From an uncultured delta proteobacterium (GTDB lineage Bacteria > Desulfobacterota > Binatia > Binatales > Binataceae), in NCBI GenBank assembly GCA_963808235.1, contig CAWEEQ010000004.1:2720001-2784000 (forward strand): a stretch of 64,000 nt of DNA, in the 5' to 3' direction. The notes under the pieces were generated by a model. It saw only the letters and a program-made list of their open reading frames with translations, did no database searches and was not told where the DNA came from. This document shows positions 1-64,000 of the stretch, in pieces. Made by a program: the position numbers and the translations under genes. Each line of letters starts with the position of its first letter. The stretch's first letter is position 1.

Positions 1-61
1 CGCCCATCCGGTCAAGATTGCGAGTCGCCATATGCACGTCGCCGAAGGAAATTATCTTCAT
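1..61 (-). CDS. Metallophosphoesterase (calcineurin-like), 5' fragment running off the window
   Basis: Minus strand from ATG at 61 reads MKIISFGDVHMATRNLDRMG, i.e. a hydrophobic beta-strand followed by the DxH motif I of calcineurin-like phosphoesterases. Not in the ORF track. Confidence 0.55.
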   Translation of the reverse strand, partial: MKIISFGDVHMATRNLDRMG

Positions 62-136
62 CGCAAGTATCGCGTCCGAACCCTTAAGTTATCGACTTAA
101 TTGTAGCTTTTAAAGAATGCGGCTAAATGAGATCAC

Positions 137-904
137 ATGGCTTCGCGGGACAGATTCTCCTTCGTGCTCTTCAAGCCGCAATCGGCGGGCAATATCGGCG
201 CCGCGGCGCGCGCGCTCAAGAACATGGGCTTCGACGATCTTCGCCTGGTCGCGCCGGGCACCCTGAATCAGCGCGAGGCAGTAGCGATGGCCGTCCATGC
301 GGACGACGTCCTGGCCAGCGCGACGACCTATCCCGATCTCGCCGCGGCGCTTGCCGATTGCTCTATCGCTGTCGGCACGACCAGCCGTCGCGGCGGATAT
401 CGAAGCACCGCGCATCCGCTTCGACAGGCGGCGCTTGAACTCGCGGGGCTCAGCCATTCGAACAAGATCGCGATAATCTTTGGGCGCGAGGATCGCGGGC
501 TCACCAATCGCGAGCTCAAACTATGTAATCGACTGATTACGATTCCCACCGCGCCCGAATATCCATCGCTCAACCTCGCGCAGGCGGTGGTAGTCGTCGC
601 GTACGAGCTCATGATGGCGTCGAGTACCTCGGCGAACCGCGCGAGCGCGCCGGAGTTTGTGTCCGCTTCGAGCAGCGATGCGATGCTCGCGCGGATGGCC
701 GAGGCTCTCATCGCGATTGGCTTCCTCCCTGATGAGAATCCCGACCACATCATGTTTGCGCTGCGCGAGATCTTCGGCCGCAGCGGATTAACGCCGCGCG
801 AAGTCGAGATACTGAACGGGATGGCGCGGCAGATGCGATGGGCGGCCGAGGGAGGCTCTGAAACGATCGCGGCCAAGCGCCGCGCGGGCAAAAAGCTGCG
901 TTAA
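137..904 (+). CDS. trmJ: tRNA/rRNA 2'-O-methyltransferase, TrmJ/LasT (SPOUT) family
   Basis: Motifs PQSAGNIGAAARALKNMG, FGREDRGLTN and YPSLNLAQAV. Confidence 0.9.
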   Translation: MASRDRFSFVLFKPQSAGNIGAAARALKNMGFDDLRLVAPGTLNQREAVAMAVHADDVLASATTYPDLAAALADCSIAVGTTSRRGGYRSTAHPLRQAALELAGLSHSNKIAIIFGREDRGLTNRELKLCNRLITIPTAPEYPSLNLAQAVVVVAYELMMASSTSANRASAPEFVSASSSDAMLARMAEALIAIGFLPDENPDHIMFALREIFGRSGLTPREVEILNGMARQMRWAAEGGSETIAAKRRAGKKLR

Positions 905-954
905 GTCGCAGTCGATATTCGTTTTTCTTTCGGGGGACTGACCGATTTGATCGA

Positions 955-970
955 TGTTTCACGTGAAACA
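955..970. other. parS centromere-like site (ParB binding)
   Basis: Exact match to the consensus palindrome TGTTTCACGTGAAACA in an intergenic region, extended by flanking A/T to 954-971. Confidence 0.9.
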
Positions 971-1097
971 TTTGCGCACAAAACCCCAACATATGACTGG
1001 CTTTCTGGAAAATCAGCCGTCATTTGAACCGTGTTGACGCGGTTCCCACCGGCAGCATCGATAGGCGATAATTGCAGCCGGATCTAGATGGCAAGCA

Positions 1098-1385
1098 ATG
1101 GCCGAGATAATAAAATTTGCGGAAATTCAGGAAGCGCGGCGAATTGCCCGCGCGCGCAGGCCCGAGCGCGAGAGTCTCGAGCGTGCGGTCCAGGTGATGC
1201 GCGAGAACCTCGCCGCTGTCGCCGCCGAGATCGTCGATGCTCCGCGTGCCGAGCAGGCGGAGCTGATTACGCGGGTCGAGCGGCTGGCCGCGATGATTCG
1301 CTACGGAATGCGGATGCTCGGCGAGAATGCCGACACCGGACTCGATGGGTCCGCGTGGCGCTATGGACGAAGGACTAACTCTTAG
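1098..1385 (+). CDS. Hypothetical helical protein (95 aa)
   Basis: ORF with typical codon usage and an MAEIIKF-type start. Overlaps the next gene by about 23 nt. Confidence 0.6.
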   Translation: MAEIIKFAEIQEARRIARARRPERESLERAVQVMRENLAAVAAEIVDAPRAEQAELITRVERLAAMIRYGMRMLGENADTGLDGSAWRYGRRTNS

Positions 1386-2010
1386 AATTACCAGCGTCGA
1401 GCCGGGCGACGAGATCGCGGGCGCGCGCAAAGTCACGATCGTCACGACGCGCGGTAGGATTCCCGTGGTGCTGCATGCGTCGCCTGAGAAGGGGCGCGCC
1501 GCACTATGCGTCGGCGGCGCGATGGGCGGTTTCGACGGTCCTGCGATGCTCTATCCGAGGCTCGGTCTGAATATGCCGCGGAATAATATCACCGTCGCGC
1601 GGCTCGACTACCGCAGCCCCGGCGAATTCGGCGAATGCCTGGTGGACGCGATGGCGGCGCTCACGTTCCTTGGCGGAATCGGTCATGAACGCGTCGCGCT
1701 GATAGGACATTCGTTCGGCGGCGCGGTCGCAATCAACGCAGGCACAATCAGTCCGATCGTCACGACCGTAGTCGCGCTGTCGAGCCAACTCGCGGGCGCG
1801 CACGTCGCCGGCGAACTCGCACCGAAGCCACTCCTCCTGATTCATGGAGATGCGGACACGATTCTTTCGCACGAAAGTTCGCAAGCTCTCTACGATCGCG
1901 CCGGCGAGCCAAAGACGCTCAAGATCCTGCCCGGAGTCGGACACCGCCTGACGGAAGCCGCCGACGAAGTGTTCGATCTGGTCAGTGATTGGATGCTGCA
2001 AAAGACCTAA
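1363..2010 (+). CDS. Alpha/beta hydrolase
   Basis: GHSFGG nucleophile elbow, LLLIHGDAD and GVGH give the Ser-Asp-His triad. Start taken at ATG 1363. Confidence 0.85.
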   Translation: MDEGLTLRITSVEPGDEIAGARKVTIVTTRGRIPVVLHASPEKGRAALCVGGAMGGFDGPAMLYPRLGLNMPRNNITVARLDYRSPGEFGECLVDAMAALTFLGGIGHERVALIGHSFGGAVAINAGTISPIVTTVVALSSQLAGAHVAGELAPKPLLLIHGDADTILSHESSQALYDRAGEPKTLKILPGVGHRLTEAADEVFDLVSDWMLQKT

Positions 2011-2079
2011 CCCCTGGCTCATCTAGTGAGCCCGTGGGTATTCACACATCTGGCAGGCGCACTATAGAATCTAACAACT

Positions 2080-3084
2080 ATGGCTGGTGGACATCGTATT
2101 GCGGTGGTTGGTGCTACCGGGGCGGTCGGGCAGACCGTGCTCAAGATTCTTGAGCAGCGCAAATTTCCGGTGCGCGATTTGAAGGCGTATGCGTCGCAGC
2201 GTTCGGTCGGCAAGACGGTGACGTTTGCCGGTGAATCGATTCCGGTGCTGCGCGCCGGTGCGGACGGATTCAAGGATATCGATATCGCGTTTTTCTCGGC
2301 CGGCTCGGAGCAGTCGCGCGAGTTCGCGCCGATGGCTGTGAAGGCCGGCGCGATTGTGATCGACAAGTCGAGCGCGTTTCGGATGGATCCTAACGTTCCG
2401 CTGGTGGTGCCCGAGATCAACGGCGCCGCCGCGCGGGCGCATAAGGGAATAATCGCGTGCCCGAATTGCACGACGATCGTCACCGTGATGCCGCTGAAGC
2501 CGATCCACGATCTCGGGCGTCTGAAGCGCGTGGTCGCGACCAGTTTCCAGGCCGTGTCCGGCGCGGGCGTCAACGGGGTTGCGGAGCTTCGCGAGCAGAC
2601 GATGGCGTGGTCGCGGGGCGAGGAAATCAAGTCAAAGTTTTTTCAGCATCAGATTGCGTTCAACCTGATTCCGCATATCGACAAGTTCGCCGAGGGCGGA
2701 TACACCGGCGAGGAAATAAAGCTAGTCAACGAGATCAGGAAGATCCTCGAGCTGCCCGACCTGCCGGTTTCGCCGACCACGGTGCGGGTGCCGGTTTTCA
2801 CCGCGCATTCGATTTCGGTAAACGCGGAGACTGAGAGCAAAGTCGCGGCGGCGGACGCGCGCGCGGCCTTCGATCGATTTCCGGGAATCCGTCTGTTCGA
2901 CGATCCCGCGCAGAATCGCTACCCGATGCCGATCATCGTGGAAGGACAGGACGATTGCTTCGTGGGGCGGATTCGCGAGGACTTGAGCTGCGCGAATGCA
3001 CTCAACTTCTGGGTGGTCGGCGATCAGCTACGCAAGGGCGCCGCGCTCAACGGCATCCAAATTGCCGAGCTGCTGATCGGATAA
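2080..3084 (+). CDS. asd: Aspartate-semialdehyde dehydrogenase
   Basis: Motifs VVGATGAVG, DKSSAFRMD, CPNCTT, QAVSGAG and DQLRKGAALN. Confidence 0.97.
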   Translation: MAGGHRIAVVGATGAVGQTVLKILEQRKFPVRDLKAYASQRSVGKTVTFAGESIPVLRAGADGFKDIDIAFFSAGSEQSREFAPMAVKAGAIVIDKSSAFRMDPNVPLVVPEINGAAARAHKGIIACPNCTTIVTVMPLKPIHDLGRLKRVVATSFQAVSGAGVNGVAELREQTMAWSRGEEIKSKFFQHQIAFNLIPHIDKFAEGGYTGEEIKLVNEIRKILELPDLPVSPTTVRVPVFTAHSISVNAETESKVAAADARAAFDRFPGIRLFDDPAQNRYPMPIIVEGQDDCFVGRIREDLSCANALNFWVVGDQLRKGAALNGIQIAELLIG

Positions 3085-3119
3085 CGCGCAACCACCGCGA
3101 AGTCGGCGATCGCCCGCCA

Positions 3120-4493
3120 TCACGGCATCGGGATGGCCGCGCTGGTCGGATTCCAGTGTGTGGTGCCGGTCGGACTTCCCCCTAACACGGGCGCTGAAAG
3201 ATCGACGCGAACCAGGAACAGCGGCGGCTGCGGGTCGTGGTCGTTTGCCCAGGCATGAAAAAACGGGTCCGTATCCGCGAGCATGTAGGCCAGATTATTT
3301 TTCACGTCGATTGACAGCGAGTTGGGATCGCCGACGATACCGAGTTGGGTCGGCGTGCTGTCCACGTCGCCCATCGGGATCACGGTGGCGCAAATCGTAA
3401 AGACCGAGGCCGCGTCCGCAGTGGTATCGCTTCCGGGCTGGCCATTGTTGTCGAGCGCCCCGGGCACCGCCTTCGCCGGCAGATGAATCAGTTTCAGATT
3501 CTGACCGAATTCGTCGCTGATAACACCCTGATGAGTGACCCCGTTGACGACCGTCTGACCGCCCGGGCCCTCTCCGGTTGGTTCGAGAAATCCCAGTCCA
3601 GCGAATCTGATGTCCAACGCAGTGGCTGGACTCACACTTGTATCGAGCGTTGCGAAGTTGAAAGCGGTGGCCATGTCGGCTCCGACCTCATCGGATAGCA
3701 ACAGGATGTTGGTCGTGGGATCGAATCCGACTCCGTCAGTTGTAGCCCCGACGCTTTCGAAGGTTACCGGAACCAGCGGGAGCTTCGTGATATTCACGAT
3801 CTGATTTTCTCCGTCGCGCGAGACGAAGAGAATGCCGGTCGTTGTGTTGAGCGAGATCGAATCGGTGCCGATAGTGGTGATCACCGATGCGGCGTTGAAG
3901 ACCGGCGGTTCCACCGAGGTGTCCATCAGACCGACCGTAGAGGTTCCGGTCACGACCAGCAGGTTACGCACCGGGTCGGCGATGATTCCGCCGAATCCTC
4001 CGCTGTTGGTGATCCCGGGACAGGGGATTGTGTTGATCACGGTCTGAGTCGTTGTGTTTATTTCAAAGATGCTGACCGTGTCGTCGGCCAGGCGTCCTTC
4101 CGCATACACACGACCGTTCTTTTGATTGAACGCCCCGCCGGTCGGCTGAACAACGCCCGACAGTTCCAGCAGCTTGAGGACCGGATTCGCCGCACCAATC
4201 GTGAGGTCAACGACCGCCAATTGCGAGCTATTCGGAACCTGTGGTGCGGGCAGGATCGAAGCGTCAGGATTAGTCCGCACTCCTCCGCCGGTCAGCGTGT
4301 AGATCGGCACATAGCCGACGTTGTTCACTGTGTCGATCGCGATGAGCCCCTGGCCGGTCGCGCTGGAAGGTGGCGGTGGGGGCTTGTGGTGCTCGCCAGC
4401 GCAAGAAGCACAAGGATCACACGACGTAGTTAGAAATAGTCCCGACAACGCAAGCATCAGGCAAATGGCCACGCCCGCCCATCGAATGTTCAT
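3120..4493 (-). CDS. Exported (probable lipo-) protein with YncE-like beta-propeller
   Basis: Signal peptide ending LTTSC, a poly-Pro linker, then repeated D-P/T-x-x-N-L/I-L-Y/F-V blade motifs. Confidence 0.6.
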   Translation of the reverse strand: MNIRWAGVAICLMLALSGLFLTTSCDPCASCAGEHHKPPPPPSSATGQGLIAIDTVNNVGYVPIYTLTGGGVRTNPDASILPAPQVPNSSQLAVVDLTIGAANPVLKLLELSGVVQPTGGAFNQKNGRVYAEGRLADDTVSIFEINTTTQTVINTIPCPGITNSGGFGGIIADPVRNLLVVTGTSTVGLMDTSVEPPVFNAASVITTIGTDSISLNTTTGILFVSRDGENQIVNITKLPLVPVTFESVGATTDGVGFDPTTNILLLSDEVGADMATAFNFATLDTSVSPATALDIRFAGLGFLEPTGEGPGGQTVVNGVTHQGVISDEFGQNLKLIHLPAKAVPGALDNNGQPGSDTTADAASVFTICATVIPMGDVDSTPTQLGIVGDPNSLSIDVKNNLAYMLADTDPFFHAWANDHDPQPPLFLVRVDLSAPVLGGSPTGTTHWNPTSAAIPMP

Positions 4494-4699
4494 TGGATGT
4501 CCTCCCCGCAATCGAGACAAATACTGCTCAGCGGAATGCAATTCCTTGCTACCGCATCTAAGCCCCCGCTCAGTGCGCCGAAGATACGCAAAATGGAGCT
4601 ATAGAGGCAAGTGGAGGGGCAAGGTTTCGCGCCTGGAAGCTATCGGTTCTTTCACAGGACCTTCGGTCTGGTCGCTGGGCTGACCTATCGGTCTGGCGA

Positions 4700-4729
4700 T
4701 TGACAGCAGCCGCGCGCGCATATTACCGT
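4700..4729 (+). promoter_or_regulatory. Putative sigma70 promoter of the riboswitch leader
   Basis: TTGACA at 4700-4705 and TACCGT at 4724-4729 (18-nt spacer), just upstream of the SAM-I aptamer. Confidence 0.45.
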
Positions 4730-4751
4730 AGCCGCGACTGCATTGATTGCA

Positions 4752-4873
4752 GCCTTATCGAGAGCGGCGGAGGGACTGGCCCGCTGATGCCGCAGCAACC
4801 GGCCCGTGATGGGTGCTGGTGCTAACTCCTGCAGGGGTCTCGGATCGTCCGAGAATCTCCTGGAAGATAAGGC
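4752..4873 (+). promoter_or_regulatory. SAM-I (S-box) riboswitch
   Basis: P1 is GCCTTATC/GATAAGGC. Conserved core ATCGAGAG-CGGCGGAGGGACTGGCCCGCTGATGCCGC-AGCAACC, then GGTGCTAACTCCTGCAG and CTGGAAGAT. Followed by a hairpin and T-run at about 4890-4916. Confidence 0.95.
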
Positions 4874-4981
4874 GAGTGTATTTAGCCCTCGTCCTATCGT
4901 CTGCGCAGGATTTTTCACCGGCATCGTTGAAACGCGGTTGGCGTTGCGGCTCTCGACGGCGGCGGGAGAAGCGCTAACGTA

Positions 4982-5722
4982 GTGGCGACGAGGAAAACAT
5001 CATTCAGGATACTAATCGTCGGGGTCGGCGGACTCGGCGCGCCGGCGATCTGGGCGCTAGCTCGCGACGGCGCGCGGCGAATCACGCTGGTCGATCCCGA
5101 TCCGGTCGAATTGTCGAACCTCGCGCGCCAGGTAATTTTCCGCGACGACGATATCGGCGCGCCCAAAGTCGAAGCTGCGGCACGCCGGCTCAGCGAAAAA
5201 TTCCCGCAGATTAAAGTTGACAGTCACGCGATCGCGCTGGACGAGTCCAACGCGGCGAGTATCGTCGCGGAGCATGATTTTGTGATCGATGCGACCGACA
5301 GTCCGGTCGCGAAATTTTTGATTAACGACACCTGTATCGAGGCTGGCAAGCCGTTCGCGTACGGCGGCGTGATTGGGATGACCGGGCAGGCGATAACGGT
5401 GATTCCGGGCGCGAGCGCGTGTCTGCGCTGCGTGTTCGAGAATCCTCCCGGCGAGGAGGAGATTCAGAGTTGTCGAGAGGCCGGTATCGTCGGGCCGGTC
5501 GCGGGCGCGATCGGAACGATGCAGGCGGCGGAGGCGATGCGCGCCTCGCGCGCGCAGATGCCCCTTCTAGCAGGAAAAATTCTAACCTATGACGCTGCGA
5601 GTCCCGCGCGCGTCCGCATCACCGTGGTCAATCCGCGGCGCGGATGCGGATGCGGCGCAGAAAAGAAGTTGCGTCGGACGGCGACAGACAGTGCTGGCAA
5701 CCGGGCGAACGAGACGAGTTAA
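4982..5722 (+). CDS. MoeB/ThiF/HesA-family adenylyltransferase (E1-like), catalytic type lacking the N-terminal RYSRQ helix
   Basis: GVGGLG P-loop, DPDPVELSNLARQ, DATD, CLRC Zn site and SCREAGIVG. An in-frame TGA at 4928 limits any N-terminal extension. Confidence 0.9.
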   Translation: MATRKTSFRILIVGVGGLGAPAIWALARDGARRITLVDPDPVELSNLARQVIFRDDDIGAPKVEAAARRLSEKFPQIKVDSHAIALDESNAASIVAEHDFVIDATDSPVAKFLINDTCIEAGKPFAYGGVIGMTGQAITVIPGASACLRCVFENPPGEEEIQSCREAGIVGPVAGAIGTMQAAEAMRASRAQMPLLAGKILTYDAASPARVRITVVNPRRGCGCGAEKKLRRTATDSAGNRANETS

Positions 5723-5731
5723 GAGGACACG

Positions 5732-7000
5732 ATGATCTACGTAACGAATCTGAAATGTCGCGAGTGCGGGCAGGAGTATCCGATAAGCCCGCTCCACGTG
5801 TGCGAGACGTGCTTCGGGCCGCTCGAGGTCACCTACGACTACGCGAAGATTCGCGCGGCTATCTCGCGCAACGCGATCGAGAAGCGGGCGCATAATCTTT
5901 GGCGATATCGCGAATTGCTGCCGGTCGATTTCGCGGGCGAACCGGATATCGGTCCCAACTCAGGCTTCACTCCGCTGCTGCATTGTCATCGGCTGGGCGC
6001 GGAGCTTGGGCTAAAGAATCTCTATATCAAGGACGACACGGTCAACCATCCAACGCTCTCATACAAAGACCGCGTGGTCTCGGTCGCGATGGCTAAGGCG
6101 CGCGAGTTCGGTTTCACGACGGTCTCGTGCGCGTCGACGGGAAACCTGGCGACCGCGGTTGCGGCGCACGCGGCGCGCGCGGGATTGCAATGCTACATCT
6201 TCATGCCCGAAGGGGTGGAGGCGGGAAAGATTGTCGGCTCGACGATTTACGGCGCTCGCGTGATCACGATTCGCGGCAACTACGACGACGTCAACCGGCT
6301 ATGCAGCGAGATTGCGGACAAGTACGGGTGGGCATTTGTGAATATCAACCTGCGCCCGTTCTACACCGAAGGCGCAAAAACGTTCGGCTTCGAAGTTGCG
6401 GAGCAACTCGGGTGGCGGCTGCCGGATCATATTGTGGTGCCGACCGCGGGCGGGACGATTTTGCCGAAGGTCGCGAAGGCATTTAAGGAATTCAAGGAAG
6501 TCGGTCTGATCAAGAGCGGCGAGTTCAAGATTCATTCGGCGCAAGCCGCGGGTTCCGCGCCGGTGATACATGCACTGCACAAGCATACGGACCTGATTAC
6601 GCCGGTGAAGCCAGACACGATCGCGAAATCGATCGCGATCGGAAATCCGGCCGACGGATTTTACGTGTTGAAGGCGGTGCGCGAATCGGGCGGATGGGGC
6701 GACGTTGCGACCGACCCGGAGATAATCGACGCGATCAAACTGCTCGCGCGCTCAGAGGGTATCTTCGCGGAGCCGGCGGGCGGCACCACGCTCGCGGTCA
6801 CGCTCAAGCTGATCGCGCAGGGCCGTATCAAGCCGGACGAGACCGTGGTCGTGGCGATCACCGGCAACGGATACAAAACTCTCGAAGCGGTCGCGAGTGC
6901 GATCGATCAGCCGTCGATAATCGATGCGCGACTGAAAGATTTCGACGCGTTGTTCGAGCGGCTCACTGATGGAAAGCGCACTGCCGCAGGCGCCGCATGA
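5732..7000 (+). CDS. thrC: Threonine synthase-like PLP enzyme, possibly an O-phosphohomoserine sulfhydrylase
   Basis: N-terminal Zn ribbon CREC..CETC, HPTLSYKDR (PLP lysine), ASTGNLA and EGAKT. Its position behind a SAM riboswitch and next to a sulfur carrier questions the threonine function. Confidence 0.85.
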   Translation: MIYVTNLKCRECGQEYPISPLHVCETCFGPLEVTYDYAKIRAAISRNAIEKRAHNLWRYRELLPVDFAGEPDIGPNSGFTPLLHCHRLGAELGLKNLYIKDDTVNHPTLSYKDRVVSVAMAKAREFGFTTVSCASTGNLATAVAAHAARAGLQCYIFMPEGVEAGKIVGSTIYGARVITIRGNYDDVNRLCSEIADKYGWAFVNINLRPFYTEGAKTFGFEVAEQLGWRLPDHIVVPTAGGTILPKVAKAFKEFKEVGLIKSGEFKIHSAQAAGSAPVIHALHKHTDLITPVKPDTIAKSIAIGNPADGFYVLKAVRESGGWGDVATDPEIIDAIKLLARSEGIFAEPAGGTTLAVTLKLIAQGRIKPDETVVVAITGNGYKTLEAVASAIDQPSIIDARLKDFDALFERLTDGKRTAAGAA

Positions 7001-7082
7001 TCATGCAAATGCGTTCGCTGCTTGTTTGGGCGCAGCGGCCAGCATAAGTGTAAGAATTCAAGCAGGAGGTAACTTTCAAGCC

Positions 7083-7361
7083 ATGCCAGTACGGGTCAGA
7101 GTACCAACTCCTCTTAGAAGGTTCACCGCGGGTGTCGATGAAGTGCCGGCCGACGGCGCGTCGATCAAGGCGGTAATCGAAGACCTGGAAAAGCGTCATC
7201 CGGGGATGCGCGAGCGGCTGCTCGACGAAAAAGGCGACATCAGGCGTTTCGTGAATATCTACCTGAACGGCAACGACGTTCGCTTTCTCGACGCGATTAA
7301 CTCGAAGGTCAAGGATGGCGACGACATCTCAATCGTTCCCGCAATTGCCGGCGGACGCTAA
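7083..7361 (+). CDS. MoaD/ThiS/CysO-type ubiquitin-like sulfur carrier protein
   Basis: Reads VRVPTPLRRFT...RRFVNIYLNGNDVRFL...IVPAIAGGR*. RBS AGGAGG upstream. Confidence 0.93.
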   Translation: MPVRVRVPTPLRRFTAGVDEVPADGASIKAVIEDLEKRHPGMRERLLDEKGDIRRFVNIYLNGNDVRFLDAINSKVKDGDDISIVPAIAGGR

Positions 7362-7395
7362 GCGCGAGCCGCTCGTCGCGGGCGAGCGCGAGATC

Positions 7396-8370
7396 GTGCC
7401 GGTCGGACGCGCGCGGAGCGTGCTCGATCTGATCGGCAATACGCCGCTGCTGGAAATCAAGCGGCTCACGGCGGGACTGCTGAATCCCGGGGTGCGAATT
7501 TTCGCCAAGCTCGAGGGCTTCAACCCGGGCGGCTCGATCAAGGATCGGCCCGCGAAGAGCATGCTCGAGGTCGGAATTGCCGAGGGCAAGCTGAAGCCGG
7601 GCAAGGTGATCCTCGACTCGACATCGGGCAACACCGGAATTGCGCTTGCGATGCTGGGGGCGACGCTCGGCTATCCGGTCGAGCTGGTGATGCCGTCGAA
7701 CGTGAGCCGCGAGCGCAAAAAGATAATCGAAGCTTACGGCGCGAAGATTCATTTTTCGGATCCGATGGAAGGTTCGGACGGCGCGATCATCATGTGCCGC
7801 GCAATCCTCGAAAAAAATCCCGAGCGCTACTTCAAGCCCGACCAGTACAACAACGAGGCGAACTCGCTGGCGCATTTCCAGACCACCGGCCCCGAGATCT
7901 GGCGCCAGACGCGCGGCCAGGTGACCCACTTTGTCGCGGCGATCGGAACCGGCGGAACGATAATGGGCACGGGCAGGTTTCTGAAGTCGAAGAATCGCGC
8001 CATCAAGGTGATCGCGGTCGAGCCGGACGACGCGATGCATGGGCTCGAGGGCCTCAAGCACATGGCGAGCTCGATCGTACCGGGCATCTACCACGAGAAA
8101 GAGATCGACGAAAAAATTCCAGTCGGCACCGAGGAGGCGTACGAGATGGTGTACGCACTCGGGCAGGCGGAGGGCATCCTGGTCGGGCAGTCGTCGGGTG
8201 CGGCGATGATCGCGGCGCTCAAGGTGGCGCAATCGATTCGCGAAGGCGTCGTGACGACGGTGTTCTGCGACTTCGGCGAAAAATATCTTTCGACCAACCT
8301 GTGGATCGGATGGCAGGAATGGCGCCCCGACAACCTGCAACAACTCAAAGCCAAGTGGAAAAAGAAGTGA
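7396..8370 (+). CDS. cysM: Cysteine synthase family PLP enzyme (CysM-like)
   Basis: LIGNTPL, AKLEGFNPGGSIKDR, TSGNTG and GTGGT. The start (GTG 7396) is inferred. Confidence 0.88.
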   Translation: MPVGRARSVLDLIGNTPLLEIKRLTAGLLNPGVRIFAKLEGFNPGGSIKDRPAKSMLEVGIAEGKLKPGKVILDSTSGNTGIALAMLGATLGYPVELVMPSNVSRERKKIIEAYGAKIHFSDPMEGSDGAIIMCRAILEKNPERYFKPDQYNNEANSLAHFQTTGPEIWRQTRGQVTHFVAAIGTGGTIMGTGRFLKSKNRAIKVIAVEPDDAMHGLEGLKHMASSIVPGIYHEKEIDEKIPVGTEEAYEMVYALGQAEGILVGQSSGAAMIAALKVAQSIREGVVTTVFCDFGEKYLSTNLWIGWQEWRPDNLQQLKAKWKKK

Positions 8371-8378
8371 CCCGCGAT

Positions 8379-8624
8379 ATGGAACGTCTTCACGAACGCT
8401 ACTACCTGAGCTATCCGCGCAGCCTGATCAAGGAGCCGATCCTTTACCAGCTGGTAAAGAAATTCGATCTCATCTTCAACATTCGCGGCGCCAGCGTGTC
8501 TGAAGAGATGGGACTGGTCGCGGTTGAGTTCGAAGGCAGCGCCGATCAGATCGAGCGCGCGCTCACCTGGTTGCGCAGCACCGGAGTTACCGTCGAGCCG
8601 ATCGAAAAAAATGTGATCGAATAG
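8379..8624 (+). CDS. Stand-alone NIL domain protein
   Basis: 81 aa with the NIL signature EPILYQLVKKFDLIFNIRGASV...GLVAVEFEG...ALTWLRSTGVTVE. Confidence 0.85.
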   Translation: MERLHERYYLSYPRSLIKEPILYQLVKKFDLIFNIRGASVSEEMGLVAVEFEGSADQIERALTWLRSTGVTVEPIEKNVIE

Positions 8625-8630
8625 CGTGCG

Positions 8631-9232
8631 ATGGCCCTGACTCACGCGCAAATCGAACGCTACAGCCGGCAGATAATCGTTCCGCGTCTCGGCGGGCGGG
8701 GCCAGGAACGTATCCTCGCGGCCAGAATTGGGATCGCCGGCGAGGCGCGCGATATCGGAACTCCGCTCGCGTACTTAATTGGCGCGGGAGTTGGGAGAAT
8801 CGGCGTTCGGGTTGTCGGCAATCAGAGCGGATTTGATGAGACTATCGCGTCGATGCGGCAGCTCAACTCCGATGTGTCGGTTCGCATCGCTGACAAGTCA
8901 TTTGTGGACGTCGATCTGATCCTGGCCATCATCGGCAGTGACGCGGCGGCGAAAGTTGCGGAAGAGATCACTAGCAGTCGCGAGATGCGCGCACGGTGGT
9001 CGCGCGGCTCGATGCGCCGGGAATAATCGCCGTCATCCCCGACGCGCGCGGCCCGCGAATCGCAGACTCGTCGATTCTCGCGCGATTCGGCACGCGCTTG
9101 GAAGCTGCGGATTTTATCGCGATGCTCGCGACGGCCGAGGCATTCAAGCTGGTCGCCGGCTACGCGGAAAATCCATCGCGGGCGATCATTGAGTTCGATG
9201 GTTACGAGACCAAATCTCGCGTTCTGGCCTGA
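8631..9232 (+). CDS. Degenerate MoeB/ThiF-like protein (inactive-adenylation-domain type), with a 1-nt frameshift near 8994
   Basis: Keeps IERYSRQI..GGRGQERI, YLIGAGVGRI, LNSDV and AEAFKLVAG..FDG. Lacks GxGxxG, SNLxRQ and the Zn cysteines. ORFs 8631-9026 and 8996-9232 join if one base is added. Confidence 0.75.
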
Positions 9233-9237
9233 GCCAA

Positions 9238-9921
9238 ATGTACAAACTCTGGATGTTCGACTTCGACAACACGCTCGCGCGCCTCGAACCGGAAGTAGAT
9301 TGGGCGGGCGGCCGCCTGGTGCTCGAACCTTATCTCCGCTCGGTAGGCGCGCCCGATGAACTCTTCGAGCGAATACCGCGCGGCAACCTCCCGCTCTACG
9401 ACGCGTACCGAAAGTTGGTATTCGCCGGCGCGCATGGCTCGCCTCGGTCAACCGAACTCGAGCACGCGTCGGAAATAATCGAAGCGATCGAGCTTGCTGG
9501 AGTCGACCGTGCAAAGCCGCTCGAAGGTGCGCTCGAAATTCTTGCCGCTTTGAAGAAACTTGGCGCATCGGTCGCGATCGTCACGTCCAATTCCTCGCGC
9601 ACCATTCGCCGATGGTTCGAAGTGAATCGCGTTGATTTGAAAATCGACGCAATCGTCGGACGCGACAGTCTGCTCGCACTCAAGCCGGCGCCGGACATGG
9701 TCCTTCGCGCGCTGGAAATTTTGTCGGCTAAACCTTCCGATGCCGCCTTTGTCGGCGACAGCGAAGCTGATCTGCTCGCGGCCCGAAGTTCGGGCGTGCG
9801 ATTTTTCGGAATTGCGGCATCGGAGGCGGCGCGCGAGCGCCTGCTCGCGGCAGGCGGCACGGAAATTTACGCATCACCGACGGCGCTCGCGATTCATCTG
9901 AATCTGCTCGCCGCTCACTAG
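9238..9921 (+). CDS. HAD-superfamily hydrolase (Gph-like)
   Basis: Motifs FDFDNTL, IVTSN, KPAPD and FVGDSEAD. Confidence 0.9.
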   Translation: MYKLWMFDFDNTLARLEPEVDWAGGRLVLEPYLRSVGAPDELFERIPRGNLPLYDAYRKLVFAGAHGSPRSTELEHASEIIEAIELAGVDRAKPLEGALEILAALKKLGASVAIVTSNSSRTIRRWFEVNRVDLKIDAIVGRDSLLALKPAPDMVLRALEILSAKPSDAAFVGDSEADLLAARSSGVRFFGIAASEAARERLLAAGGTEIYASPTALAIHLNLLAAH

Positions 9922-10005
9922 ACGCCATCGGCGCTTGTGTCCTTCGTCGAGATTAAGTAACTTCTTTGGTTCACCAAGTAATCTATTCGTAAGGGAGCTT
10001 CGTTT

Positions 10006-10555
10006 TTGCAGATGGATCAAGGGTTTACCTTGTGGTTTACGGGTCTTTCCGGGGCGGGAAAATCGACGCTCGCGAACCTGGTCGCGGCGGAACTGAAGAA
10101 ACGAGGGCATCGCGTCGAGATTCTCGATGGCGACGAAGTCCGCACCAATCTGTCCAAGGGACTCGGCTTTTCCAAAGAGGATCGCGACATCAATATCCGG
10201 CGGATTGGCTACGTGTGTCATCTGCTGGCGCGCAATGGCGTGATCGCGATCTCGGCGGCGATTTCGCCCTATCGCGAAGTTCGCGACGAGGTGCGCCGCC
10301 AACACGATCGCTTTTTCGAAGTATTCGTGCGCTGCACGATCGACAAGCTGGTCGAGCGCGATGTGAAGGGCCTCTACAAGAAGGCGCTCGCCGGCGAGAT
10401 CAAATCGTTCACCGGAGTTTCGGACCCTTACGAAGAACCGCACAAGCCTGAACTCATCGTCGATAGCAGCACGGAAACCGTCGAGCAGAGCCTGGCCAAG
10501 TTGCTCAGTCAGGCTCGAAGAGCTGAAGTACATCAGCAAGGGAGCATCGCGATGA
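10006..10555 (+). CDS. cysC: Adenylyl-sulfate (APS) kinase, with a 1-nt insertion near 10510
   Basis: WFTGLSGAGKST, LDGDEVR and RDVKGLYKKA. Removing one base gives the usual ending RLEELKYISKGASR*, whose TGA overlaps the sat ATG (ATGA). Confidence 0.92.
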
Positions 10556-11727
10556 GCGTGCGCGACGATGCGATCTCGGCGCACGGCGGCGGTGAGCTGG
10601 TCGATCTGAAAGCGCCGGCAGCGGAGCGCGCGGCGCTCGGGGCTCGGGCGGCAAAGATGCCGGTCGTCACGCTGAATGCTCGCGACCTTGCGGATCTCGA
10701 AATGCTCGCGTCAGGCGCGTTCTCGCCGCTGACAGGTTTCATGGGCGAGGCGGATTACACTCGCTCGCGCGACGAGATGCGGCTTGCGTCGGGACTGCCG
10801 TGGTCGATTCCGATCACGCTGGCTGTCGATGAGGCAACCGCGCGTTCGCTCAAGAGCGGCAGTGAAGTCGCGCTCGCAACCGAAGACGGCAAGCGGCTCG
10901 CGATTCTCAAGCTTGCGGAAATTTACAAAGTCGATCGTCAGAAAGAAGCGCAAAGTGTGTTCGGAACGGCCGAGGACGCGCATCCGGGAGCGAAGAACGT
11001 CACCTCGATGCCGCCCTACTGCCTGGCCGGAGGTGTGACACTGATCGAAGACATACCGGGGCGCACGTTTCTCGAGTTCCCGCGCGAGCCGCGGCAGACG
11101 CGAGCCGCGTTTCGCGAGCGCGGATGGAAAAAGATCGTCGCGTTCCAGACTCGCAATCCGACTCATCGCGCGCATGAGTATATCCAGAAAGCGGCGCTCG
11201 AAATCTGCGACGGGCTGATGATTCATCCGCTGGTAGGCGAGACCAAAGGCGACGACGTGCCCGCCGCGGTCCGGATGGAGACCTACAAAGTTTTGCTCGA
11301 GCTGTACTATCCGAAGGATCGCGCGATGCTCGGCGTGTTCCCGGCGCATATGCGTTACGGCGGTCCGCGCGAGGCGATATTGCACGCGATCGTGCGCCGC
11401 AACTACGGATGCACGCACTTCATCGTCGGGCGCGATCATGCGGGAGTTGGGAACTATTACGGCAGCTACGACGCGCAGAAAATATTCGAGCGCTTCACGC
11501 CCGCCGAACTCGGAATCACGCCGTTGATGTTCGAGAACACGTTTTACTGCAAGCGATGCAACGCGATGGCGTCGTTCAAAACCTGTCCGCACACCGACGA
11601 CGATCGCTTGATCCTGTCGGGCACCAAGGTCCGCGAGATGCTACGCGCAGGCCAGGCGCCGCCGCCGGAGTTCACGCGCCCGGAGCTGGCCGCGATTCTG
11701 GTGCGGGCAATGCACGAAGCGAAGTAG
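10552..11727 (+). CDS. sat: Sulfate adenylyltransferase (ATP sulfurylase)
   Basis: Motifs GAFSPLTGFM, FQTRNPTHRAHE, MRYGGPREA, THFIVGRDHAG and LSGTKVR. Confidence 0.96.
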   Translation: MSVRDDAISAHGGGELVDLKAPAAERAALGARAAKMPVVTLNARDLADLEMLASGAFSPLTGFMGEADYTRSRDEMRLASGLPWSIPITLAVDEATARSLKSGSEVALATEDGKRLAILKLAEIYKVDRQKEAQSVFGTAEDAHPGAKNVTSMPPYCLAGGVTLIEDIPGRTFLEFPREPRQTRAAFRERGWKKIVAFQTRNPTHRAHEYIQKAALEICDGLMIHPLVGETKGDDVPAAVRMETYKVLLELYYPKDRAMLGVFPAHMRYGGPREAILHAIVRRNYGCTHFIVGRDHAGVGNYYGSYDAQKIFERFTPAELGITPLMFENTFYCKRCNAMASFKTCPHTDDDRLILSGTKVREMLRAGQAPPPEFTRPELAAILVRAMHEAK

Positions 11728-11770
11728 TCGAGTAAGTCGTCGTCAGGCGGGGGATCAAACGACTCCCGGT

Positions 11771-12166
11771 CTATTGGATCAACCGGAAACCCTTTCGGCG
11801 CGCGGCCCTGCGGTCGAACGTCGCGGTGTATTCACATCCGGCTCGAGAATTCGCCGACGCGATCAAACTGTCAGCAAAGTCAGCACCATTCTGGTACTCA
11901 TGAAGCGCGGAACGAGCGTCGTCGGGACGCTCAATCGACACTTGACTGGTCTGCAAGAGTGCCCCGAGCAGAGTGACAATCGTGGATCGGGAGTACTTGT
12001 ATCCCCGTTCGAGCACCCAGACTAACTCGGCCAAAACCACGTGATTGACAACACCCGGCTCCTCTACTGAGCAATCATTCTCAATAAATTTAACCGCCGC
12101 TCGAAACTGGGCGGGGTCATCTCTAACGAAGTAGCGAATCAGAATGTTGGTATCGATCCCCTTCAC
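11771..12166 (-). CDS. vapC: PIN-domain toxin, VapC family
   Basis: Motifs IDTNILIR, VLAELVWVL, DFADSLI and TFD. Confidence 0.92.
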   Translation of the reverse strand: MKGIDTNILIRYFVRDDPAQFRAAVKFIENDCSVEEPGVVNHVVLAELVWVLERGYKYSRSTIVTLLGALLQTSQVSIERPDDARSALHEYQNGADFADSLIASANSRAGCEYTATFDRRAARRKGFRLIQ

Positions 12167-12402
12167 CGTCGGCCGAATCTGCTCCTGATAGCCTCGTCCA
12201 TCTGTTCAATCGTCAGGCGCCGCGGAGCAGGGGCGAGCATTCCCTTGAGTTCCCGGATATCGATATTCTTCGGCACCATCACAACCTTACCGTCAGGTTG
12301 AATTACGAATTCGATTTTGTCCCCCGCTCGGAGCTTGAGATGGTTTCGGACCTTCAACGGGATCGTGGTCTGTCCCTTTCTGGTGATAGTCGATGTGGCC
12401 AT
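12163..12402 (-). CDS. AbrB/MazE/SpoVT-family antitoxin
   Basis: Reads STITRKGQTTIPLKVRNHLKLRAGDKIEF. GTGA overlap with the toxin gene. Confidence 0.92.
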   Translation of the reverse strand: MATSTITRKGQTTIPLKVRNHLKLRAGDKIEFVIQPDGKVVMVPKNIDIRELKGMLAPAPRRLTIEQMDEAIRSRFGRR

Positions 12403-12442
12403 ATTCCTTACCTTGGATGGAATTCCTTACCTAGGGTAAGGA
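12403..12442. promoter_or_regulatory. Putative toxin-antitoxin autoregulatory operator
   Basis: Inverted repeat TCCTTACC-TAG-GGTAAGGA at 12424-12442, plus direct repeat ATTCCTTACCT at 12403 and 12422, abutting the antitoxin start. Confidence 0.65.
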
Positions 12443-12484
12443 TACTACCTGTGAGCTGTGCTGTAAAGAAGTGCCCTGCAACGC

Positions 12485-13381
12485 TCAGCGCTGAAGCGCG
12501 CGCTCCTTGGCGGCGCGCTGCGCGCGTTCTGGATCGCCTGACCACATCCATGCCTGCTCGGTGCGGCTGACTCCGATCAGCACGCCCAAAAATGCGCTCG
12601 GATGGATGAACAGTCCGTTGAGTCCAGCCTCATCGCGGCGATTCGCCGCGAAGCGCGCACCGCGCGCGGTCAAGCGGCTCTCGATCGCGCTCACATCGTC
12701 GGTCTCGACATAGAACATGTAGAGCGAGTCGCCGCGGCGCTTGTGAAAGCGGCCCATCGCGAGGTTGTAGTCGGTTATCTGCGAAATCTCGATACGGTCG
12801 AGGCGCTCTGGTGGATCGAACAGGGTCAAAGTTCCGGTGTAGCCGAATTCCTTGCTCGTGATTGGACTGAACTTCGACGCATCCAGGCCGAAGATGCGTG
12901 CGTAGCGATCCGATGCCGCCTTCCAATCGGCGACGACGTTGGTGACTTCATAGGCCCACTTGATCGCCCCGACCGGCGCGCGTTCATGACGAGTGCTGAT
13001 GACCGTGCGCATCCCGAAGGTCGCGGCGGGATCGAGATAGAGCTGTCCGCTCACTTGCTCGAAACGCACGCCCGATTTTTCCAGATGATGCGCGGCCGCA
13101 TTGACGTCGTCCACCGAGAATCCAACTCCGAACAGGCCGTCCTGCCACCGGGAGACGAAATCCTGGACAGGCCCGGTACCGTCGGCTTCGAGGAGCTCGA
13201 TCAAGGTCGTCCCCGCTTGCATCGTGCTCCGCTTGGCGCGAATCGGCGGCGCGGTATCGCGATGAAGGAGTTCCGCGCCAAGTACTTCGGCCACGGTCCG
13301 CTCGGCTGCGGCGCGGTCAGTCACGGCAATTTGGATTCGGTCAACGCGTTTGAGCATCGTCGATATTTTCTCCTCGCTCAT
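12485..13381 (-). CDS. Two-domain VOC (glyoxalase/methylmalonyl-CoA epimerase-like) protein
   Basis: VDRIQIAV, IELLEA..GPVQDF...GLFGVGFSVDD and FIHPSAFLGVLI. Confidence 0.8.
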   Translation of the reverse strand: MSEEKISTMLKRVDRIQIAVTDRAAAERTVAEVLGAELLHRDTAPPIRAKRSTMQAGTTLIELLEADGTGPVQDFVSRWQDGLFGVGFSVDDVNAAAHHLEKSGVRFEQVSGQLYLDPAATFGMRTVISTRHERAPVGAIKWAYEVTNVVADWKAASDRYARIFGLDASKFSPITSKEFGYTGTLTLFDPPERLDRIEISQITDYNLAMGRFHKRRGDSLYMFYVETDDVSAIESRLTARGARFAANRRDEAGLNGLFIHPSAFLGVLIGVSRTEQAWMWSGDPERAQRAAKERALQR

Positions 13382-13393
13382 CTCGCTATCTCA

Positions 13394-13840
13394 CTATTTC
13401 ACGGGCGTCGGCTCTGGAACGAGGCGCGCGGTCATCGGATGCGATTCGTGCCGAATCAGAATATCCATGAAGTACTTGTCGGCCATCGCGGCTGCGACCT
13501 TGTCGGTCATATCAGTCGCCCCCTCGAGCCGGACTTTGTCGAATTCCTGGTCGGCAATCTTCACCTTCACGTAGGGATTCGCCGTGTTTCTCTGGACTCT
13601 TCCGAACGATCGATCGCCCAGACGCACATATAGCTGTCCGTCGATAACGACCAGCCACAGCTTCGACCAATGCTCACCCTCGTCCGGCCCGACAGTCATA
13701 ATCTGCAACGTGCTCTGATCGCGGAACGCGTTGGGATCCCATCCGGGAACCGGGCTGTTTGCGGCGCGAGCCGCACCTATCAGCGCGATCCCTAAAACGG
13801 CCGATGCCACGACCAGATTAAAGTTGATTCGGATCTTCAT
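13394..13840 (-). CDS. Exported hypothetical protein (split-barrel/DUF2255-like)
   Basis: Signal peptide, then LWLVVIDGQLYVR and MADKY motifs. Confidence 0.55.
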   Translation of the reverse strand: MKIRINFNLVVASAVLGIALIGAARAANSPVPGWDPNAFRDQSTLQIMTVGPDEGEHWSKLWLVVIDGQLYVRLGDRSFGRVQRNTANPYVKVKIADQEFDKVRLEGATDMTDKVAAAMADKYFMDILIRHESHPMTARLVPEPTPVK

Positions 13841-13937
13841 TAGCTTGCGCCCTCTGCATGCCATTAGTCTGCCAGGCCTTAAAAAATGGCAAGAGGCCGC
13901 GCAGAGGCATTTTCGAAAAAGTTTTACTTCTTACGTT

Positions 13938-14351
13938 TTACTGGAGAGGTGGCTCGTCGTCCGGAGGTGCAATTACCGGCGAGCCGTGATGCATCACCAC
14001 GAACCATCGCTCGCCGACTCGCTCGAAGACGTTGGTCGCGAGGACTTGCGATTTGGTGGTGCCCTCGTAGCCGCGCTGGGTGAGCACTTCCTCGACGACC
14101 ACAATCGCGAGGTCGCCGCTGATCATCACTTCCATCTCGCCGAGTTCGAACTTCATCTCGAAGGTGTTGTCGAAAATGCGCTCCCAGCTAGACATAATCG
14201 GACCCCATCCCGACAGTTTGCGCCATCCGGGATGGATACAGATGATACGCGGATCGCGCAGCCAGACGGTTTCCATTTTGTCAGCGTCGAGACTCTCGAA
14301 GGCGTCGTAGAAGGCGCGGTTGGCGGCGAGTACTGCTTCGCGGTCGGACAT
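13938..14351 (-). CDS. NTF2/SnoaL-like protein
   Basis: Reads MSDREAVLAANRAFYDAFESLD...CIHPGW...ATNVFER..WFVVMHHGSP. It is the C-terminal part of the spurious 889-aa ORF. Confidence 0.88.
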   Translation of the reverse strand: MSDREAVLAANRAFYDAFESLDADKMETVWLRDPRIICIHPGWRKLSGWGPIMSSWERIFDNTFEMKFELGEMEVMISGDLAIVVVEEVLTQRGYEGTTKSQVLATNVFERVGERWFVVMHHGSPVIAPPDDEPPLQ

Positions 14352-14416
14352 GATGTCGTCCCCTGGGACCCTTAGACTAATTTTTCGGACGACTACACGC
14401 CAGCCGAGCGAAATGA

Positions 14417-15139
14417 CTAGGAATGAGGCTCGACGCCGGAGGTCTTTTCGGCGAGTCCGGCGCCAGTGGCTTGGAACCGAATCGCGTCCGCGACGAGCGC
14501 GGCGATTTTGCGCGCGGCTTCGGCGATCGGAATCCCGCCGCGATGAATATTGGAAATCACACTGCGATCCGGCTCGATCGACTTGAGCGTCGGCCGATAG
14601 ATCACGTATGCGCTCAGGCTCTCGGCAGTCGCGAGGCCGGGGCGCTCGCCGACGATCATGCATACCACGTCCGGGTGGAGGATTTGGCCAAGATGATCCT
14701 CGATTCTGACCCTTGCGTTGCGGATGAAGATTGGCTTCAGCAGATTGCATCGCGATTTCAGCGCGCGCTCGAGCGCTTTCAGCAGCGGGACGGAATTTTT
14801 TTCGAGTGCTGCGGATGAGAGCCCGTCGCCGACGCATAGGAGGACGCTCGGTTTCGGCGCCTTGCCGCGTGCCGTTCGCGTCTTCGCTGCGCAAAGATTT
14901 TTGATCCGCGCGATATCGGCGGCGGCGATACGGCGGCCGCGCTCCGGATAGCGCAGATAATCTTCTCGGGTCTGCGCTTCGGAATGCACTTCGATGAGAC
15001 CGTTGCGGCGCGCCCAATCGCGCGGAATCTCGGTCATGACCGCGTCGACGGCGCGCGCATGATCGGCACGCAGAGAGAGCATCGCGTCCGTGGTGTAACG
15101 CGGACCGGCGCGCCCGACGCCGAGCCGCGCGGGCGTCGC
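14417..15139 (-). CDS. eutC: Ethanolamine ammonia-lyase light chain, probably the C-terminal part of an EutB-EutC fusion
   Basis: TPARLGVGRAGPRYTT, DHARAVDAV, YLRYPERGR, GDGLSS and IGERPGL-like VGERPGL. No start codon in its own frame upstream of TPARL. Confidence 0.9.
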   Translation of the reverse strand, partial: ATPARLGVGRAGPRYTTDAMLSLRADHARAVDAVMTEIPRDWARRNGLIEVHSEAQTREDYLRYPERGRRIAAADIARIKNLCAAKTRTARGKAPKPSVLLCVGDGLSSAALEKNSVPLLKALERALKSRCNLLKPIFIRNARVRIEDHLGQILHPDVVCMIVGERPGLATAESLSAYVIYRPTLKSIEPDRSVISNIHRGGIPIAEAARKIAALVADAIRFQATGAGLAEKTSGVEPHS

Positions 15140-16541
15140 GCGAACGCATCGCGTCGAAATCGGTTTTGCTCGTCGACGAATTCATCAGCATACGCGCATC
15201 ACCAGCGTGCGCGGTGAGACGGCCCTCGTTCAGAAGCCCGCGCTGCTCGCACCATGCTTCAAACTCGGGCGCGGGACGCATGTGGAGCGCGGCGCGAAGC
15301 GCGGACGCGTCGTGATAGCTGGTCGATTGATAGGAGAGCATCACGTCGTCACCCATCGGCACCGCCATGAAGTAGTTGCATCCGGCGGTTGCCAACAGCA
15401 CCGCGATATTTTCGCAGTCGTTCTGATCGGCGCGAGCGTGATTTGTGTAGCAGGCGTCGGCACCGTGAGGGACGCCGAGGATTTTGCCCATCAGATGATC
15501 CTCGAGTCCGGCACGGATGATCTGTTTGGCGTCGTAGAGGTATTCGGGACCGATGAACCCGACCACGGTGTTGACCAGCAACGGCGAGTAGCGGCGCGCA
15601 AGCCCGTAGCATCGCGCCTCCAAGGTGACCTGGTCGCTGTCTTCGTGCGCGCCGGCGGAGAGTTCACTGCCCTGCCCGGTTTCGAAGTACATCAGGTTGG
15701 GCGAGCGCAGCCGCCCGGTCTCGCGAATCATCGCGTAGCCCTCATCGAGCATCGCGACCGTGATTCCGAATCCGGCGTTGCCCTTCTCGGTGCCCGCGAG
15801 GCTCTGGAACATGATGTCCATCGGTGCGCCGCTTTCGAGCGCGCGCATCTGGGTGCTGATATGGCCCAGCACGCAGTTCTGAGTCGGCGCGCCGGTGCGC
15901 TCGATGATATCGGTGGTGAGATCGAGCAGGCGGCGGATGTTTTCGGGAGTGTCGATACACGGATTGATCCCGATGAGCGCGTCGCCGGTCGCGTAGGCAA
16001 GGCCTTCGTAGGTTGCAGCAGCGATGCCGTCCAAATCGTCGCGCGGATGGTTGGGCTGCAGCCGCGTGGAGAGCCGTCCGGCAAGGCCAAGCGTGGTGCG
16101 CGCCTTGGTCACGACGCGAATCTTTGCGGCGATCGTGATCAAGTCGAGATTGGTCGACAGCTTGGCGACAGCGGCGGCGATCTCGGCGCTGATTCCGCGG
16201 CCGGCCGCGAGGATAGCATCGCCGCTGGTCGTGTCGTCGAGTAGCCACTGGCGAAACTCGCCGACGGTGTTGTTGCGGACGCGGGCGAAGGCGTCTCGAT
16301 CCAGCGCGTCGTCGATAACGCGGGTCACCTCGTCGCGATCGTAGGGCACCACCGGATTTTCGCGCAGATCGTTAAGCGTCAAGTCGGCAAGCACGGTCTT
16401 GGCGGCGATACGCTCTTTCTCGGAGGTCGCCGCGATGCCCGCGAGCTCGTCGCCGGAGCGCGCTTCGTTGGCGCGCGCGAGCAATTCCCTGATCGAGCGG
16501 AAACGATAAGTGGCACCGAACAGGTGCGTTGAGAGTTTCAT
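15140..16541 (-). CDS. eutB: Ethanolamine ammonia-lyase heavy chain (adenosylcobalamin-dependent)
   Basis: RSGDELAG, RLQPNHP, MYFETGQGS, VNTVVGFIGPEY and QSTSYHD. No stop codon before the eutC-like sequence begins. Confidence 0.95.
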
Positions 16542-16927
16542 TGCGTGTTCAGTCGCGCACCGTGGAAATGAAACACGCGAACGGCGCTGATGAGGTCGCC
16601 GCGCCATTCGATCAGTTCGAGCACGTGCGCCGGGTTTGCGCCGTCGACATTGGAATGGCGCCGGTATTCGACCGCGGCGCGATCCTCAGCTTCGGTCACG
16701 GAAATGATCGCGAAGTGCAGCTCGGTGAAGCGAGCGAGGCCGCGGCGCGCATACACGGCGATTTCGTGGCGGCCGTGAAGAGCGAGTCTCCCGAGCTCGG
16801 GATAGATCTGCGCGATCAGCGCGCTCTCGTGGATCGCGTCGGGGGCATAGAGCGCGGCGACCGCAGCCGCATCGCGGCTTTCCCATGCGGATTTCCATTT
16901 TTCGACGCGTGCACTTGCGGTGGGCAT
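16538..16927 (-). CDS. SnoaL/NTF2-like protein
   Basis: WESRDAAAVAALYAPDA and RAAVEY. Its stop overlaps the eutB start (ATGA). Confidence 0.8.
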   Translation of the reverse strand: MPTASARVEKWKSAWESRDAAAVAALYAPDAIHESALIAQIYPELGRLALHGRHEIAVYARRGLARFTELHFAIISVTEAEDRAAVEYRRHSNVDGANPAHVLELIEWRGDLISAVRVFHFHGARLNTQ

Positions 16928-17030
16928 AGCCACAAACTAACGCGGAGCGATGAAGAGGGGAAATGGTTGCGCCGAGCTATCATAGAGATCGCCGATCGCG
17001 CGGTGGCGCTACCGAGTCCGGCTCGTCCGT

Positions 17031-19955
17031 CTAATTCGACAGGCCCTTGATCTTCACCTTCTTCGGCTTCTTCTGCTTCGGATCATTACTGGTGATCAGG
17101 ATCTGATCGCGGATAGATCCCTTCTTGGTCGGCGAGAAAACAATGGTCACGTTGTGCAAACCACCCGGGCCGATCACGATCCCGCTCCCTCCGCCAAGCT
17201 CCGTCATGGGCGGGCTATGTCTCGGCGCTGTGACATTGGCGGTCAGCGGTCCCGTGCCGATATTGCTAATTGTGATGCTTCCCGACGCGCTTGCGTTTGG
17301 CGCGGCTTTCAAGCTCAAGAGTTTCCCGCTCACCGAGATCTGCCCGGGACCCGTAGCTGTTGCCGTTGCGGTCGGAGTCGGGGTAGCCGTCGCCGTTGCC
17401 GTCGGCGTTGCGGTCGAAGTCGGCGTCGCCGTCGCGGTTGGAGTTGGGGGCGAAACCGTCAGAGGATGATCATACGCCATCACTCGATTGTTCTGGTTGT
17501 CCGCCACGTAGAGACTGCCCGAGCTGTCCAGCGCGACTCCGATTGGGTCTTTCAGGCTGTTGGAGCTGACCTCAGTGCATGCAGACGACGTGAAACTGCC
17601 GCACGTGCCAAAGACCTTGTCGGCGGTCTTGTCGGTGGCACCCGGCGGGCCGCTGTACTCCAGCACCCGGTCGTTGCTGCCATCGGCGATGTAGAGGTTG
17701 CCCGACTGGTCCACGGCAACTCCGGTTGGAAGGCACAGGCTGTTGGCGCCGATTCCGCCGTTATTGCATTTTCTCGCGGTGAAGCTCCCGCCCTGGCCAA
17801 AGACCGCATCCGCGGCGGTGTCGCCGGCGCCGGTTTCGCCGCTGGTCGCATTGAGCGGGGTGTTGTACTGCAACACTCGGCTGTTACCGAAATCCGCCAC
17901 GTAAAGGTTGCCCGACACGTCCAGCGCGACTCCCACTGGAAGGCACAGACTGCTGGCGCCTAGCCCGCCGTTATTGCAACCCCCGCCCTGGCCAAAGACC
18001 AAATCGGCGGTGGAGTCACCGGCTCCACTTTCGCCGCTGCTCGCATTGAGCGGCGTGTTGTACTCCACTACCCGCTGGTTTTCTTCATCGGCCACGTAGA
18101 GGTTTCCCGATCCGTCCAATGCGACCCCAGATGGAAAGCACAGGTCGATGGTGGTGGGTGTGGTGACAATAGGTGGAATGTCGAAATTGCACGCATTCGA
18201 TGTAAAGCTACCGCCCTGCCCAAAGACTTGGCTCGCGCTGGCGCCGATACTCAGCGGGGCGCTGTACTCGAGCACTCGGCTGTTGCTGGAATCGGCCACG
18301 TAGAGGTTGCCCAACCCATCCACCGCGACCCCCTCCGGAAAGCACAGGCTGCTGGCGCTGACCGCTGTGCCACTGGCGCCGTTGCAAAAATAGGAGATGA
18401 AATCGGGCTGCCCAATCACCAGGTCGGCAGGCGCGCCGTTGGTGAACGAGGCAGCATCGTTCCAGCCCAAGACTCGGCTGTTGGAGTAGTCCGCGACATA
18501 GACTCGATTCGGCGAGACGCTGGTATCAATCGCCACTGCCCTGGGACCGAACAGCCCTTGCGCGTCGGTCAAGTTTTCAAACTGATGGGTGAAATCCAGC
18601 TGGCCAAGCACCAGGTCGGCAGTCGTGTCGGTGGACAGCGGAGTCTTGTACTCCAGCACCCGGCTGTTGGTAGCGTCCGCCACGAAAAGATTGCCTGACT
18701 TGTCCGGCGCAACTCCGACCGGGACGCATAAGTCGTCGGCCGTGCTGCCAGACACGTCGCTGCCGGGAAGCTCAATGTCGAAATTGCATATATTAGAGGT
18801 GAAGTCTCCGCCCTGGCCAAAGACTGCATCGGCGACGGTGTCAGTGGTCAGCGGGGTGTTGTACTCCAGCACCCGGCTGTTGCTCGCATCCGCAACGTAG
18901 AGGTTGCCCGACTCATCCACTGCGAGACCCGCCGGATCGCACAGGTCGCTGGCGGTGGAAGTGGTACCGCCGGTGTCGCCATTGCATGCATCCGAGGTGA
19001 AGCTTCCGCCCTGGCCGAAGACCTTATTGGCACTGCTCGCGGTGCTGAACGGAGCGTTGTACTCGAGCACTCGCTCATTGACGGAATCCACCACGTACAA
19101 GTTGCCCGACCCGTCCACCGCGACTCCGGTTGGATCGCACAAGTCCTTGGCGGTGGGATTACCTCCCGCTGTGTCGGAATTGCATCCGCTCGAAGTGAAG
19201 TCTCCACCCTGACCAAAGACAGTATCGGCAATGGTGTCGGTGCTTAGCGGAGTGTCGTACTGCAATACCCGGTCGTTGGAAGAATCCGCCACGAAAAGGT
19301 TGCCCGACTTATCCACTGCGACTCCGGTTGGATCGCACAAGTCGATGGCGGTGGAATCGCTGCCGCCGGTGTCGCTATCGCATCCCGCCGACGTGAAACT
19401 CCCGTCCTGTCCAAAAACCAGGTGCGCCGGACCTCCCACGCACGGGAAAGTGTTGCTGCAGGCCAAAAACGGATTGGTATACTCCAGCACTCGGCCGTTA
19501 CCTAAATCCGCGACGTAGAGGTTGCCCGACCCGTCCACCGCGACTCCAGTTGGAGTGCAGAGGCTGAGGGCGCTGGCATCGCCGCACTCGGAGGAGATGA
19601 AATCGGGCTGCCCGATCACCAAGTCGGCAGGAGCGCCGTTGCTGAAATTGGCGGCGTCTTTCCATCCCAGCACCCGGTTGTTTTCGGCATCCGCAACGTA
19701 AACTCGGGTTGGCAAGGCGCTCGCGTCGATCGCGACAGCATCAGGACTGAAAAAACCCTTGGCGTCCACCAGGTTGGCCGCCCGATGCGTGAAGTCGAAC
19801 TGCCCCAGCACTCGGTCAGCGGTACTGCCGCTTGCGAGCACTATCGGCGCAGACAGCGCGATCGCGATCACAATTCGGCACGTCTGCAGATACCATTTTC
19901 GCAGGCGTCCAGATTGCGAATTTATCACTCGTCCTCCAGCGATTTCGCGCAACAA
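17031..19955 (-). CDS. Large exported NHL-repeat protein with PT linker and C-terminal Ig-like (ASH/choice-of-anchor-D-like) domain
   Basis: 12 copies of P.GVA.D.SGNLYVAD..N.RVL.Y, a hydrophobic N-terminal segment, and a C-terminus with TISNIGTGPL...VFSP...ITSNDP. Start uncertain. Confidence 0.85.
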   Translation of the reverse strand: MLREIAGGRVINSQSGRLRKWYLQTCRIVIAIALSAPIVLASGSTADRVLGQFDFTHRAANLVDAKGFFSPDAVAIDASALPTRVYVADAENNRVLGWKDAANFSNGAPADLVIGQPDFISSECGDASALSLCTPTGVAVDGSGNLYVADLGNGRVLEYTNPFLACSNTFPCVGGPAHLVFGQDGSFTSAGCDSDTGGSDSTAIDLCDPTGVAVDKSGNLFVADSSNDRVLQYDTPLSTDTIADTVFGQGGDFTSSGCNSDTAGGNPTAKDLCDPTGVAVDGSGNLYVVDSVNERVLEYNAPFSTASSANKVFGQGGSFTSDACNGDTGGTTSTASDLCDPAGLAVDESGNLYVADASNSRVLEYNTPLTTDTVADAVFGQGGDFTSNICNFDIELPGSDVSGSTADDLCVPVGVAPDKSGNLFVADATNSRVLEYKTPLSTDTTADLVLGQLDFTHQFENLTDAQGLFGPRAVAIDTSVSPNRVYVADYSNSRVLGWNDAASFTNGAPADLVIGQPDFISYFCNGASGTAVSASSLCFPEGVAVDGLGNLYVADSSNSRVLEYSAPLSIGASASQVFGQGGSFTSNACNFDIPPIVTTPTTIDLCFPSGVALDGSGNLYVADEENQRVVEYNTPLNASSGESGAGDSTADLVFGQGGGCNNGGLGASSLCLPVGVALDVSGNLYVADFGNSRVLQYNTPLNATSGETGAGDTAADAVFGQGGSFTARKCNNGGIGANSLCLPTGVAVDQSGNLYIADGSNDRVLEYSGPPGATDKTADKVFGTCGSFTSSACTEVSSNSLKDPIGVALDSSGSLYVADNQNNRVMAYDHPLTVSPPTPTATATPTSTATPTATATATPTPTATATATGPGQISVSGKLLSLKAAPNASASGSITISNIGTGPLTANVTAPRHSPPMTELGGGSGIVIGPGGLHNVTIVFSPTKKGSIRDQILITSNDPKQKKPKKVKIKGLSN
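17352..17452 (-). repeat. Low-complexity (PT/AT)n linker-coding repeat
   Basis: Encodes PPTPTATATPTSTATPTATATATPTPTATATAT. Confidence 0.8.
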
Positions 19956-20175
19956 CCCAAGTCCCCCTCGGGTGGGCGGAGTAGCAACATATAACGCGGA
20001 GACAGGTCAAGCCAGATGATTCTTTCAGGCCACCGGCGAGTGGAAATGGTTCTTGCGTGCGGCACATTTTTGCCGCCTCGATGACCGATTCCCGCCTTTG
20101 GGCATCAGCCGCTGGATCTGACGGGTCACGGCGATCGTCGAGGAGTGCCTCGTCCGGCTCTGCCGCGGCACATGG

Positions 20176-20362
20176 AATGTTCAAGAACCTGCCCTACCAG
20201 CTTGAAGTCGCCGAGAACGGCCTTCTCGCTATCGATAAGTTCAAGGCCTCGCCGCACGACCTCGTGCTGATGGACGTGCGGATGCCAGAGATGGATGGGC
20301 TGACTGCGACCCGCGCGCTACGCGTTTGGGAGCACGAGCGCGGACTTGCCCGCACCCCGGTT
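20176..20362 (+). pseudogene. Internal fragment of a response-regulator receiver domain
   Basis: EVAENGLLAIDKFKASPHDLVLMDVRMPEMDGLTATRALR...TPV. Lacks the N-terminal acidic pocket and the C-terminal T/K-P motifs. Confidence 0.7.
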
Positions 20363-20675
20363 GGAATCCAGCTACCAGTCACCAATGTCGCCGAGAAAAA
20401 CCAGCAGGTCGCGGTGATGGGATCCTTCATAATTTTTTTGGACCAGATGAGTCCGCGCTTCGGCTGGTCGCCGTTTTAGCTTCAACGCAAGCTTCCACAG
20501 TTGCCGCGAAATACATGCCGGCTGGATGGATCATTCGCGCTCGTAGTGGTTTACATAGATCCGAACACTCATTATTCTCACCTGCCGAACAACCGGTAGG
20601 CTGCTGAAATGAGGTGGTGGAAGGGGAACGACAGGCTCACTTTGCGCCTTCGAGGAATCTCGTTAAAACGCAAAC

Positions 20676-21332
20676 ATGCCAAAACGACTGCGGAAAACCA
20701 AACTGAAAGTCGTGCGCAGCAGACGCACGAGTCACGCCATCTCCGATACTTATGACCAGATTCTCGCCGTCGCCGAGCAAGAGTTCGCCAACTCGGGGTA
20801 CAACGGCACCTCGCTCGAGGTGATCGCGCGCCGCACCGGCATCCGCAAGGCGTCGCTGTTTCATCACTTCAACAGCAAGCGCAAGATTTTCGACGCGGTC
20901 GTCCGCCGGATTTTCGATCAGCTCGTCTCCATCGGGCGCGAGACCGCTCAAATCGAGAATCCGAGAGAGCACCTGCTCGCGATCGTCGCCCGCCTGCACG
21001 ATTTCATCGCGAGCCATCCGAACCACGCGCGCCTGTTGATGCATCGGGTGCTTGAAGACCCCGCCAGCGTGCGCCGATCATCCGAGGTGTTCATCAAGCC
21101 GCTGGTTATCGAGATGGCGCAACTGGTCGTCCGCGGCGCCGAGATGGGAGTCATCCGCAACAGCGACGGTCCGATAAGTCTGACCCTTACCGCGCTTGCG
21201 ATACCGATCCTTCCGTACTCTTTTGCGCCGGTGGTCGAAGCCTGCACCGGCATCGAGGTGTTCTCGCCCGACAGTATCGCGATCATACGAAGTCAAGTGT
21301 TGCGCCGGATGGAGATACTCCTCAGTCCGTAG
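20676..21332 (+). CDS. TetR/AcrR-family transcriptional regulator
   Basis: HTH region ILAVAEQEFANSGYNGTSLEVIARRTGIRKASLFHHFNSK. Confidence 0.93.
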   Translation: MPKRLRKTKLKVVRSRRTSHAISDTYDQILAVAEQEFANSGYNGTSLEVIARRTGIRKASLFHHFNSKRKIFDAVVRRIFDQLVSIGRETAQIENPREHLLAIVARLHDFIASHPNHARLLMHRVLEDPASVRRSSEVFIKPLVIEMAQLVVRGAEMGVIRNSDGPISLTLTALAIPILPYSFAPVVEACTGIEVFSPDSIAIIRSQVLRRMEILLSP

Positions 21333-21423
21333 CTGGACAGTCAGGGTCGCGTGCGGCGGAGGCGGACTCGCAATCAAGTTGCGCCCCGCAGCCAACTCCC
21401 GGCAGCTGCGTTTTGCGCTTCGT

Positions 21424-21478
21424 TTGACTTTCGCTGCAACCGGAATTATTGTCCCTCGCCGAAACTACCGGTCGGTAG
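21424..21478 (+). promoter_or_regulatory. Putative sigma70 promoter with a downstream palindromic operator
   Basis: TTGACT (21424)-17 nt-TATTGT (21447), then the palindrome CTACCG-GT-CGGTAG at 21465-21478. Confidence 0.55.
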
Positions 21479-21592
21479 GTAGGACTTCCGGTGGTTTCGA
21501 CAATCCAGCCTTCGACAAGCACTGAATCTGAGAGGTCGAAACTGTCAGGAAAGTCAAAGTTCGGTATCCACGGTTAGCTTAGGGAGGGACGT

Positions 21593-22798
21593 ATGAAAAG
21601 GCAGCTTCTGTTCCTAGTCGTGTCTTGCGGCCTGGCATTGATGACGGCGCCCAACGCGAGTGCGGCCAAGCCGGCCAAGGCACCTGGCTTTTGCGGAAAC
21701 AACTACGCGATGCTGATGACGGGAGACGAACCCAACCCCAATTCCGCCACCGGATCGGGGAACACGGACGGGCCAGGCGGATTTCCCGGAGCGCTCACCG
21801 CCATCGTTGGCGTTGGAGTCATCCAGTTCTCTGCGGGTTGTACTTCAATCAAGGGAGAATTGATCTACAACGACGGCGACATCCAATTCACCGGGAACGG
21901 AACCGGGGTCGGCTTCTTTGCCGGCCCGGCGGCCTGCTACACGGCAGAATCGATATTGGGCGGCGTCGGTTTGCCGTGCTTCGACGGCGGCAACCACTTC
22001 ACCGCCGGAAGTGTCACAACCGCGGGAGAGCCGCCCGGGATGGCGCTGCTGCAATTCACCGCCAACTTCAACTACTTCAACTTGAGCGTCGGCAGCCCAG
22101 CGGGCAGCTTGCCCTTCGCATTCACAATTCATGAGACGACCGGCGACTCCATCCTGGTTGGGAATACGGTTCCGACACCGACTGCACCGGTTCTGACTTT
22201 GACGATGGAGGAGCAGTCGCCGATTGGATCGTTGAACCCGGTCCCCACCACGCTTGGCAAGGTTCCGTACCTGGGCAATTCAGCAATCACTTGCACTGGT
22301 TACGGTGCCGACGATGACGACCTGATCGCCCGGATCGCCAATTCGCAGTCTGGAGGAGTCACGGGAAGCTACGGCACCGCGGTGGGAACGGTGGATATCC
22401 TGTCGAACGGCCAGGCCAACGGAATCTTGAGCTTCAACAGCAATGATAACCTCCAGGTCAGCGGGTTCACGGGACCTCCGTCCAACAACACGGCCTGCGC
22501 ATTCTCGGAGACCCTTGATCCTTTCGATGGACCAGCCGCATTTGCAGACGGCACGAGCAATCTTTTGAGCACCATCACCAGTCCTGCCAGCGATCCGACC
22601 TGCACCAACGCCGCGAACGCTGGTGGCGGATTCACAACCAGCGAGGTGGCGTGGGGCCCGTTCGATAGTAACTCCTATGCGACGGTGACCGGTCTTACTG
22701 AAACGGTTTTCCCATTCATTCCGCCGGGCGAGATGTCAACTTGCACCCATCTCGCTGATTCAGCACAACCCAACGGGAACCATGGAAATGGTAAGTAA
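21593..22798 (+). CDS. Exported hypothetical protein, Gly/Thr/Asn-rich with several Cys
   Basis: Strong RBS (AGGGAGGG) and Sec signal peptide ending ASA. No domain recognised. Confidence 0.75.
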   Translation: MKRQLLFLVVSCGLALMTAPNASAAKPAKAPGFCGNNYAMLMTGDEPNPNSATGSGNTDGPGGFPGALTAIVGVGVIQFSAGCTSIKGELIYNDGDIQFTGNGTGVGFFAGPAACYTAESILGGVGLPCFDGGNHFTAGSVTTAGEPPGMALLQFTANFNYFNLSVGSPAGSLPFAFTIHETTGDSILVGNTVPTPTAPVLTLTMEEQSPIGSLNPVPTTLGKVPYLGNSAITCTGYGADDDDLIARIANSQSGGVTGSYGTAVGTVDILSNGQANGILSFNSNDNLQVSGFTGPPSNNTACAFSETLDPFDGPAAFADGTSNLLSTITSPASDPTCTNAANAGGGFTTSEVAWGPFDSNSYATVTGLTETVFPFIPPGEMSTCTHLADSAQPNGNHGNGK

Positions 22799-23094
22799 CA
22801 CCCATCCAGTTGGCTGCGGCTAACCTCCACACTCGCCACCGTCACCCTAACCGGTGACGGCGGCCGAGCCGGGGAAAAATTGCGCAATCAGCGCACTCTC
22901 CAGGTCGCATCGCGAGCGTAGTGCTGCGACGGTGGCCGGCTCGCGCCTCTGACATGCGAATTTCCAGCCTTCACGCTTGCTCTCACGCGGGCATAGCGAG
23001 TCTTCAGGAAGAGTCATTATCGCTGGCGGCGGCCTGTGGTACATTGCGCCCACGACCGCGATTGGCTCAGGTCGCTCCGGAGGGACTCCAAGAA

Positions 23095-23928
23095 ATGAAT
23101 TTCCTGCTCTATTGTGGAGCGGCCACCCAAATCATATTCGTGATTGTAGCGTTCGGCGGCGGCAGCGTGGCGGGTCTCTGCGTCGTAAGAAAACTGGTCC
23201 CGCTGGACCGGCTGCAAAAGAACCACGAAGTAGCGGGCGTGACGTTCGGAGTGTTGGGCGCCTTCTACGGCCTGGTCCTTGCCTTCGTTATTGTGGCCGC
23301 GTGGGAGCGGTTCAATCAGGCTAATACCGACGCGCTCCAGGAGGCGACGGCGTTGGAAAGCCTCTACAAACTCGGCGCGGCCTTTCCCGACCCGATGCGC
23401 TCGCAGCTAGATTCGGTCGTCCTTCAGTACGCGCATCGAGTGATCGACGAGGAATGGCCGCGGATGGCCGACAACACTTTTAATGGCGGAAAAGTCGGCG
23501 CTCACGAGCTGTGGGCGACGGTGCTCGGATATCACACTGCCGACAGCCGCGAGCAAATGCTGCTCGACAAGTCGATCGATGAGCTCGACCGCATCAGTGC
23601 GGCCCGCAGCCAGCGGTTTCTCTTTTACGAAGACGATCTGCCATCGGTAGTGTGGATGGTGATCTACCTCGGATGCCTGATGACGATCGGTTTCAGCTAC
23701 TTCTTCGGCAGCAACGTATTTCGCGCGCAGGTGATGATGTGCGGGTTCTTTTCGATCCTGCTCGGCATGACGATTCTGGCCATTCTGGAACTAGCCCACC
23801 CGTACCAGGGAGTAGTAACAATCTCCAACCAACCCTTCCGCTACGCGCTCTCGCGAATGGAAGCGGCTGGCAGCTACAGGATGGCGCAAGCTGTCTCGCC
23901 GACGAATAACGAAGGTCCAGGTAAATGA
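23095..23928 (+). CDS. DUF4239-like membrane protein
   Basis: FGVLGAFYGLVLAFVIVAAWE, EATALESL, VIDEEWPRM and LELAHPYQG. Confidence 0.8.
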   Translation: MNFLLYCGAATQIIFVIVAFGGGSVAGLCVVRKLVPLDRLQKNHEVAGVTFGVLGAFYGLVLAFVIVAAWERFNQANTDALQEATALESLYKLGAAFPDPMRSQLDSVVLQYAHRVIDEEWPRMADNTFNGGKVGAHELWATVLGYHTADSREQMLLDKSIDELDRISAARSQRFLFYEDDLPSVVWMVIYLGCLMTIGFSYFFGSNVFRAQVMMCGFFSILLGMTILAILELAHPYQGVVTISNQPFRYALSRMEAAGSYRMAQAVSPTNNEGPGK

Positions 23929-24746
23929 GGCGTCAAGCCAGATCTCTGTTGCTTGCCCTGCTCACTCTATCGATAGTTGCGATCTCTATCTCGCCGCCCG
24001 CGACAGCGGTTCAGGATGACGCCGCGCTTCGGGCGGCGATCGCCGGCGCGCAGCGTTCCGACGCAAACAAGGCTCGCGACAAATATCGCCATCCCATGGA
24101 AACACTCACCTTCTTTGGGATTAAGCCTGACATGAAGGTGGTCGAAATCGCACCCGGTGCCGGCTGGTACACCGAGATCCTGGCGCCGTTTCTCAAGGAC
24201 CACGGCAAACTTTACGAAGTAGTGGGAAAGGGAGCGGGCGCCAAGAGCTTCGAGGAAAAGCTCAAGGCCGATCCCTCGGTCTACGGCCAGATCGTCGTAG
24301 TCAGCGCACAGCCGCCGGCTGAAACCGAAATGGTGCCGGCAGGTTCAGCCGACATGGTTCTGACGTTTCGCAATGTTCACGACTGGCTGCCCAAGGGCAC
24401 CGCGGAAGACTACTTCAAGGCTTTTTACCGAGCACTGAAACCCGGCGGAATTTTAGGAGTAACCGACCATCGCGCCGATCCTTCGCAGCCGCAGGATCCA
24501 AACGCCAAGAACGGATATGTGCGCCAGGACTATATGATCAAACTGGCGGAGGAGGCCGGCTTCAAGTTGGCGGGCGCCTCGGAGATCAATGCAAATCCGA
24601 AGGACAATCGAGACCATCCGGTGTGGAATCTGCCGCCAACCTTGCGTCAGGGAGATAAGGATCGCGCCAAGTATCTGGCGATCGGAGAGAGCGACCGGAT
24701 GACATTGAAATTCATCAAGCCAGCGACAGAGGCTCGAGCAAACTAA
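23925..24746 (+). CDS. Exported class I SAM-dependent methyltransferase (COG4798-like)
   Basis: Signal peptide, RDKYRHPMETLTFFG, EIAPGAGWYT, LTFRNVHDW and IGESDRMTLKF. Confidence 0.88.
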   Translation: MRRQARSLLLALLTLSIVAISISPPATAVQDDAALRAAIAGAQRSDANKARDKYRHPMETLTFFGIKPDMKVVEIAPGAGWYTEILAPFLKDHGKLYEVVGKGAGAKSFEEKLKADPSVYGQIVVVSAQPPAETEMVPAGSADMVLTFRNVHDWLPKGTAEDYFKAFYRALKPGGILGVTDHRADPSQPQDPNAKNGYVRQDYMIKLAEEAGFKLAGASEINANPKDNRDHPVWNLPPTLRQGDKDRAKYLAIGESDRMTLKFIKPATEARAN

Positions 24747-24790
24747 TCTGCCGCGTTTCGTTCGAAGTAAGTTATGATACCGCTTCTGCC

Positions 24791-25588
24791 ATGAGATCGA
24801 TCCGCGCGTATGCCATTACCTTTGCATTGATCTTGATCGCGTCGCTTGCGCTCGGTGCTGATACTGGGAACTTGAAGCTTGACGTGCTCGGCGACAAGGG
24901 CGCCGGCGCGAAGAATCCCGCACACCTAATCGCCGCGAATGGCAAGGAAGCTGGCCAGGTTATTGCGGGCGCGACAGTTGCGCTGCCGCCCGGCGAGTAC
25001 AAACTCGTGATGCCGATTGTCGGCGGGCAGATTGTCAAAGATGGAATTCGAATCGAGGCTGGGCGGACGCATACCGTGCTGATCGAAAACGTCGCGTCCT
25101 TGCGCGTGAGCGTAAAAGATAAAACTGGCGCCGAGCCTGGCTTTGGCGTGACGGTGACTACCACCGACTCGCCACATGCCAAGGTTGCCAGCTTTCTTTC
25201 CGGCGACACCTATCTTTTCGCGCCGAGCCAGGTAGACGTGCACGTGGACGCTCCGCCGCAGGGTTACGATTGGCACGCGGTGACGCTCACGCCGGGGCAT
25301 AGCGCGGTGCTGACGATGGACGAAGTCGTGCCGGCGGAGCTGGTCGTGCAGACCGTGATGTCGAAGCTTCCGTTCGACAACTCGACTCGGGTAGTCATCT
25401 TGCACGGCGGCACACAGACGAAAGTCGCGGAGAGCGATCCGGGGAGCGAGCATCGGTTCAAACTCGATCCGGGCGACTACGATGTTTACGTGGAGAATCA
25501 TTCCGGCAAGGGCAAGCCGTACGCGACCTCGGCGGGAGTGCATCTTGAGTCCGGCGCGAAGGTGGAACGGACCGTGCCGCTGGACTAA
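24791..25588 (+). CDS. Exported hypothetical protein with beta-sandwich repeats
   Basis: Signal peptide and repeated LPPGEY/LDPGDYDV motifs. Confidence 0.7.
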   Translation: MRSIRAYAITFALILIASLALGADTGNLKLDVLGDKGAGAKNPAHLIAANGKEAGQVIAGATVALPPGEYKLVMPIVGGQIVKDGIRIEAGRTHTVLIENVASLRVSVKDKTGAEPGFGVTVTTTDSPHAKVASFLSGDTYLFAPSQVDVHVDAPPQGYDWHAVTLTPGHSAVLTMDEVVPAELVVQTVMSKLPFDNSTRVVILHGGTQTKVAESDPGSEHRFKLDPGDYDVYVENHSGKGKPYATSAGVHLESGAKVERTVPLD

Positions 25589-25624
25589 TAAGACTAGACA
25601 TCGACGAGAACAAAGAGAGGACCA

Positions 25625-25747
25625 ATGGCAAGCGAACGACAAAAAGAAATCAAGCGGCGGCGCAAACGGAAGAAATCGAGAATCCAGGCGAAGACTCGCG
25701 AGGCTCGGCGAAAGACCAGGAAAGGCGGCCGCAAATCCGCGTCTTGA
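25625..25747 (+). CDS. 40-aa highly basic small protein
   Basis: MASERQKEIKRRRKRKKSRIQAKTREARRKTRKGGRKSAS*. RBS AGAGAGG upstream, and it fills the intergenic gap exactly. Confidence 0.7.
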   Translation: MASERQKEIKRRRKRKKSRIQAKTREARRKTRKGGRKSAS

Positions 25748-25755
25748 GGTCAGCG

Positions 25756-26571
25756 ATGGCTTACGAAACTATTCTCTACGAGGTCGCCGACGAAATCGCG
25801 ACGATCACGCTTAATCGTCCCGCCAAGATGAACGCGTACACGTCGACGATGGGCGCGGAGATTACCGACGCGATGATTCGCGCCGACAGGGACGATGAAG
25901 CGCGCGTTATAATCCTGACGGGTGCAGGCGATCGCGCCTTCTGCGCCGGCGCCGACATGTCGATGTTCGCGTCCGATATCAAGGCGCGCGAAGAAAAGTC
26001 GGACGGCAAATCGGATTCGCACGAACGGCGGCCGCCCGGCATTTCGCTCCCGCAAGTGATGCGCAATCTCTCCAAGCCCACGATTGCAGCGATCAACGGC
26101 TACGCGCTCGGCGTGGGATGCACGATCCCGCTGCTGCTCGACGTGCGAATCGCGTCGGAGAACGCCAAGATGGGCGTGATTTTTCCCCGCGTCGGCCTGA
26201 TGAGCGAGCTCGGCTCGAGTTACCTGATGCCCCGGCTGATAGGCCTCGCGCGAACCGCCGAGATGATGCTCACCGGGCGCCAGTATCCGGCGGCGGAATG
26301 CCTCGCGATGGGACTCGTGAGCCGCGTGGTTCCATTCAAGGATCTCGCGGCGACCGCGCGTGAACTCGCCGGCGACATGCTGCAATGCTCGCCGACTTCG
26401 CTCGCGTTCACCCGCCGCGCCCTTTACCAGGGACTCGACGGCACGCTCGAGACCGCGATGGCGTTCGAGGGATTTGCGCTCGAGAAGTGCTACGTCAGCC
26501 CGGAGCACAAGGAATACGTGACGGCGTTTATGGAGAAGCGAAAGCCTGATTTCAAGAAGGTCAAGCGGTAG
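25756..26571 (+). CDS. Enoyl-CoA hydratase/isomerase family protein
   Basis: ITLNRPAKMNA, AFCAGADM and KPTIAAINGYALGVG. Confidence 0.92.
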   Translation: MAYETILYEVADEIATITLNRPAKMNAYTSTMGAEITDAMIRADRDDEARVIILTGAGDRAFCAGADMSMFASDIKAREEKSDGKSDSHERRPPGISLPQVMRNLSKPTIAAINGYALGVGCTIPLLLDVRIASENAKMGVIFPRVGLMSELGSSYLMPRLIGLARTAEMMLTGRQYPAAECLAMGLVSRVVPFKDLAATARELAGDMLQCSPTSLAFTRRALYQGLDGTLETAMAFEGFALEKCYVSPEHKEYVTAFMEKRKPDFKKVKR

Positions 26572-26718
26572 GCCTTGATAAGACATCTTGACCAAATATG
26601 CGCGGAAAGCTAGGGTTTCTGAGTAGATAACTTAGTGAGTATCTTTTATCATATAACCGCATCCGGAAGTTCACGAGTGCGCGAACTGAATTAAAAAATC
26701 AAGAGGCAGGTGACGAAT

Positions 26719-27357
26719 ATGGCACTTCACATCGGAAGCGTTGCACCGGATTTCACCCAGGAATCGACCGAAGGTCCGATCAATTTTCACGAATGGATCG
26801 GCGACAAGTGGGCGATCCTGTTTTCGCATCCCAAGGATTTCACCCCGGTCTGCACCACCGAGCTCGGCACCGTGGCCAAGCTCAAGCCCGAGTTCGACAA
26901 GCGCAACATCAAGGCGATCGGGGTGAGCGTCGACAACGTCGATTCGCACAAGAAATGGATCGGCGATATCGAGGAAACGCAGCATACGAAGCTGAACTTT
27001 CCGATCCTCGGCGACGCGGACAAGAAGGTCTCGACGCTCTACGACATGATTCATCCGGAGTGGAACGACACGCTGACGGTCCGCTCGGTCTTCGTGATCG
27101 ACAACAACAAGAAGATTCGCCTGACGCTGACCTACCCGGCGAGCACCGGCCGCAACTTCCAGGAAATCCTGCGCGCGATCGACTCGTTGCAGTTGACCGA
27201 CAAGTACCAGGTTGCGACGCCCGCCGACTGGAAGAAGGGCGAGGACTGCATAATCGTGCCGGCGCTGCAGGACGAGAAAGTGCTCAAAGAGAAGTTTCCG
27301 AAGGGCTACAAGGTAGTGAAGCCGTACCTGCGCATCACGCCTGACCCGAGCAAATGA
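26719..27357 (+). CDS. 1-Cys peroxiredoxin (Prx6)
   Basis: FSHPKDFTPVCTTELG, YPASTGRNF and VATPADW. Confidence 0.95.
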   Translation: MALHIGSVAPDFTQESTEGPINFHEWIGDKWAILFSHPKDFTPVCTTELGTVAKLKPEFDKRNIKAIGVSVDNVDSHKKWIGDIEETQHTKLNFPILGDADKKVSTLYDMIHPEWNDTLTVRSVFVIDNNKKIRLTLTYPASTGRNFQEILRAIDSLQLTDKYQVATPADWKKGEDCIIVPALQDEKVLKEKFPKGYKVVKPYLRITPDPSK

Positions 27358-27380
27358 ACGCTTGAAAATTGACGAAAAGG

Positions 27381-27414
27381 GAACGGCTCCCGCGTCGGGA
27401 GCCGTTTCTGTTTC
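27381..27414 (+). terminator. Intrinsic terminator after the peroxiredoxin gene
   Basis: Stem AACGGCTCCC/GGGAGCCGTT followed by TCTGTTTC. Confidence 0.7.
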
Positions 27415-27460
27415 GCGATGGTTTGACAACGGCGGCGGCGCACCGGAGAATTGAGGTCAA

Positions 27461-27664
27461 ATGGCACGAATAACCGTAGAAGATTGCCTCGATAATATTC
27501 CCAACCGCTTCGAGCTGGTGCTCGGGGCTGCGCGCCGCGCAAAGCAACTCCTGAAGGGTGCGCGGCCGCTGGTGGAATCGGACAATAAGGAAGTGGTCAC
27601 GGCGTTGCGCGAAATCGCGGCGGGCAAGGTGACGATCGAGGAACCCGAAGCGACTTCAGAGTGA
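27461..27664 (+). CDS. rpoZ: RNA polymerase omega subunit
   Basis: Reads [10 protein letters not shown]...[16 protein letters not shown]...TALREIAAG. Confidence 0.97.
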
Positions 27665-27833
27665 CGGTTTGCGAATGACCGCCGATGCGCGCACGATTTA
27701 TCCGATCGTAACAGCGGCGTAGGCGCGTTGAATCCATTATCGCAACTAGTTGAATAGCCTCGGCGACCACAGTCACTCAGGACTGCACCCGTCTCTATCG
27801 AATCGTGAGCGTTGGCCGAGCTGGAGCCAGCCT

Positions 27834-28958
27834 GTGGCGCGCAAACCTGGCAAACCAATCCGAGCGAAGACTGCGGCGAAGCGTGCCGGAAAGACGGTCG
27901 TCGATTCGCGCGCCGAGGTTCGTCCCAAGCCGACGGTCGCCGAGATTGCGCCAGACTTCGAGTCCGCTGACAACAACGACGCACCGATCGAAGTATCTGA
28001 TTTTCATCCGGTAGATAGCGCGCACGACGACGCGGAAGAAGTCGGCGAAGCGACGCTCGAGACCGAATCGCACGACGGCGCGCCCTCCGCCAAAGATGCC
28101 GGCGCGGTCGTACCGGTCGATCCGCTGAGCCGTTACCTGGCGGAGATTCGCCGATTCCCATTGCTGTCACGCGAAGAGGAGTCGGAGATCGCGCGGCGTT
28201 ACGTCAAGAAAGGAGATCCCGCGGACGCGTACCGGCTGGTCACCGCGAACCTGCGACTGGTCGTGAAGATAGCGTTCGAGTTCGCGCGCGCCACTAAAAA
28301 CGCACTCGATCTGATCCAGGAAGGCAATGTCGGCCTGATGGAAGCGGTCAAGAATTTCGATCCCGAGCACGGGGTCCGCTTTCCGTCCTACGCGGTCTGG
28401 TGGGTGCGCGCGTATATCTACCGCTACCTGATCAATAACTCGCGGCTGGTGAAGATCGGCACCACGCAGGCACAACGCAAGCTGTTTTTTAATCTGCGCA
28501 AAGAAACTGAGCGGCTGGAGCGCGAGGGCTTCAAGCCGCAACCGCTGCTGTTGGCGCATCGCATGGGCGTCAAGGAGAGCGAGGTGCGCGAGATGCAGGA
28601 GCGGATGGGCCAGAGTGAAGTCTCCCTAGATCAACCGGCCGGCGCGAGCGAGGAGACGCGGCTGCTCGATGTGATTCCCGACTCCGGGCACAATCCGGAA
28701 ACAGAAACCGCGAACCGCGAATGGCGCGATTTTGCGCGCGAAAAGGTCGAGCAGTTCGCCGCGCAGCTCGACGGCAAGGAACTCGAAATCTTCAACGCGC
28801 GGTTGCTCGCCGAAGATCCCGAGACGCTGCAGGAGATAGGCGCGCGATTCGGAATCAGCCGCGAACGCGTCCGCCAGATCGAAACCCGGCTCAAAAGGCG
28901 GCTGAAGGAATTTATCGAAGCCGCGGCGCCCGATGTCGACGATTCGGGACCTTCGTGA
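27834..28958 (+). CDS. rpoH: RNA polymerase sigma-32 factor
   Basis: DLIQEGNVGLM, the RpoH box QRKLFFNLR and TLQEIGARFGISRERVRQIE. Start (GTG) inferred. Confidence 0.9.
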   Translation: MARKPGKPIRAKTAAKRAGKTVVDSRAEVRPKPTVAEIAPDFESADNNDAPIEVSDFHPVDSAHDDAEEVGEATLETESHDGAPSAKDAGAVVPVDPLSRYLAEIRRFPLLSREEESEIARRYVKKGDPADAYRLVTANLRLVVKIAFEFARATKNALDLIQEGNVGLMEAVKNFDPEHGVRFPSYAVWWVRAYIYRYLINNSRLVKIGTTQAQRKLFFNLRKETERLEREGFKPQPLLLAHRMGVKESEVREMQERMGQSEVSLDQPAGASEETRLLDVIPDSGHNPETETANREWRDFAREKVEQFAAQLDGKELEIFNARLLAEDPETLQEIGARFGISRERVRQIETRLKRRLKEFIEAAAPDVDDSGPS

Positions 28959-29038
28959 TTGCGATACTGACCCATTGCCGCTGACGGGCGCGACGGCAAT
29001 AATGCTCTTGAGGCGGATCGCGCGGGCGTCGAATCGAA

Positions 29039-29770
29039 ATGCGAGAACGCAGTTGCGCGCTGGTGGTGGTGGGTAACGAAATCCTTTCCGGCAAGGTGCA
29101 GGACTCGAACGCGTACTTCGCGGCGCGCGAGTTGCGCAAAATCGGCGTCGCGCTTGCCCGTATCGCTACTATCCCTGACGAACTCGCCCTGATTGCGGCT
29201 GAAGTCTCGCACTGTTCGCGCAATTTCGATTTCGTGATTACCTCGGGCGGAGTCGGGCCCACCCACGACGACCTCACGATGGAGGGCGTAGCGCGCGCGT
29301 TCAATCGGCGCCTGGTGATGCATCCCGATCTCGAGCGCCTCATTCGCGAACATTTTCGCGAGCGCTCGCTCGAGGCGGGCCTCAAGATGGCTGAAGTGCC
29401 AGAGGGCGCGGTTCTCAATGAAGGCGGCGACCTCAGGTTTCCAACCGTGCAAATCGAAAATGTCTACGTGCTGCCGGGAATCCCGCAATTGTTCGAGGCG
29501 AAGCTGCTCGCGCTCAAGAGCCGTTTCGCGACCGACCCGTATTTCATGCGCGCGATCTATTTGAGCGTCGGCGAGGGTACGATTGCCGACGATCTGAACG
29601 ATTGCATGCGCAATTTTCCCGAGCTGATGCTCGGCTCATATCCAAAGATCGGAAACCCCGCGTATCGCGTGAAGCTGACGCTCGAATCGAAGGACGCCGA
29701 ATATCTCGAGCGCGCATTTAATCATCTGATGCGGCTGCTGCCGGCCGAGGCGGTGGTCAAAACCGAATAG
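29039..29770 (+). CDS. CinA N-terminal/MoCF-domain (COG1058) protein
   Basis: VGNEILSGKVQDSN, TSGGVGPTHDDLT and VLPGIP. Confidence 0.88.
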   Translation: MRERSCALVVVGNEILSGKVQDSNAYFAARELRKIGVALARIATIPDELALIAAEVSHCSRNFDFVITSGGVGPTHDDLTMEGVARAFNRRLVMHPDLERLIREHFRERSLEAGLKMAEVPEGAVLNEGGDLRFPTVQIENVYVLPGIPQLFEAKLLALKSRFATDPYFMRAIYLSVGEGTIADDLNDCMRNFPELMLGSYPKIGNPAYRVKLTLESKDAEYLERAFNHLMRLLPAEAVVKTE

Positions 29771-29802
29771 GCAATTCAACTCTGGCGGTGGTGGAGGAAA
29801 TC

Positions 29803-30369
29803 ATGAGAAAGGAAATTTTGCGGACAGTAACGATCGCGCTGGCATTGGCGCTCACGATGGCAATCTTCGCGCCGGAGTATGCGTCGGCGCAGCAACCAAA
29901 CACCGGCGCGCCGACGACGGCTGTGGAGCAGCCGCAAGAGGGGGGCGTGAACTGGTCGGGCACCGGCTACGGCGTCGGGGCGTTGTTCGCGAACATATTG
30001 TATGTGCCCTTCAAGCTGACCTACGCGATTCTCGGCGGCATCGTCGGTGGCGGCACCTATCTCGTAACCGCGGGAAACACGCAGGCGGCCGACACGGTCT
30101 GGCGCAGCGCATTTGGCGGTGACTATGTAATTACGCCGCAGATGTTGGCAGGGCAGCAGCCGATAAACTTCAGCGGCCCGACCGGCACCCCGCAGGAAAA
30201 TACCGCTCCGGCGCCCGCGATGAGTTCGACGAATAACGGCACGATCGCACCGATGGCGCCGCTGCCATCGTCAGGTTCGTCTGTCTCGGGTTCGTCTGCG
30301 TCGGCATCGTCGTCAGGGCAGCCGCTCGATCACGGCAGCGGTCCCGCGAACCCCGCGAATATTGAGTAG
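29803..30369 (+). CDS. Hypothetical exported/membrane protein
   Basis: RBS GGAGG, signal peptide, hydrophobic hairpin and a Ser/Pro-rich tail. Confidence 0.65.
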   Translation: MRKEILRTVTIALALALTMAIFAPEYASAQQPNTGAPTTAVEQPQEGGVNWSGTGYGVGALFANILYVPFKLTYAILGGIVGGGTYLVTAGNTQAADTVWRSAFGGDYVITPQMLAGQQPINFSGPTGTPQENTAPAPAMSSTNNGTIAPMAPLPSSGSSVSGSSASASSSGQPLDHGSGPANPANIE

Positions 30370-30413
30370 GCCGCAGGTTCACAGCTGCGCGCTGGTAAGT
30401 CGGAGAATTTTCC

Positions 30414-30764
30414 ATGCGGAAGATCCGTTTTATCTGGAAGTCCACGTGAACGACCTGCCGCGACGCAAGAAGTTTCTTGCGTAAGGAACTCGGCGCCGAA
30501 CTCGACGAGCGCGACTACGCGAAGACGGCGCTGAGCGCGGTCGAGCTAAAGGATCTGTTTGCGGATCGCGATCCGCGGGATTTTCTGAATCCACGCAGCC
30601 CGGCGTTCAAGGCGATGAATCTCACGGGCAAAAATCTAAGCCGCGAACAGGCAGTGGCGCTGATGGCCAAGGAGCCAAATCTGATCAAACGGCCCATCGT
30701 TATCGCGGGCAAGGAAATGATCGCGGGTTTCGATCGCGACCGGCTGCGAGCCGCGCTGAAATAG
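30414..30764 (+). CDS. ArsC/Spx-family redox protein, predicted selenoprotein (UxxC)
   Basis: RBS GGAGA and ATG 30414 give MRKIRFIWKST-TGA-TTCRDARSFL, in frame with ...EPNLIKRPIV...GFD. The TGA (30447-30449) sits at the first Cys of the CxxC motif. Confidence 0.88.
30463..30482 (+). promoter_or_regulatory. Bacterial SECIS element
   Basis: Perfect 8-bp stem ACGCAAGA/TCTTGCGT with an AGTT loop, about 21 nt downstream of the in-frame TGA. Confidence 0.8.
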
Positions 30765-30853
30765 CGCCGGCGCAGTATCGGACGCCTCCGCTTAGGCGTG
30801 CAATAGTACCCCGAGCGGTGCTATTTCCTGAACGACATCAGGAGTTTTTTATC

Positions 30854-32271
30854 ATGGCATTTTCCAACGATCTTTTTTTCGCTCCGGCTCATCACTCGCC
30901 GCGATGCTGCGCAAGCGAGAGGTTTCGTCGGCGGAGATGGTGTCTGCTTTCATCGAACGGATCGAGTCGGTGAACCATGGTCTGAATGCGGTCGTGACGC
31001 TGGTCGAGGAACGCGCCGCGCGCGAAGCGGAAGATTCCGACCAGCGTCTTGCGGGCAAGGGCGACGTTCGTCCGCTCGAAGGGTTGCCGATCACGATAAA
31101 GGATTCGGTGATGACTGAGGGCGTCCGCTCTACCGACGGGATGAAGATATTCGAGCATCACGTTCCGAAGCGCGACGCGCCAACGGTTGCACGGCTGCGC
31201 GCGGCCGGCGCGGTAATTATCGCGAAGACCAACCTGCCTGAGATGGCGATGGATTATGACTGCGACAATCCGGTCTTCGGCGCGACCAATAATCCGTGGA
31301 ATCGCGAGCGGGTCCCCGGCGGATCGAGCGGCGGTGAGGCGGCGGCGCTGGCGGCCGGGATGTCGCCACTCGGCCTCGGCTCGGACTACGGCGGCTCGAT
31401 TCGGGTCCCGTCCCATTTCTGCGGCACCGTAGGTTTGAAGCCGACTTGGGGCACGATTCCGGGCACCGGTCATATGCCGCCCGGCGAAGCGGCGGCGCCG
31501 GGAATCGCGCACATGGCAACGGTCGGGCCGATGGCGCGCTTCGTCGACGATCTCACGCTCTCGTACAACATCATACGGGGAGCGCATCCGGGCGCGCTTT
31601 ACACGGTACCGACGAACGAGGCGCATCCCGAGAAAGTCGATCTGAAGAAGATTCGCTGCGCGATCTTCACCGGCGCGGGCGAGGTCCCGGTCGCATCGGA
31701 TATTCGCACCGCGATCGAACGCGCGGGCAAGGAGCTGCAGAAGGCGGGAATCGCGGTTGACGAAGTGAAGCCGCCCGTCGATGACGGCGCGCGAATCTGG
31801 TGGGAATACGCGATGGCTGACGGCAATCAGCTCCTGAACGAGGCGCTCGGCGACAATCTGAAGCTCGCGCGCGAGCGCTTCCGCAACGCCTGGGCGGTCA
31901 CTCCGGGCAAGTCGGCGGCCGAGTACTTCAAGATCTCGATCGCGCGCGACGTATGGCGGGTCAAGCTGGCGGAGTTCATGGAGCGCTACCCGATAATTCT
32001 CGGCGCACCGTTTTGCGTCACCGCGTTCAGGCACGGCGAGGTTGAAGTCGACATCGACGGCAAGAAATTCCCGCTGTTCGGATCGAACTGGCCGGCCTTG
32101 TGGGTGAACTGCGCCGGACTGCCGGGCGCGGTCGTTCCGGCCGGGAAAGATCGGGACGGCCTTCCGATCGGATTGCAGATCGTGGGCCGCGCTTTCGGCG
32201 AGGAAACCGTTCTCGCAGTGGCCAAAGCCGCAGAGACCGCGCTCGGCGGATTCAAGCGACCGCCGCTCTAA
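30854..32271 (+). CDS. Amidase signature family protein, with a 1-nt frameshift near 30890
   Basis: GLPITIKD, PGGSSGGEAAA and GSDYGGSIRVP. RBS AGGAG and ATG 30854 lie one base out of frame with ORF 30904-32271. Confidence 0.9.
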
Positions 32272-32274
32272 TGG

Positions 32275-33442
32275 TCAGACGGCGAATCCGCCGCCGCGGC
32301 CCAAGAGTGACGCGCCTGCGGCTGAGAGCCATGACTCGGCGACCGCAGCGTGCTGGGTCAGCGTCTGAATGTCGCGCATGCATCGCTGGAGCGGGGAGCC
32401 GTCGTATGGAGAGGTGCCGCCGCCCGCTTTGTAGCATGAGTCGACCAGCGCGGCCGCGGTATGCGTTGCCCAGTTAATCGAGCCCATAACTATCGCCCGA
32501 TCGGTCGGCGAAACCGGCTCACCCGCGAGTGCGTGATTCCAAACATCCTCGGCCTGGCTGCGAAGAAGGCCGCGCGCGGCGCGCAGACTCGCATCCGCGT
32601 GCCCCACGCGATACTGAAATAGCGCAGAGTCGGCGAGCGACGAACTTGCGTAGAGGCGGCGCTTGTTGGTGTTGGCAAGCGTGACGATCTCGGTGACGGC
32701 GCGCTGCGCAATTCCGATCGCGACGGTGCCGATGTGCAGCGCCGCATAGAGAAGCGGCTCCGCCGTCGAGGGACCCGGAATCGAGCTGCGGCCGAGGAAA
32801 ATATCGAAACTGTCGTCGGCCGGCACCATGATATTTTCCACCGCGATGTCGTGGCTGCCGGTGCCGCGGAGTCCATTGACCGACCAGGTATCGAGGATTT
32901 GCGCTTTGCCTGGCGCGAACATCATCGCGCGAACTTCCGGCGCTCCCGGAGCGGCGCCGGGACGCGGACTTTCCATTCTCGGTCACTACGCAGTTGCCGA
33001 ATAGCCACTGGCTATGCTGACATCCGCTCGCGAATCCCCATCGCCCCATGACGCGATACCCATGTTCCGCAACTTCGGCCTCGCCGCGAGGCGCAAAGGC
33101 ACCCGCAATGATAACGTCGGGGCCCTTCGCATAGAGCCGGTCGAACTGCGAGCGTTCGAGCAGCGCCAGCAACATCGGCGTTTCGGATCCGATCATCACA
33201 ACCCATCCGGTGGAACCATCGGCGCTCGCGAGTGTCTCGATGATTTCCATGCTGGCGGGCACATCAATATCGAGGCCTGCGTGACTTTTGGGGACGAACA
33301 TGCGGAAGCATCCGGCTGCAGTGAGTTGCGCGAGCAAATCGAGGGGGAGTCTGCGGCCGGAGTCGATCTCGGCGCTGCGTGAGCTGATCGATGGCGCGAG
33401 ATCGCGTACCGCTCCGAGCAGGGTTTTCGCTTCTGGTGTCAT
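32275..33442 (-). CDS. Acyl-CoA dehydrogenase-fold flavin monooxygenase (HsaA/NcnH-like), frameshifted near 32970
   Basis: DGSTGW, GRWGFASGCQHSQW, TWSVNGLRGTGSHD and LQRCMRDI, split across two overlapping ORFs. Confidence 0.85.
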
Positions 33443-33566
33443 GCGCCTGATCTAACTGACGGCATTGCCGAGCGCCAGAACGGGTGTTTCACTGATTCAC
33501 ACTGGGAGAAACGACAGCGGCCAGGTCATCGTGACCCAGCCGCCCATGGTCGATCGTCAATTAGGA

Positions 33567-34571
33567 CTATGCCGACTTCTCAGCCTTTTCTGCGCGATCC
33601 GAATTGCCGTCGGCGCGCTCGCCACGGTCCATTCGCTCGCTGCGTGCGGTACGTTCCGCTTTCTCGCGGCCGGCGCCGGCTTTGGGAGAAATCCCGCTCG
33701 TGGTCAGCACCTCGATGAACTTGCGCACCGCGGGCGAGAGCTCGCGTCCGCGCTTGTAGATGATCGCGAGCGGCCGGAGGAAGGTGCCCTCCTGGAACTC
33801 GAGCATCTTGAGGGTGCCACGCATCACCTCGTTCTCGATAGTCATCCGCGGCACGATCGCGCATCCGAGCCCGATCTCCACGGCGCGCTTGATAGTCTCG
33901 ATATTGTCGAACTCGAGCGCGTAGTTCGGCTTGACGCCGTGATCGCGCAGAATCCGATCGGAGGCCTTGCGGGTCGGCATGTCGCGTTCGTACCCGACGA
34001 ACTTCTGCCCCTGCAACTGCCCGACGGCGACCTTGCTGTGCTTGGCAAGCGGATTGTCGGGCGGAACGCATAGCACGAGTTCGTCATGGCGAAACGCGAC
34101 CGCCACTATCTGGCTGCGCTTGGCTGGATAGGCTACGACGCCGAGATCGACTTTGCCCTCGATGAGGTCCTCGTAAATTTTGTTTGAGCGCAGGTACTCG
34201 AGATGCACATTGACTGCCGGGTAGGTGCGCAGAAACTCAGTCAGATAAGGCGGCAGCTCGTGCAGACCGACGCTGTACACGGTGCCGACGCGAATCGAGC
34301 CGGCGACCACCGAGCCGATTTCGCGGAGCCGATTCTCGAGTTCCAGGAATCGGCGCACGATCTCCTTGCTGGCGGTGTATAGAATCTGTCCCGCCGGGGT
34401 CGGTTTGACTCCGGCGCGTCCGCGTTCTATCAATCGGCAGTCGTACTTCTCTTCGAGACTTCGGACCTGCTGGCTGACCGCCGACTGGGTAACGAAATTT
34501 TGCGAGGCGGCATAAGAAAAGCTTCCACTTTCGATTATGTCGCAGAAGACCTTTAGCGTTTCAATGTGCAT
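33567..34571 (-). CDS. LysR-family transcriptional regulator
   Basis: HTH MHIETLKVFCDIIESGSFSYAASQNFVTQSAVSQQVRSLE plus a substrate-binding domain. Confidence 0.95.
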   Translation of the reverse strand: MHIETLKVFCDIIESGSFSYAASQNFVTQSAVSQQVRSLEEKYDCRLIERGRAGVKPTPAGQILYTASKEIVRRFLELENRLREIGSVVAGSIRVGTVYSVGLHELPPYLTEFLRTYPAVNVHLEYLRSNKIYEDLIEGKVDLGVVAYPAKRSQIVAVAFRHDELVLCVPPDNPLAKHSKVAVGQLQGQKFVGYERDMPTRKASDRILRDHGVKPNYALEFDNIETIKRAVEIGLGCAIVPRMTIENEVMRGTLKMLEFQEGTFLRPLAIIYKRGRELSPAVRKFIEVLTTSGISPKAGAGREKAERTARSERMDRGERADGNSDRAEKAEKSA

Positions 34572-34815
34572 ATGACTCGATTGATGTATAAGGCTACGTG
34601 ATACCCAAAAGCGAGGCAATGACAAGCGGGCCTAAGGAGTCTGCACCGGATAGAAAAGCTTGCGGAACCCGTAAGCCCTCGTCAATAGACGACAATACCG
34701 GCGCCAAGGATTCGGTCACCGAAAGAACCAATGACGATTTCGCGTCCGCTCTGGTCGTGGCATTCGGGAAATCGATACTCAGAGTATTATCAGGAAATCA
34801 GAAAGGGAGCGCAAG

Positions 34816-35985
34816 ATGGCGGATTTATTGAGAGACCTCGACTTTTTTCACTTAGACGATCTGCTCACCAATGAAGAAAAAATGGCGCGGGACACGACTA
34901 AGCGCTTCGTGGATCGCGAAATTCTGCCACAGATCGAGCAGCATTTTGCGAAGGAATCATTCCCGATGGCCCTAGTGCCGCAAATGGCCGAATTGGGAAT
35001 GTTCGGCGCGAATTTAAAGGGCTATGGATGTGCCGGCATGAACAACGTCGCCTATGGGTTGATCATGCAGGAACTCGAGGCGGGCGACTCGGGACTGCGC
35101 TCGTTCGCGTCGGTGCAAAGCGCGCTTTCGATGTACGCGATTTATGCCAACGGCAGCGAAGAACAGAAGCAGCGCTACTTGCCGGAAATGGCCAAGGGAA
35201 AATTGATCGGATGCTTCGGGCTGACCGAGCCGGACCACGGATCCGATCCAGGCGGAATGGAAACGCGCGCGCGGCGCGACGGCGACGGGTGGATTCTCAA
35301 CGGTACCAAGCGCTGGATCACGAACGGCTCAATCGCCGACGTGGCGATAGTATGGGCGAAGGTCGATGAGGGTATCACCGGATTCCTGGTCGAGAAAGGG
35401 ACGCCCGGATTTTCGACCCGCGACATCCATGGAAAATTTTCGATGCGCGCGTCGATCACGTCGGAGCTGATTTTGGAGGACGTGCGAATTCCGAAGACTG
35501 CGCATCTGGAAAAAGCGCGTGGGCTGAAGGGTCCGCTCGGATGTCTTACCCAGGCGCGCTACGGAATCGCGTGGGGCGCAATCGGCGCGGCGCGATCGTG
35601 CTACCAATGCGCGCTCGATTACACGAAATCGCGCAAGCAGTTCTCGCGGCCGCTGGCCGGCTATCAACTGGTGCAGGCAAAGCTGGTCAAGATGCTGACC
35701 GAGATCACCAAGGCGCAGATGGTTTGCCTGCGACTGGCGCATCTTAAGGATCAGGGCAAGATGCGTCCGGAGCACGTTTCGTTTGCGAAACGGAACAACG
35801 TTAACGAAGCGCTGAAGATAGCGCGCGACGCCCGCGACATGCTGGGCGCCAACGGAATCGTGAATGAGTACCCGGTCATCCGTCATATGCTCAATCTGGA
35901 GACGGTGAACACGTACGAGGGCACCTTCGACGTCCATACGTTGATTTTGGGCCGCGATATCACAGGCGAGAGTGCGTTCGACTAG
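34816..35985 (+). CDS. gcdH: Glutaryl-CoA dehydrogenase
   Basis: ELEAGDSGLRSFASVQS, GCFGLTEPDHGSDP and NLETVNTYEGT. Confidence 0.9.
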   Translation: MADLLRDLDFFHLDDLLTNEEKMARDTTKRFVDREILPQIEQHFAKESFPMALVPQMAELGMFGANLKGYGCAGMNNVAYGLIMQELEAGDSGLRSFASVQSALSMYAIYANGSEEQKQRYLPEMAKGKLIGCFGLTEPDHGSDPGGMETRARRDGDGWILNGTKRWITNGSIADVAIVWAKVDEGITGFLVEKGTPGFSTRDIHGKFSMRASITSELILEDVRIPKTAHLEKARGLKGPLGCLTQARYGIAWGAIGAARSCYQCALDYTKSRKQFSRPLAGYQLVQAKLVKMLTEITKAQMVCLRLAHLKDQGKMRPEHVSFAKRNNVNEALKIARDARDMLGANGIVNEYPVIRHMLNLETVNTYEGTFDVHTLILGRDITGESAFD

Positions 35986-36020
35986 CAGGCCTCGGAGAGA
36001 GTAATTTCCAGATCGGAGAA

Positions 36021-36389
36021 ATGACTATGATCAAATTGCGCGCGCTCAATCATGCGGCATTCAGAGTCAGCGACGTCGAAAAGGCGACCAGCTTTTACGA
36101 AAACGTGATCGGCTTGAAGCGGCTGCCGCGTCCGAACTTCGGCTTCGGCGGTGCGTGGTACGGGATCGGCAACAACGCGCTGCACATCATCTCGAGCGAG
36201 AATCGCGGCCAGAAACCCGACCCGCTTGGCGCACACGTTGCGTTCGATGTCGAAGATTTCGAAGAGACGAAGCGCACGCTCAAGGAAATGGGAATCGAGT
36301 TTCTCGAAGGGCCTAACATGGGCGCAGGCCGTCAACTGTGGGTGGTCGATCCTGACGGCAATACGGTCGAGCTAAGAACCGAGAAATAA
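36021..36389 (+). CDS. VOC/glyoxalase family protein
   Basis: LNHAAFRVSD, RPNFGFGGAW and DPDGNTVEL. Confidence 0.9.
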   Translation: MTMIKLRALNHAAFRVSDVEKATSFYENVIGLKRLPRPNFGFGGAWYGIGNNALHIISSENRGQKPDPLGAHVAFDVEDFEETKRTLKEMGIEFLEGPNMGAGRQLWVVDPDGNTVELRTEK

Positions 36390-36401
36390 AACGGCTCGTT
36401 C

Positions 36402-37832
36402 CTAAACTCCCGCAAGCTTGCGCGCGTAGTCCGCGACGGTTTTGAAATCGTACTCGCGATACGCTTGCAGCTTTTCCGCTTCGAATCCGCCTTCCGCGTG
36501 CACTGCAAGCACTTCCTGGTAGCCGCCGAAATCTGACGAGGTCAAATCTCCGATCAGATTGAGCAGCCGCAGCCGCTTCTCCGCGTCGAAGCCTTTCGCA
36601 CCGCCCATGTACTTGAGCACGTAGGCTCTGGTTGCTTCGCTGGTCAGATCTTCGGCGGCGGGACCGGTGACCAGCAGACCGCCGGCAAGGTCCTGAACTA
36701 TTTGCACCGCCTGATGATAGTTGTGCGCGAAGTGATACTTGGCAACGTTGGTCAGCAGCGTATTGGGCACCGCGACCCCGTCTTCGAGCGTGCAGGTGCG
36801 CGCGGCATGCTCGATAAGTCCGCGCACCGTGGTGTGATACGCGGCGAGATGGGTCAGCTTATCGCGTACATGGCCGGCGCGCGAGATTCCGTTGGCCTCC
36901 GCAATCGCATGGCCCGCACCGGCCATCAGTTCTAGCAACGGCAGTTTGTACGACACGGCGGTGAAGCGATGGAAGCGCACAAAGGTGAGTGCGAGCAATC
37001 CCGCGAAATCGATCTCGCCTTGCAGGAACACGCGCTCGTTGGGCACGAACACGTCGTCGAAGACGGTCAGGGTCTCCATCATTTTGTGGCGGGAGCTGAT
37101 CGGATGCTCGAAATCATTTTTGTGCGAGCTTCCGTGCGGCGACGCGAGCAGCTTCAGCCCCGGCGTGTTGACCGGGATCGCGAACGCGACCGCGTAGTCC
37201 TTGTCCTCGGCGCGCATCGCGCGCGTCGGCAGCACGATCACCTCGTTGGTGTTGGTCGAGACGCTGGTGTGGACCTTTGCGCCGCGCACGACGATTCCGT
37301 CAGGACGCTGCTCGACGATTCGCACGTAGTAATCCGGATGATCCTGCTGGGTCGGCCCAAGTGCGCGATCGCCCTTGACGTCGGTCTGCGCCACGGCGAC
37401 GGCGAGATCGTTGTCGCGGCAGTGGCGATAGTACTTGTTGATGCGGTCGCGATACTCAGGCTTGCCGGCACCGGCAAGCCGCTCGCCAACAATACGCAGC
37501 GCGAGCAGCGCGTCGGTGCCTATTTCCTTGATCAGCACGACCAGGGTCGCGCCCTCGCGGGTCGAGGCCGCGATCAGCGCGCTACGCTTGAGGAGGTCGT
37601 CGCCATTTTTCGGAACATGGTAGTAGCGGCTGTATTCTTCGCCGCCCTCCTTCACGACCGCGAGTTCGCGATACTCCGGATCCTCAGCCATCCGGTAGTC
37701 GAGCGCGGCATGCTCGACTGCGATTCCGATCACCGGATGCGTGGTGACGTCGGCGACTTTTTCGCCCCTGAAATAAACCGCGCGACCGTCGCGCAACGAA
37801 CTCTTGTACTGTTCCGCCGTCCGTAGTCCCAT
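36402..37832 (-). CDS. 4-hydroxyphenylacetate 3-hydroxylase / 4-hydroxybutyryl-CoA dehydratase family flavoprotein
   Basis: AQTDVKGDR, DGIVVRGAKVH and FDDVFVPNERVF. Start ATG 37832. Confidence 0.85.
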   Translation of the reverse strand: MGLRTAEQYKSSLRDGRAVYFRGEKVADVTTHPVIGIAVEHAALDYRMAEDPEYRELAVVKEGGEEYSRYYHVPKNGDDLLKRSALIAASTREGATLVVLIKEIGTDALLALRIVGERLAGAGKPEYRDRINKYYRHCRDNDLAVAVAQTDVKGDRALGPTQQDHPDYYVRIVEQRPDGIVVRGAKVHTSVSTNTNEVIVLPTRAMRAEDKDYAVAFAIPVNTPGLKLLASPHGSSHKNDFEHPISSRHKMMETLTVFDDVFVPNERVFLQGEIDFAGLLALTFVRFHRFTAVSYKLPLLELMAGAGHAIAEANGISRAGHVRDKLTHLAAYHTTVRGLIEHAARTCTLEDGVAVPNTLLTNVAKYHFAHNYHQAVQIVQDLAGGLLVTGPAAEDLTSEATRAYVLKYMGGAKGFDAEKRLRLLNLIGDLTSSDFGGYQEVLAVHAEGGFEAEKLQAYREYDFKTVADYARKLAGV

Positions 37833-37965
37833 CCTTAAGAATAACCTCGACTCAAGATTAATGCCGCTTTGAATCCGCGCCTCATGTGTTCGGTTGCGGC
37901 GGTTGCGAAAGGACAATATAGAAGCGCTGAGTGTTCGCTGTCCAACTGATGGAGGATGACGCGCA

Positions 37966-38742
37966 ATGGCGAGCGCAGGCAAGTTCGACTTGAGCGGCAA
38001 GGTCGCGGTCGTGACGGGCGGCAACGGCGGAATCGGGCGCGGAATTGCACTCGGGCTGGCCGAGGCGGGAGCGTCGGTCGCAGTGCTGGCACGCAACGAG
38101 GAGCGCAATCGCAGTACGGTCGCGGAGCTGAAAAAGATTGGCCGGCCGGCGATGACGCTCAAGCTCGATGTATCGAAACGCAAGCTCCTGAAGCCGACGC
38201 TCGAAGAAGTGGAACGCGGACTCGGCCCGATCGACATCCTGGTCAACAACGCAGCGTTCGCGATTTTGAAAAGTCTGTTCGATCACGACGAAGATGACTG
38301 GGACTCGGTGATGGAGACAAATCTCACGGCGTGTTTCCTGCTTTCGAAATATGCGGCGATGTCGATGATCCCGCGCAAAGCCGGCAAGATAATCAACGTC
38401 GCGAGCATCGGTGGGTACAAAGGCACGCCAATTTATCCTTCTTACGGAGTCAGCAAGGGCGGCCTGCTCCAGCTTTCGCGATGCCTCGCGATCGAGCTGG
38501 CGCCGCACAATATACAAGTCAATTCAATCGCGCCCGGATGGACGACGACCGACATGACCCACTGGATCCGCAACGATCCGAAGTACGCAGCGGTTAAAGA
38601 TGAAATGATCTTGCGGACGCCGGCGGGACGCTTCGCGGAGCCGTCGGAGATTGCGGGGGCGGCGGTGTTCCTGGCGTCGCAAGCGTCGGATTTCGTCACC
38701 GGCGCCGATATTATCGTCGATGGCGGTTTCTTCATCCGCTGA
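37966..38742 (+). CDS. Short-chain dehydrogenase (KduD/FabG-like)
   Basis: TGGNGGIG, NNA and YGVSK. Confidence 0.92.
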   Translation: MASAGKFDLSGKVAVVTGGNGGIGRGIALGLAEAGASVAVLARNEERNRSTVAELKKIGRPAMTLKLDVSKRKLLKPTLEEVERGLGPIDILVNNAAFAILKSLFDHDEDDWDSVMETNLTACFLLSKYAAMSMIPRKAGKIINVASIGGYKGTPIYPSYGVSKGGLLQLSRCLAIELAPHNIQVNSIAPGWTTTDMTHWIRNDPKYAAVKDEMILRTPAGRFAEPSEIAGAAVFLASQASDFVTGADIIVDGGFFIR

Positions 38743-38766
38743 AAACGGTCGGAGACGCATTCAAAA

Positions 38767-39531
38767 ATGGCAGCGCCAAAAATGTTCGACTTGAGCGGTG
38801 AGGTTGCCGTCGTTACCGGCGGCAACGGCGGAATCGGGCGTGGAATCGCTCTCGGTCTCGCGGAGGCAGGAGCGTCGGTCGCGATCCTCGCGCGCAACCA
38901 GGAGAAAAACAGCGCGGTGCTGGCGGAGATCGAAAAACTCGGCGCCAGGGGAATCGCGGTGCAGCTCGACGTGACCAATCGTGACGCGCTGCGGCCGGCG
39001 ATGGAAACCGTCGAGCGCGAACTGGGGCCGATTTCGATCCTGATCAACAACGCGGGAATCACGGTAATCCGCAGCGCGTTGAAATTCAGGGCCGAGGATT
39101 GGGACCGGGTCATCGAGACCAATCTCAATTCGTGCTTTTTCCTGTCGCAGATCGCGGCGCGATCGATGATGACCCGCAAGCGCGGCAAAATTATCAACAT
39201 CGCGAGCGAGTACTCGCGATTCGGCGCGCAAAGCGGAATTCCCTATGCGGCGGCAAAAGGCGGGCTGGTGCAAACCACCAAGACGATGGCGATTGAACTG
39301 GCGCCGCACAATATCCAGGTCAACGCGATCGTGCCGGGATGGATCGAAACTGACCTGACGATTCCGGCGCAGAGTGGCCCCTTCTTCGACGAGATAATCA
39401 TGCGCACGCCGGCGAAACGTTTCGGCAAGCCCGAGGAGATGGCTGGCAGCGCAATGTTCCTCGCCTCGCACGCGTCGGACTTCGTGACCGGTTCGATCGT
39501 TTACGTGGACGGCGGTTACGCAATCAGGTGA
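38767..39531 (+). CDS. Short-chain dehydrogenase, tandem paralogue of the preceding gene
   Basis: TGGNGGIG, NNAG and YAAAK. Shares the N-terminus FDLSG.VAVVTGGNGGIGRGIALGLAEAGASVA with the previous gene. Confidence 0.92.
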   Translation: MAAPKMFDLSGEVAVVTGGNGGIGRGIALGLAEAGASVAILARNQEKNSAVLAEIEKLGARGIAVQLDVTNRDALRPAMETVERELGPISILINNAGITVIRSALKFRAEDWDRVIETNLNSCFFLSQIAARSMMTRKRGKIINIASEYSRFGAQSGIPYAAAKGGLVQTTKTMAIELAPHNIQVNAIVPGWIETDLTIPAQSGPFFDEIIMRTPAKRFGKPEEMAGSAMFLASHASDFVTGSIVYVDGGYAIR

Positions 39532-39583
39532 GTCTTGTCGATCTGTTTAACCAGGAGCGCGCCGCAACATAAGATGCCGCATT

Positions 39584-41107
39584 ATGGCTCGACGCAAAAA
39601 TCGCGCATCGGCGCATCCTGAACCGCCGCCTCACGACTTAAGCCTGCCGGCGCTGAAGCCTCTGCGGGTGCTGGTCGCAGGCGAGGTGATTCTGGATCGT
39701 TACATCTGGGGTGATGTCGCGCGGATATCACCCGAGGCGCCGATTCCGATTCTGCGCGTGCAGCGGCGCGAGGAGAAGCCGGGCAACGCCGGATTCGTGA
39801 TGGCGAATCTGCGCGCCCTCGGCGCCGACGTGATCGCACTCAGCGTGGTCGGCGCGGATCGCAACGGACGGATGCTGCGCGAGATTTTCGCCGACTTGGG
39901 AATCGCAACCCGCTCGATTCTGACCGACCCCGATCGTCCAACAATCGTGAAAGACCGGATGCTCGGCAGCGTGCAGGCGGCTCATCGCGCGACTCAGCAA
40001 CTGCTCCGGATCGATGAGGAAGATCCGCAGCCGCTCAAGCCCGCGCGCGAGCGCGAGCTGATTGCGCGGCTGAAGTCGGCCTTGCGCGAGTGCGATGGCG
40101 TGCTGGTTTCCGATATCGACAAGGGGATGCTCACGCCGGCGGTGCTACGGGCGCTTATCGACGGCGGACGGGCACGCGGTATTCCGGTGATAATCGATCC
40201 GCGCCGCACCGATGACTTCTCGATCTATCGCGGCGCCACTGCGCTCACGCCCAATCGGCACGAGACCGAAATTGCGACCGGGATGCGGCTGACGGATCGC
40301 GGCGCATGGCGGCTGGCGGCCGAGACGTTGGTGCGCAAGCTCGATCTTGACGCCTGCCTGATAACACTCGATCGCGACGGGATGTATCTCGCGGAGCGGG
40401 GTGGACGCGACACTTACGTGCCGACCGCGCCGCGCGAGGTCTACGACGTGACCGGCGCGGGCGACGTGGTGATGAGCGTGTTCGGGCTGTTTACGATCGC
40501 GGGACTCGGATTTTCCTCGGCGGCGACGATTGCAAACCTGGCGGCGAGTATCGAAGTCACCCGAATCGGCACCGAGGTGATCACGCGCGAGGATCTGGCG
40601 CGCGCACTGTCGCCGGGGCATGACACCTACGAGCGCAAAATTCATTCGGTCGAGGAGCTCAGGACGGCGCTCGATCGCGAGCGGCGCGCGGGACGGCGGA
40701 TTGCGTTTACCAACGGATGCTTCGACTTGCTGCACGCGGGGCATATCCAGATCCTCGCGTTCGCACGCGCGCAAGGAGATCTGCTGGTGGTCGGTCTCAA
40801 CAGCGATCGCAGCGTACACGCGTTGAAGGGCGACTCGCGTCCGATCTATCCGGCCGCGGAACGCGCGCGGATCCTGGCCGCTCTGGAAGCTGTTGATTAC
40901 GTGGTGGTCTTCGACGAAACGCGCGCCGAGAAAATTATCCGCGCGGTCAAGCCGGACGTGCTGATCAAGGGCGAGGACTGGCGTGACAAGCGGGTCGACG
41001 GGCAGGCATTCGTCGAGGCGCGCGGCGGTCGAGTTGCGCTCGCGCCGTTGCTGGGCGGACGCAGCACCAGCGCGACTATCGATCGGATGAGTTCGGGGAA
41101 GAGTTAA
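39584..41107 (+). CDS. hldE: Bifunctional heptose-7-phosphate kinase / heptose-1-phosphate adenylyltransferase
   Basis: RISPEAPIP, DVTGAGD, FTNGCFDLLHAGH and GLNSD. Confidence 0.93.
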   Translation: MARRKNRASAHPEPPPHDLSLPALKPLRVLVAGEVILDRYIWGDVARISPEAPIPILRVQRREEKPGNAGFVMANLRALGADVIALSVVGADRNGRMLREIFADLGIATRSILTDPDRPTIVKDRMLGSVQAAHRATQQLLRIDEEDPQPLKPARERELIARLKSALRECDGVLVSDIDKGMLTPAVLRALIDGGRARGIPVIIDPRRTDDFSIYRGATALTPNRHETEIATGMRLTDRGAWRLAAETLVRKLDLDACLITLDRDGMYLAERGGRDTYVPTAPREVYDVTGAGDVVMSVFGLFTIAGLGFSSAATIANLAASIEVTRIGTEVITREDLARALSPGHDTYERKIHSVEELRTALDRERRAGRRIAFTNGCFDLLHAGHIQILAFARAQGDLLVVGLNSDRSVHALKGDSRPIYPAAERARILAALEAVDYVVVFDETRAEKIIRAVKPDVLIKGEDWRDKRVDGQAFVEARGGRVALAPLLGGRSTSATIDRMSSGKS

Positions 41108-42765
41108 AAGTTCCGCGGGGAAAAACGGCGCCAAATCTGATCGGTGAATTGAGTCAATTCCGGCATCCCAAGTATCCAGGCTCCGGCCAGGTAGAGTCCG
41201 CCGTAAACCGAAAGTACGGTCAGCCCCTGAATTCGCGGTCCGAACCCTGCCATCTCGAGTTTCAGAAAAAATGCGATTGCCGCGGCGCCGATCGCGAGTG
41301 ACCAGAGTTGCGCGAGATAAGAACGGCCAAGGCCCGTCCATCCGACGCGCCGATTCAACGCGAATCGCAACAGCGCAAATTCGACCCATCCCGCAATTCC
41401 TGCTGATACGGTAAGGCCCGCGACGCCCCACTTCTGCGCGATTCCAAGTAGCGGCGGCAACGGAAGCGCGCACAGGTAGCCAAGCACCAGGGTCAGCGCG
41501 ACGCGGATCAGCGCGAACCGAAGCGGCGTGCGGGTATCGAACAGCGCGTAGAAGGCGGAGTTGTAAAGCCGGCCCATCGTGGCGGCAAGCAGTCCGACCC
41601 CGGAACCCGCAAGCACCGCCCAGACGTAGATTGCGTCGGTATGCGTGAACGCCCCCGATTGGTAAATGAGCGCGACGATCACGTCGCCCAGAATCACGAA
41701 CGCCGCCGACGACGGGACCACCAGGAATGCAATTTGGCGCAGCCCCCGATTGAGCCGCGTGCGAAGTATCGCGCTCATCTGCTCGGGCATCGCGCCAGCG
41801 GCACGAGACATTGTGGGCAACTCGGACGCCGCCACCGAGTAGCCGAACAGGCTGATCGGCATCATATAAAGCAACTGCCCGTAATTGAGCGCCGCGACCG
41901 CGCCGGTAGGAAGCAAGCTTGCCAGGATGTTGTCCACGTAGGTGCTCAAGTTGACTACGCCGCGGCTGATCACCACTGGAGTCAGATTGTTGAAGACCGA
42001 TCTCAGCGGAGCGGCGACGCGAGCGAAATCGATGCGATGCTTCCTCAGCAGCGCGAGCGTTTGCGGAACCTGCACCAGAATCTGCAATAGCGAACCGACT
42101 ACCGACGCCCACGAGATCGCGATCGCAAGGCCGTCCTGCGAGCGGCGCGGCCCGTAGTAAAGGAGTGCCGCGATCATCGCGATGTTCCACGCGACTGGCG
42201 CCGTGTAGGAAACCAGGAATTTGTGATGACTGTTCAGTACGCCGAGGAACCACGCCGACATCACCAGCAATCCCGCGCCGGGAAAAAGAATCCGCACGAT
42301 CTGAATCGTCAAGTCGCGCTTGTCGCCCTCGAAGCCGGGCGCGATCACGTCGATCAGATAGGGCGTGACCAGCACGCCGATCGCGACCAGGATCGAGACG
42401 CCCAGCGTCAGGATCGCACCGACGCCCCATGCCAGCATGTCGGCTGTTTCGTCGTCGCCCTCGCCAAGCAGCTTTCCATAAACCGGGATGAACGACGCGG
42501 AGAGGACGCCTTCGCCGAACAGGTTCTGGAGGATGTTGGGAATGCGGAAGCCGGCTTTAAAGGCGTCGGCGGTGGCGGAGTTGCCGAGAAAGTGCGCGAA
42601 GATGCTGTCGCGAATGAGACCGGCGATCCGGCTCAGCAATACGCCTACTGCAATCGTGCCGGCGCTGCTCGCGCCGGAACCGGCAACGGCGACCGTCGCG
42701 GACGAGGCGCGCGTGGATGCGCCCTCTTCTGCGCGGTCCGGGCGATTGGGTGCAATTTCGGACAA
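41104..42765 (-). CDS. murJ: Lipid II flippase
   Basis: LSRIAGLIRD, FRIPNILQNLFGEGVLSASFIP and FYALFDTRTP. Start (TTG 42765 after AGAGG) inferred. Confidence 0.93.
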   Translation of the reverse strand: MSEIAPNRPDRAEEGASTRASSATVAVAGSGASSAGTIAVGVLLSRIAGLIRDSIFAHFLGNSATADAFKAGFRIPNILQNLFGEGVLSASFIPVYGKLLGEGDDETADMLAWGVGAILTLGVSILVAIGVLVTPYLIDVIAPGFEGDKRDLTIQIVRILFPGAGLLVMSAWFLGVLNSHHKFLVSYTAPVAWNIAMIAALLYYGPRRSQDGLAIAISWASVVGSLLQILVQVPQTLALLRKHRIDFARVAAPLRSVFNNLTPVVISRGVVNLSTYVDNILASLLPTGAVAALNYGQLLYMMPISLFGYSVAASELPTMSRAAGAMPEQMSAILRTRLNRGLRQIAFLVVPSSAAFVILGDVIVALIYQSGAFTHTDAIYVWAVLAGSGVGLLAATMGRLYNSAFYALFDTRTPLRFALIRVALTLVLGYLCALPLPPLLGIAQKWGVAGLTVSAGIAGWVEFALLRFALNRRVGWTGLGRSYLAQLWSLAIGAAAIAFFLKLEMAGFGPRIQGLTVLSVYGGLYLAGAWILGMPELTQFTDQIWRRFSPRNF

Positions 42766-42895
42766 GGTTCCTCTGGCCAAGAAAGTATAGCGACCGACTA
42801 GGGCGGGTAGTAGCGGGCCTCGCGCGCGTGGCAAAAGTGCGCCGTGCGACTTAAGATGAACGGAATCGGCGCGATTCATCCGCGCTACAACTCCG

Positions 42896-43678
42896 ATGGC
42901 ATTTGAAAATATCCGATGCGAGCGAGAGGACGGCGTCGCCACCGTCATGATCGACCGGCCCGACGCGCGCAACGCTCTGAGCAGCGCGACGATCGCCGAG
43001 CTCAACACCGCATTTTCAGAGATCGCCAAAGATAATGACGTTCGCGTCGCCATCTTGCGCGGCGCCGGCGACGTCGCTTTCTGTGCGGGCGCCGATCTGA
43101 AGGAAGTCGCAACGCTCGGCGATTTGCCGGCGCGTCGACGGTACTTCGGCGGAGTCGCCAAGTTGCTCGAGACGATTCATCGAATGCCACAGCCGGTGAT
43201 TGCGCGCGTCGCGGGATTCGCGCTGGCAGGCGGGATGGGCCTCGCGACCGGATGCGACTTCGCGATCGCCGCCGACAATGCTGAGTTCGGATTGCCGGAA
43301 ATCACGCTTGGATTGTTTCCGATGGTCGTGATGGCGCCGATCTTGAGGCTATGCGGACCGCGCGCGGCGGTTGCACTCGCGCTTGGCGGCGAGAGGATCG
43401 ACGCGCGGCGCGCGCTGGACCTCAATCTGATCACGAAGCTCGTGCCGCTGTCGCAACTCGACTCCGAAGTGCGGCGCCTCGCTCGGCGCCTGAAGGGTCA
43501 TAGCGCGTTGGTGATGGCGCTCGGCAAGCAGGCGATCTACAACTCCGCCGCGATGGATTATGTGAGCGCGCTTACTTATCTGAAGGAGATGGTCGCGATG
43601 GTGGCGGGCAGCGAGGACCTTGCCGAGGGCGTGAATGCGTTCTTCGCGAAGCGAGCGCCGGTGTTCAAAGGGCGCTAG
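42896..43678 (+). CDS. Enoyl-CoA hydratase/isomerase family protein
   Basis: DRPDARNALS, FCAGADL and FGLPEITLG. Confidence 0.92.
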   Translation: MAFENIRCEREDGVATVMIDRPDARNALSSATIAELNTAFSEIAKDNDVRVAILRGAGDVAFCAGADLKEVATLGDLPARRRYFGGVAKLLETIHRMPQPVIARVAGFALAGGMGLATGCDFAIAADNAEFGLPEITLGLFPMVVMAPILRLCGPRAAVALALGGERIDARRALDLNLITKLVPLSQLDSEVRRLARRLKGHSALVMALGKQAIYNSAAMDYVSALTYLKEMVAMVAGSEDLAEGVNAFFAKRAPVFKGR

Positions 43679-43687
43679 TATCGTGCT

Positions 43688-44836
43688 GTGAGTTTTTCCC
43701 TCTACGTACATATTCCGTGGTGCCAATCGAAATGCCCGTACTGCGACTTCAATTCGCACGCCGCATCGTCGTGGCCGGAGGGTGATTACACTCACGCGCT
43801 GATTTCTGAGCTGACCCGTCGCGTCGGCGCCGCTCCGTATTCGGGCGAACGTATCAAGACAATCTTCTTTGGCGGCGGCACTCCGTCGTTGTTCGATCCG
43901 AAATCAATCGGCGCGATTATCGATGCCGCGAATCGACTCTGCGGAATCGAATCTGACGCCGAAATCACACTCGAGGCGAATCCGGGCACGGTGGACGCGG
44001 CCAAACTCGCCGGGATGCGTGCGGCTGGAGTGAATCGGATAAGTTTCGGCGCGCAGTCGTTCAATCCCGCGACGCTCAAGTTCCTCGGCCGGATTCATTC
44101 GGCGGATGAAACTCGTGCGGCTGCAAAGATGGCGCATCGCGCAGGTTTCGATCGGCTCAATCTCGACTTGATCTTCGCGGTTCCCGGACAGACCGTCGCC
44201 GACGTTCTCTTCGATATCGAATCCGTGGCGGCGCTCGAGCCCGATCATATCTCGGCCTATAACCTGACCTTCGAGGAAGGCACCGCGTTCTTCACCGATT
44301 TGAAGCGCGGCAAGATCAAGCAGCTCCCGAGTGACGAGCAAGCCGCAATGTATCAAACAGTGCGCGAGGAAATTCCGCAACGCGGCTATCCGATGTACGA
44401 AATCTCGAACTACGCCGCCCCTGGCCATGAAGCGCGGCACAATCTCACTTATTGGCGCGGCGAGAACTATCTCGGAATCGGCGCCGGTGCGCACAGTTTC
44501 GCACGGTCAGAGTCCGGCGGGCGGCGATGGTGGAACGAGAAATTTCCGGCGCGCTACATCGCGGCGATTGAAGAACAATCGATTGCGGAGTCTGGCGCCG
44601 AGACTATCGACGAGGCCACCGCGCAAAGTGAATTCGTGTTCCTGAATCTTCGCCTGCGCAAAGGATTCGCACTCGCCGATTTTCACGCTCGCTTCGGCCG
44701 CAACTTCGAATGCATCTTCGGCAGGGTCGCCACCCCGCTCGTCAACAATGGCCTGCTGACGATCGACCGCGGCCGTATCTCCCTCACCGACCGCGGCCTC
44801 GAAATGGCCGACTCTGTTTTCGCCGAATTCGTTTAG
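43688..44836 (+). CDS. hemW: Radical SAM heme chaperone
   Basis: YVHIPWCQSKCPYCDFNS, FFGGGTPS, YEISNY and HNLTYW. Confidence 0.93.
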   Translation: MSFSLYVHIPWCQSKCPYCDFNSHAASSWPEGDYTHALISELTRRVGAAPYSGERIKTIFFGGGTPSLFDPKSIGAIIDAANRLCGIESDAEITLEANPGTVDAAKLAGMRAAGVNRISFGAQSFNPATLKFLGRIHSADETRAAAKMAHRAGFDRLNLDLIFAVPGQTVADVLFDIESVAALEPDHISAYNLTFEEGTAFFTDLKRGKIKQLPSDEQAAMYQTVREEIPQRGYPMYEISNYAAPGHEARHNLTYWRGENYLGIGAGAHSFARSESGGRRWWNEKFPARYIAAIEEQSIAESGAETIDEATAQSEFVFLNLRLRKGFALADFHARFGRNFECIFGRVATPLVNNGLLTIDRGRISLTDRGLEMADSVFAEFV

Positions 44837-46458
44837 GCATCGCGCGCGATCGAAGCGTCGAGCAATTCGGCCACGCGTGCAGGAGTCGCGAGCTTGATGA
44901 ATGCGCCCAGGCGCGGGCCGCGCTCCTGGCCGAGGATCGAGCGGTACATCAGCGGGAAGATCTTGCCGGGCTTGTCATAGTTCTCGCGGCCGAGGTCGTA
45001 GATTTTCTTTTCGATCTCTTCGGCGCTCGCGCCAGGATTCGCGGCCAGGTACGTGCGTAGATTTTTCAATTGCTCGCGCTCCGGTTCCGACGGCACATAA
45101 GGTTTCTTGGTCGGCTCGATAAAGTCGCGGTAGAAATTCAAGGTGCATTCCACCAGCGCTCGGCCCATCGCCTCGGTTTCCGGATCGCCCGCGATCGCAG
45201 CGTCGTAGCGGGTCAAATAGTTCCAGATGAAATCGCGATCGTCCGTGCCGAGCGTCGCCACCAGGTTCATCATCATCCCGAAGCTGAGCTCCGAGTTGAA
45301 CCGCCGCGGAGTCGTGCTCTGTAGCACGTATTCGAGCGGCGAGGCGCGCCGCTTTTCCTCCGACGCCGCAGCGTACTCGCGGATTGCGTCGAGGAATTCA
45401 TCTACGTAGGTGGGAATGGAGCCGAGGAAGAGCTTGCGCGCGCGGCGCGGATTCTGCAGCAGGAACATCTTGAGCACTTCGATCGGCGCATAGCGGGTCC
45501 ACTGATCGACCGTCACGCCGCGGCCGACCGACTTCGAAACCTTGTGTCCTTCTTCATCGAGAAACATCTCGAACGGAAAGCCGAGTGGTGGATTTCCGCT
45601 GAGGACCCGCAGAATCTGTCCCGACAGGCGCGCCGAGTCGGTAAGGTCCTTGCCGTAGAGCTCGTAGTCGACCTTGAGCGCGTACCATCGTAGCGCCCAG
45701 TCGACTTTCCATTGCACCTTCGCCATCCCGCCGAGCACGGATTGTTCGCCACTGAAACCGCATCCTGAAGAATCGCCGGCGCTCCTCTCGCAAATGAACT
45801 CAACGGTCGAGCGATCAGGATGATAAGCGGTAACGGCGCGCTCGACGACGAGGCCGCACTTCGGGCAGATCGGCATAAACGGCGACCATCCTGCACGATT
45901 CTCCTCGCGCAAAGTCGGCGTCACGATCGCGATGATCTCGCCATGCCTGGCCAGGATGAGTTTGAGCGCTTCGTCGAAGCTCCCGCTCGCGTACATCTCG
46001 GACGCGCGCATCAGCTCGTACTCGACCTCGATCGGCGCGAGGAATTCGCCGAGCAGACTCACCATGTGCTCGGCGAAACTCGGGTGGCACTCGCCGAACG
46101 GATCGGGAATCTTCGACACCGGCTGGCCCAGATATTGAGAAGTCGTTTCGCGATTCGGAATGTTCTCCGGCACCTTCCGCAGCCCGTCCATGTCATCGAT
46201 AAAGACGACCAGCCGCGACGGCCGTGCGGGCTCGAGCTGCGCGAACGCTTTCTGCACGTAGGCGGGCCGCACGATCTCACACATGGTGCCCAGATGAGGA
46301 AGTCCCGAGGGCCCGAAGCCGCTCTCGAAGACTACCGGCCGCGCCGTCTCATATGATGCGACGCGCTCTGCAAGCCGGCGTGCTTCTTCGCGCGGCCAAA
46401 GCTCCGAGGCTTGCGCATTGGAGCTGCTCGATTTGTCGGACGCACCCGGCATGTTCAA
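44833..46458 (-). CDS. lysS: Lysyl-tRNA synthetase, class I
   Basis: FESGFGPSGLPHLGT (HIGH-like), DDMDGLRKVP, WKVDWALRW, KVSKSVG (KMSKS-like) and GPRLG. Confidence 0.93.
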   Translation of the reverse strand: MNMPGASDKSSSSNAQASELWPREEARRLAERVASYETARPVVFESGFGPSGLPHLGTMCEIVRPAYVQKAFAQLEPARPSRLVVFIDDMDGLRKVPENIPNRETTSQYLGQPVSKIPDPFGECHPSFAEHMVSLLGEFLAPIEVEYELMRASEMYASGSFDEALKLILARHGEIIAIVTPTLREENRAGWSPFMPICPKCGLVVERAVTAYHPDRSTVEFICERSAGDSSGCGFSGEQSVLGGMAKVQWKVDWALRWYALKVDYELYGKDLTDSARLSGQILRVLSGNPPLGFPFEMFLDEEGHKVSKSVGRGVTVDQWTRYAPIEVLKMFLLQNPRRARKLFLGSIPTYVDEFLDAIREYAAASEEKRRASPLEYVLQSTTPRRFNSELSFGMMMNLVATLGTDDRDFIWNYLTRYDAAIAGDPETEAMGRALVECTLNFYRDFIEPTKKPYVPSEPEREQLKNLRTYLAANPGASAEEIEKKIYDLGRENYDKPGKIFPLMYRSILGQERGPRLGAFIKLATPARVAELLDASIARDA

Positions 46459-46706
46459 TTGTCCGGCTTATCGGGATTCTTGCCGCGGAGCACGTTGGCG
46501 ACCGCCTCATGAAGCCACGGATCGATTTGCAGGTCGCGATTTTTTTCCGAGGTAACACGCAGCCTAACCGCGCAATTGGCGCAGATAAAGGCCTCCTGGC
46601 GGAAGCCGGCGGCGTCCTCGACCGCCAGCCGGAGCAGCCACTCCGAGAAGGGGCGGCGGCAAATCGCGCAGTTATACCTGGTCGAATGGGAGTCGGAGGA
46701 ATCCAT
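46455..46706 (-). CDS. Small putative Zn-binding protein
   Basis: CAIC...CANC. Its stop overlaps the TTG start of the LysRS ORF. Confidence 0.5.
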   Translation of the reverse strand: MDSSDSHSTRYNCAICRRPFSEWLLRLAVEDAAGFRQEAFICANCAVRLRVTSEKNRDLQIDPWLHEAVANVLRGKNPDKPDN

Positions 46707-46969
46707 ATGGTTGTGATATTCTATATCATTGCCTCAGCTCTTTGCGCTGTGGTATTTCCCCAATCCGATGAAATTTCTGACCAATCGGGCGTACCCGCTG
46801 CGTTGCGCATACTTTCTGACGAGCCTTCCCTACTTTCAGACCGTCGCTCCGCGCGGCGGTGATTTTCGCCTCCAATCCGTTTCGCCCCGAGCCACTCGCG
46901 ATTAAACCGCCCGGAACTTCTTGTGCCCGCCGATGGCGGATACGGAAAAATTCCAATCTTTGATCAGTT

Positions 46970-48016
46970 ATGGATCAGACATTCACCAAGCAGAAAATCA
47001 AGGAGTTGCGCGGGCTGGTCAGCGAAGGCGATCGAGTCGGAATCCTCCTGCAGGATGATCCGGATCCCGATGCGATGTCGAGCGGGATGGCGCTCCGCGC
47101 AGTGCTCGGGCGCAACAAGCAGACCACACCTCTGCTATCGTTCAAGCCCGTCACCCGGCCGGAAAATCGGACGATGGTGCATCTGCTGGAAATCGAAATT
47201 CAGCCGGCCGATACCGAGGGACTGCGCGCGTTCGATAAGATTGCGATGGTCGACGTGCAGCCGCCCTACTTCGGCGAAAAAATCCCCCGCGCCGATATCG
47301 TGATCGATCATCATCCGGGCTACGAGGGCGGCAACGCGCCGTTCGAGGATGTCCGCTCCCGCTATGGTGCGACCGCAACCATCATGACCGAATACCTGGT
47401 CACCGCCGACGAGAAAATCAGCGAGCGGCTGGCGACCGCGCTGCTCTACGGAATCCGCAGCGACACGCTGGCCCTGTCGCGACGCGTCACTGACGACGAT
47501 CTGCAGGCGTTCACCCTGCTCTATCCGCTCGCCAACTACAGCCTGCTCCGCCAGATCGATCGTCCGGAACTGCCGATCAGCTTCGCGCAGATCCTGTCGC
47601 GCGCGATGAAGCGGATGGTGATCGAAGGCGGCTTGGTGGTGCTGAATCTTGGACGCGTCGCGCGCGACGATCTGATCGTGCAGATGGCCGACTTCTGCCT
47701 GCAGTTCGAGGGCGTGACGTGGGTGGCGGTCGCAGGCAAGCTCGGCAACAACCTCGTGATCAGCGTGCGCAACCATGGGATGGGTCGCCAGAATGCGGGC
47801 GAAGCGGTCAAGACTCTGTTCGGCGAGATCGGCAGCGCCGGCGGACATCGCAACATGTCCAAGGCGGTCATTCCTATCCGCGCATGGCGTCGGCGCGAAG
47901 GTAGCGCGCGCGATCTGCCGATCGAATCGCGGCTGCGCGAACTGTTCAGCGCGCAGATTAGCAAGGGTGACAGCGACGAGGCCCGCCCGGCCACGACCGC
48001 GCGCAACGGCAACTGA
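46970..48016 (+). CDS. DHH-family phosphoesterase (NrnA-like)
   Basis: DPDPDAMSS, VD, IDHH, GIRSDT and AGGH. Confidence 0.9.
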   Translation: MDQTFTKQKIKELRGLVSEGDRVGILLQDDPDPDAMSSGMALRAVLGRNKQTTPLLSFKPVTRPENRTMVHLLEIEIQPADTEGLRAFDKIAMVDVQPPYFGEKIPRADIVIDHHPGYEGGNAPFEDVRSRYGATATIMTEYLVTADEKISERLATALLYGIRSDTLALSRRVTDDDLQAFTLLYPLANYSLLRQIDRPELPISFAQILSRAMKRMVIEGGLVVLNLGRVARDDLIVQMADFCLQFEGVTWVAVAGKLGNNLVISVRNHGMGRQNAGEAVKTLFGEIGSAGGHRNMSKAVIPIRAWRRREGSARDLPIESRLRELFSAQISKGDSDEARPATTARNGN

Positions 48017-48128
48017 CTACTCTGACCTGATTTCACGTTTTCACAGCGCGCGCGTCGCCGCGAATTGGCCGTTTACCGGTTATGCCAATTTCTCTATCGT
48101 AGTTAGTACCCATGCTTGATCTGCTGCG

Positions 48129-49583
48129 ATGAGTCCGATTCGCGCCAAAATCTCCGCGCTCGATTTCCTGGCCCCGATGATCGTCGGCTGCGCACTCTTC
48201 ATGGAGATGCTCGACGCGACGGTCATCTCGACCGCCCTGCCGGCGATGGCCAAGTCGCTGGGCGAGGATCCGATCAAGCTCAATCTCGCGATCACCTCTT
48301 ACCTGCTGAGCCTCGCGGTGTTCATTCCTGTGAGCGGCTGGATGGCGGATCGATTCGGCGCGCGCACCGTCTTCCGTTCCGCGATCGTGATCTTCACGAT
48401 CGGATCGGTGCTGTGCGGACTGTCAAATTCACTGCCGCAGTTGGTCGCCGCGCGTATTTTGCAGGGCTTCGGCGGCGCGATGATGGTTCCGGTCGGCCGT
48501 CTGATCGTTTTGAAAACCATCGCCAAGTCCGAGCTGGTCACCGCGATGTCTTACCTGACCGTGCCCGCAGTGTTGGGACCGGTGGTCGGTCCGCCGCTCG
48601 GCGGGTTCATCGTGACCTACTATTCGTGGCGATGGATTTTCTTCATCAACGTGCCGATCGGTCTCATCGGGTTCATGCTGGTCACCAGGTTCATCGCCAA
48701 TATCCGCGAGGATGATGTCTACCCGCTCGATCTCCCTGGCTTTCTGCTGACCGGCTTTGGGCTCGCCGGGTTGGTCTCCGGCTTCGAGTCGATCGGCCGC
48801 GGCGTTATTCCCGCGAGCATCACCATGTGCGTGATGGCCGTCGGCGGCGTCTGCATGGCGCTGTATATTCTTCACGCTCGGCGCATCGACAATCCGATCA
48901 TCGATCTCAGCTTGCTGAAAATCCCGACCTTCCTGGTCGCGACGCTGGGCGGCGGACTCTTTCGGATGGGGATCGGCGCGTTGCCGTTTCTGCTGGCGAT
49001 GCTTCTGCAAGTCGTCTTCGGCCTCTCCCCGTTCGCGTCGGGAATGCTGACCTTCACCAGCGCCGCCGGCGCCTTGTTCATGAAGGCCACCGCGACCCCG
49101 ATCATCCGCCGCCTCGGCTTCCGCTCGGTGCTGATCTCCAACGGCGTGCTGAGCGCATTCATCATGATGAGCTACGCGCTGTTCCGTCCGACCACCCCTC
49201 ACTTCCTGATCGTGATGGCTCTCCTGTCAGGAGGATTCTTCCGCTCGCTGCAATTCACCGCGCTCGGAACCCTGGCCTATGCTGACGTGCCCAACCCATT
49301 GATGAGCAGCGCCAGCACGCTCTCGAGCATGGCACAGCAACTGTTCCTCAGTCTCGGCGTAGCGCTCGGCGCGATGCTGCTGCATGTGAGCTTGCGCGCT
49401 AGCGGGTCGTCTCATCTGTCGACGCATGATTTCACTCCGGCCTTCGTCGTGATGGGAGTGCTCGCCCTGCTCTCGTCGATCCTTTTCCTCCCGCTGGAGC
49501 GTCACGCGGGCGATGAGGTCAGCGGACGCCGCGCCGGCGTCGAGCTATCTCACGCACCCCAGACAGTCCCGGAAGCGGATTGA
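48129..49583 (+). CDS. MFS DHA2-family efflux transporter
   Basis: FMEMLDATVISTALP, GWMADRFG, WRWIFFINVPIG and many transmembrane segments. Confidence 0.92.
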   Translation: MSPIRAKISALDFLAPMIVGCALFMEMLDATVISTALPAMAKSLGEDPIKLNLAITSYLLSLAVFIPVSGWMADRFGARTVFRSAIVIFTIGSVLCGLSNSLPQLVAARILQGFGGAMMVPVGRLIVLKTIAKSELVTAMSYLTVPAVLGPVVGPPLGGFIVTYYSWRWIFFINVPIGLIGFMLVTRFIANIREDDVYPLDLPGFLLTGFGLAGLVSGFESIGRGVIPASITMCVMAVGGVCMALYILHARRIDNPIIDLSLLKIPTFLVATLGGGLFRMGIGALPFLLAMLLQVVFGLSPFASGMLTFTSAAGALFMKATATPIIRRLGFRSVLISNGVLSAFIMMSYALFRPTTPHFLIVMALLSGGFFRSLQFTALGTLAYADVPNPLMSSASTLSSMAQQLFLSLGVALGAMLLHVSLRASGSSHLSTHDFTPAFVVMGVLALLSSILFLPLERHAGDEVSGRRAGVELSHAPQTVPEAD

Positions 49584-49639
49584 TCGCGTCTAAGTCGTTT
49601 ACCGAAGTCGCCGATACATTTATCGTAAGGGTCGTGAAC

Positions 49640-49906
49640 GTGGCGGAGGCGACTGTGGAGGTGAAGAATCGGCTCGGATTGCATCTGAGGGCCGCCTCCG
49701 CACTTGCGCAGACCGCCGCGCGGTTCGCGTCTCAGGTGATGATCGGGCGCGGAAAGAATCTGATCAGCGCCAAAAGTGTGACCGGCTTGATGATGCTCGG
49801 CGCCGCGCAAGGCTCTAAGCTGAAGGTCCGCGCGGAGGGCGCCGACGCGCGCGAGGCTCTCAAGGCCGTCCAGACCCTGTTCGACGACCGCTTCGGCGAG
49901 GAATGA
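49640..49906 (+). CDS. ptsH: Phosphocarrier protein HPr
   Basis: NRLGLHLRAAS (His15), SAKSVTGLMML (Ser46) and RFGEE. Confidence 0.92.
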   Translation: MAEATVEVKNRLGLHLRAASALAQTAARFASQVMIGRGKNLISAKSVTGLMMLGAAQGSKLKVRAEGADAREALKAVQTLFDDRFGEE

Positions 49907-50157
49907 CGGGTGATTTCGAGCGTACTGGGCGCTGCCTTCAGCGCGAGCATCTTGATTCTGTCCGATTGGTCAGTTATACCTTCACTACCTGAAAAACTCG
50001 GCGCGCGCTGCCGTCCTTCGTTAGTTGGCGGGCGCTATTCATTAGACTGCACTTGAATAAACCTGAATCGAAGTCCACAATGTCGCGCCGCCGCTAGAGG
50101 TTGATTCGCCTCTGCGGCGCATCTGCGCGGAGCCCATTTCCAAGGAGACAATCGCGA

Positions 50158-51345
50158 ATGCCGCTTAACGATTTCCTGTTCACGTCTGAGTCCGTCGGCG
50201 AAGGCCATCCGGACAAGATGTGCGACCAGATTTCTGACGCCGTCCTGGACGCCCTGCTCGCCGAGGATCCCGACTCGCGCGTCGCGCTCGAATCGCTCGC
50301 CAAGACCGGACTCATCGTGCTGGCGGGTGAGATCACCAGCCGCGCTCGTCCCGACTATGTGAAAATCGCCCGACAGACCGCGATTGATATTGGCTACAAC
50401 AGCACCGAGGTCGGCTTCGACGGGAAAAGCTGCGCAGTGCTTACCGCGATCGAGCCGCAGTCGGCCGACATCTCGCAGGGCGTCACCGAGGGAGAGGGGC
50501 TGCACAAAGAGCAAGGCGCCGGCGACCAGGGGCTCATGTTCGGTTTCGCGTGCGACGAAACGCCCGAGGTGATGCCGCTGCCGATCGCGATGGCGCATCG
50601 GCTGATGGAAAATCTCGCCAAGCTTCGCCGCAGCGGCAAGTTCGATTTTCTGCGCCCCGACGCCAAGAGCCAGGTCACCGTGCGCTACGTCGATGGGCGC
50701 CCGGTCGAAGTGACCGCGGTCGTTATCTCGACGCAGCATTCACCCGAGGCAAAGTACGAAAAGATCCGCGAGGCGATGATCGAGGAGTTGATCAAAAAGA
50801 CGATTCCGCAACAGTACCTCTCGCGCTCGACGGTGTTTCACGTCAATCCCACCGGCAGCTTCGTAATCGGCGGACCGCATGGCGATTGCGGACTGACTGG
50901 CCGCAAGATAATCGTCGACACCTACGGCGGTTACGGACGTCATGGCGGAGGCGCGTTCTCGGGCAAGGATCCGAGCAAAGTCGATCGCTCGGCGTGCTAC
51001 ATGGCGCGTCACGTCGCGAAAAATGTCGTTGCGGCAGGCCTCGCGACCAAATGCGAAATACAGGTGGCTTACGCAATCGGCGTGGCCGAACCCGTGTCGC
51101 TGTTGATCGATACGTTCGATACCGGCGTGGTTCCCGAGCATAAGCTCTCCGCGACACTGCGCGAGATGTTCGATTTCCGCCCGGCCGGAATAATCAAAAC
51201 GCTTCAGTTGAAGCGTCCGATTTACCGCGCCACTGCTGCCTACGGGCATTTCGGCCGCGATCCTCACGACGGGCTGTTCCCATGGGAGCGCACCGACATG
51301 GCGGAGACGCTGAGAAACGCGTTCGGTCTCAACGGCCGCGGCTAA
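50158..51345 (+). CDS. metK: S-adenosylmethionine synthetase
   Basis: [19 protein letters not shown] and GGGAFSGKD. Confidence 0.98.
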
Positions 51346-51394
51346 TCCAGCCGGCGCGCCCTCACCAGAAAAAAGTTTCGGAGTTTTGAATACG

Positions 51395-52711
51395 ATGGCC
51401 ACGTCTGCAAGAAAGCTCAAGGCAATTACCAAACACCGCACCAACGGAAACGGACGCGACTTCGACGTGCATGACCTCGGACTCGCCGAGGCCGGTCGCA
51501 AGCGGATCGAATGGGCCGACAAGCAGATGCCCGTCCTTCGCCGCCTGCGCGAACGCTTCGCCAAAGACCTGCCGCTCAAGGGGCAGCGCCTGGGCGCGTG
51601 CCTGCATATAACCTGCGAAACCGCCAACCTGCTCCGCACCCTGAAGGCGGGCGGTGCGGAAATCTTCGCATGCGCGTCGAATCCACTCTCGACGCAGGAC
51701 GACGTCGCAGCGGCGCTCGTCGATCAGTACGGCATCGCGACCTTCGCCATCCACGGCGAAGATCGTGACACCTACTACAGTCACCTGCGCGCCGTGCTCG
51801 AGCGCCGTCCGACGATCACGATGGACGATGGCGCCGATCTGGTTAGCCTGCTCCATACCGAGTTTGCCGACCAGGCCGACGAGGTCAAGGCGAGCATGGA
51901 GGAAACCACCACCGGCGTTATCCGCCTGCGCGCGATGGCGAAAGACGGAGCGCTCAAGATTCCAGTGGTCGCGGTCAATGACGCGCAGACCAAGCATCTG
52001 TTCGACAACCGCTACGGCACCGGACAGTCCACTCTCGACGGAATCATCCGTGCGACCGGCGTCCTGATCGCGGGCTCGGTGATCGTGGTGGCAGGCTACG
52101 GATATTGCGGACGCGGGATTGCGTCGCGCGCGCGCGGTCTGGGAGCCGACGTGATCGTGACGGAGGTCAATCCGATCCGCGCCCTGGAAGCCGCGATGGA
52201 CGGGTTCCGCGTGATGAAAATGATCGATGCGGCCAAGATCGGCGACATTTTCGTCAGCGCGACCGGCGACAAACACGTCCTCACCTCGGCTCACTTCTCA
52301 CTGATGAAGGACGGTGCGTTCCTCAGCAACTCGGGCCATTTCGATATCGAGATCGACGTCGCCTATCTCAACGACGCGGCCAAAAAAGTGGATCGCGACG
52401 TCACCCGCAACGTCGACGCGTATCATCTCTCGAACGGGCGCGTCGTGTATCTGCTCGGCGAAGGACGTCTGGTGAACCTCGCCTGCGCCGAGGGCCATCC
52501 CGCCCAGGTCATGGACATGAGCTTCGCGACGCAGGCGATGGCATCCGAATGGGTCGCCAAGGGCACGCAACTCCAGGTCCAGGTTCACGAAGTGCCGGTC
52601 GAGATCGAAGAAGAAATCGCCGCCGTAAAACTCGCCGCGATGAGCATCAAGATCGACACCCTCACCGCCGAGCAGCGCAAATACCTGGCAAGCTGGGAAT
52701 CCGGCACGTAA
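51395..52711 (+). CDS. ahcY: Adenosylhomocysteinase
   Basis: [26 protein letters not shown] and [12 protein letters not shown]. Confidence 0.97.
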
Positions 52712-52929
52712 GCCACCGCGCGCGGAGAACTCAATAACCTCGGAGGTCGCACTTTTTCGGACGGTCAATCTTTCAGCCGGCCGAGAGCAAAAGACCGTCC
52801 GCGCTCTGTGGGCTGCTTTGCGATTGAATGGACACTGGGTGCAGGGGTCGTCACCCCTGCCGCCCCGCGCGTAGCGGTCCGAATGGCCACCCTTCCCCAC
52901 CCACTATTGCCCGATTCGAGGTTGCGACG

Positions 52930-53709
52930 ATGAAAGTGGAAAGAATCGATATCGAGCAGGCCCGCCACGCCAGCGGATTGCGAATCGTCACCCTCGCGCG
53001 CGTTCCCAGCCCGTGGGGCGAAGCTCTGAAGGGCATCCTGCACATCAAGCAAATCCCGCACGCGCGCGTCGGCCATGCGTTTGGCTCACCGACCAAGTCG
53101 CTTCAGGAATGGAGCGGGCAAGAGAGCTTTCCGGTCTTGGCATGGAATGACGAGCGTCCGCTCAGCACGTGGATCGAGCAGCTCTATCTCGCCGAGCGCC
53201 TTCAGCCGACGCCGCGCCTCATCCCGGAGCAGTTCGACGACAGAGTCCTGATGTTTGGTTATTGCAACGAGCTTTGCGGTGAGAACGGTCTAGGATGGAC
53301 CGAGCGGCTGCGCGGAGTACACGAGGCGCTCACGAAACCCGGTGGCGATCCGGCCGGCGTCTCGGCATATCTCGGCAAGAAGTACGGCTACACGCCGGAA
53401 ATCGGTGCGCGCGCCGCCGAACGAGTCGTTTCAATTCTGAATTCGTTCACGGCACGACTCGAGTCGCAGCGCGCTCGCGGGAGTCAATTCTTTGTCGGCG
53501 ACACGCTCTCCGCTCTCGATGTCTATTGGGCCGCGTTTACCAACATGATGAAACCGCTTGCGCCCGAGCTGATTCCGATGCCACGAAGGATTCGCGAGAT
53601 GTTCACGATCACCGAACCGACCATCGTCGCCGCGATGCCTCCGATACTGTTCGAGCATCGCGACTTAATCTTCAAGAACTACCTGGAACTGCCGGTGGAT
53701 CTGTCTTAG
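52930..53709 (+). CDS. Glutathione S-transferase-like protein
   Basis: PSPWGEA N-terminal motif, FPVL and FFVGDTLSALDVYWAAF. Confidence 0.75.
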   Translation: MKVERIDIEQARHASGLRIVTLARVPSPWGEALKGILHIKQIPHARVGHAFGSPTKSLQEWSGQESFPVLAWNDERPLSTWIEQLYLAERLQPTPRLIPEQFDDRVLMFGYCNELCGENGLGWTERLRGVHEALTKPGGDPAGVSAYLGKKYGYTPEIGARAAERVVSILNSFTARLESQRARGSQFFVGDTLSALDVYWAAFTNMMKPLAPELIPMPRRIREMFTITEPTIVAAMPPILFEHRDLIFKNYLELPVDLS

Positions 53710-53733
53710 TGGCGAGCGCCAGCGCGCTTCGGA

Positions 53734-55511
53734 TCAGCGCGCATGATGTTTGAGCTCGGCGTCTGGCGTCTCGTGAAGATAGTCGCCGGCCGCGAGGCCG
53801 CGCGGGTTGCGATCGCGGATCGCCGTCACCACGTTCTTCAGCGCCGCGATTAATTCGGTCTCGCTCAGGCGCGGATAGAGCACTCTCGCGAGCCGACTGC
53901 CGTCGCGAGCGCCGCCCACCATCAAGACGTAATCATTCTTGCCGTAGCCAACTATCCCAATCTCGGCGGTCGGCGGACGCGAGCAACCGTTGGGACATCC
54001 CGCCATCCGGATCATGACGTCCACATCGCCGAGGCCCGCGCGCTCGCAGTTCGGCGAGATAGCGCGGCAGCACCAGCTCTGCATGAGTCATCGCAAGTCC
54101 GCAAGTCGGCTTGGCCGGACACGCCATCGCCAGCCGTTGCAGCTTGGGTACTTCGGCCATCGAAAGGTACGCCATGTTCGGCAAGCGTCCGCTCGATCCA
54201 CTCGCGCTTTGCGCCTGGGACGTGCGCGAGGATCAGATGCTGGTTGGACGTGATACGCACGCCGACTTCCGAAATTTCTTCGACGATGCGCCGAATCGCG
54301 CTCCGATAACGAGCCTTCGGCTCGTCGCGCACTCGTCCACTCGGAATCATGATCCCAACGTAAAGATGGTCGTCCTCGCCTGCTTCCCGATGCCATCCCA
54401 AATGATCGCGCACCGGCGGCAGCGGCACAGGCTCAGCATCGGCGAGCGCGATTTCAAAGCGGTCGCGCAACATCTCTTTGACCGCATCCACTCCGAGTCG
54501 GCGAATCGTGTATTTCCAGCGCGCCGCGCGCCGGTTGCGACGCTCGCCATTCTCCCGCTGTATCGTCGCGATCGCGCGCACCGTATCGAGCACCTGGTCG
54601 CGCTGGACCACGCCCAGGTAGAGCGCGAGCAGCGGCATCGTGTCGGCCTGATTGTGCGTCATGCCCATACCGCCGCCGCTGTAGAGATCGTAGCCGGCGA
54701 CCTCGCGCCCGTTCACGCGCGGGATGAAGCCGACATCCTGAGTCAGCAGATCGACACTGTTGTCATGCGGATGCGCAAAACCGACCTTGAACTTGCGCGG
54801 CAGATATTGCGCGCCGTATATCGGCTCGTCCGAATTGAGCGGCGCGAGCTGTTCACCGTTGCGGTCGGTAAGGAACACCTGGTGGTAGGCCGAGCTGCGC
54901 GGCGCCATCTCGCGCGCCACCGCATGAGCCAGTTCGCGCGAGTCCAGCGGAAGATCGGCGTCCAGGTCATCAATCGGGCTCGCGACAGTATTGCGGTTCA
55001 CGTCGCCGCACGCGCCGAGCGTGGTCAGCTGGTAGCCGGTACCAGCGTGAATCGAGTTGATCGCTCGAATCATCCGATGCAGATTGTGCCCGCGCACGTA
55101 GTGGAATTGGATGCCCTGGCGCGCAGTAAGCCGGATGCTGCCGTCGGCATATCGCGCTGCAGCCGCGTCGAGCGCAAGCCACTGCGCGGGTGTGAGTTCG
55201 CCACCGGCCGGATTCTTCACCCGCACCATGAAGATGAAGTCGCCGTCTTTCTTGCCGCTCTCGTTGCGCTCGCGTTGTTTGTAGATGCCGAAATGCTTGG
55301 CGATTTCCTTGGCGTGCTCGGTGATCGTCTCGGCCTCGCGCGCGCTCAGCGCATCGATCTCAGAGCGCATCGTATGCCGGCTCTCGTGCGTCGAGTGGAC
55401 GTAAAAGAGACCGGCGCTCTCGTGCTTCAGGCGCTCCACGGTCGACATCTCTGCCGTGCTCGCGTTTACGAGCGTGATCGGCTCGCCATGATGGTGATGC
55501 TTGGATTCCAT
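53734..55511 (-). CDS. sir: Sulfite (or nitrite) reductase hemoprotein subunit, with two 1-nt frameshifts near 54165 and 54046
   Basis: RLTARQGIQF, GACGDVNRN and YLPRKFK. The siroheme/4Fe-4S ligands ACPAKPTCGLA and GCPNGCSR fall in successive frames. Confidence 0.88.
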
Positions 55512-55613
55512 TGCTGCGATTTTCAGTTAAAAGGATCGCGCGCCTCGACGCGAGACCCACTGGCTGGTAGCTGATAATAGCACGCGTTACGATTTGCACC
55601 GGAGGAGACGGAA

Positions 55614-56906
55614 ATGGCGGATCGTCACGATAGTCCCGATTTGCATTCCGAGCATCCGATCAGCGAAGCGTTGTCTCGCATCGCGAAGGAGCGCGGATGG
55701 ACCCCCGAGCTGACGCGCCGCGCCGCGGCGCTGCATGTGCCAATCGCCGAGCTGAATTCGTGGGGATGGACCGGCTTGTCGCTGGAACAGACCGCGGCAC
55801 AACTCGCGTGGTACGAGCGCCTGACCGTCGGTGATTTGCGCGGACGCGAAGCCGCATACACCGACAACGATTTGTTCTCCGACCTGTGGGCCGACTCGCC
55901 CGAAGAAATCGGCGAATGGGAGATCACCGTCGAGCGCGGACCCGACGCCTTCGCGCAGTTCAAGCTGCAGGAGAATGTGCATCTGCCGGTTCTCGCACTC
56001 GGGCCTCAACTCATCGCATGCTGCGGCTTCTCGCGCCGAAACGTTTTGATCGCCGGCCGGCGGGTGTCTGTGGTCTATGGACAGGCGCTGCGGGTGCGCC
56101 GCTCTGCCCGGCGGATGGGATACGGCGATCAGGTGCGGCGCCTGGGCGGCCCGCCGGGGATTGGACGGCCGGCCATCGGCCAATACGACATCATGCGCGC
56201 GCAGAACTTCGCGGTCGTAAGCTGGTGGCAGAAATTTGTTCCCGATAGCTTTGCGAACGTGCCTGTCCGCGACGGATCCGTGCCCGGTATCCCGGTCTCG
56301 GTCGCGCAGTTTCCGGCGCAAATCGGCGGCCAGCAAGATGCCGCTGTTCGTCCCGCCCGCCGCGAGGACCTCGACGCATGCGTTGAGCTGATCAATCGCA
56401 CTCATACTGGAACTGACCTCTTCCGTCCGTACAGCGTCGAGTCCCTGGAGAATACACTCGACGAAGGATTCTGGGGCGCCACGCCGGCAAGGACCGGCAA
56501 TGCTGCGATAGACTGGTGGGCAAGCATCTACGGCTGGCGCGATTATTTCGTGCTCGAAGAAGGCGGCCGCATCCACGCATGCGCGGGCCTATGGGATCGA
56601 GGTCGCGACGTGCGCGAGCGATGGCGCCGCGTCGGTGGCAAGGAAGAGCGCACCATCGCGAGCACCTGCGTCCTCGACTTCGGATTCGCGCAAGGAGCCG
56701 AAGCAGCGATGGCGCGCCTGCTGCGCACGCTCATCGCTCGCACCCATGAGCTCGGCCGCGACTATCTCTTGATTTCGCTCGATCACATGCCCAGGCTCGC
56801 GACCGAGACAGAGAGCCTCAAACCTGAGCTCGATACCAGGTCACTGCGATGGGTCATCAAGGATCCCGCAATCACGCGGCCATACACGGACCTGCGCTAC
56901 TGGTGA
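55614..56906 (+). CDS. Hypothetical protein, possibly tandem GNAT fold
   Basis: ALRVRRSARRMGYG (acetyl-CoA loop-like) and VRPARREDLDAC. Confidence 0.6.
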   Translation: MADRHDSPDLHSEHPISEALSRIAKERGWTPELTRRAAALHVPIAELNSWGWTGLSLEQTAAQLAWYERLTVGDLRGREAAYTDNDLFSDLWADSPEEIGEWEITVERGPDAFAQFKLQENVHLPVLALGPQLIACCGFSRRNVLIAGRRVSVVYGQALRVRRSARRMGYGDQVRRLGGPPGIGRPAIGQYDIMRAQNFAVVSWWQKFVPDSFANVPVRDGSVPGIPVSVAQFPAQIGGQQDAAVRPARREDLDACVELINRTHTGTDLFRPYSVESLENTLDEGFWGATPARTGNAAIDWWASIYGWRDYFVLEEGGRIHACAGLWDRGRDVRERWRRVGGKEERTIASTCVLDFGFAQGAEAAMARLLRTLIARTHELGRDYLLISLDHMPRLATETESLKPELDTRSLRWVIKDPAITRPYTDLRYW

Positions 56907-57694
56907 TCGGAACGCAATGCAGCCGGCGAGACTCGCACCGTCAGGACGTGAGGTCCGCGGAAATAGCTGTCAAATTCGCCGCCTACGTAATTCCAATTGT
57001 CACCCGGATTGAACCAGGCATCCATCTTTGGCATGAACGGCGCCAGCAGCAGATTCAAGATACCCAGGTCCGGGCGCATATCGAGGCGGACCAGATCGCC
57101 TCGATACAAGAGCCAGCGTTCCGGTCGATCCGGCGCCGACGCCTCGACGCCGAAGATCTCCGGTCCGGGCACGCATGCGAACGCATGAAATTTGATTTCC
57201 CGAATTCCACTGCGAAGGCTCGCGACGATCATCATCAGCTCGGACGCGCCGGCGAATGAATCGGCTGGCACATTGAGCCGTGACTTGCGCACCTTCATCT
57301 CGCCCGCCGCGTAGTTGGCGCATGAAGCGACCCCGGATTTGGTGTCGAGGGTGTCGACCATTAGAACGGTTCCATCGGCGTTGTAAAACGAGTGCTCGTA
57401 AGTGTCGAGCCTGAGCGTTGAATCAGAGGTTCCGACCGACAGCCGTTCGATTTCACTATCGCGCTCGCCATCGACGTATTTGCTCTCCCCCTTGATCACC
57501 TCGGCAGATTTCTCGCGCGAGGCTGTGAAACGAGTTGCGCCGATCGTTTGCTTGCCGTCCGGACTCAGAATCTTCAACTGGAGCGCATCGGAGTCGAAGA
57601 CGCCGGCCGGATTCGCAGCCGCATTCGTCCACATCGCAACGCTCCCAGCTATCGAGAATACGATTGCAAGAGTTGGGAAGACTCGGATCGTCAC
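56897..57694 (-). CDS. Exported hypothetical protein
   Basis: GTG start giving MTIRVFPTLAIVFSIAGSVAMW..AAA signal peptide. It appears fused to the upstream glycosyltransferase only through a probable indel. Confidence 0.65.
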   Translation of the reverse strand: MTIRVFPTLAIVFSIAGSVAMWTNAAANPAGVFDSDALQLKILSPDGKQTIGATRFTASREKSAEVIKGESKYVDGERDSEIERLSVGTSDSTLRLDTYEHSFYNADGTVLMVDTLDTKSGVASCANYAAGEMKVRKSRLNVPADSFAGASELMMIVASLRSGIREIKFHAFACVPGPEIFGVEASAPDRPERWLLYRGDLVRLDMRPDLGILNLLLAPFMPKMDAWFNPGDNWNYVGGEFDSYFRGPHVLTVRVSPAALRSDHQ

Positions 57695-58945
57695 GTGCCG
57701 TGCTGCATATCCGACGCGAACGGGAGCGGTGGAATAGCGGCCGGATTTCAGTTCGACGGTTCGATGGTGAGAAATCAGAGCCTCGAGAATTTCGGGCACT
57801 TCAAATACAGCGCGGTTGTCGAACGCTGCTACGCCGGCGCGCAAGCGATCGAACTGTTCGCGATCCGACATCGTAGATACCGCATCGGCTATCTCGCGGA
57901 ACGAAGGCAGAACTATTCCGAGCTGATTTCGCTCAATCCAATCGGTGTTGAAGCGCTCCTGCACCATCGTCCACCGGTTGCGTTCCACAATTAAGGGAAG
58001 GCCCATCACCAGCGCTTCACTGATGCTGCCCGGCCCCGGCTTGCCGATGAAAAAATCCGCCAGCTTCATGAAGAAGGGAATTTCATCCGTGAAGCCGACA
58101 CAATGAAACGGGTAGGACAGCCACATGTCTTCGATCTGCTCGCGCAGCTTGTCATTGTGACCGCATACAAAAATGAGTTGAGCCTTCACTTGCGCGGCTT
58201 CGATCCTTCTGGCGATCGATGCCATCTGGCTCGAGCCATAGCTGCCGAACATCACGATTCCGGTCGGCAAATCAGGATCAAGTCCCAGCCGGCTGCGCTC
58301 GGCTTCGCGGTTCACCTCCATCGGTCGATAGAACTCAGGACGCACGATCATCCCCGAGCTGCGGAACACGCGCTCGCGCGCATGTCCCATCGCGATTGCC
58401 TGCCTCGCCGCGGTCGCGGTGCCGCATACAAGGTACTGCCGCTGACGTTCGATCCAGAAGTGAGGCGGATAGTCGGCGAGGTCGGTAAGAATCGTGACCA
58501 TCGGAGTTTCGGATCGTGCTTCGGCCGCATCAGCTTGCCGCAAGCCTTCGAAAATCGCGTGATTGAAATTGGGGATCATGGATACCACAAGGTCGGGCTG
58601 CGAGCGCTGCCAATGCCGCGCAAGCAACTTGATCATCGTCGGCTCAAGCTGCCGAATCAGCATCTGGGTTATTCGCAGCAACGGGCCCGTGCCGATAGTA
58701 AGGCCGTATTTGAGCTGCGTGTTGTAGAAGTCCTCAATGCGAACGCCGGTTAGGCGTCGGACCATGTCGGCCGGTTCGAGCAGATCGCGCAGGTTGATCA
58801 GATTGATATGCCACGAACGATGCTGTTGCTCGGCCACCGAAATCAACGCCCTCGCCGAAGCGCGATGCCCACCGCCCGCATCGAAGTAGATCAGATCGAT
58901 TTGCGCCTCGGGGTAGTTCGTCGATTGGCGACGATAAGTAGTCAC
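57691..58945 (-). CDS. MGDG synthase/UgtP-like glycosyltransferase (GT28), with a probable 1-nt insertion near 57750
   Basis: DAGGGHRASA, TILTD, VCGHN, IGKPGPGSISEAL and QERFN. Confidence 0.85.
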
Positions 58946-59733
58946 GACGCCACCACCTGCGACATCGTTGCGTATGCTGGAATGCTCTGCTCTGAAACGT
59001 TCCAGTGCACGACCCGCAGCGTACCGTCTTGATCCTCAACCACCGCTGTTCGGTTCTGCACCCAATCTCCGTCATTCACGTACAAGACGGTTCCGATCAG
59101 GCGAAGATCAGAGCGATGAATATGCCCGCAAATCACGCCGTCGGCTTGGTGATCGCGGGCGGCAGCCAGCACCGCCCGATCGCGAAAGTCAGTAAGATAC
59201 TCAATGGCCTTGCGGGCGGGGTAACGGAAATAATCGGAAAACGAGCGGCCTTCATCTCGCCCTGCACTCTGACGATGGTACCAGTCGTGGATCCGCTGAG
59301 CGCGCGCATAGCCCTGAGATCCAATTATCGGCAGCAAACGATTTGGATTGAGCGAGCCATCGAACTGATGCCCATGGATCACCAGCATCCTGGCACCGTC
59401 GGACGTGACGTGAATCAGCGAGCTCGCGCAGGGAATTGGGCCGAGCAGCTCTTCAACCAGCGGGACTCTGAACTCATCATGATTTCCGGGAATGAATACT
59501 ACATTGGCGCCTCGACGATGCCACTGCACAATCTCGTTGACCAGTTCCTGCTGAGCCGGACTCCAGTACCAGGAAGGTCCCCAGTTCCATCCATCGACTA
59601 TATCGCCAACCAGGTAGAGGGTCTCCGCAACGTGATGACGAAGAAAATCGAGCAACGAACCTGCTTTGCATGCACGGGTTCCTAGATGAATGTCGGATAT
59701 CCAGATCGCTCGGTAATAGCTCGGTTGAATCAT
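58942..59733 (-). CDS. LpxH-like (UDP-2,3-diacylglucosamine hydrolase family) metallophosphoesterase
   Basis: WISDIHLG, LVGDIVDGW, PGNHD, IHGHQFD, CGHIH and NDGDW. Confidence 0.88.
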   Translation of the reverse strand: MIQPSYYRAIWISDIHLGTRACKAGSLLDFLRHHVAETLYLVGDIVDGWNWGPSWYWSPAQQELVNEIVQWHRRGANVVFIPGNHDEFRVPLVEELLGPIPCASSLIHVTSDGARMLVIHGHQFDGSLNPNRLLPIIGSQGYARAQRIHDWYHRQSAGRDEGRSFSDYFRYPARKAIEYLTDFRDRAVLAAARDHQADGVICGHIHRSDLRLIGTVLYVNDGDWVQNRTAVVEDQDGTLRVVHWNVSEQSIPAYATMSQVVAS

Positions 59734-60112
59734 GGCCCACCTCTTCTCCGCCCCTGACTCGCGTTGAAGGCAACACGAGCGTTCCTTCCGCCTGTATCCT
59801 ACGACCCGCCGATAAGACCTCCGTGACCGTTCCTGCACTCGGTCGCGACTCTACACTTGTATGCAATCAGATCGGGTCTTCGACAACTATACAAACAGTT
59901 AACTGAGCCTGAAGAGTGAGATATGGGAAGATGATAAGTGCATTAGCAACTTGATACTCCACTGTTAACGCATGACTACACCGCAGAGTAGCTATTTGAG
60001 CGGCGAAGGGATCTCACAGGGATCAGCTTCTTGACCTACAGTTGACGCGGATCCTATTGTGCAGCGCGTTGGCCGCACTCTGACGCGAATAGCAAAAGGG
60101 GGGTTCCTCAAA

Positions 60113-60340
60113 ATGCCACAGGCCGTTCTAACTGTCGTTCCCGGCAAGCAGCCCGATTTGTCGGACGCGGTAGCCCTCGCAACCGACATGAAACAGAAGG
60201 GTCGAATCTATGACTGGAGACCCGCGGGATCGCCCCGAGGCATAAGCGTCATATTAAACGACGGTACTAGTTCCAGCGATAGGCTCGAGATCGCGAACGA
60301 GTTCAAAGCCCTCGGCTACAACGTAATCGAAGTCCCGTAA
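60113..60340 (+). CDS. Small hypothetical protein
   Basis: 75-aa ORF with purine-rich RBS, and a possible promoter TTGACC-18-TATTGT at 60031-60060. Confidence 0.5.
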   Translation: MPQAVLTVVPGKQPDLSDAVALATDMKQKGRIYDWRPAGSPRGISVILNDGTSSSDRLEIANEFKALGYNVIEVP

Positions 60341-60375
60341 GTGCTGTTGCTTAAAAACTGAAAGCCGCTTGATCG

Positions 60376-61074
60376 CTACTCGTCGAGTTTGACGCGCGAC
60401 CAGCGGCGGTAGATCTCGCCGCATCCTACCGACGCGGCGATCAGCAACAGCGCGAGAAGGAATTTTCGCGACAGCGGATGCCATAGTGCGTCACCCAGGA
60501 ACGCGAACAGGATCGTTCCGGGGACCATCCCGATCATAGTCGCCCAGAAGTAATCGCGAAACGCAATCGGCGACGCGCCCGCCAGCAGGTTCAGCGCGTT
60601 GTACGGAATCACGGGTACCATTCGTAAGTAAAAGATTATCTGGAAGCCGTGTTTCGCGATCTTCTGGAGCATCGACTGGAACCGCTCGCCGACGATCTGC
60701 TCGACGAACGATTTGCCGAGAAACCTGCCCGCAGCGAATGCGAGCAGCGCGCCGGCGTCACCGCCGATTAGCGAATAAACCGATCCCCACGCGGTGCCGA
60801 ACGCCAGGCCGCCCGCAATCGTCATCACCGCTCCCGGCACCAGGAACGACGGACCGACCGCGTAGAGCAGCATGAAGACCAGCGGCCCCCATACGCCCCA
60901 CTGTAGGACTTCGACTTTGACCAACGCGGGGTTGCGGAACCATTCGGAGTGCGCAATCAGGAGCCAGACGGAGCCGCCGACCAGGATTGCGATGATCGCA
61001 ATCTTCACGACGTTCATCAGCGTCGAGCCGGCGCGAGCCTTTCCCGGGCTGCCGATTGGTTTAACTGCGGCCAT
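60376..61074 (-). CDS. TVP38/TMEM64 (DedA/VTT) membrane protein
   Basis: VPGAVMTIAGGLAFG, LRMVPVIPYNALN and TMIGMVPGT. Confidence 0.9.
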   Translation of the reverse strand: MAAVKPIGSPGKARAGSTLMNVVKIAIIAILVGGSVWLLIAHSEWFRNPALVKVEVLQWGVWGPLVFMLLYAVGPSFLVPGAVMTIAGGLAFGTAWGSVYSLIGGDAGALLAFAAGRFLGKSFVEQIVGERFQSMLQKIAKHGFQIIFYLRMVPVIPYNALNLLAGASPIAFRDYFWATMIGMVPGTILFAFLGDALWHPLSRKFLLALLLIAASVGCGEIYRRWSRVKLDE

Positions 61075-61201
61075 TAGCGTTCAATAATATCGGGCGCAAG
61101 TGCCACGCGCCACGGCTCTGCGAGCGCGTTTGTGAGCGCATCGCGATGCTACTAAAGTCGGCGCAGTCACCAACACTATCACCGCGAAAGGAATTACCTC
61201 G

Positions 61202-61984
61202 ATGAACGAACTCGCAGACAAAGTCGCAATCATCACCGGCGGCGGATACGGAATCGGCAAACAGATCGCGCTGCTATACGGAAAGGCCGGCGCGAAGATC
61301 GTAATCGCCGCGCGTTCCGTCGATCCAATGAAGCAGACTTGCGCGGAGCTCGAAAAAACCGGCGCACGCGCGATTTCCGTGCCCACCGATGTCTCGAAAG
61401 AGGCCGACTGCGCAAAGATGACCGACGCGGCGATGAAGGCCTTCGGGCGCGTCGATATCCTGGTCAACAACGCCGGCATCTCGGGTCCGACCAAACGAAT
61501 CACCGAGATGTCGCTCGCCGAATGGCAGGAGACGCTCGATATCGACTTGACCGGCACCTGGCTTGCGACTCGCGCCGTGTTGCCCGCGATGGATAAGCAG
61601 CGCGCGGGCAACATCATCAACATCTCCTCGGGCGCGGGACGCCGCGGCTATCCGATGCGCTCGCCATACGCGGCGGCGAAGTGGGCGATGATCGGGCTTA
61701 CTCAGACGATCGCCGGTGAATGGGGCCAGCGCGGAATCCGATGCAACTGTATCTGCCCGGGCGCGATCGCCGGCGAACGAATCGAGCGCGTGATGCGCGC
61801 GCGCGCCGACGCACTCAAGCAGCCGTACGAGCAGATCCGCGGCGCATTTCTGTCGCAGGCCGCAATGAACCGGATGGCGACCGAAGAGGAAGTCGCGCGC
61901 GTCGCACTATTCCTCGCGACCGAAATTTCCGCAGGCATGACCGGTCAAACGATCAACGTCGATTGCGGCAGCATCATGAATTAG
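61202..61984 (+). CDS. Short-chain dehydrogenase/reductase
   Basis: TGGGYGIG, NNAG and YAAAK. Confidence 0.92.
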   Translation: MNELADKVAIITGGGYGIGKQIALLYGKAGAKIVIAARSVDPMKQTCAELEKTGARAISVPTDVSKEADCAKMTDAAMKAFGRVDILVNNAGISGPTKRITEMSLAEWQETLDIDLTGTWLATRAVLPAMDKQRAGNIINISSGAGRRGYPMRSPYAAAKWAMIGLTQTIAGEWGQRGIRCNCICPGAIAGERIERVMRARADALKQPYEQIRGAFLSQAAMNRMATEEEVARVALFLATEISAGMTGQTINVDCGSIMN

Positions 61985-62001
61985 GCGCTGCGCCGGACCC
62001 G

Positions 62002-62679
62002 TTACCAAACGAATGGCACCAAGTGGTACCTGACGGCGTTTTGATATTCTGAGTAGCCGGCAAGGTTCTTGGCGAGGAATTTTTCCTCGTCGAGAAGTCT
62101 CCAGACGATCACGAGCGTCATCGGCACGACCGTGAGCAGTCCCCACCACGAGCCGAGCGCTAGAGGCACGCCTATCAGCATGATCAGAGCGCCGATATAC
62201 ATCGGATGGCGCACCGTCGCGTAGGGTCCTGTCGAAACGACTTTTTGTTCCGTGCTGAGCTCGATGAGCGCCGAGGTATAGGTGTTTTCCCTGAAGACGA
62301 GGAACACGATGAAGAACCCGAGCACGACCAGGATATTTCCTGCGGCGACTACGTACGGCTGCATCGCGGACCATGCGAAACGATGATCGAACGCGGGGAC
62401 CAGCATCACGGCGATAAAATCGAGCATCGCGAGAAATTGAATGATCTTCTGGCTGGTCTCCTTCTCGTCGAGGGGTCCGGCGGCTATCCGCCGCTCCAGC
62501 AGCTTCGGATCGTTCTTCATCAGGTAGACGGTGATCGCGAGCACCGGCGCGAAAAATACCGTCAGAAAAATCCACGCCTGCCAATAGCGCAGCGTCCCCG
62601 CCGGGACGAACACCAACACCGCCATGACGACAAGAAGGTTGAGAAATCCTAGCCACGCTTTTCTGTTCACGTCGTTCAT
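62002..62679 (-). CDS. Isoprenylcysteine carboxyl methyltransferase/PEMT-family membrane protein
   Basis: ENTYTS, VVSTGPYATVRHPMY and EEKFL...GYSEY. Confidence 0.9.
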   Translation of the reverse strand: MNDVNRKAWLGFLNLLVVMAVLVFVPAGTLRYWQAWIFLTVFFAPVLAITVYLMKNDPKLLERRIAAGPLDEKETSQKIIQFLAMLDFIAVMLVPAFDHRFAWSAMQPYVVAAGNILVVLGFFIVFLVFRENTYTSALIELSTEQKVVSTGPYATVRHPMYIGALIMLIGVPLALGSWWGLLTVVPMTLVIVWRLLDEEKFLAKNLAGYSEYQNAVRYHLVPFVW

Positions 62680-63219
62680 TTTCTGATCCTGGACGGTCGA
62701 AGCGCCGCCTTCTGCGCGCGCCATTTGTCCATCATCGCCGGCAATTCCCTCTGCAGGAACTCGAAGAAGGCCAGCGTCTCCGCGATCCGCGCACCGGCGG
62801 GAGACTCGCGTCCGACCACATCTATTCCCTCGCGCAGGCTCCGCTCGCATCGATCGAGCACCTGGTCCTTGCGCGCGATCGCCTCGTACCAGACCTCGCT
62901 ATGCACGCGGTAGTGCTCGCGCCGCGAGCCGGGCTCCGCTTCGCGGCTGGCAAGGTTGACCTGGAGCGAGATACCGGACCGCGCCGGAAATCGCGGCCGG
63001 GCTGACGCGGAGCGATTTGGCCAGCTCGGCCGAATTGAGCCGCCCGGAATCGGTCGCGAGCAGCGCTGCGAACACCCGCGCCGGCATCCGCGGAAACCCG
63101 GACTGCGTCAGCACCGAAGCAAACCGCTCGACGAAGCCAGCCACCGCCGCCTTATCGTCGCGCTGGGCAGACCTCGCAGGTCCCGACGAATGACCCAGCG
63201 CCGCATTCAGATGTTTCAC
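62676..63219 (-). CDS. GbsR/MarR-family regulator, with a 1-nt frameshift near 62967
   Basis: GFPRMPARVFAALL and SPAAISGAVRYL, continuing as PGSRREHYR...FFEFL in the next frame. ATGA overlap with the downstream gene. Confidence 0.85.
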
Positions 63220-63257
63220 GATATCGTGAAACTAGTGTAGTTTCCGAATCATGTCAA
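63213..63257 (-). promoter_or_regulatory. Promoter and palindromic operator of the GbsR-like gene
   Basis: Minus strand has TTGACA (63257-63252)-17 nt-TAGTTT (63234-63229). A perfect 20-bp palindrome GTTTCACGATATCGTGAAAC lies at 63213-63232. Confidence 0.7.
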
Positions 63258-63300
63258 CAAGAGAATGCGCGCATCTGAAGGCGAAATAAAATTTCTTTGC

Positions 63301-64000
63301 TCAGCGCGCGATGTCGTTATCGCGGATGGTGGCGGCGTAGCCGCTCCGCTTCAGGTGCTCGAGTAGCTCGCGGGCGAGGACCGGGGCGCGATGGCGGCCG
63401 CCGGTGCATCCGAGGCCGATTGTCATGTAGCTCTTGCCTTCGCGCTGGTAGAGCGGCATCAGAAAATCGAAAAGGCTTCCGACCTCCTCGACGAATCGGC
63501 GCGCTTCCGGCTGCGCCATCACATACTCGCGCACCGCGGCGTCGAGACCGGTGAGCGGGCGCAGCTCGGAAATGAAAAACGGATTCGGGATGAATCGCAC
63601 GTCGAGCACCAGGTCCATCCCGACCGGCAGTCCATATTTGTAGCCGAACGAGACGATCGAAATCGCCATCCGCGAGCCCGATCCCGCGCCCAGCACAGCC
63701 GCGGTCACCACCTCGCGCAGTTCGTGAACGGTGAGCGTGGTGGTATCGATCACGCGATCGGCCCGCTCGCGCATCTCGGCCAGCGCCAGGCGCTCGCGAT
63801 GGATACTCTCGGCGACGGTAGCGCCGCTGGCGGCCATGGGATGCGGCCGGCGGCTCTCAGAGTAGCGGCGCGCGAGCACGTCGTCCGACGCGTCGAGAAA
63901 AATTACTTCGGGATGAATTCCGGCCGCGTCGAGATCCGCAAAAATTCGCGGCCACTGTGGAAAGAACAGGCGTTCGCGCGGATCGATTCCGAGCGCGACA
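63301..64000 (-). CDS. rapZ: RNase adapter RapZ (5' end outside the window)
   Basis: RRYSESRRPHP, SFGYKYG, DVRFIPNP and GCTGGRHR. Confidence 0.93.
   Translation of the reverse strand, partial: VALGIDPRERLFFPQWPRIFADLDAAGIHPEVIFLDASDDVLARRYSESRRPHPMAASGATVAESIHRERLALAEMRERADRVIDTTTLTVHELREVVTAAVLGAGSGSRMAISIVSFGYKYGLPVGMDLVLDVRFIPNPFFISELRPLTGLDAAVREYVMAQPEARRFVEEVGSLFDFLMPLYQREGKSYMTIGLGCTGGRHRAPVLARELLEHLKRSGYAATIRDNDIAR

What the first reader, a model, noticed from the sequence alone, without database searches (positions are those of the whole stretch)
4982..9232. Complementary MoeB half-enzymes: candidate bacterial heterodimeric E1
Seen: E1-a (4982-5722) starts directly at the first Rossmann strand and has the P-loop, SNLARQ, DATD and Zn/Cys motifs. 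It has no N-terminal xRYSRQ helix, and no frame of the upstream DNA supplies one. E1-b (8631-9232) has exactly that helix (IERYSRQI..GGRGQERI) and the C-terminal dimerisation helix (AEAFKLVAG), but has lost GxGxxG, SNLxRQ and all cysteines. Known: in homodimeric MoeB/ThiF the N-terminal Arg (E. coli MoeB Arg14) is donated in trans to the partner's ATP site. Eukaryotic SAE1/SAE2 and NAE1(APPBP1)/UBA3 split this into an inactive subunit that supplies the Arg and an active subunit. Inference: this operon encodes a duplicated, subfunctionalised, obligate heterodimeric E1 that activates the co-encoded ubiquitin-like carrier, paralleling the eukaryotic architecture.
Basis: partly seen in the sequence, partly recalled or inferred. 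Interest (0 to 1): 0.88.

Follow-up and report, generated by a model that had tools for sequence, protein, structure and literature searches.

The report
Two-gene asymmetric E1 enzyme in Binatia
A soil bacterium's sulfur amino-acid operon encodes two complementary halves of a ubiquitin-E1-type activating enzyme, one catalytic and one inactive helper. This probably mirrors, in bacterial metabolism, the two-subunit design of eukaryotic SUMO and NEDD8 activating enzymes.

Summary
E1-a (4982-5722) is a ThiF/MoeB enzyme with all catalytic motifs but no N-terminal RYxRQ helix. A SAM-I riboswitch lies just upstream, so no frame can supply the helix. E1-b (8631-9232) keeps that helix and the dimer helix but lacks the nucleotide-binding motifs.

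E1-b is not a decaying pseudogene. It is an intact ~200-aa ORF in 10 of 11 fetched genus relatives, with median dN/dS 0.32 (0.17 over the helix region).

The window's frameshift is one missing base. A near-identical metagenome contig carries that base. A second unique single-base indel lies 1.5 kb away in cysC, so an assembly error is likely.

Of 43 genomes examined:
- 36 pair a helix-less active E1 with a dead, helix-bearing E1.
- 5 have only full-length active E1s, three of them with two such E1s.
- 1 is intermediate and 1 is fragmentary.

A complex model supports heterodimerisation (ipSAE 0.93, best control 0.01) and places the E1-b helix on E1-a's SNLxRQ segment. This pass may reflect the solved MoeB/ThiF dimers.

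Still unproven:
- that the heterodimer is obligate;
- that the arginine is required;
- which carrier is activated.

Verdict: a new two-gene variant of the known asymmetric E1 architecture, conserved across the class Binatia.

The parts
4752..4873 (+). SAM-I riboswitch aptamer (RF00162) heading the operon
   Evidence: 89 bits against a gathering score of 44.4, E 8.6e-22, full model 1-108. The sequence is conserved upstream of E1-a in relatives.
4982..5722 (+). E1-a: catalytic ThiF/MoeB-type adenylyltransferase lacking the N-terminal RYxRQ helix
5732..7000 (+). ThrC-family PLP enzyme with an N-terminal Cys-rich ribbon. It is a candidate MetM-like homocysteine synthase, judged by context only.
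   Evidence: PALP 2.4e-72. (NCBIfam threonine synthase PRK08197, 319.5 bits against a 303 cut-off). One search gives the MetM pathway table in PMC13759103.
7083..7361 (+). ThiS/MoaD-family sulfur-carrier (ubiquitin-like) protein ending ..AIAGGR
   Evidence: ThiS 2.8e-14. (MoaD family 53.9 bits against 49.5; SAMP1 61.2 against 60). (C-termini). The start at 7083 is my choice within ORF 6969-7361.
7315..8370 (+). CysM-type cysteine synthase. The start codon is uncertain and the ORF overlaps the carrier gene.
   Evidence: (cysKM subfamily 350.6 bits against 344.15).
8382..8624 (+). stand-alone NIL-domain protein
   Evidence: NIL 3.1e-15
8631..8993 (+). E1-b, N-terminal part in frame 1: RYSRQ helix and degenerate Rossmann half. 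This frame runs on to a stop at 9026 after the missing base.
8994..9232 (+). E1-b, C-terminal part in the second frame: the AEAFKLVAG dimer helix and terminal strands
9238..9921 (+). HAD-family hydrolase. It follows E1-b in all 16 genomes of family f1 (the window's own family) that were examined.
10006..11727 (+). APS kinase (CysC) + ATP sulfurylase (Sat). They read as one ORF here because of one extra base near 10511.

Best explanation
The window belongs to a Candidatus Binatus genome. A SAM-I riboswitch controls an operon for sulfate activation and for protein-thiocarboxylate-dependent cysteine and (probably) homocysteine synthesis.

The operon encodes two ThiF/MoeB-fold proteins:
- E1-a keeps every nucleotide-binding and zinc motif but has lost the N-terminal helix that, in MoeB/ThiF homodimers, reaches into the partner's ATP site.
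- E1-b is a conserved pseudoenzyme. It keeps that helix (its most conserved part) and the dimerisation surface. It has lost the P-loop, the SNLxRQ segment, the NDxC segment and the crossover-loop cysteine.

Most likely the two form an asymmetric heterodimer with one active site. E1-a would adenylate the GG terminus of a ThiS/MoaD-like carrier. E1-b would play the part of an inactive adenylation domain, giving structural support and the RYSRQ arginine(s) in trans.

Shown: the complementary motif pattern, conservation, co-occurrence, purifying selection, and a fold and complex model.

Inferred: actual binding, 1:1 stoichiometry, the need for the arginine, and the identity of the carrier.

The frameshift in this copy of E1-b is most likely an assembly error or a very recent strain-specific lesion.
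For: Motifs and fold:
- E1-a matches Pfam ThiF positions 20-237 at 8.5e-64. E1-b matches only positions 1-49.
- The E1-b profile aligns with the full length of MoeB 1jw9_B at E 6e-23.
- The AF2 model of E1-b has pLDDT 85.9. Its top Foldseek hits are ThiF, MoeB and Uba4 (TMq 0.63-0.73), with SAE1 and APPBP1 lower.
- The alignment shows deletions of SNLxRQ, NDxC and the crossover loop in E1-b.

Conservation:
- E1-b DNA was found in 22 of 24 other genus genomes.
- 10 of 11 fetched orthologues are intact at 197-201 aa.
- A profile search found 80 representatives of 50%-identity clusters at E<=1e-30.
- Median dN/dS is 0.316 for E1-b (45 pairs), 0.165 for its residues 1-60, and 0.214 for E1-a (78 pairs).
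- The invariant residues of the diverse family are Q7 I8 R10 Y11 R13 Q14 and others.

Co-occurrence (43 genomes):
- 36 have one helix-less active E1 plus one dead helix-bearing E1, spanning 11 coded Binatia families plus G335, whose family is not given.
- 5 have only helix-bearing active E1s: G026 and G450 with one each, and G029, G421 and a Nitrospirales MAG with two each.
- In 301 phylum genomes, strong E1-b hits (>200 bits; G000's copy scores 160 and 99 bits as two pieces) and strong E1-a hits (>300 bits) fall in the same 4 genomes.

Tree: 7 E1-a rows form one clade (95/86*). That clade joins the head-position E1s of G029 (full-length) and G060 (N-terminally reduced) at 99/97*.

Complex model:
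- ipSAE 0.93, best of 3 controls 0.01. This mark was reached by 58 of 80 solved complexes and 2 of 110 mismatched pairs.
- The runs agree in at least 98% of contacts, and partner pLDDT is 91.
- E1-b residues 9-14 touch E1-a residues 44-45 and 47-49.
- 9 of the 16 invariant E1-b residues lie among the 43 interface residues (hypergeometric p 0.0015).

Frameshift:
- A 161-nt soil-metagenome contig with 3 mismatches carries a T behind 8993 that restores the frame.
- A second single-base indel unique to the window lies in cysC.
Against: - There is no experiment.
- The complex pass may be 'from memory', because MoeB and ThiF homodimers are solved. It shows likeness, not binding. My own alignments and the ATP/Mg riding along differ from the tool's calibration.
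- No model of an E1-a homodimer or an E1-b homodimer could be run, so a preference for the heterodimer is untested.
[quoted passage not shown] A helix-less E1-a might therefore work alone.
- E1-a and E1-b each form a single clade. The co-occurrence may trace to one ancestral event, so it is not 36 independent observations.
- In G335 the two genes lie about 930 kb apart.
- G002, G013 and G240 keep the pair but lack the operon's carrier, the MetM-like gene, CysM and NIL.
- The restoring contig is a single contig at depth 3.7, which the tool warns may be an error.
- E1-b's reading frame is also broken in G020 and G003 and reads as one 408-aa frame in G004. Other genes in the G003, G004 and G013 loci are also split.
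Confidence: 0.65

Rival explanations
1. E1-a is a self-sufficient homodimeric adenylyltransferase that, like TcdA, needs no arginine finger. E1-b is a conserved pseudoenzyme with another job, for example as a scaffold or regulator for the NIL protein, the HAD hydrolase, the sulfur donor or the carrier.
For: - The arginine finger is reported as non-essential in MoeB/ThiF and absent in E. coli TcdA (PMC13139853, passages read).
- E1-a keeps the residues of the dimer surface.
- E1-b is always followed by the HAD gene in family f1.
- A 447-aa E1-b-HAD fusion protein exists in the protein library.
- The two genes are unlinked in G335.
Against: - Across the class, the helix is missing from the active enzyme exactly where a dead partner keeps it (36 of 36). 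It is present in all 5 genomes without a dead partner.
- The RYSRQ region is the most constrained part of E1-b.
- Invariant E1-b residues are enriched at the modelled interface with E1-a.
Confidence: 0.2
2. E1-b is a decaying pseudogene, the remnant of a duplicated MoeB. The frameshift in the window is part of that decay.
For: - There is a frameshift in the window.
- Broken or fused frames occur in G020, G003 and G004.
- The catalytic motifs are lost, and in this genus all cysteines too.
Against: - 10 of 11 fetched genus orthologues are intact.
- dN/dS is 0.316 overall and 0.165 at the N-terminus.
- The gene is present in 25 of 25 family f1 genomes sampled and in 10 further families.
- A near-identical contig has an intact frame.
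- The same assemblies show indels in neighbouring genes.
Confidence: 0.02
3. E1-b pairs not with E1-a but with another ThiF-family enzyme of the cell, for example the rhodanese-MoeB fusion 13 kb upstream of the window. It would modulate that enzyme, and E1-a's truncation would be unrelated.
For: - The genome holds a full-length rhodanese-MoeB of 419 aa.
- E1-b keeps a generic ThiF dimer surface.
- The pair persists without the operon's carrier in 3 genomes.
Against: - The rhodanese-MoeB has its own RYSRH helix, so it needs no donor.
- E1-a and E1-b lie in one operon in 35 of the 36 genomes with the pair, and are directly adjacent in 3.
- This pairing was not modelled.
Confidence: 0.06

Closest known systems
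E. coli MoeB and ThiF (homodimeric sulfur-carrier adenylyltransferases; PDB 1jw9, 1zud)
   Same: - Same fold and family.
- E1-a has the same P-loop, SNLxRQ, Asp and Cys4 zinc motifs.
- The partner is a ThiS/MoaD-type carrier with a GG terminus.
- The modelled dimer uses the same surfaces.
   Different: Those enzymes are symmetric homodimers in which each subunit has both the helix and an active site. Here the two features sit on two different gene products, so at most one active site per dimer is expected.
Eukaryotic heterodimeric E1s: SAE1-SAE2 (SUMO) and NAE1/APPBP1-UBA3 (NEDD8)
   Same: One catalytically dead and one active adenylation subunit are encoded by separate genes. The dead subunit keeps the N-terminal arginine region. 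The general description comes from PMC11354881 and PMC10557695 (passages read). SAE1 and APPBP1 chains appear among the fold matches of E1-b.
   Different: There is no catalytic-Cys domain insertion, no ubiquitin-fold domain and no E2, and nothing suggests protein conjugation. The context is sulfur amino-acid biosynthesis. The origin is independent, inside the bacterial class Binatia.
BilD, the E1 of the bacterial BilABCD anti-phage ubiquitination-like system
   Same: It is a bacterial E1 with an inactive and an active adenylation domain forming a pseudo-dimer, with Arg9 supplied by the inactive domain (PMC10557695, passages read).
   Different: BilD is one fused polypeptide with a mobile Cys domain and an E2 partner, and it acts in defence. 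Here there are two separate small genes in a metabolic operon. That paper states that all bacterial E1-like proteins known until then form homodimers.
Yeast Tcd1-Tcd2 (ThiF-like heterodimer for ct6A in tRNA)
   Same: It is a heterodimer of two ThiF-like paralogues in which one subunit (Tcd1) lacks a key ATP-binding arginine and donates an arginine finger to the active subunit (PMC13139853, passages read).
   Different: It is eukaryotic and its substrate is tRNA. Both subunits keep a nucleotide-binding fold with a P-loop. The R59A change had little effect there.
CysO-CysM-Mec-MoeZ (Mycobacterium; recalled, not from a call) and MetO-MetM-Mec-MoeZ (Streptomyces; table in PMC13759103)
   Same: The pathway logic is the same. 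A ThiS-like carrier is thiocarboxylated by an E1-like enzyme and used by a CysM-type or ThrC-type PLP enzyme. All these gene types sit in the operon.
   Different: Those systems use one full-length MoeZ with a rhodanese domain. Here there is a two-gene E1 without a rhodanese domain, the JAMM/Mec candidate lies elsewhere in the genome, and a NIL protein and a HAD hydrolase are added. The primary Streptomyces paper was not held.

Membership tests
ThiF/MoeB adenylyltransferase family (PF00899): E1-a | Family profile score above the curated cut-off | tested here: met
   215.4 bits against 28.1. All NCBIfam equivalog models (ThiF, MoeB, MoeZ, UbaA) scored below their own cut-offs, so E1-a is no named equivalog.
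ThiF/MoeB adenylyltransferase family (PF00899): E1-a | Nucleotide-binding P-loop GxGGxG, SNLxRQ arginine, Asp motif and Cys4 zinc site | tested here: met
   VGVGGLG, SNLARQ, DATD, CLRC and GCGCG. These residues are invariant across the 13 aligned E1-a sequences (window plus 12 genus relatives).
ThiF/MoeB adenylyltransferase family (PF00899): E1-a | N-terminal RYxRQ helix (profile positions 1-19) | tested here: not met
   absent from the ORF and from all upstream frames in the window and in 35 further genomes.
ThiF/MoeB fold: E1-b | Homology and fold over the whole length | tested here: met
   MoeB 1jw9_B at E 6e-23, profile positions 3-212; pLDDT 85.9, Foldseek probability 1.00 to ThiF/MoeB. 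The single sequence is below the Pfam cut-off (20.4 against 28.1 bits).
ThiF/MoeB fold: E1-b | Catalytic and ATP-binding motifs (P-loop, SNLxRQ, Asp, crossover-loop Cys) | tested here: not met
   AGDARD at the P-loop position and deletions covering SNLxRQ, NDxC and the crossover loop. No cysteines in this genus; CxxC and CxC are kept in other genera.
Canonical heterodimeric E1 (SAE1-SAE2 / NAE1-UBA3 type) | Separate inactive and active adenylation subunits that bind each other | tested here: inconclusive
   The sequence pattern is met. Binding is only modelled (ipSAE 0.93, best control 0.01, possibly from memory of solved homodimers).
Canonical heterodimeric E1 (SAE1-SAE2 / NAE1-UBA3 type) | Arginine of the inactive subunit in the ATP site of the active subunit | tested here: inconclusive
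   E1-b R10 touches E1-a L44/S45, and R13 is in the interface list. Contacts to ATP are not reported by the tool.
Canonical heterodimeric E1 (SAE1-SAE2 / NAE1-UBA3 type) | Catalytic-Cys domain insertion, ubiquitin-fold domain and a cognate E2 | tested here: not met
   E1-a is 246 aa and aligns to MoeB-length proteins without insertions. No further domains were found by Pfam. I made no search for E2-like genes beyond the operon.
SAM-I riboswitch (RF00162) | Covariance-model score above the gathering threshold | tested here: met
   89 bits against 44.4, full-length match.
MetM-type homocysteine synthase (Streptomyces MetM/MetO pathway) | Orthology to characterised MetM and use of O-phosphohomoserine plus carrier thiocarboxylate | not testable with these tools
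Only family (ThrC), operon context and the SAM riboswitch point this way.

The most novel reading that the evidence does not exclude
Binatia independently evolved a true two-subunit E1, with an active adenylation subunit and a dead arginine-donating subunit, inside primary sulfur metabolism. Related lineages still carry the earlier states: families f3 and f106 have one full-length E1, family f6 has two full-length active E1s at the same operon positions, G060 (f31, another class) looks intermediate, and family f107 has a minimal 155-aa partner. This would be a living series for the route from a symmetric MoeB homodimer to the asymmetric E1 architecture of eukaryotes.
Probability: 0.55. Interest if true: 0.78.

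Novelty: new variant of a known kind. Interest (0 to 1): 0.68.

Why it matters
Asymmetric E1 enzymes, with one dead and one active adenylation module, are a hallmark of eukaryotic ubiquitin-like systems. The only bacterial case found in my reading is the fused BilD of an anti-phage system. That paper states that all bacterial E1-like proteins known until then are homodimers (PMC10557695).

A split, two-gene version in a housekeeping sulfur pathway would show that this asymmetry can arise by ordinary duplication and complementary loss, without any link to protein conjugation. The pair is conserved across a whole bacterial class, and related lineages keep both full-length E1s.

It would also offer a small, soluble, experimentally tractable pair (about 246 + 200 aa). 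That pair could test what the inactive subunit and its arginine really contribute, a point still open even for MoeB and ThiF.

Practically, E1-b is annotated 'hypothetical protein' in most records. Pathway-annotation tools might therefore miss it or mis-score the operon's E1 step; this was not tested.

Tried and rejected
1. A hidden N-terminus for E1-a. I translated all three frames upstream in the window and in 12 relatives. None has RYxRQ, and the riboswitch ends 108 nt before the GTG start. Rejected.

2. E1-b as a pseudogene. Rejected; see the rival explanations.

3. A Rosetta-stone fusion of E1-a with E1-b. The one long hit, P0234 (447 aa), is an E1-b-HAD fusion, not E1-b-E1-a. I ran no search with lengths 'longer', so an E1-a-E1-b fusion is not excluded.

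4. Orthology of E1-b to the full-length tail-position E1s by tree. It is not resolved. The active enzymes group together and the E1-b rows sit on the other side of a long branch. Only synteny (NIL followed by an E1) supports it. L115 and L065 yielded no ORF passing my motif filter and are not in the trees.

5. The genome-contig scan. Most of its 80 loci were ordinary MoeB genes matched only at the N-terminal 59 residues. I used only L029, L030, L031, L036, L049, L095 and L099.

6. The promoter/terminator scan of 4500-5100 found nothing.

7. Literature searches for a bacterial two-subunit ThiF/MoeB-type E1 listed no such report. These searches cover open-access text only, and supplements were not consulted.

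8. Runs X1-X3 did not bridge the frameshift site, so they say nothing about it.

9. In one search my 'ThiS' query was cut in the wrong frame (7072). It marks the place only, and was corrected to 7083 and onward.

10. In one search the 'Ploop' flag on some E1-b ORFs is a regex hit on the GVGAIG motif or on upstream read-through, not the true P-loop position. I classified E1-b by the absence of SNLxRQ and by the alignments.

Unpublished genomes: G018 and G023 are counted in the 22 of 24 tally. G018 is counted in the 25 of 25 tally, and G496 in the class tally. No sequence of theirs was fetched or shown.

Full report
WHAT IS THERE

The + strand of window 4752-11727 carries one operon:
- a SAM-I riboswitch (4752-4873, 89 bits against a 44.4 gathering score);
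- E1-a (4982-5722);
- a ThrC-family PLP enzyme with an N-terminal Cys ribbon (5732-7000);
- a ThiS/MoaD-family carrier (7083-7361, ending AIAGGR);
- a CysM-type cysteine synthase (7315-8370);
- a stand-alone NIL-domain protein (8382-8624);
- E1-b (8631-9232, in two frames);
- a HAD hydrolase (9238-9921);
- APS kinase plus ATP sulfurylase (10006-11727).

Names attached to close homologues place the organism in Candidatus Binatus. The window is G000:C4:2720001-2784000 of a 4-contig, 4.59-Mb assembly.

E1-a matches Pfam ThiF at 8.5e-64, but only from profile position 20. Every NCBIfam MoeB/ThiF/MoeZ model starts matching at its own position 21-40, and none reaches its equivalog cut-off. The stop-to-stop frame adds 17 residues upstream. 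No frame of the upstream DNA holds RYxRQ, in the window or in 12 genus relatives. In those relatives the predicted start is always 5-10 residues before the first Rossmann strand. The riboswitch aptamer ends 108 nt before the GTG start, and a GGGAGA lies 13 nt upstream of it.

E1-b begins MALTHAQIERYSRQI and later holds AEAFKLVAG. It has no cysteine, reads AGEARD where the P-loop should be, and lacks SNLxRQ. A profile of its relatives aligns with the full length of E. coli MoeB (E 6e-23). An AlphaFold2 model has pLDDT 85.9, and its top matches are ThiF, MoeB and Uba4. E1-b is therefore a whole but degenerate ThiF fold, not a fragment.

E1-b IS A LIVE GENE; THE FRAMESHIFT IS PROBABLY NOT BIOLOGICAL

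- E1-b DNA was found in 22 of 24 other genomes of the genus. This tally includes the unpublished G018 and G023.
- Of 11 fetched orthologues, 10 are intact ORFs of 197-201 aa. One (G020) has a different frameshift.
- Pairwise Nei-Gojobori dN/dS has a median of 0.316 over 45 pairs and 0.165 for residues 1-60. E1-a gives 0.214 over 78 pairs.
- The window lacks one base at 8993/8994 relative to four relatives.
- A 161-nt contig from an independent soil metagenome run differs at 3 positions and carries a T there that restores the frame. It is one contig at depth 3.7, which the tool warns may be an error.
- 1.5 kb downstream the window has one extra base near 10511. This base fuses cysC to sat, whereas 10 relatives have two genes and in the 4 aligned at the DNA level these overlap at ATGA.

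Two private single-base indels in 1.5 kb point to consensus errors in the assembly. Other long-contig relatives (G003, G004, G013) also show split genes in this region.

HOW FAR THE PAIR REACHES

A profile search of 1.84 billion representatives found 80 E1-b-like clusters at E<=1e-30 and 344 at E<=1e-10, nearly all 190-270 aa. More distant members keep CxxC and CxC zinc motifs, but all lack the P-loop and all keep QIxRYxRQ.

In 301 genomes drawn across the phylum, strong E1-b hits (>200 bits; G000's copy scores 160 and 99 bits as two pieces) and strong E1-a hits (>300 bits) occur in the same four genomes, all of family f1. In 201 genomes of the class, all 25 other f1 genomes have E1-b. Many other families show weaker full-length hits.

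I fetched the loci of 20 of those genomes, plus others found earlier, and classified every ThiF-like ORF in 43 genomes:
- 36 genomes have exactly one active E1 without the helix plus one E1 with the helix but without SNLxRQ. They belong to families f1, f2, f5, f7, f8, f9, f10, f11, f105, f107 and f110, plus G335, whose family is not given.
- One frameshift-ridden MAG (L031) has E1-b and a fragmented E1-a.
- 5 genomes have only helix-bearing active E1s: G026 (f3) and G450 (f106) with one each, and G029 and G421 (f6) and a Nitrospirales MAG with two each.
- One genome of another class (G060) has a head-position E1 with a shortened N-terminus plus a full-length active tail-position E1.

In f7 the helix reads LYSRQ and in f5 RFSRQ, so the second arginine, equivalent to MoeB Arg14, is the one always kept. 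In f107 the partner is reduced to 155 aa.

In G029 and G421 the gene order is E1, ThrC-like, ThiS, CysM, NIL, E1. This is the same order as in Binatus, but with both E1s complete.

ORIGIN

In a maximum-likelihood tree of 36 rows:
- the 7 E1-a rows form one clade (95/86*);
- that clade joins the head-position E1s of G029 (full-length) and G060 (N-terminally reduced) at 99/97*, and that of G026 at 92/79;
- the 16 E1-b rows lie on one side of a branch (99/97*).

E1-a is therefore a secondarily truncated orthologue of a complete enzyme. Because E1-a and E1-b each look monophyletic, the complementary loss may have happened once. The 36 genomes are then kin, not independent trials. What they do show is long joint retention. 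The tree does not resolve the link of E1-b to the tail-position active E1s; that link rests on synteny alone.

DO THEY BIND?

One complex job was run with E1-a and E1-b of G019, each with its alignment, plus ATP and Mg.
- ipSAE was 0.93 in all three runs. The best of three controls was 0.01.
- The tool's mark was reached by 58 of 80 solved complexes and 2 of 110 mismatched pairs.
- The runs agree in at least 98% of contacts, and partner pLDDT is 91.
- E1-b residues 6, 9-14, 16-18 and 20 (the RYSRQ helix) touch E1-a residues 44-45 and 47-49 (L-S-N-L-A-R of SNLxRQ, the phosphate-binding segment).
- The AEAFKL helix packs on E1-a residues 172-176.

Nine of the 16 residues invariant across the diverse E1-b family lie among the 43 interface residues of 201 (p 0.0015). 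These residues are contiguous, so the test is generous.

Caveats:
- MoeB and ThiF homodimers are solved, so the pass may only reflect likeness.
- My alignments and the ligands differ from the tool's calibration.

WHAT IT PROBABLY DOES

The riboswitch and gene set fit a carrier-thiocarboxylate route to cysteine (CysM) and homocysteine (ThrC-like). This resembles the CysO/CysM system (recalled) and the Streptomyces MetO/MetM/Mec/MoeZ system listed in PMC13759103 (table read). The primary paper was not held.

The carrier ends GG plus one residue in 13 of the 16 loci where I read it: GGR in 11 f1-genus copies (window included) and in G210, GGA in G298 and GGH in L031. It ends GG in L095 and GGGHD in the Nitrospirales MAG. 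Trimming is therefore expected. The genome has one JAMM gene, far from the operon.

Three genus genomes (G002, G013, G240) have E1-a directly next to E1-b, HAD and cysC/sat, but lack the ThrC-like, carrier, CysM and NIL genes anywhere. The pair is thus not tied to that one carrier.

COMPARISON WITH WHAT IS KNOWN

- PMC10557695 (passages read) describes BilD, a bacterial E1 with fused inactive and active adenylation domains and Arg9 donated by the inactive one. It states that all other known bacterial E1-like proteins are homodimers.
- PMC13139853 (passages read) describes the yeast Tcd1-Tcd2 ThiF-like heterodimer. It notes that the arginine fingers of MoeB (Arg14) and ThiF (Arg11) act in trans but are not essential.
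- PMC11354881 (passages read) reviews the eukaryotic heterodimers.
- Three literature searches listed no bacterial two-gene active/inactive ThiF-type E1.

I therefore rate this a new variant of a known kind. It is not a member of the canonical E1 family: the Cys domain, UFD and E2 are lacking.

LIMITS

- There are no experiments.
- Only one complex model was run.
- Supplements of papers were not consulted.

Noticed in passing
window 10470-10570 (near 10511): One extra base relative to 4 aligned relatives makes cysC read through into sat as a single 573-aa ORF. In 10 relatives CysC is a separate ORF ending ..GARR, and in the 4 aligned at the DNA level its stop overlaps the sat start at ATGA. 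This is probably an assembly indel and bears on how far to trust other frameshifts in this genome.
   Followed up: yes
window 7083-7361; loci L018-L028, L110, L111, L031, L095, L036: The ThiS/MoaD-like carrier ends GG plus an extra residue (GGR, GGA or GGH; GGGHD in a Nitrospirales MAG) in most genomes. It ends GG in L095. C-terminal trimming seems to be needed. The only JAMM/Prok-JAB gene of the genome lies at G000:C4:1107376-1107678.
   Followed up: partly
L017 (G002), L026 (G013), L116 (G240): Three genomes of the genus have E1-a immediately followed by E1-b, HAD and cysC/sat. They lack the ThrC-like, carrier, CysM and NIL genes both in the operon and elsewhere. What the E1 pair activates in them is open.
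   Followed up: partly
P0234 (library protein); L028 7964-9187 (G004): There is a 447-aa protein that is E1-b fused to the HAD hydrolase, and a 408-aa fused open frame in G004. This is either a real fusion, hinting at a functional link between E1-b and HAD, or another frameshift artefact.
   Followed up: no
L144 6743-7207 (G355, family f107): The E1-b position holds only a 155-aa protein with the RYSRQ helix and part of the Rossmann half (Pfam ThiF positions 1-44, below the cut-off). The same 155-aa frame is seen in G364, G435 and G506. It may be a minimal arginine-helix donor.
   Followed up: partly
L036 6818-12011 (Nitrospirales MAG): The operon has two modules: ThiS-CysK/M-MoeB and ThrC-like-MoaD-like-NIL-MoeB-JAMM. 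Both MoeBs are complete. This may be the two-carrier, two-E1 state from which the Binatia arrangement derives.
   Followed up: partly
L001 1090-2349 (G000:C4, about 13 kb upstream of the window): A 419-aa rhodanese-MoeB fusion with its own RYSRH helix is the genome's only complete ThiF-family enzyme.
   Followed up: partly
window 11771-12402 (-): A toxin-antitoxin-like pair sits directly after the operon: a PIN-domain protein (49.4 bits) preceded by a MazE/PrlF-type antitoxin (42.4 bits).
   Followed up: partly
window 3120-4541 (-): A 473-aa protein with a signal-peptide-like N-terminus (judged by eye) has no Pfam match. It lies between asd and the riboswitch. It is poorly conserved or absent at this position in relatives (25-56% identity).
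   Followed up: no
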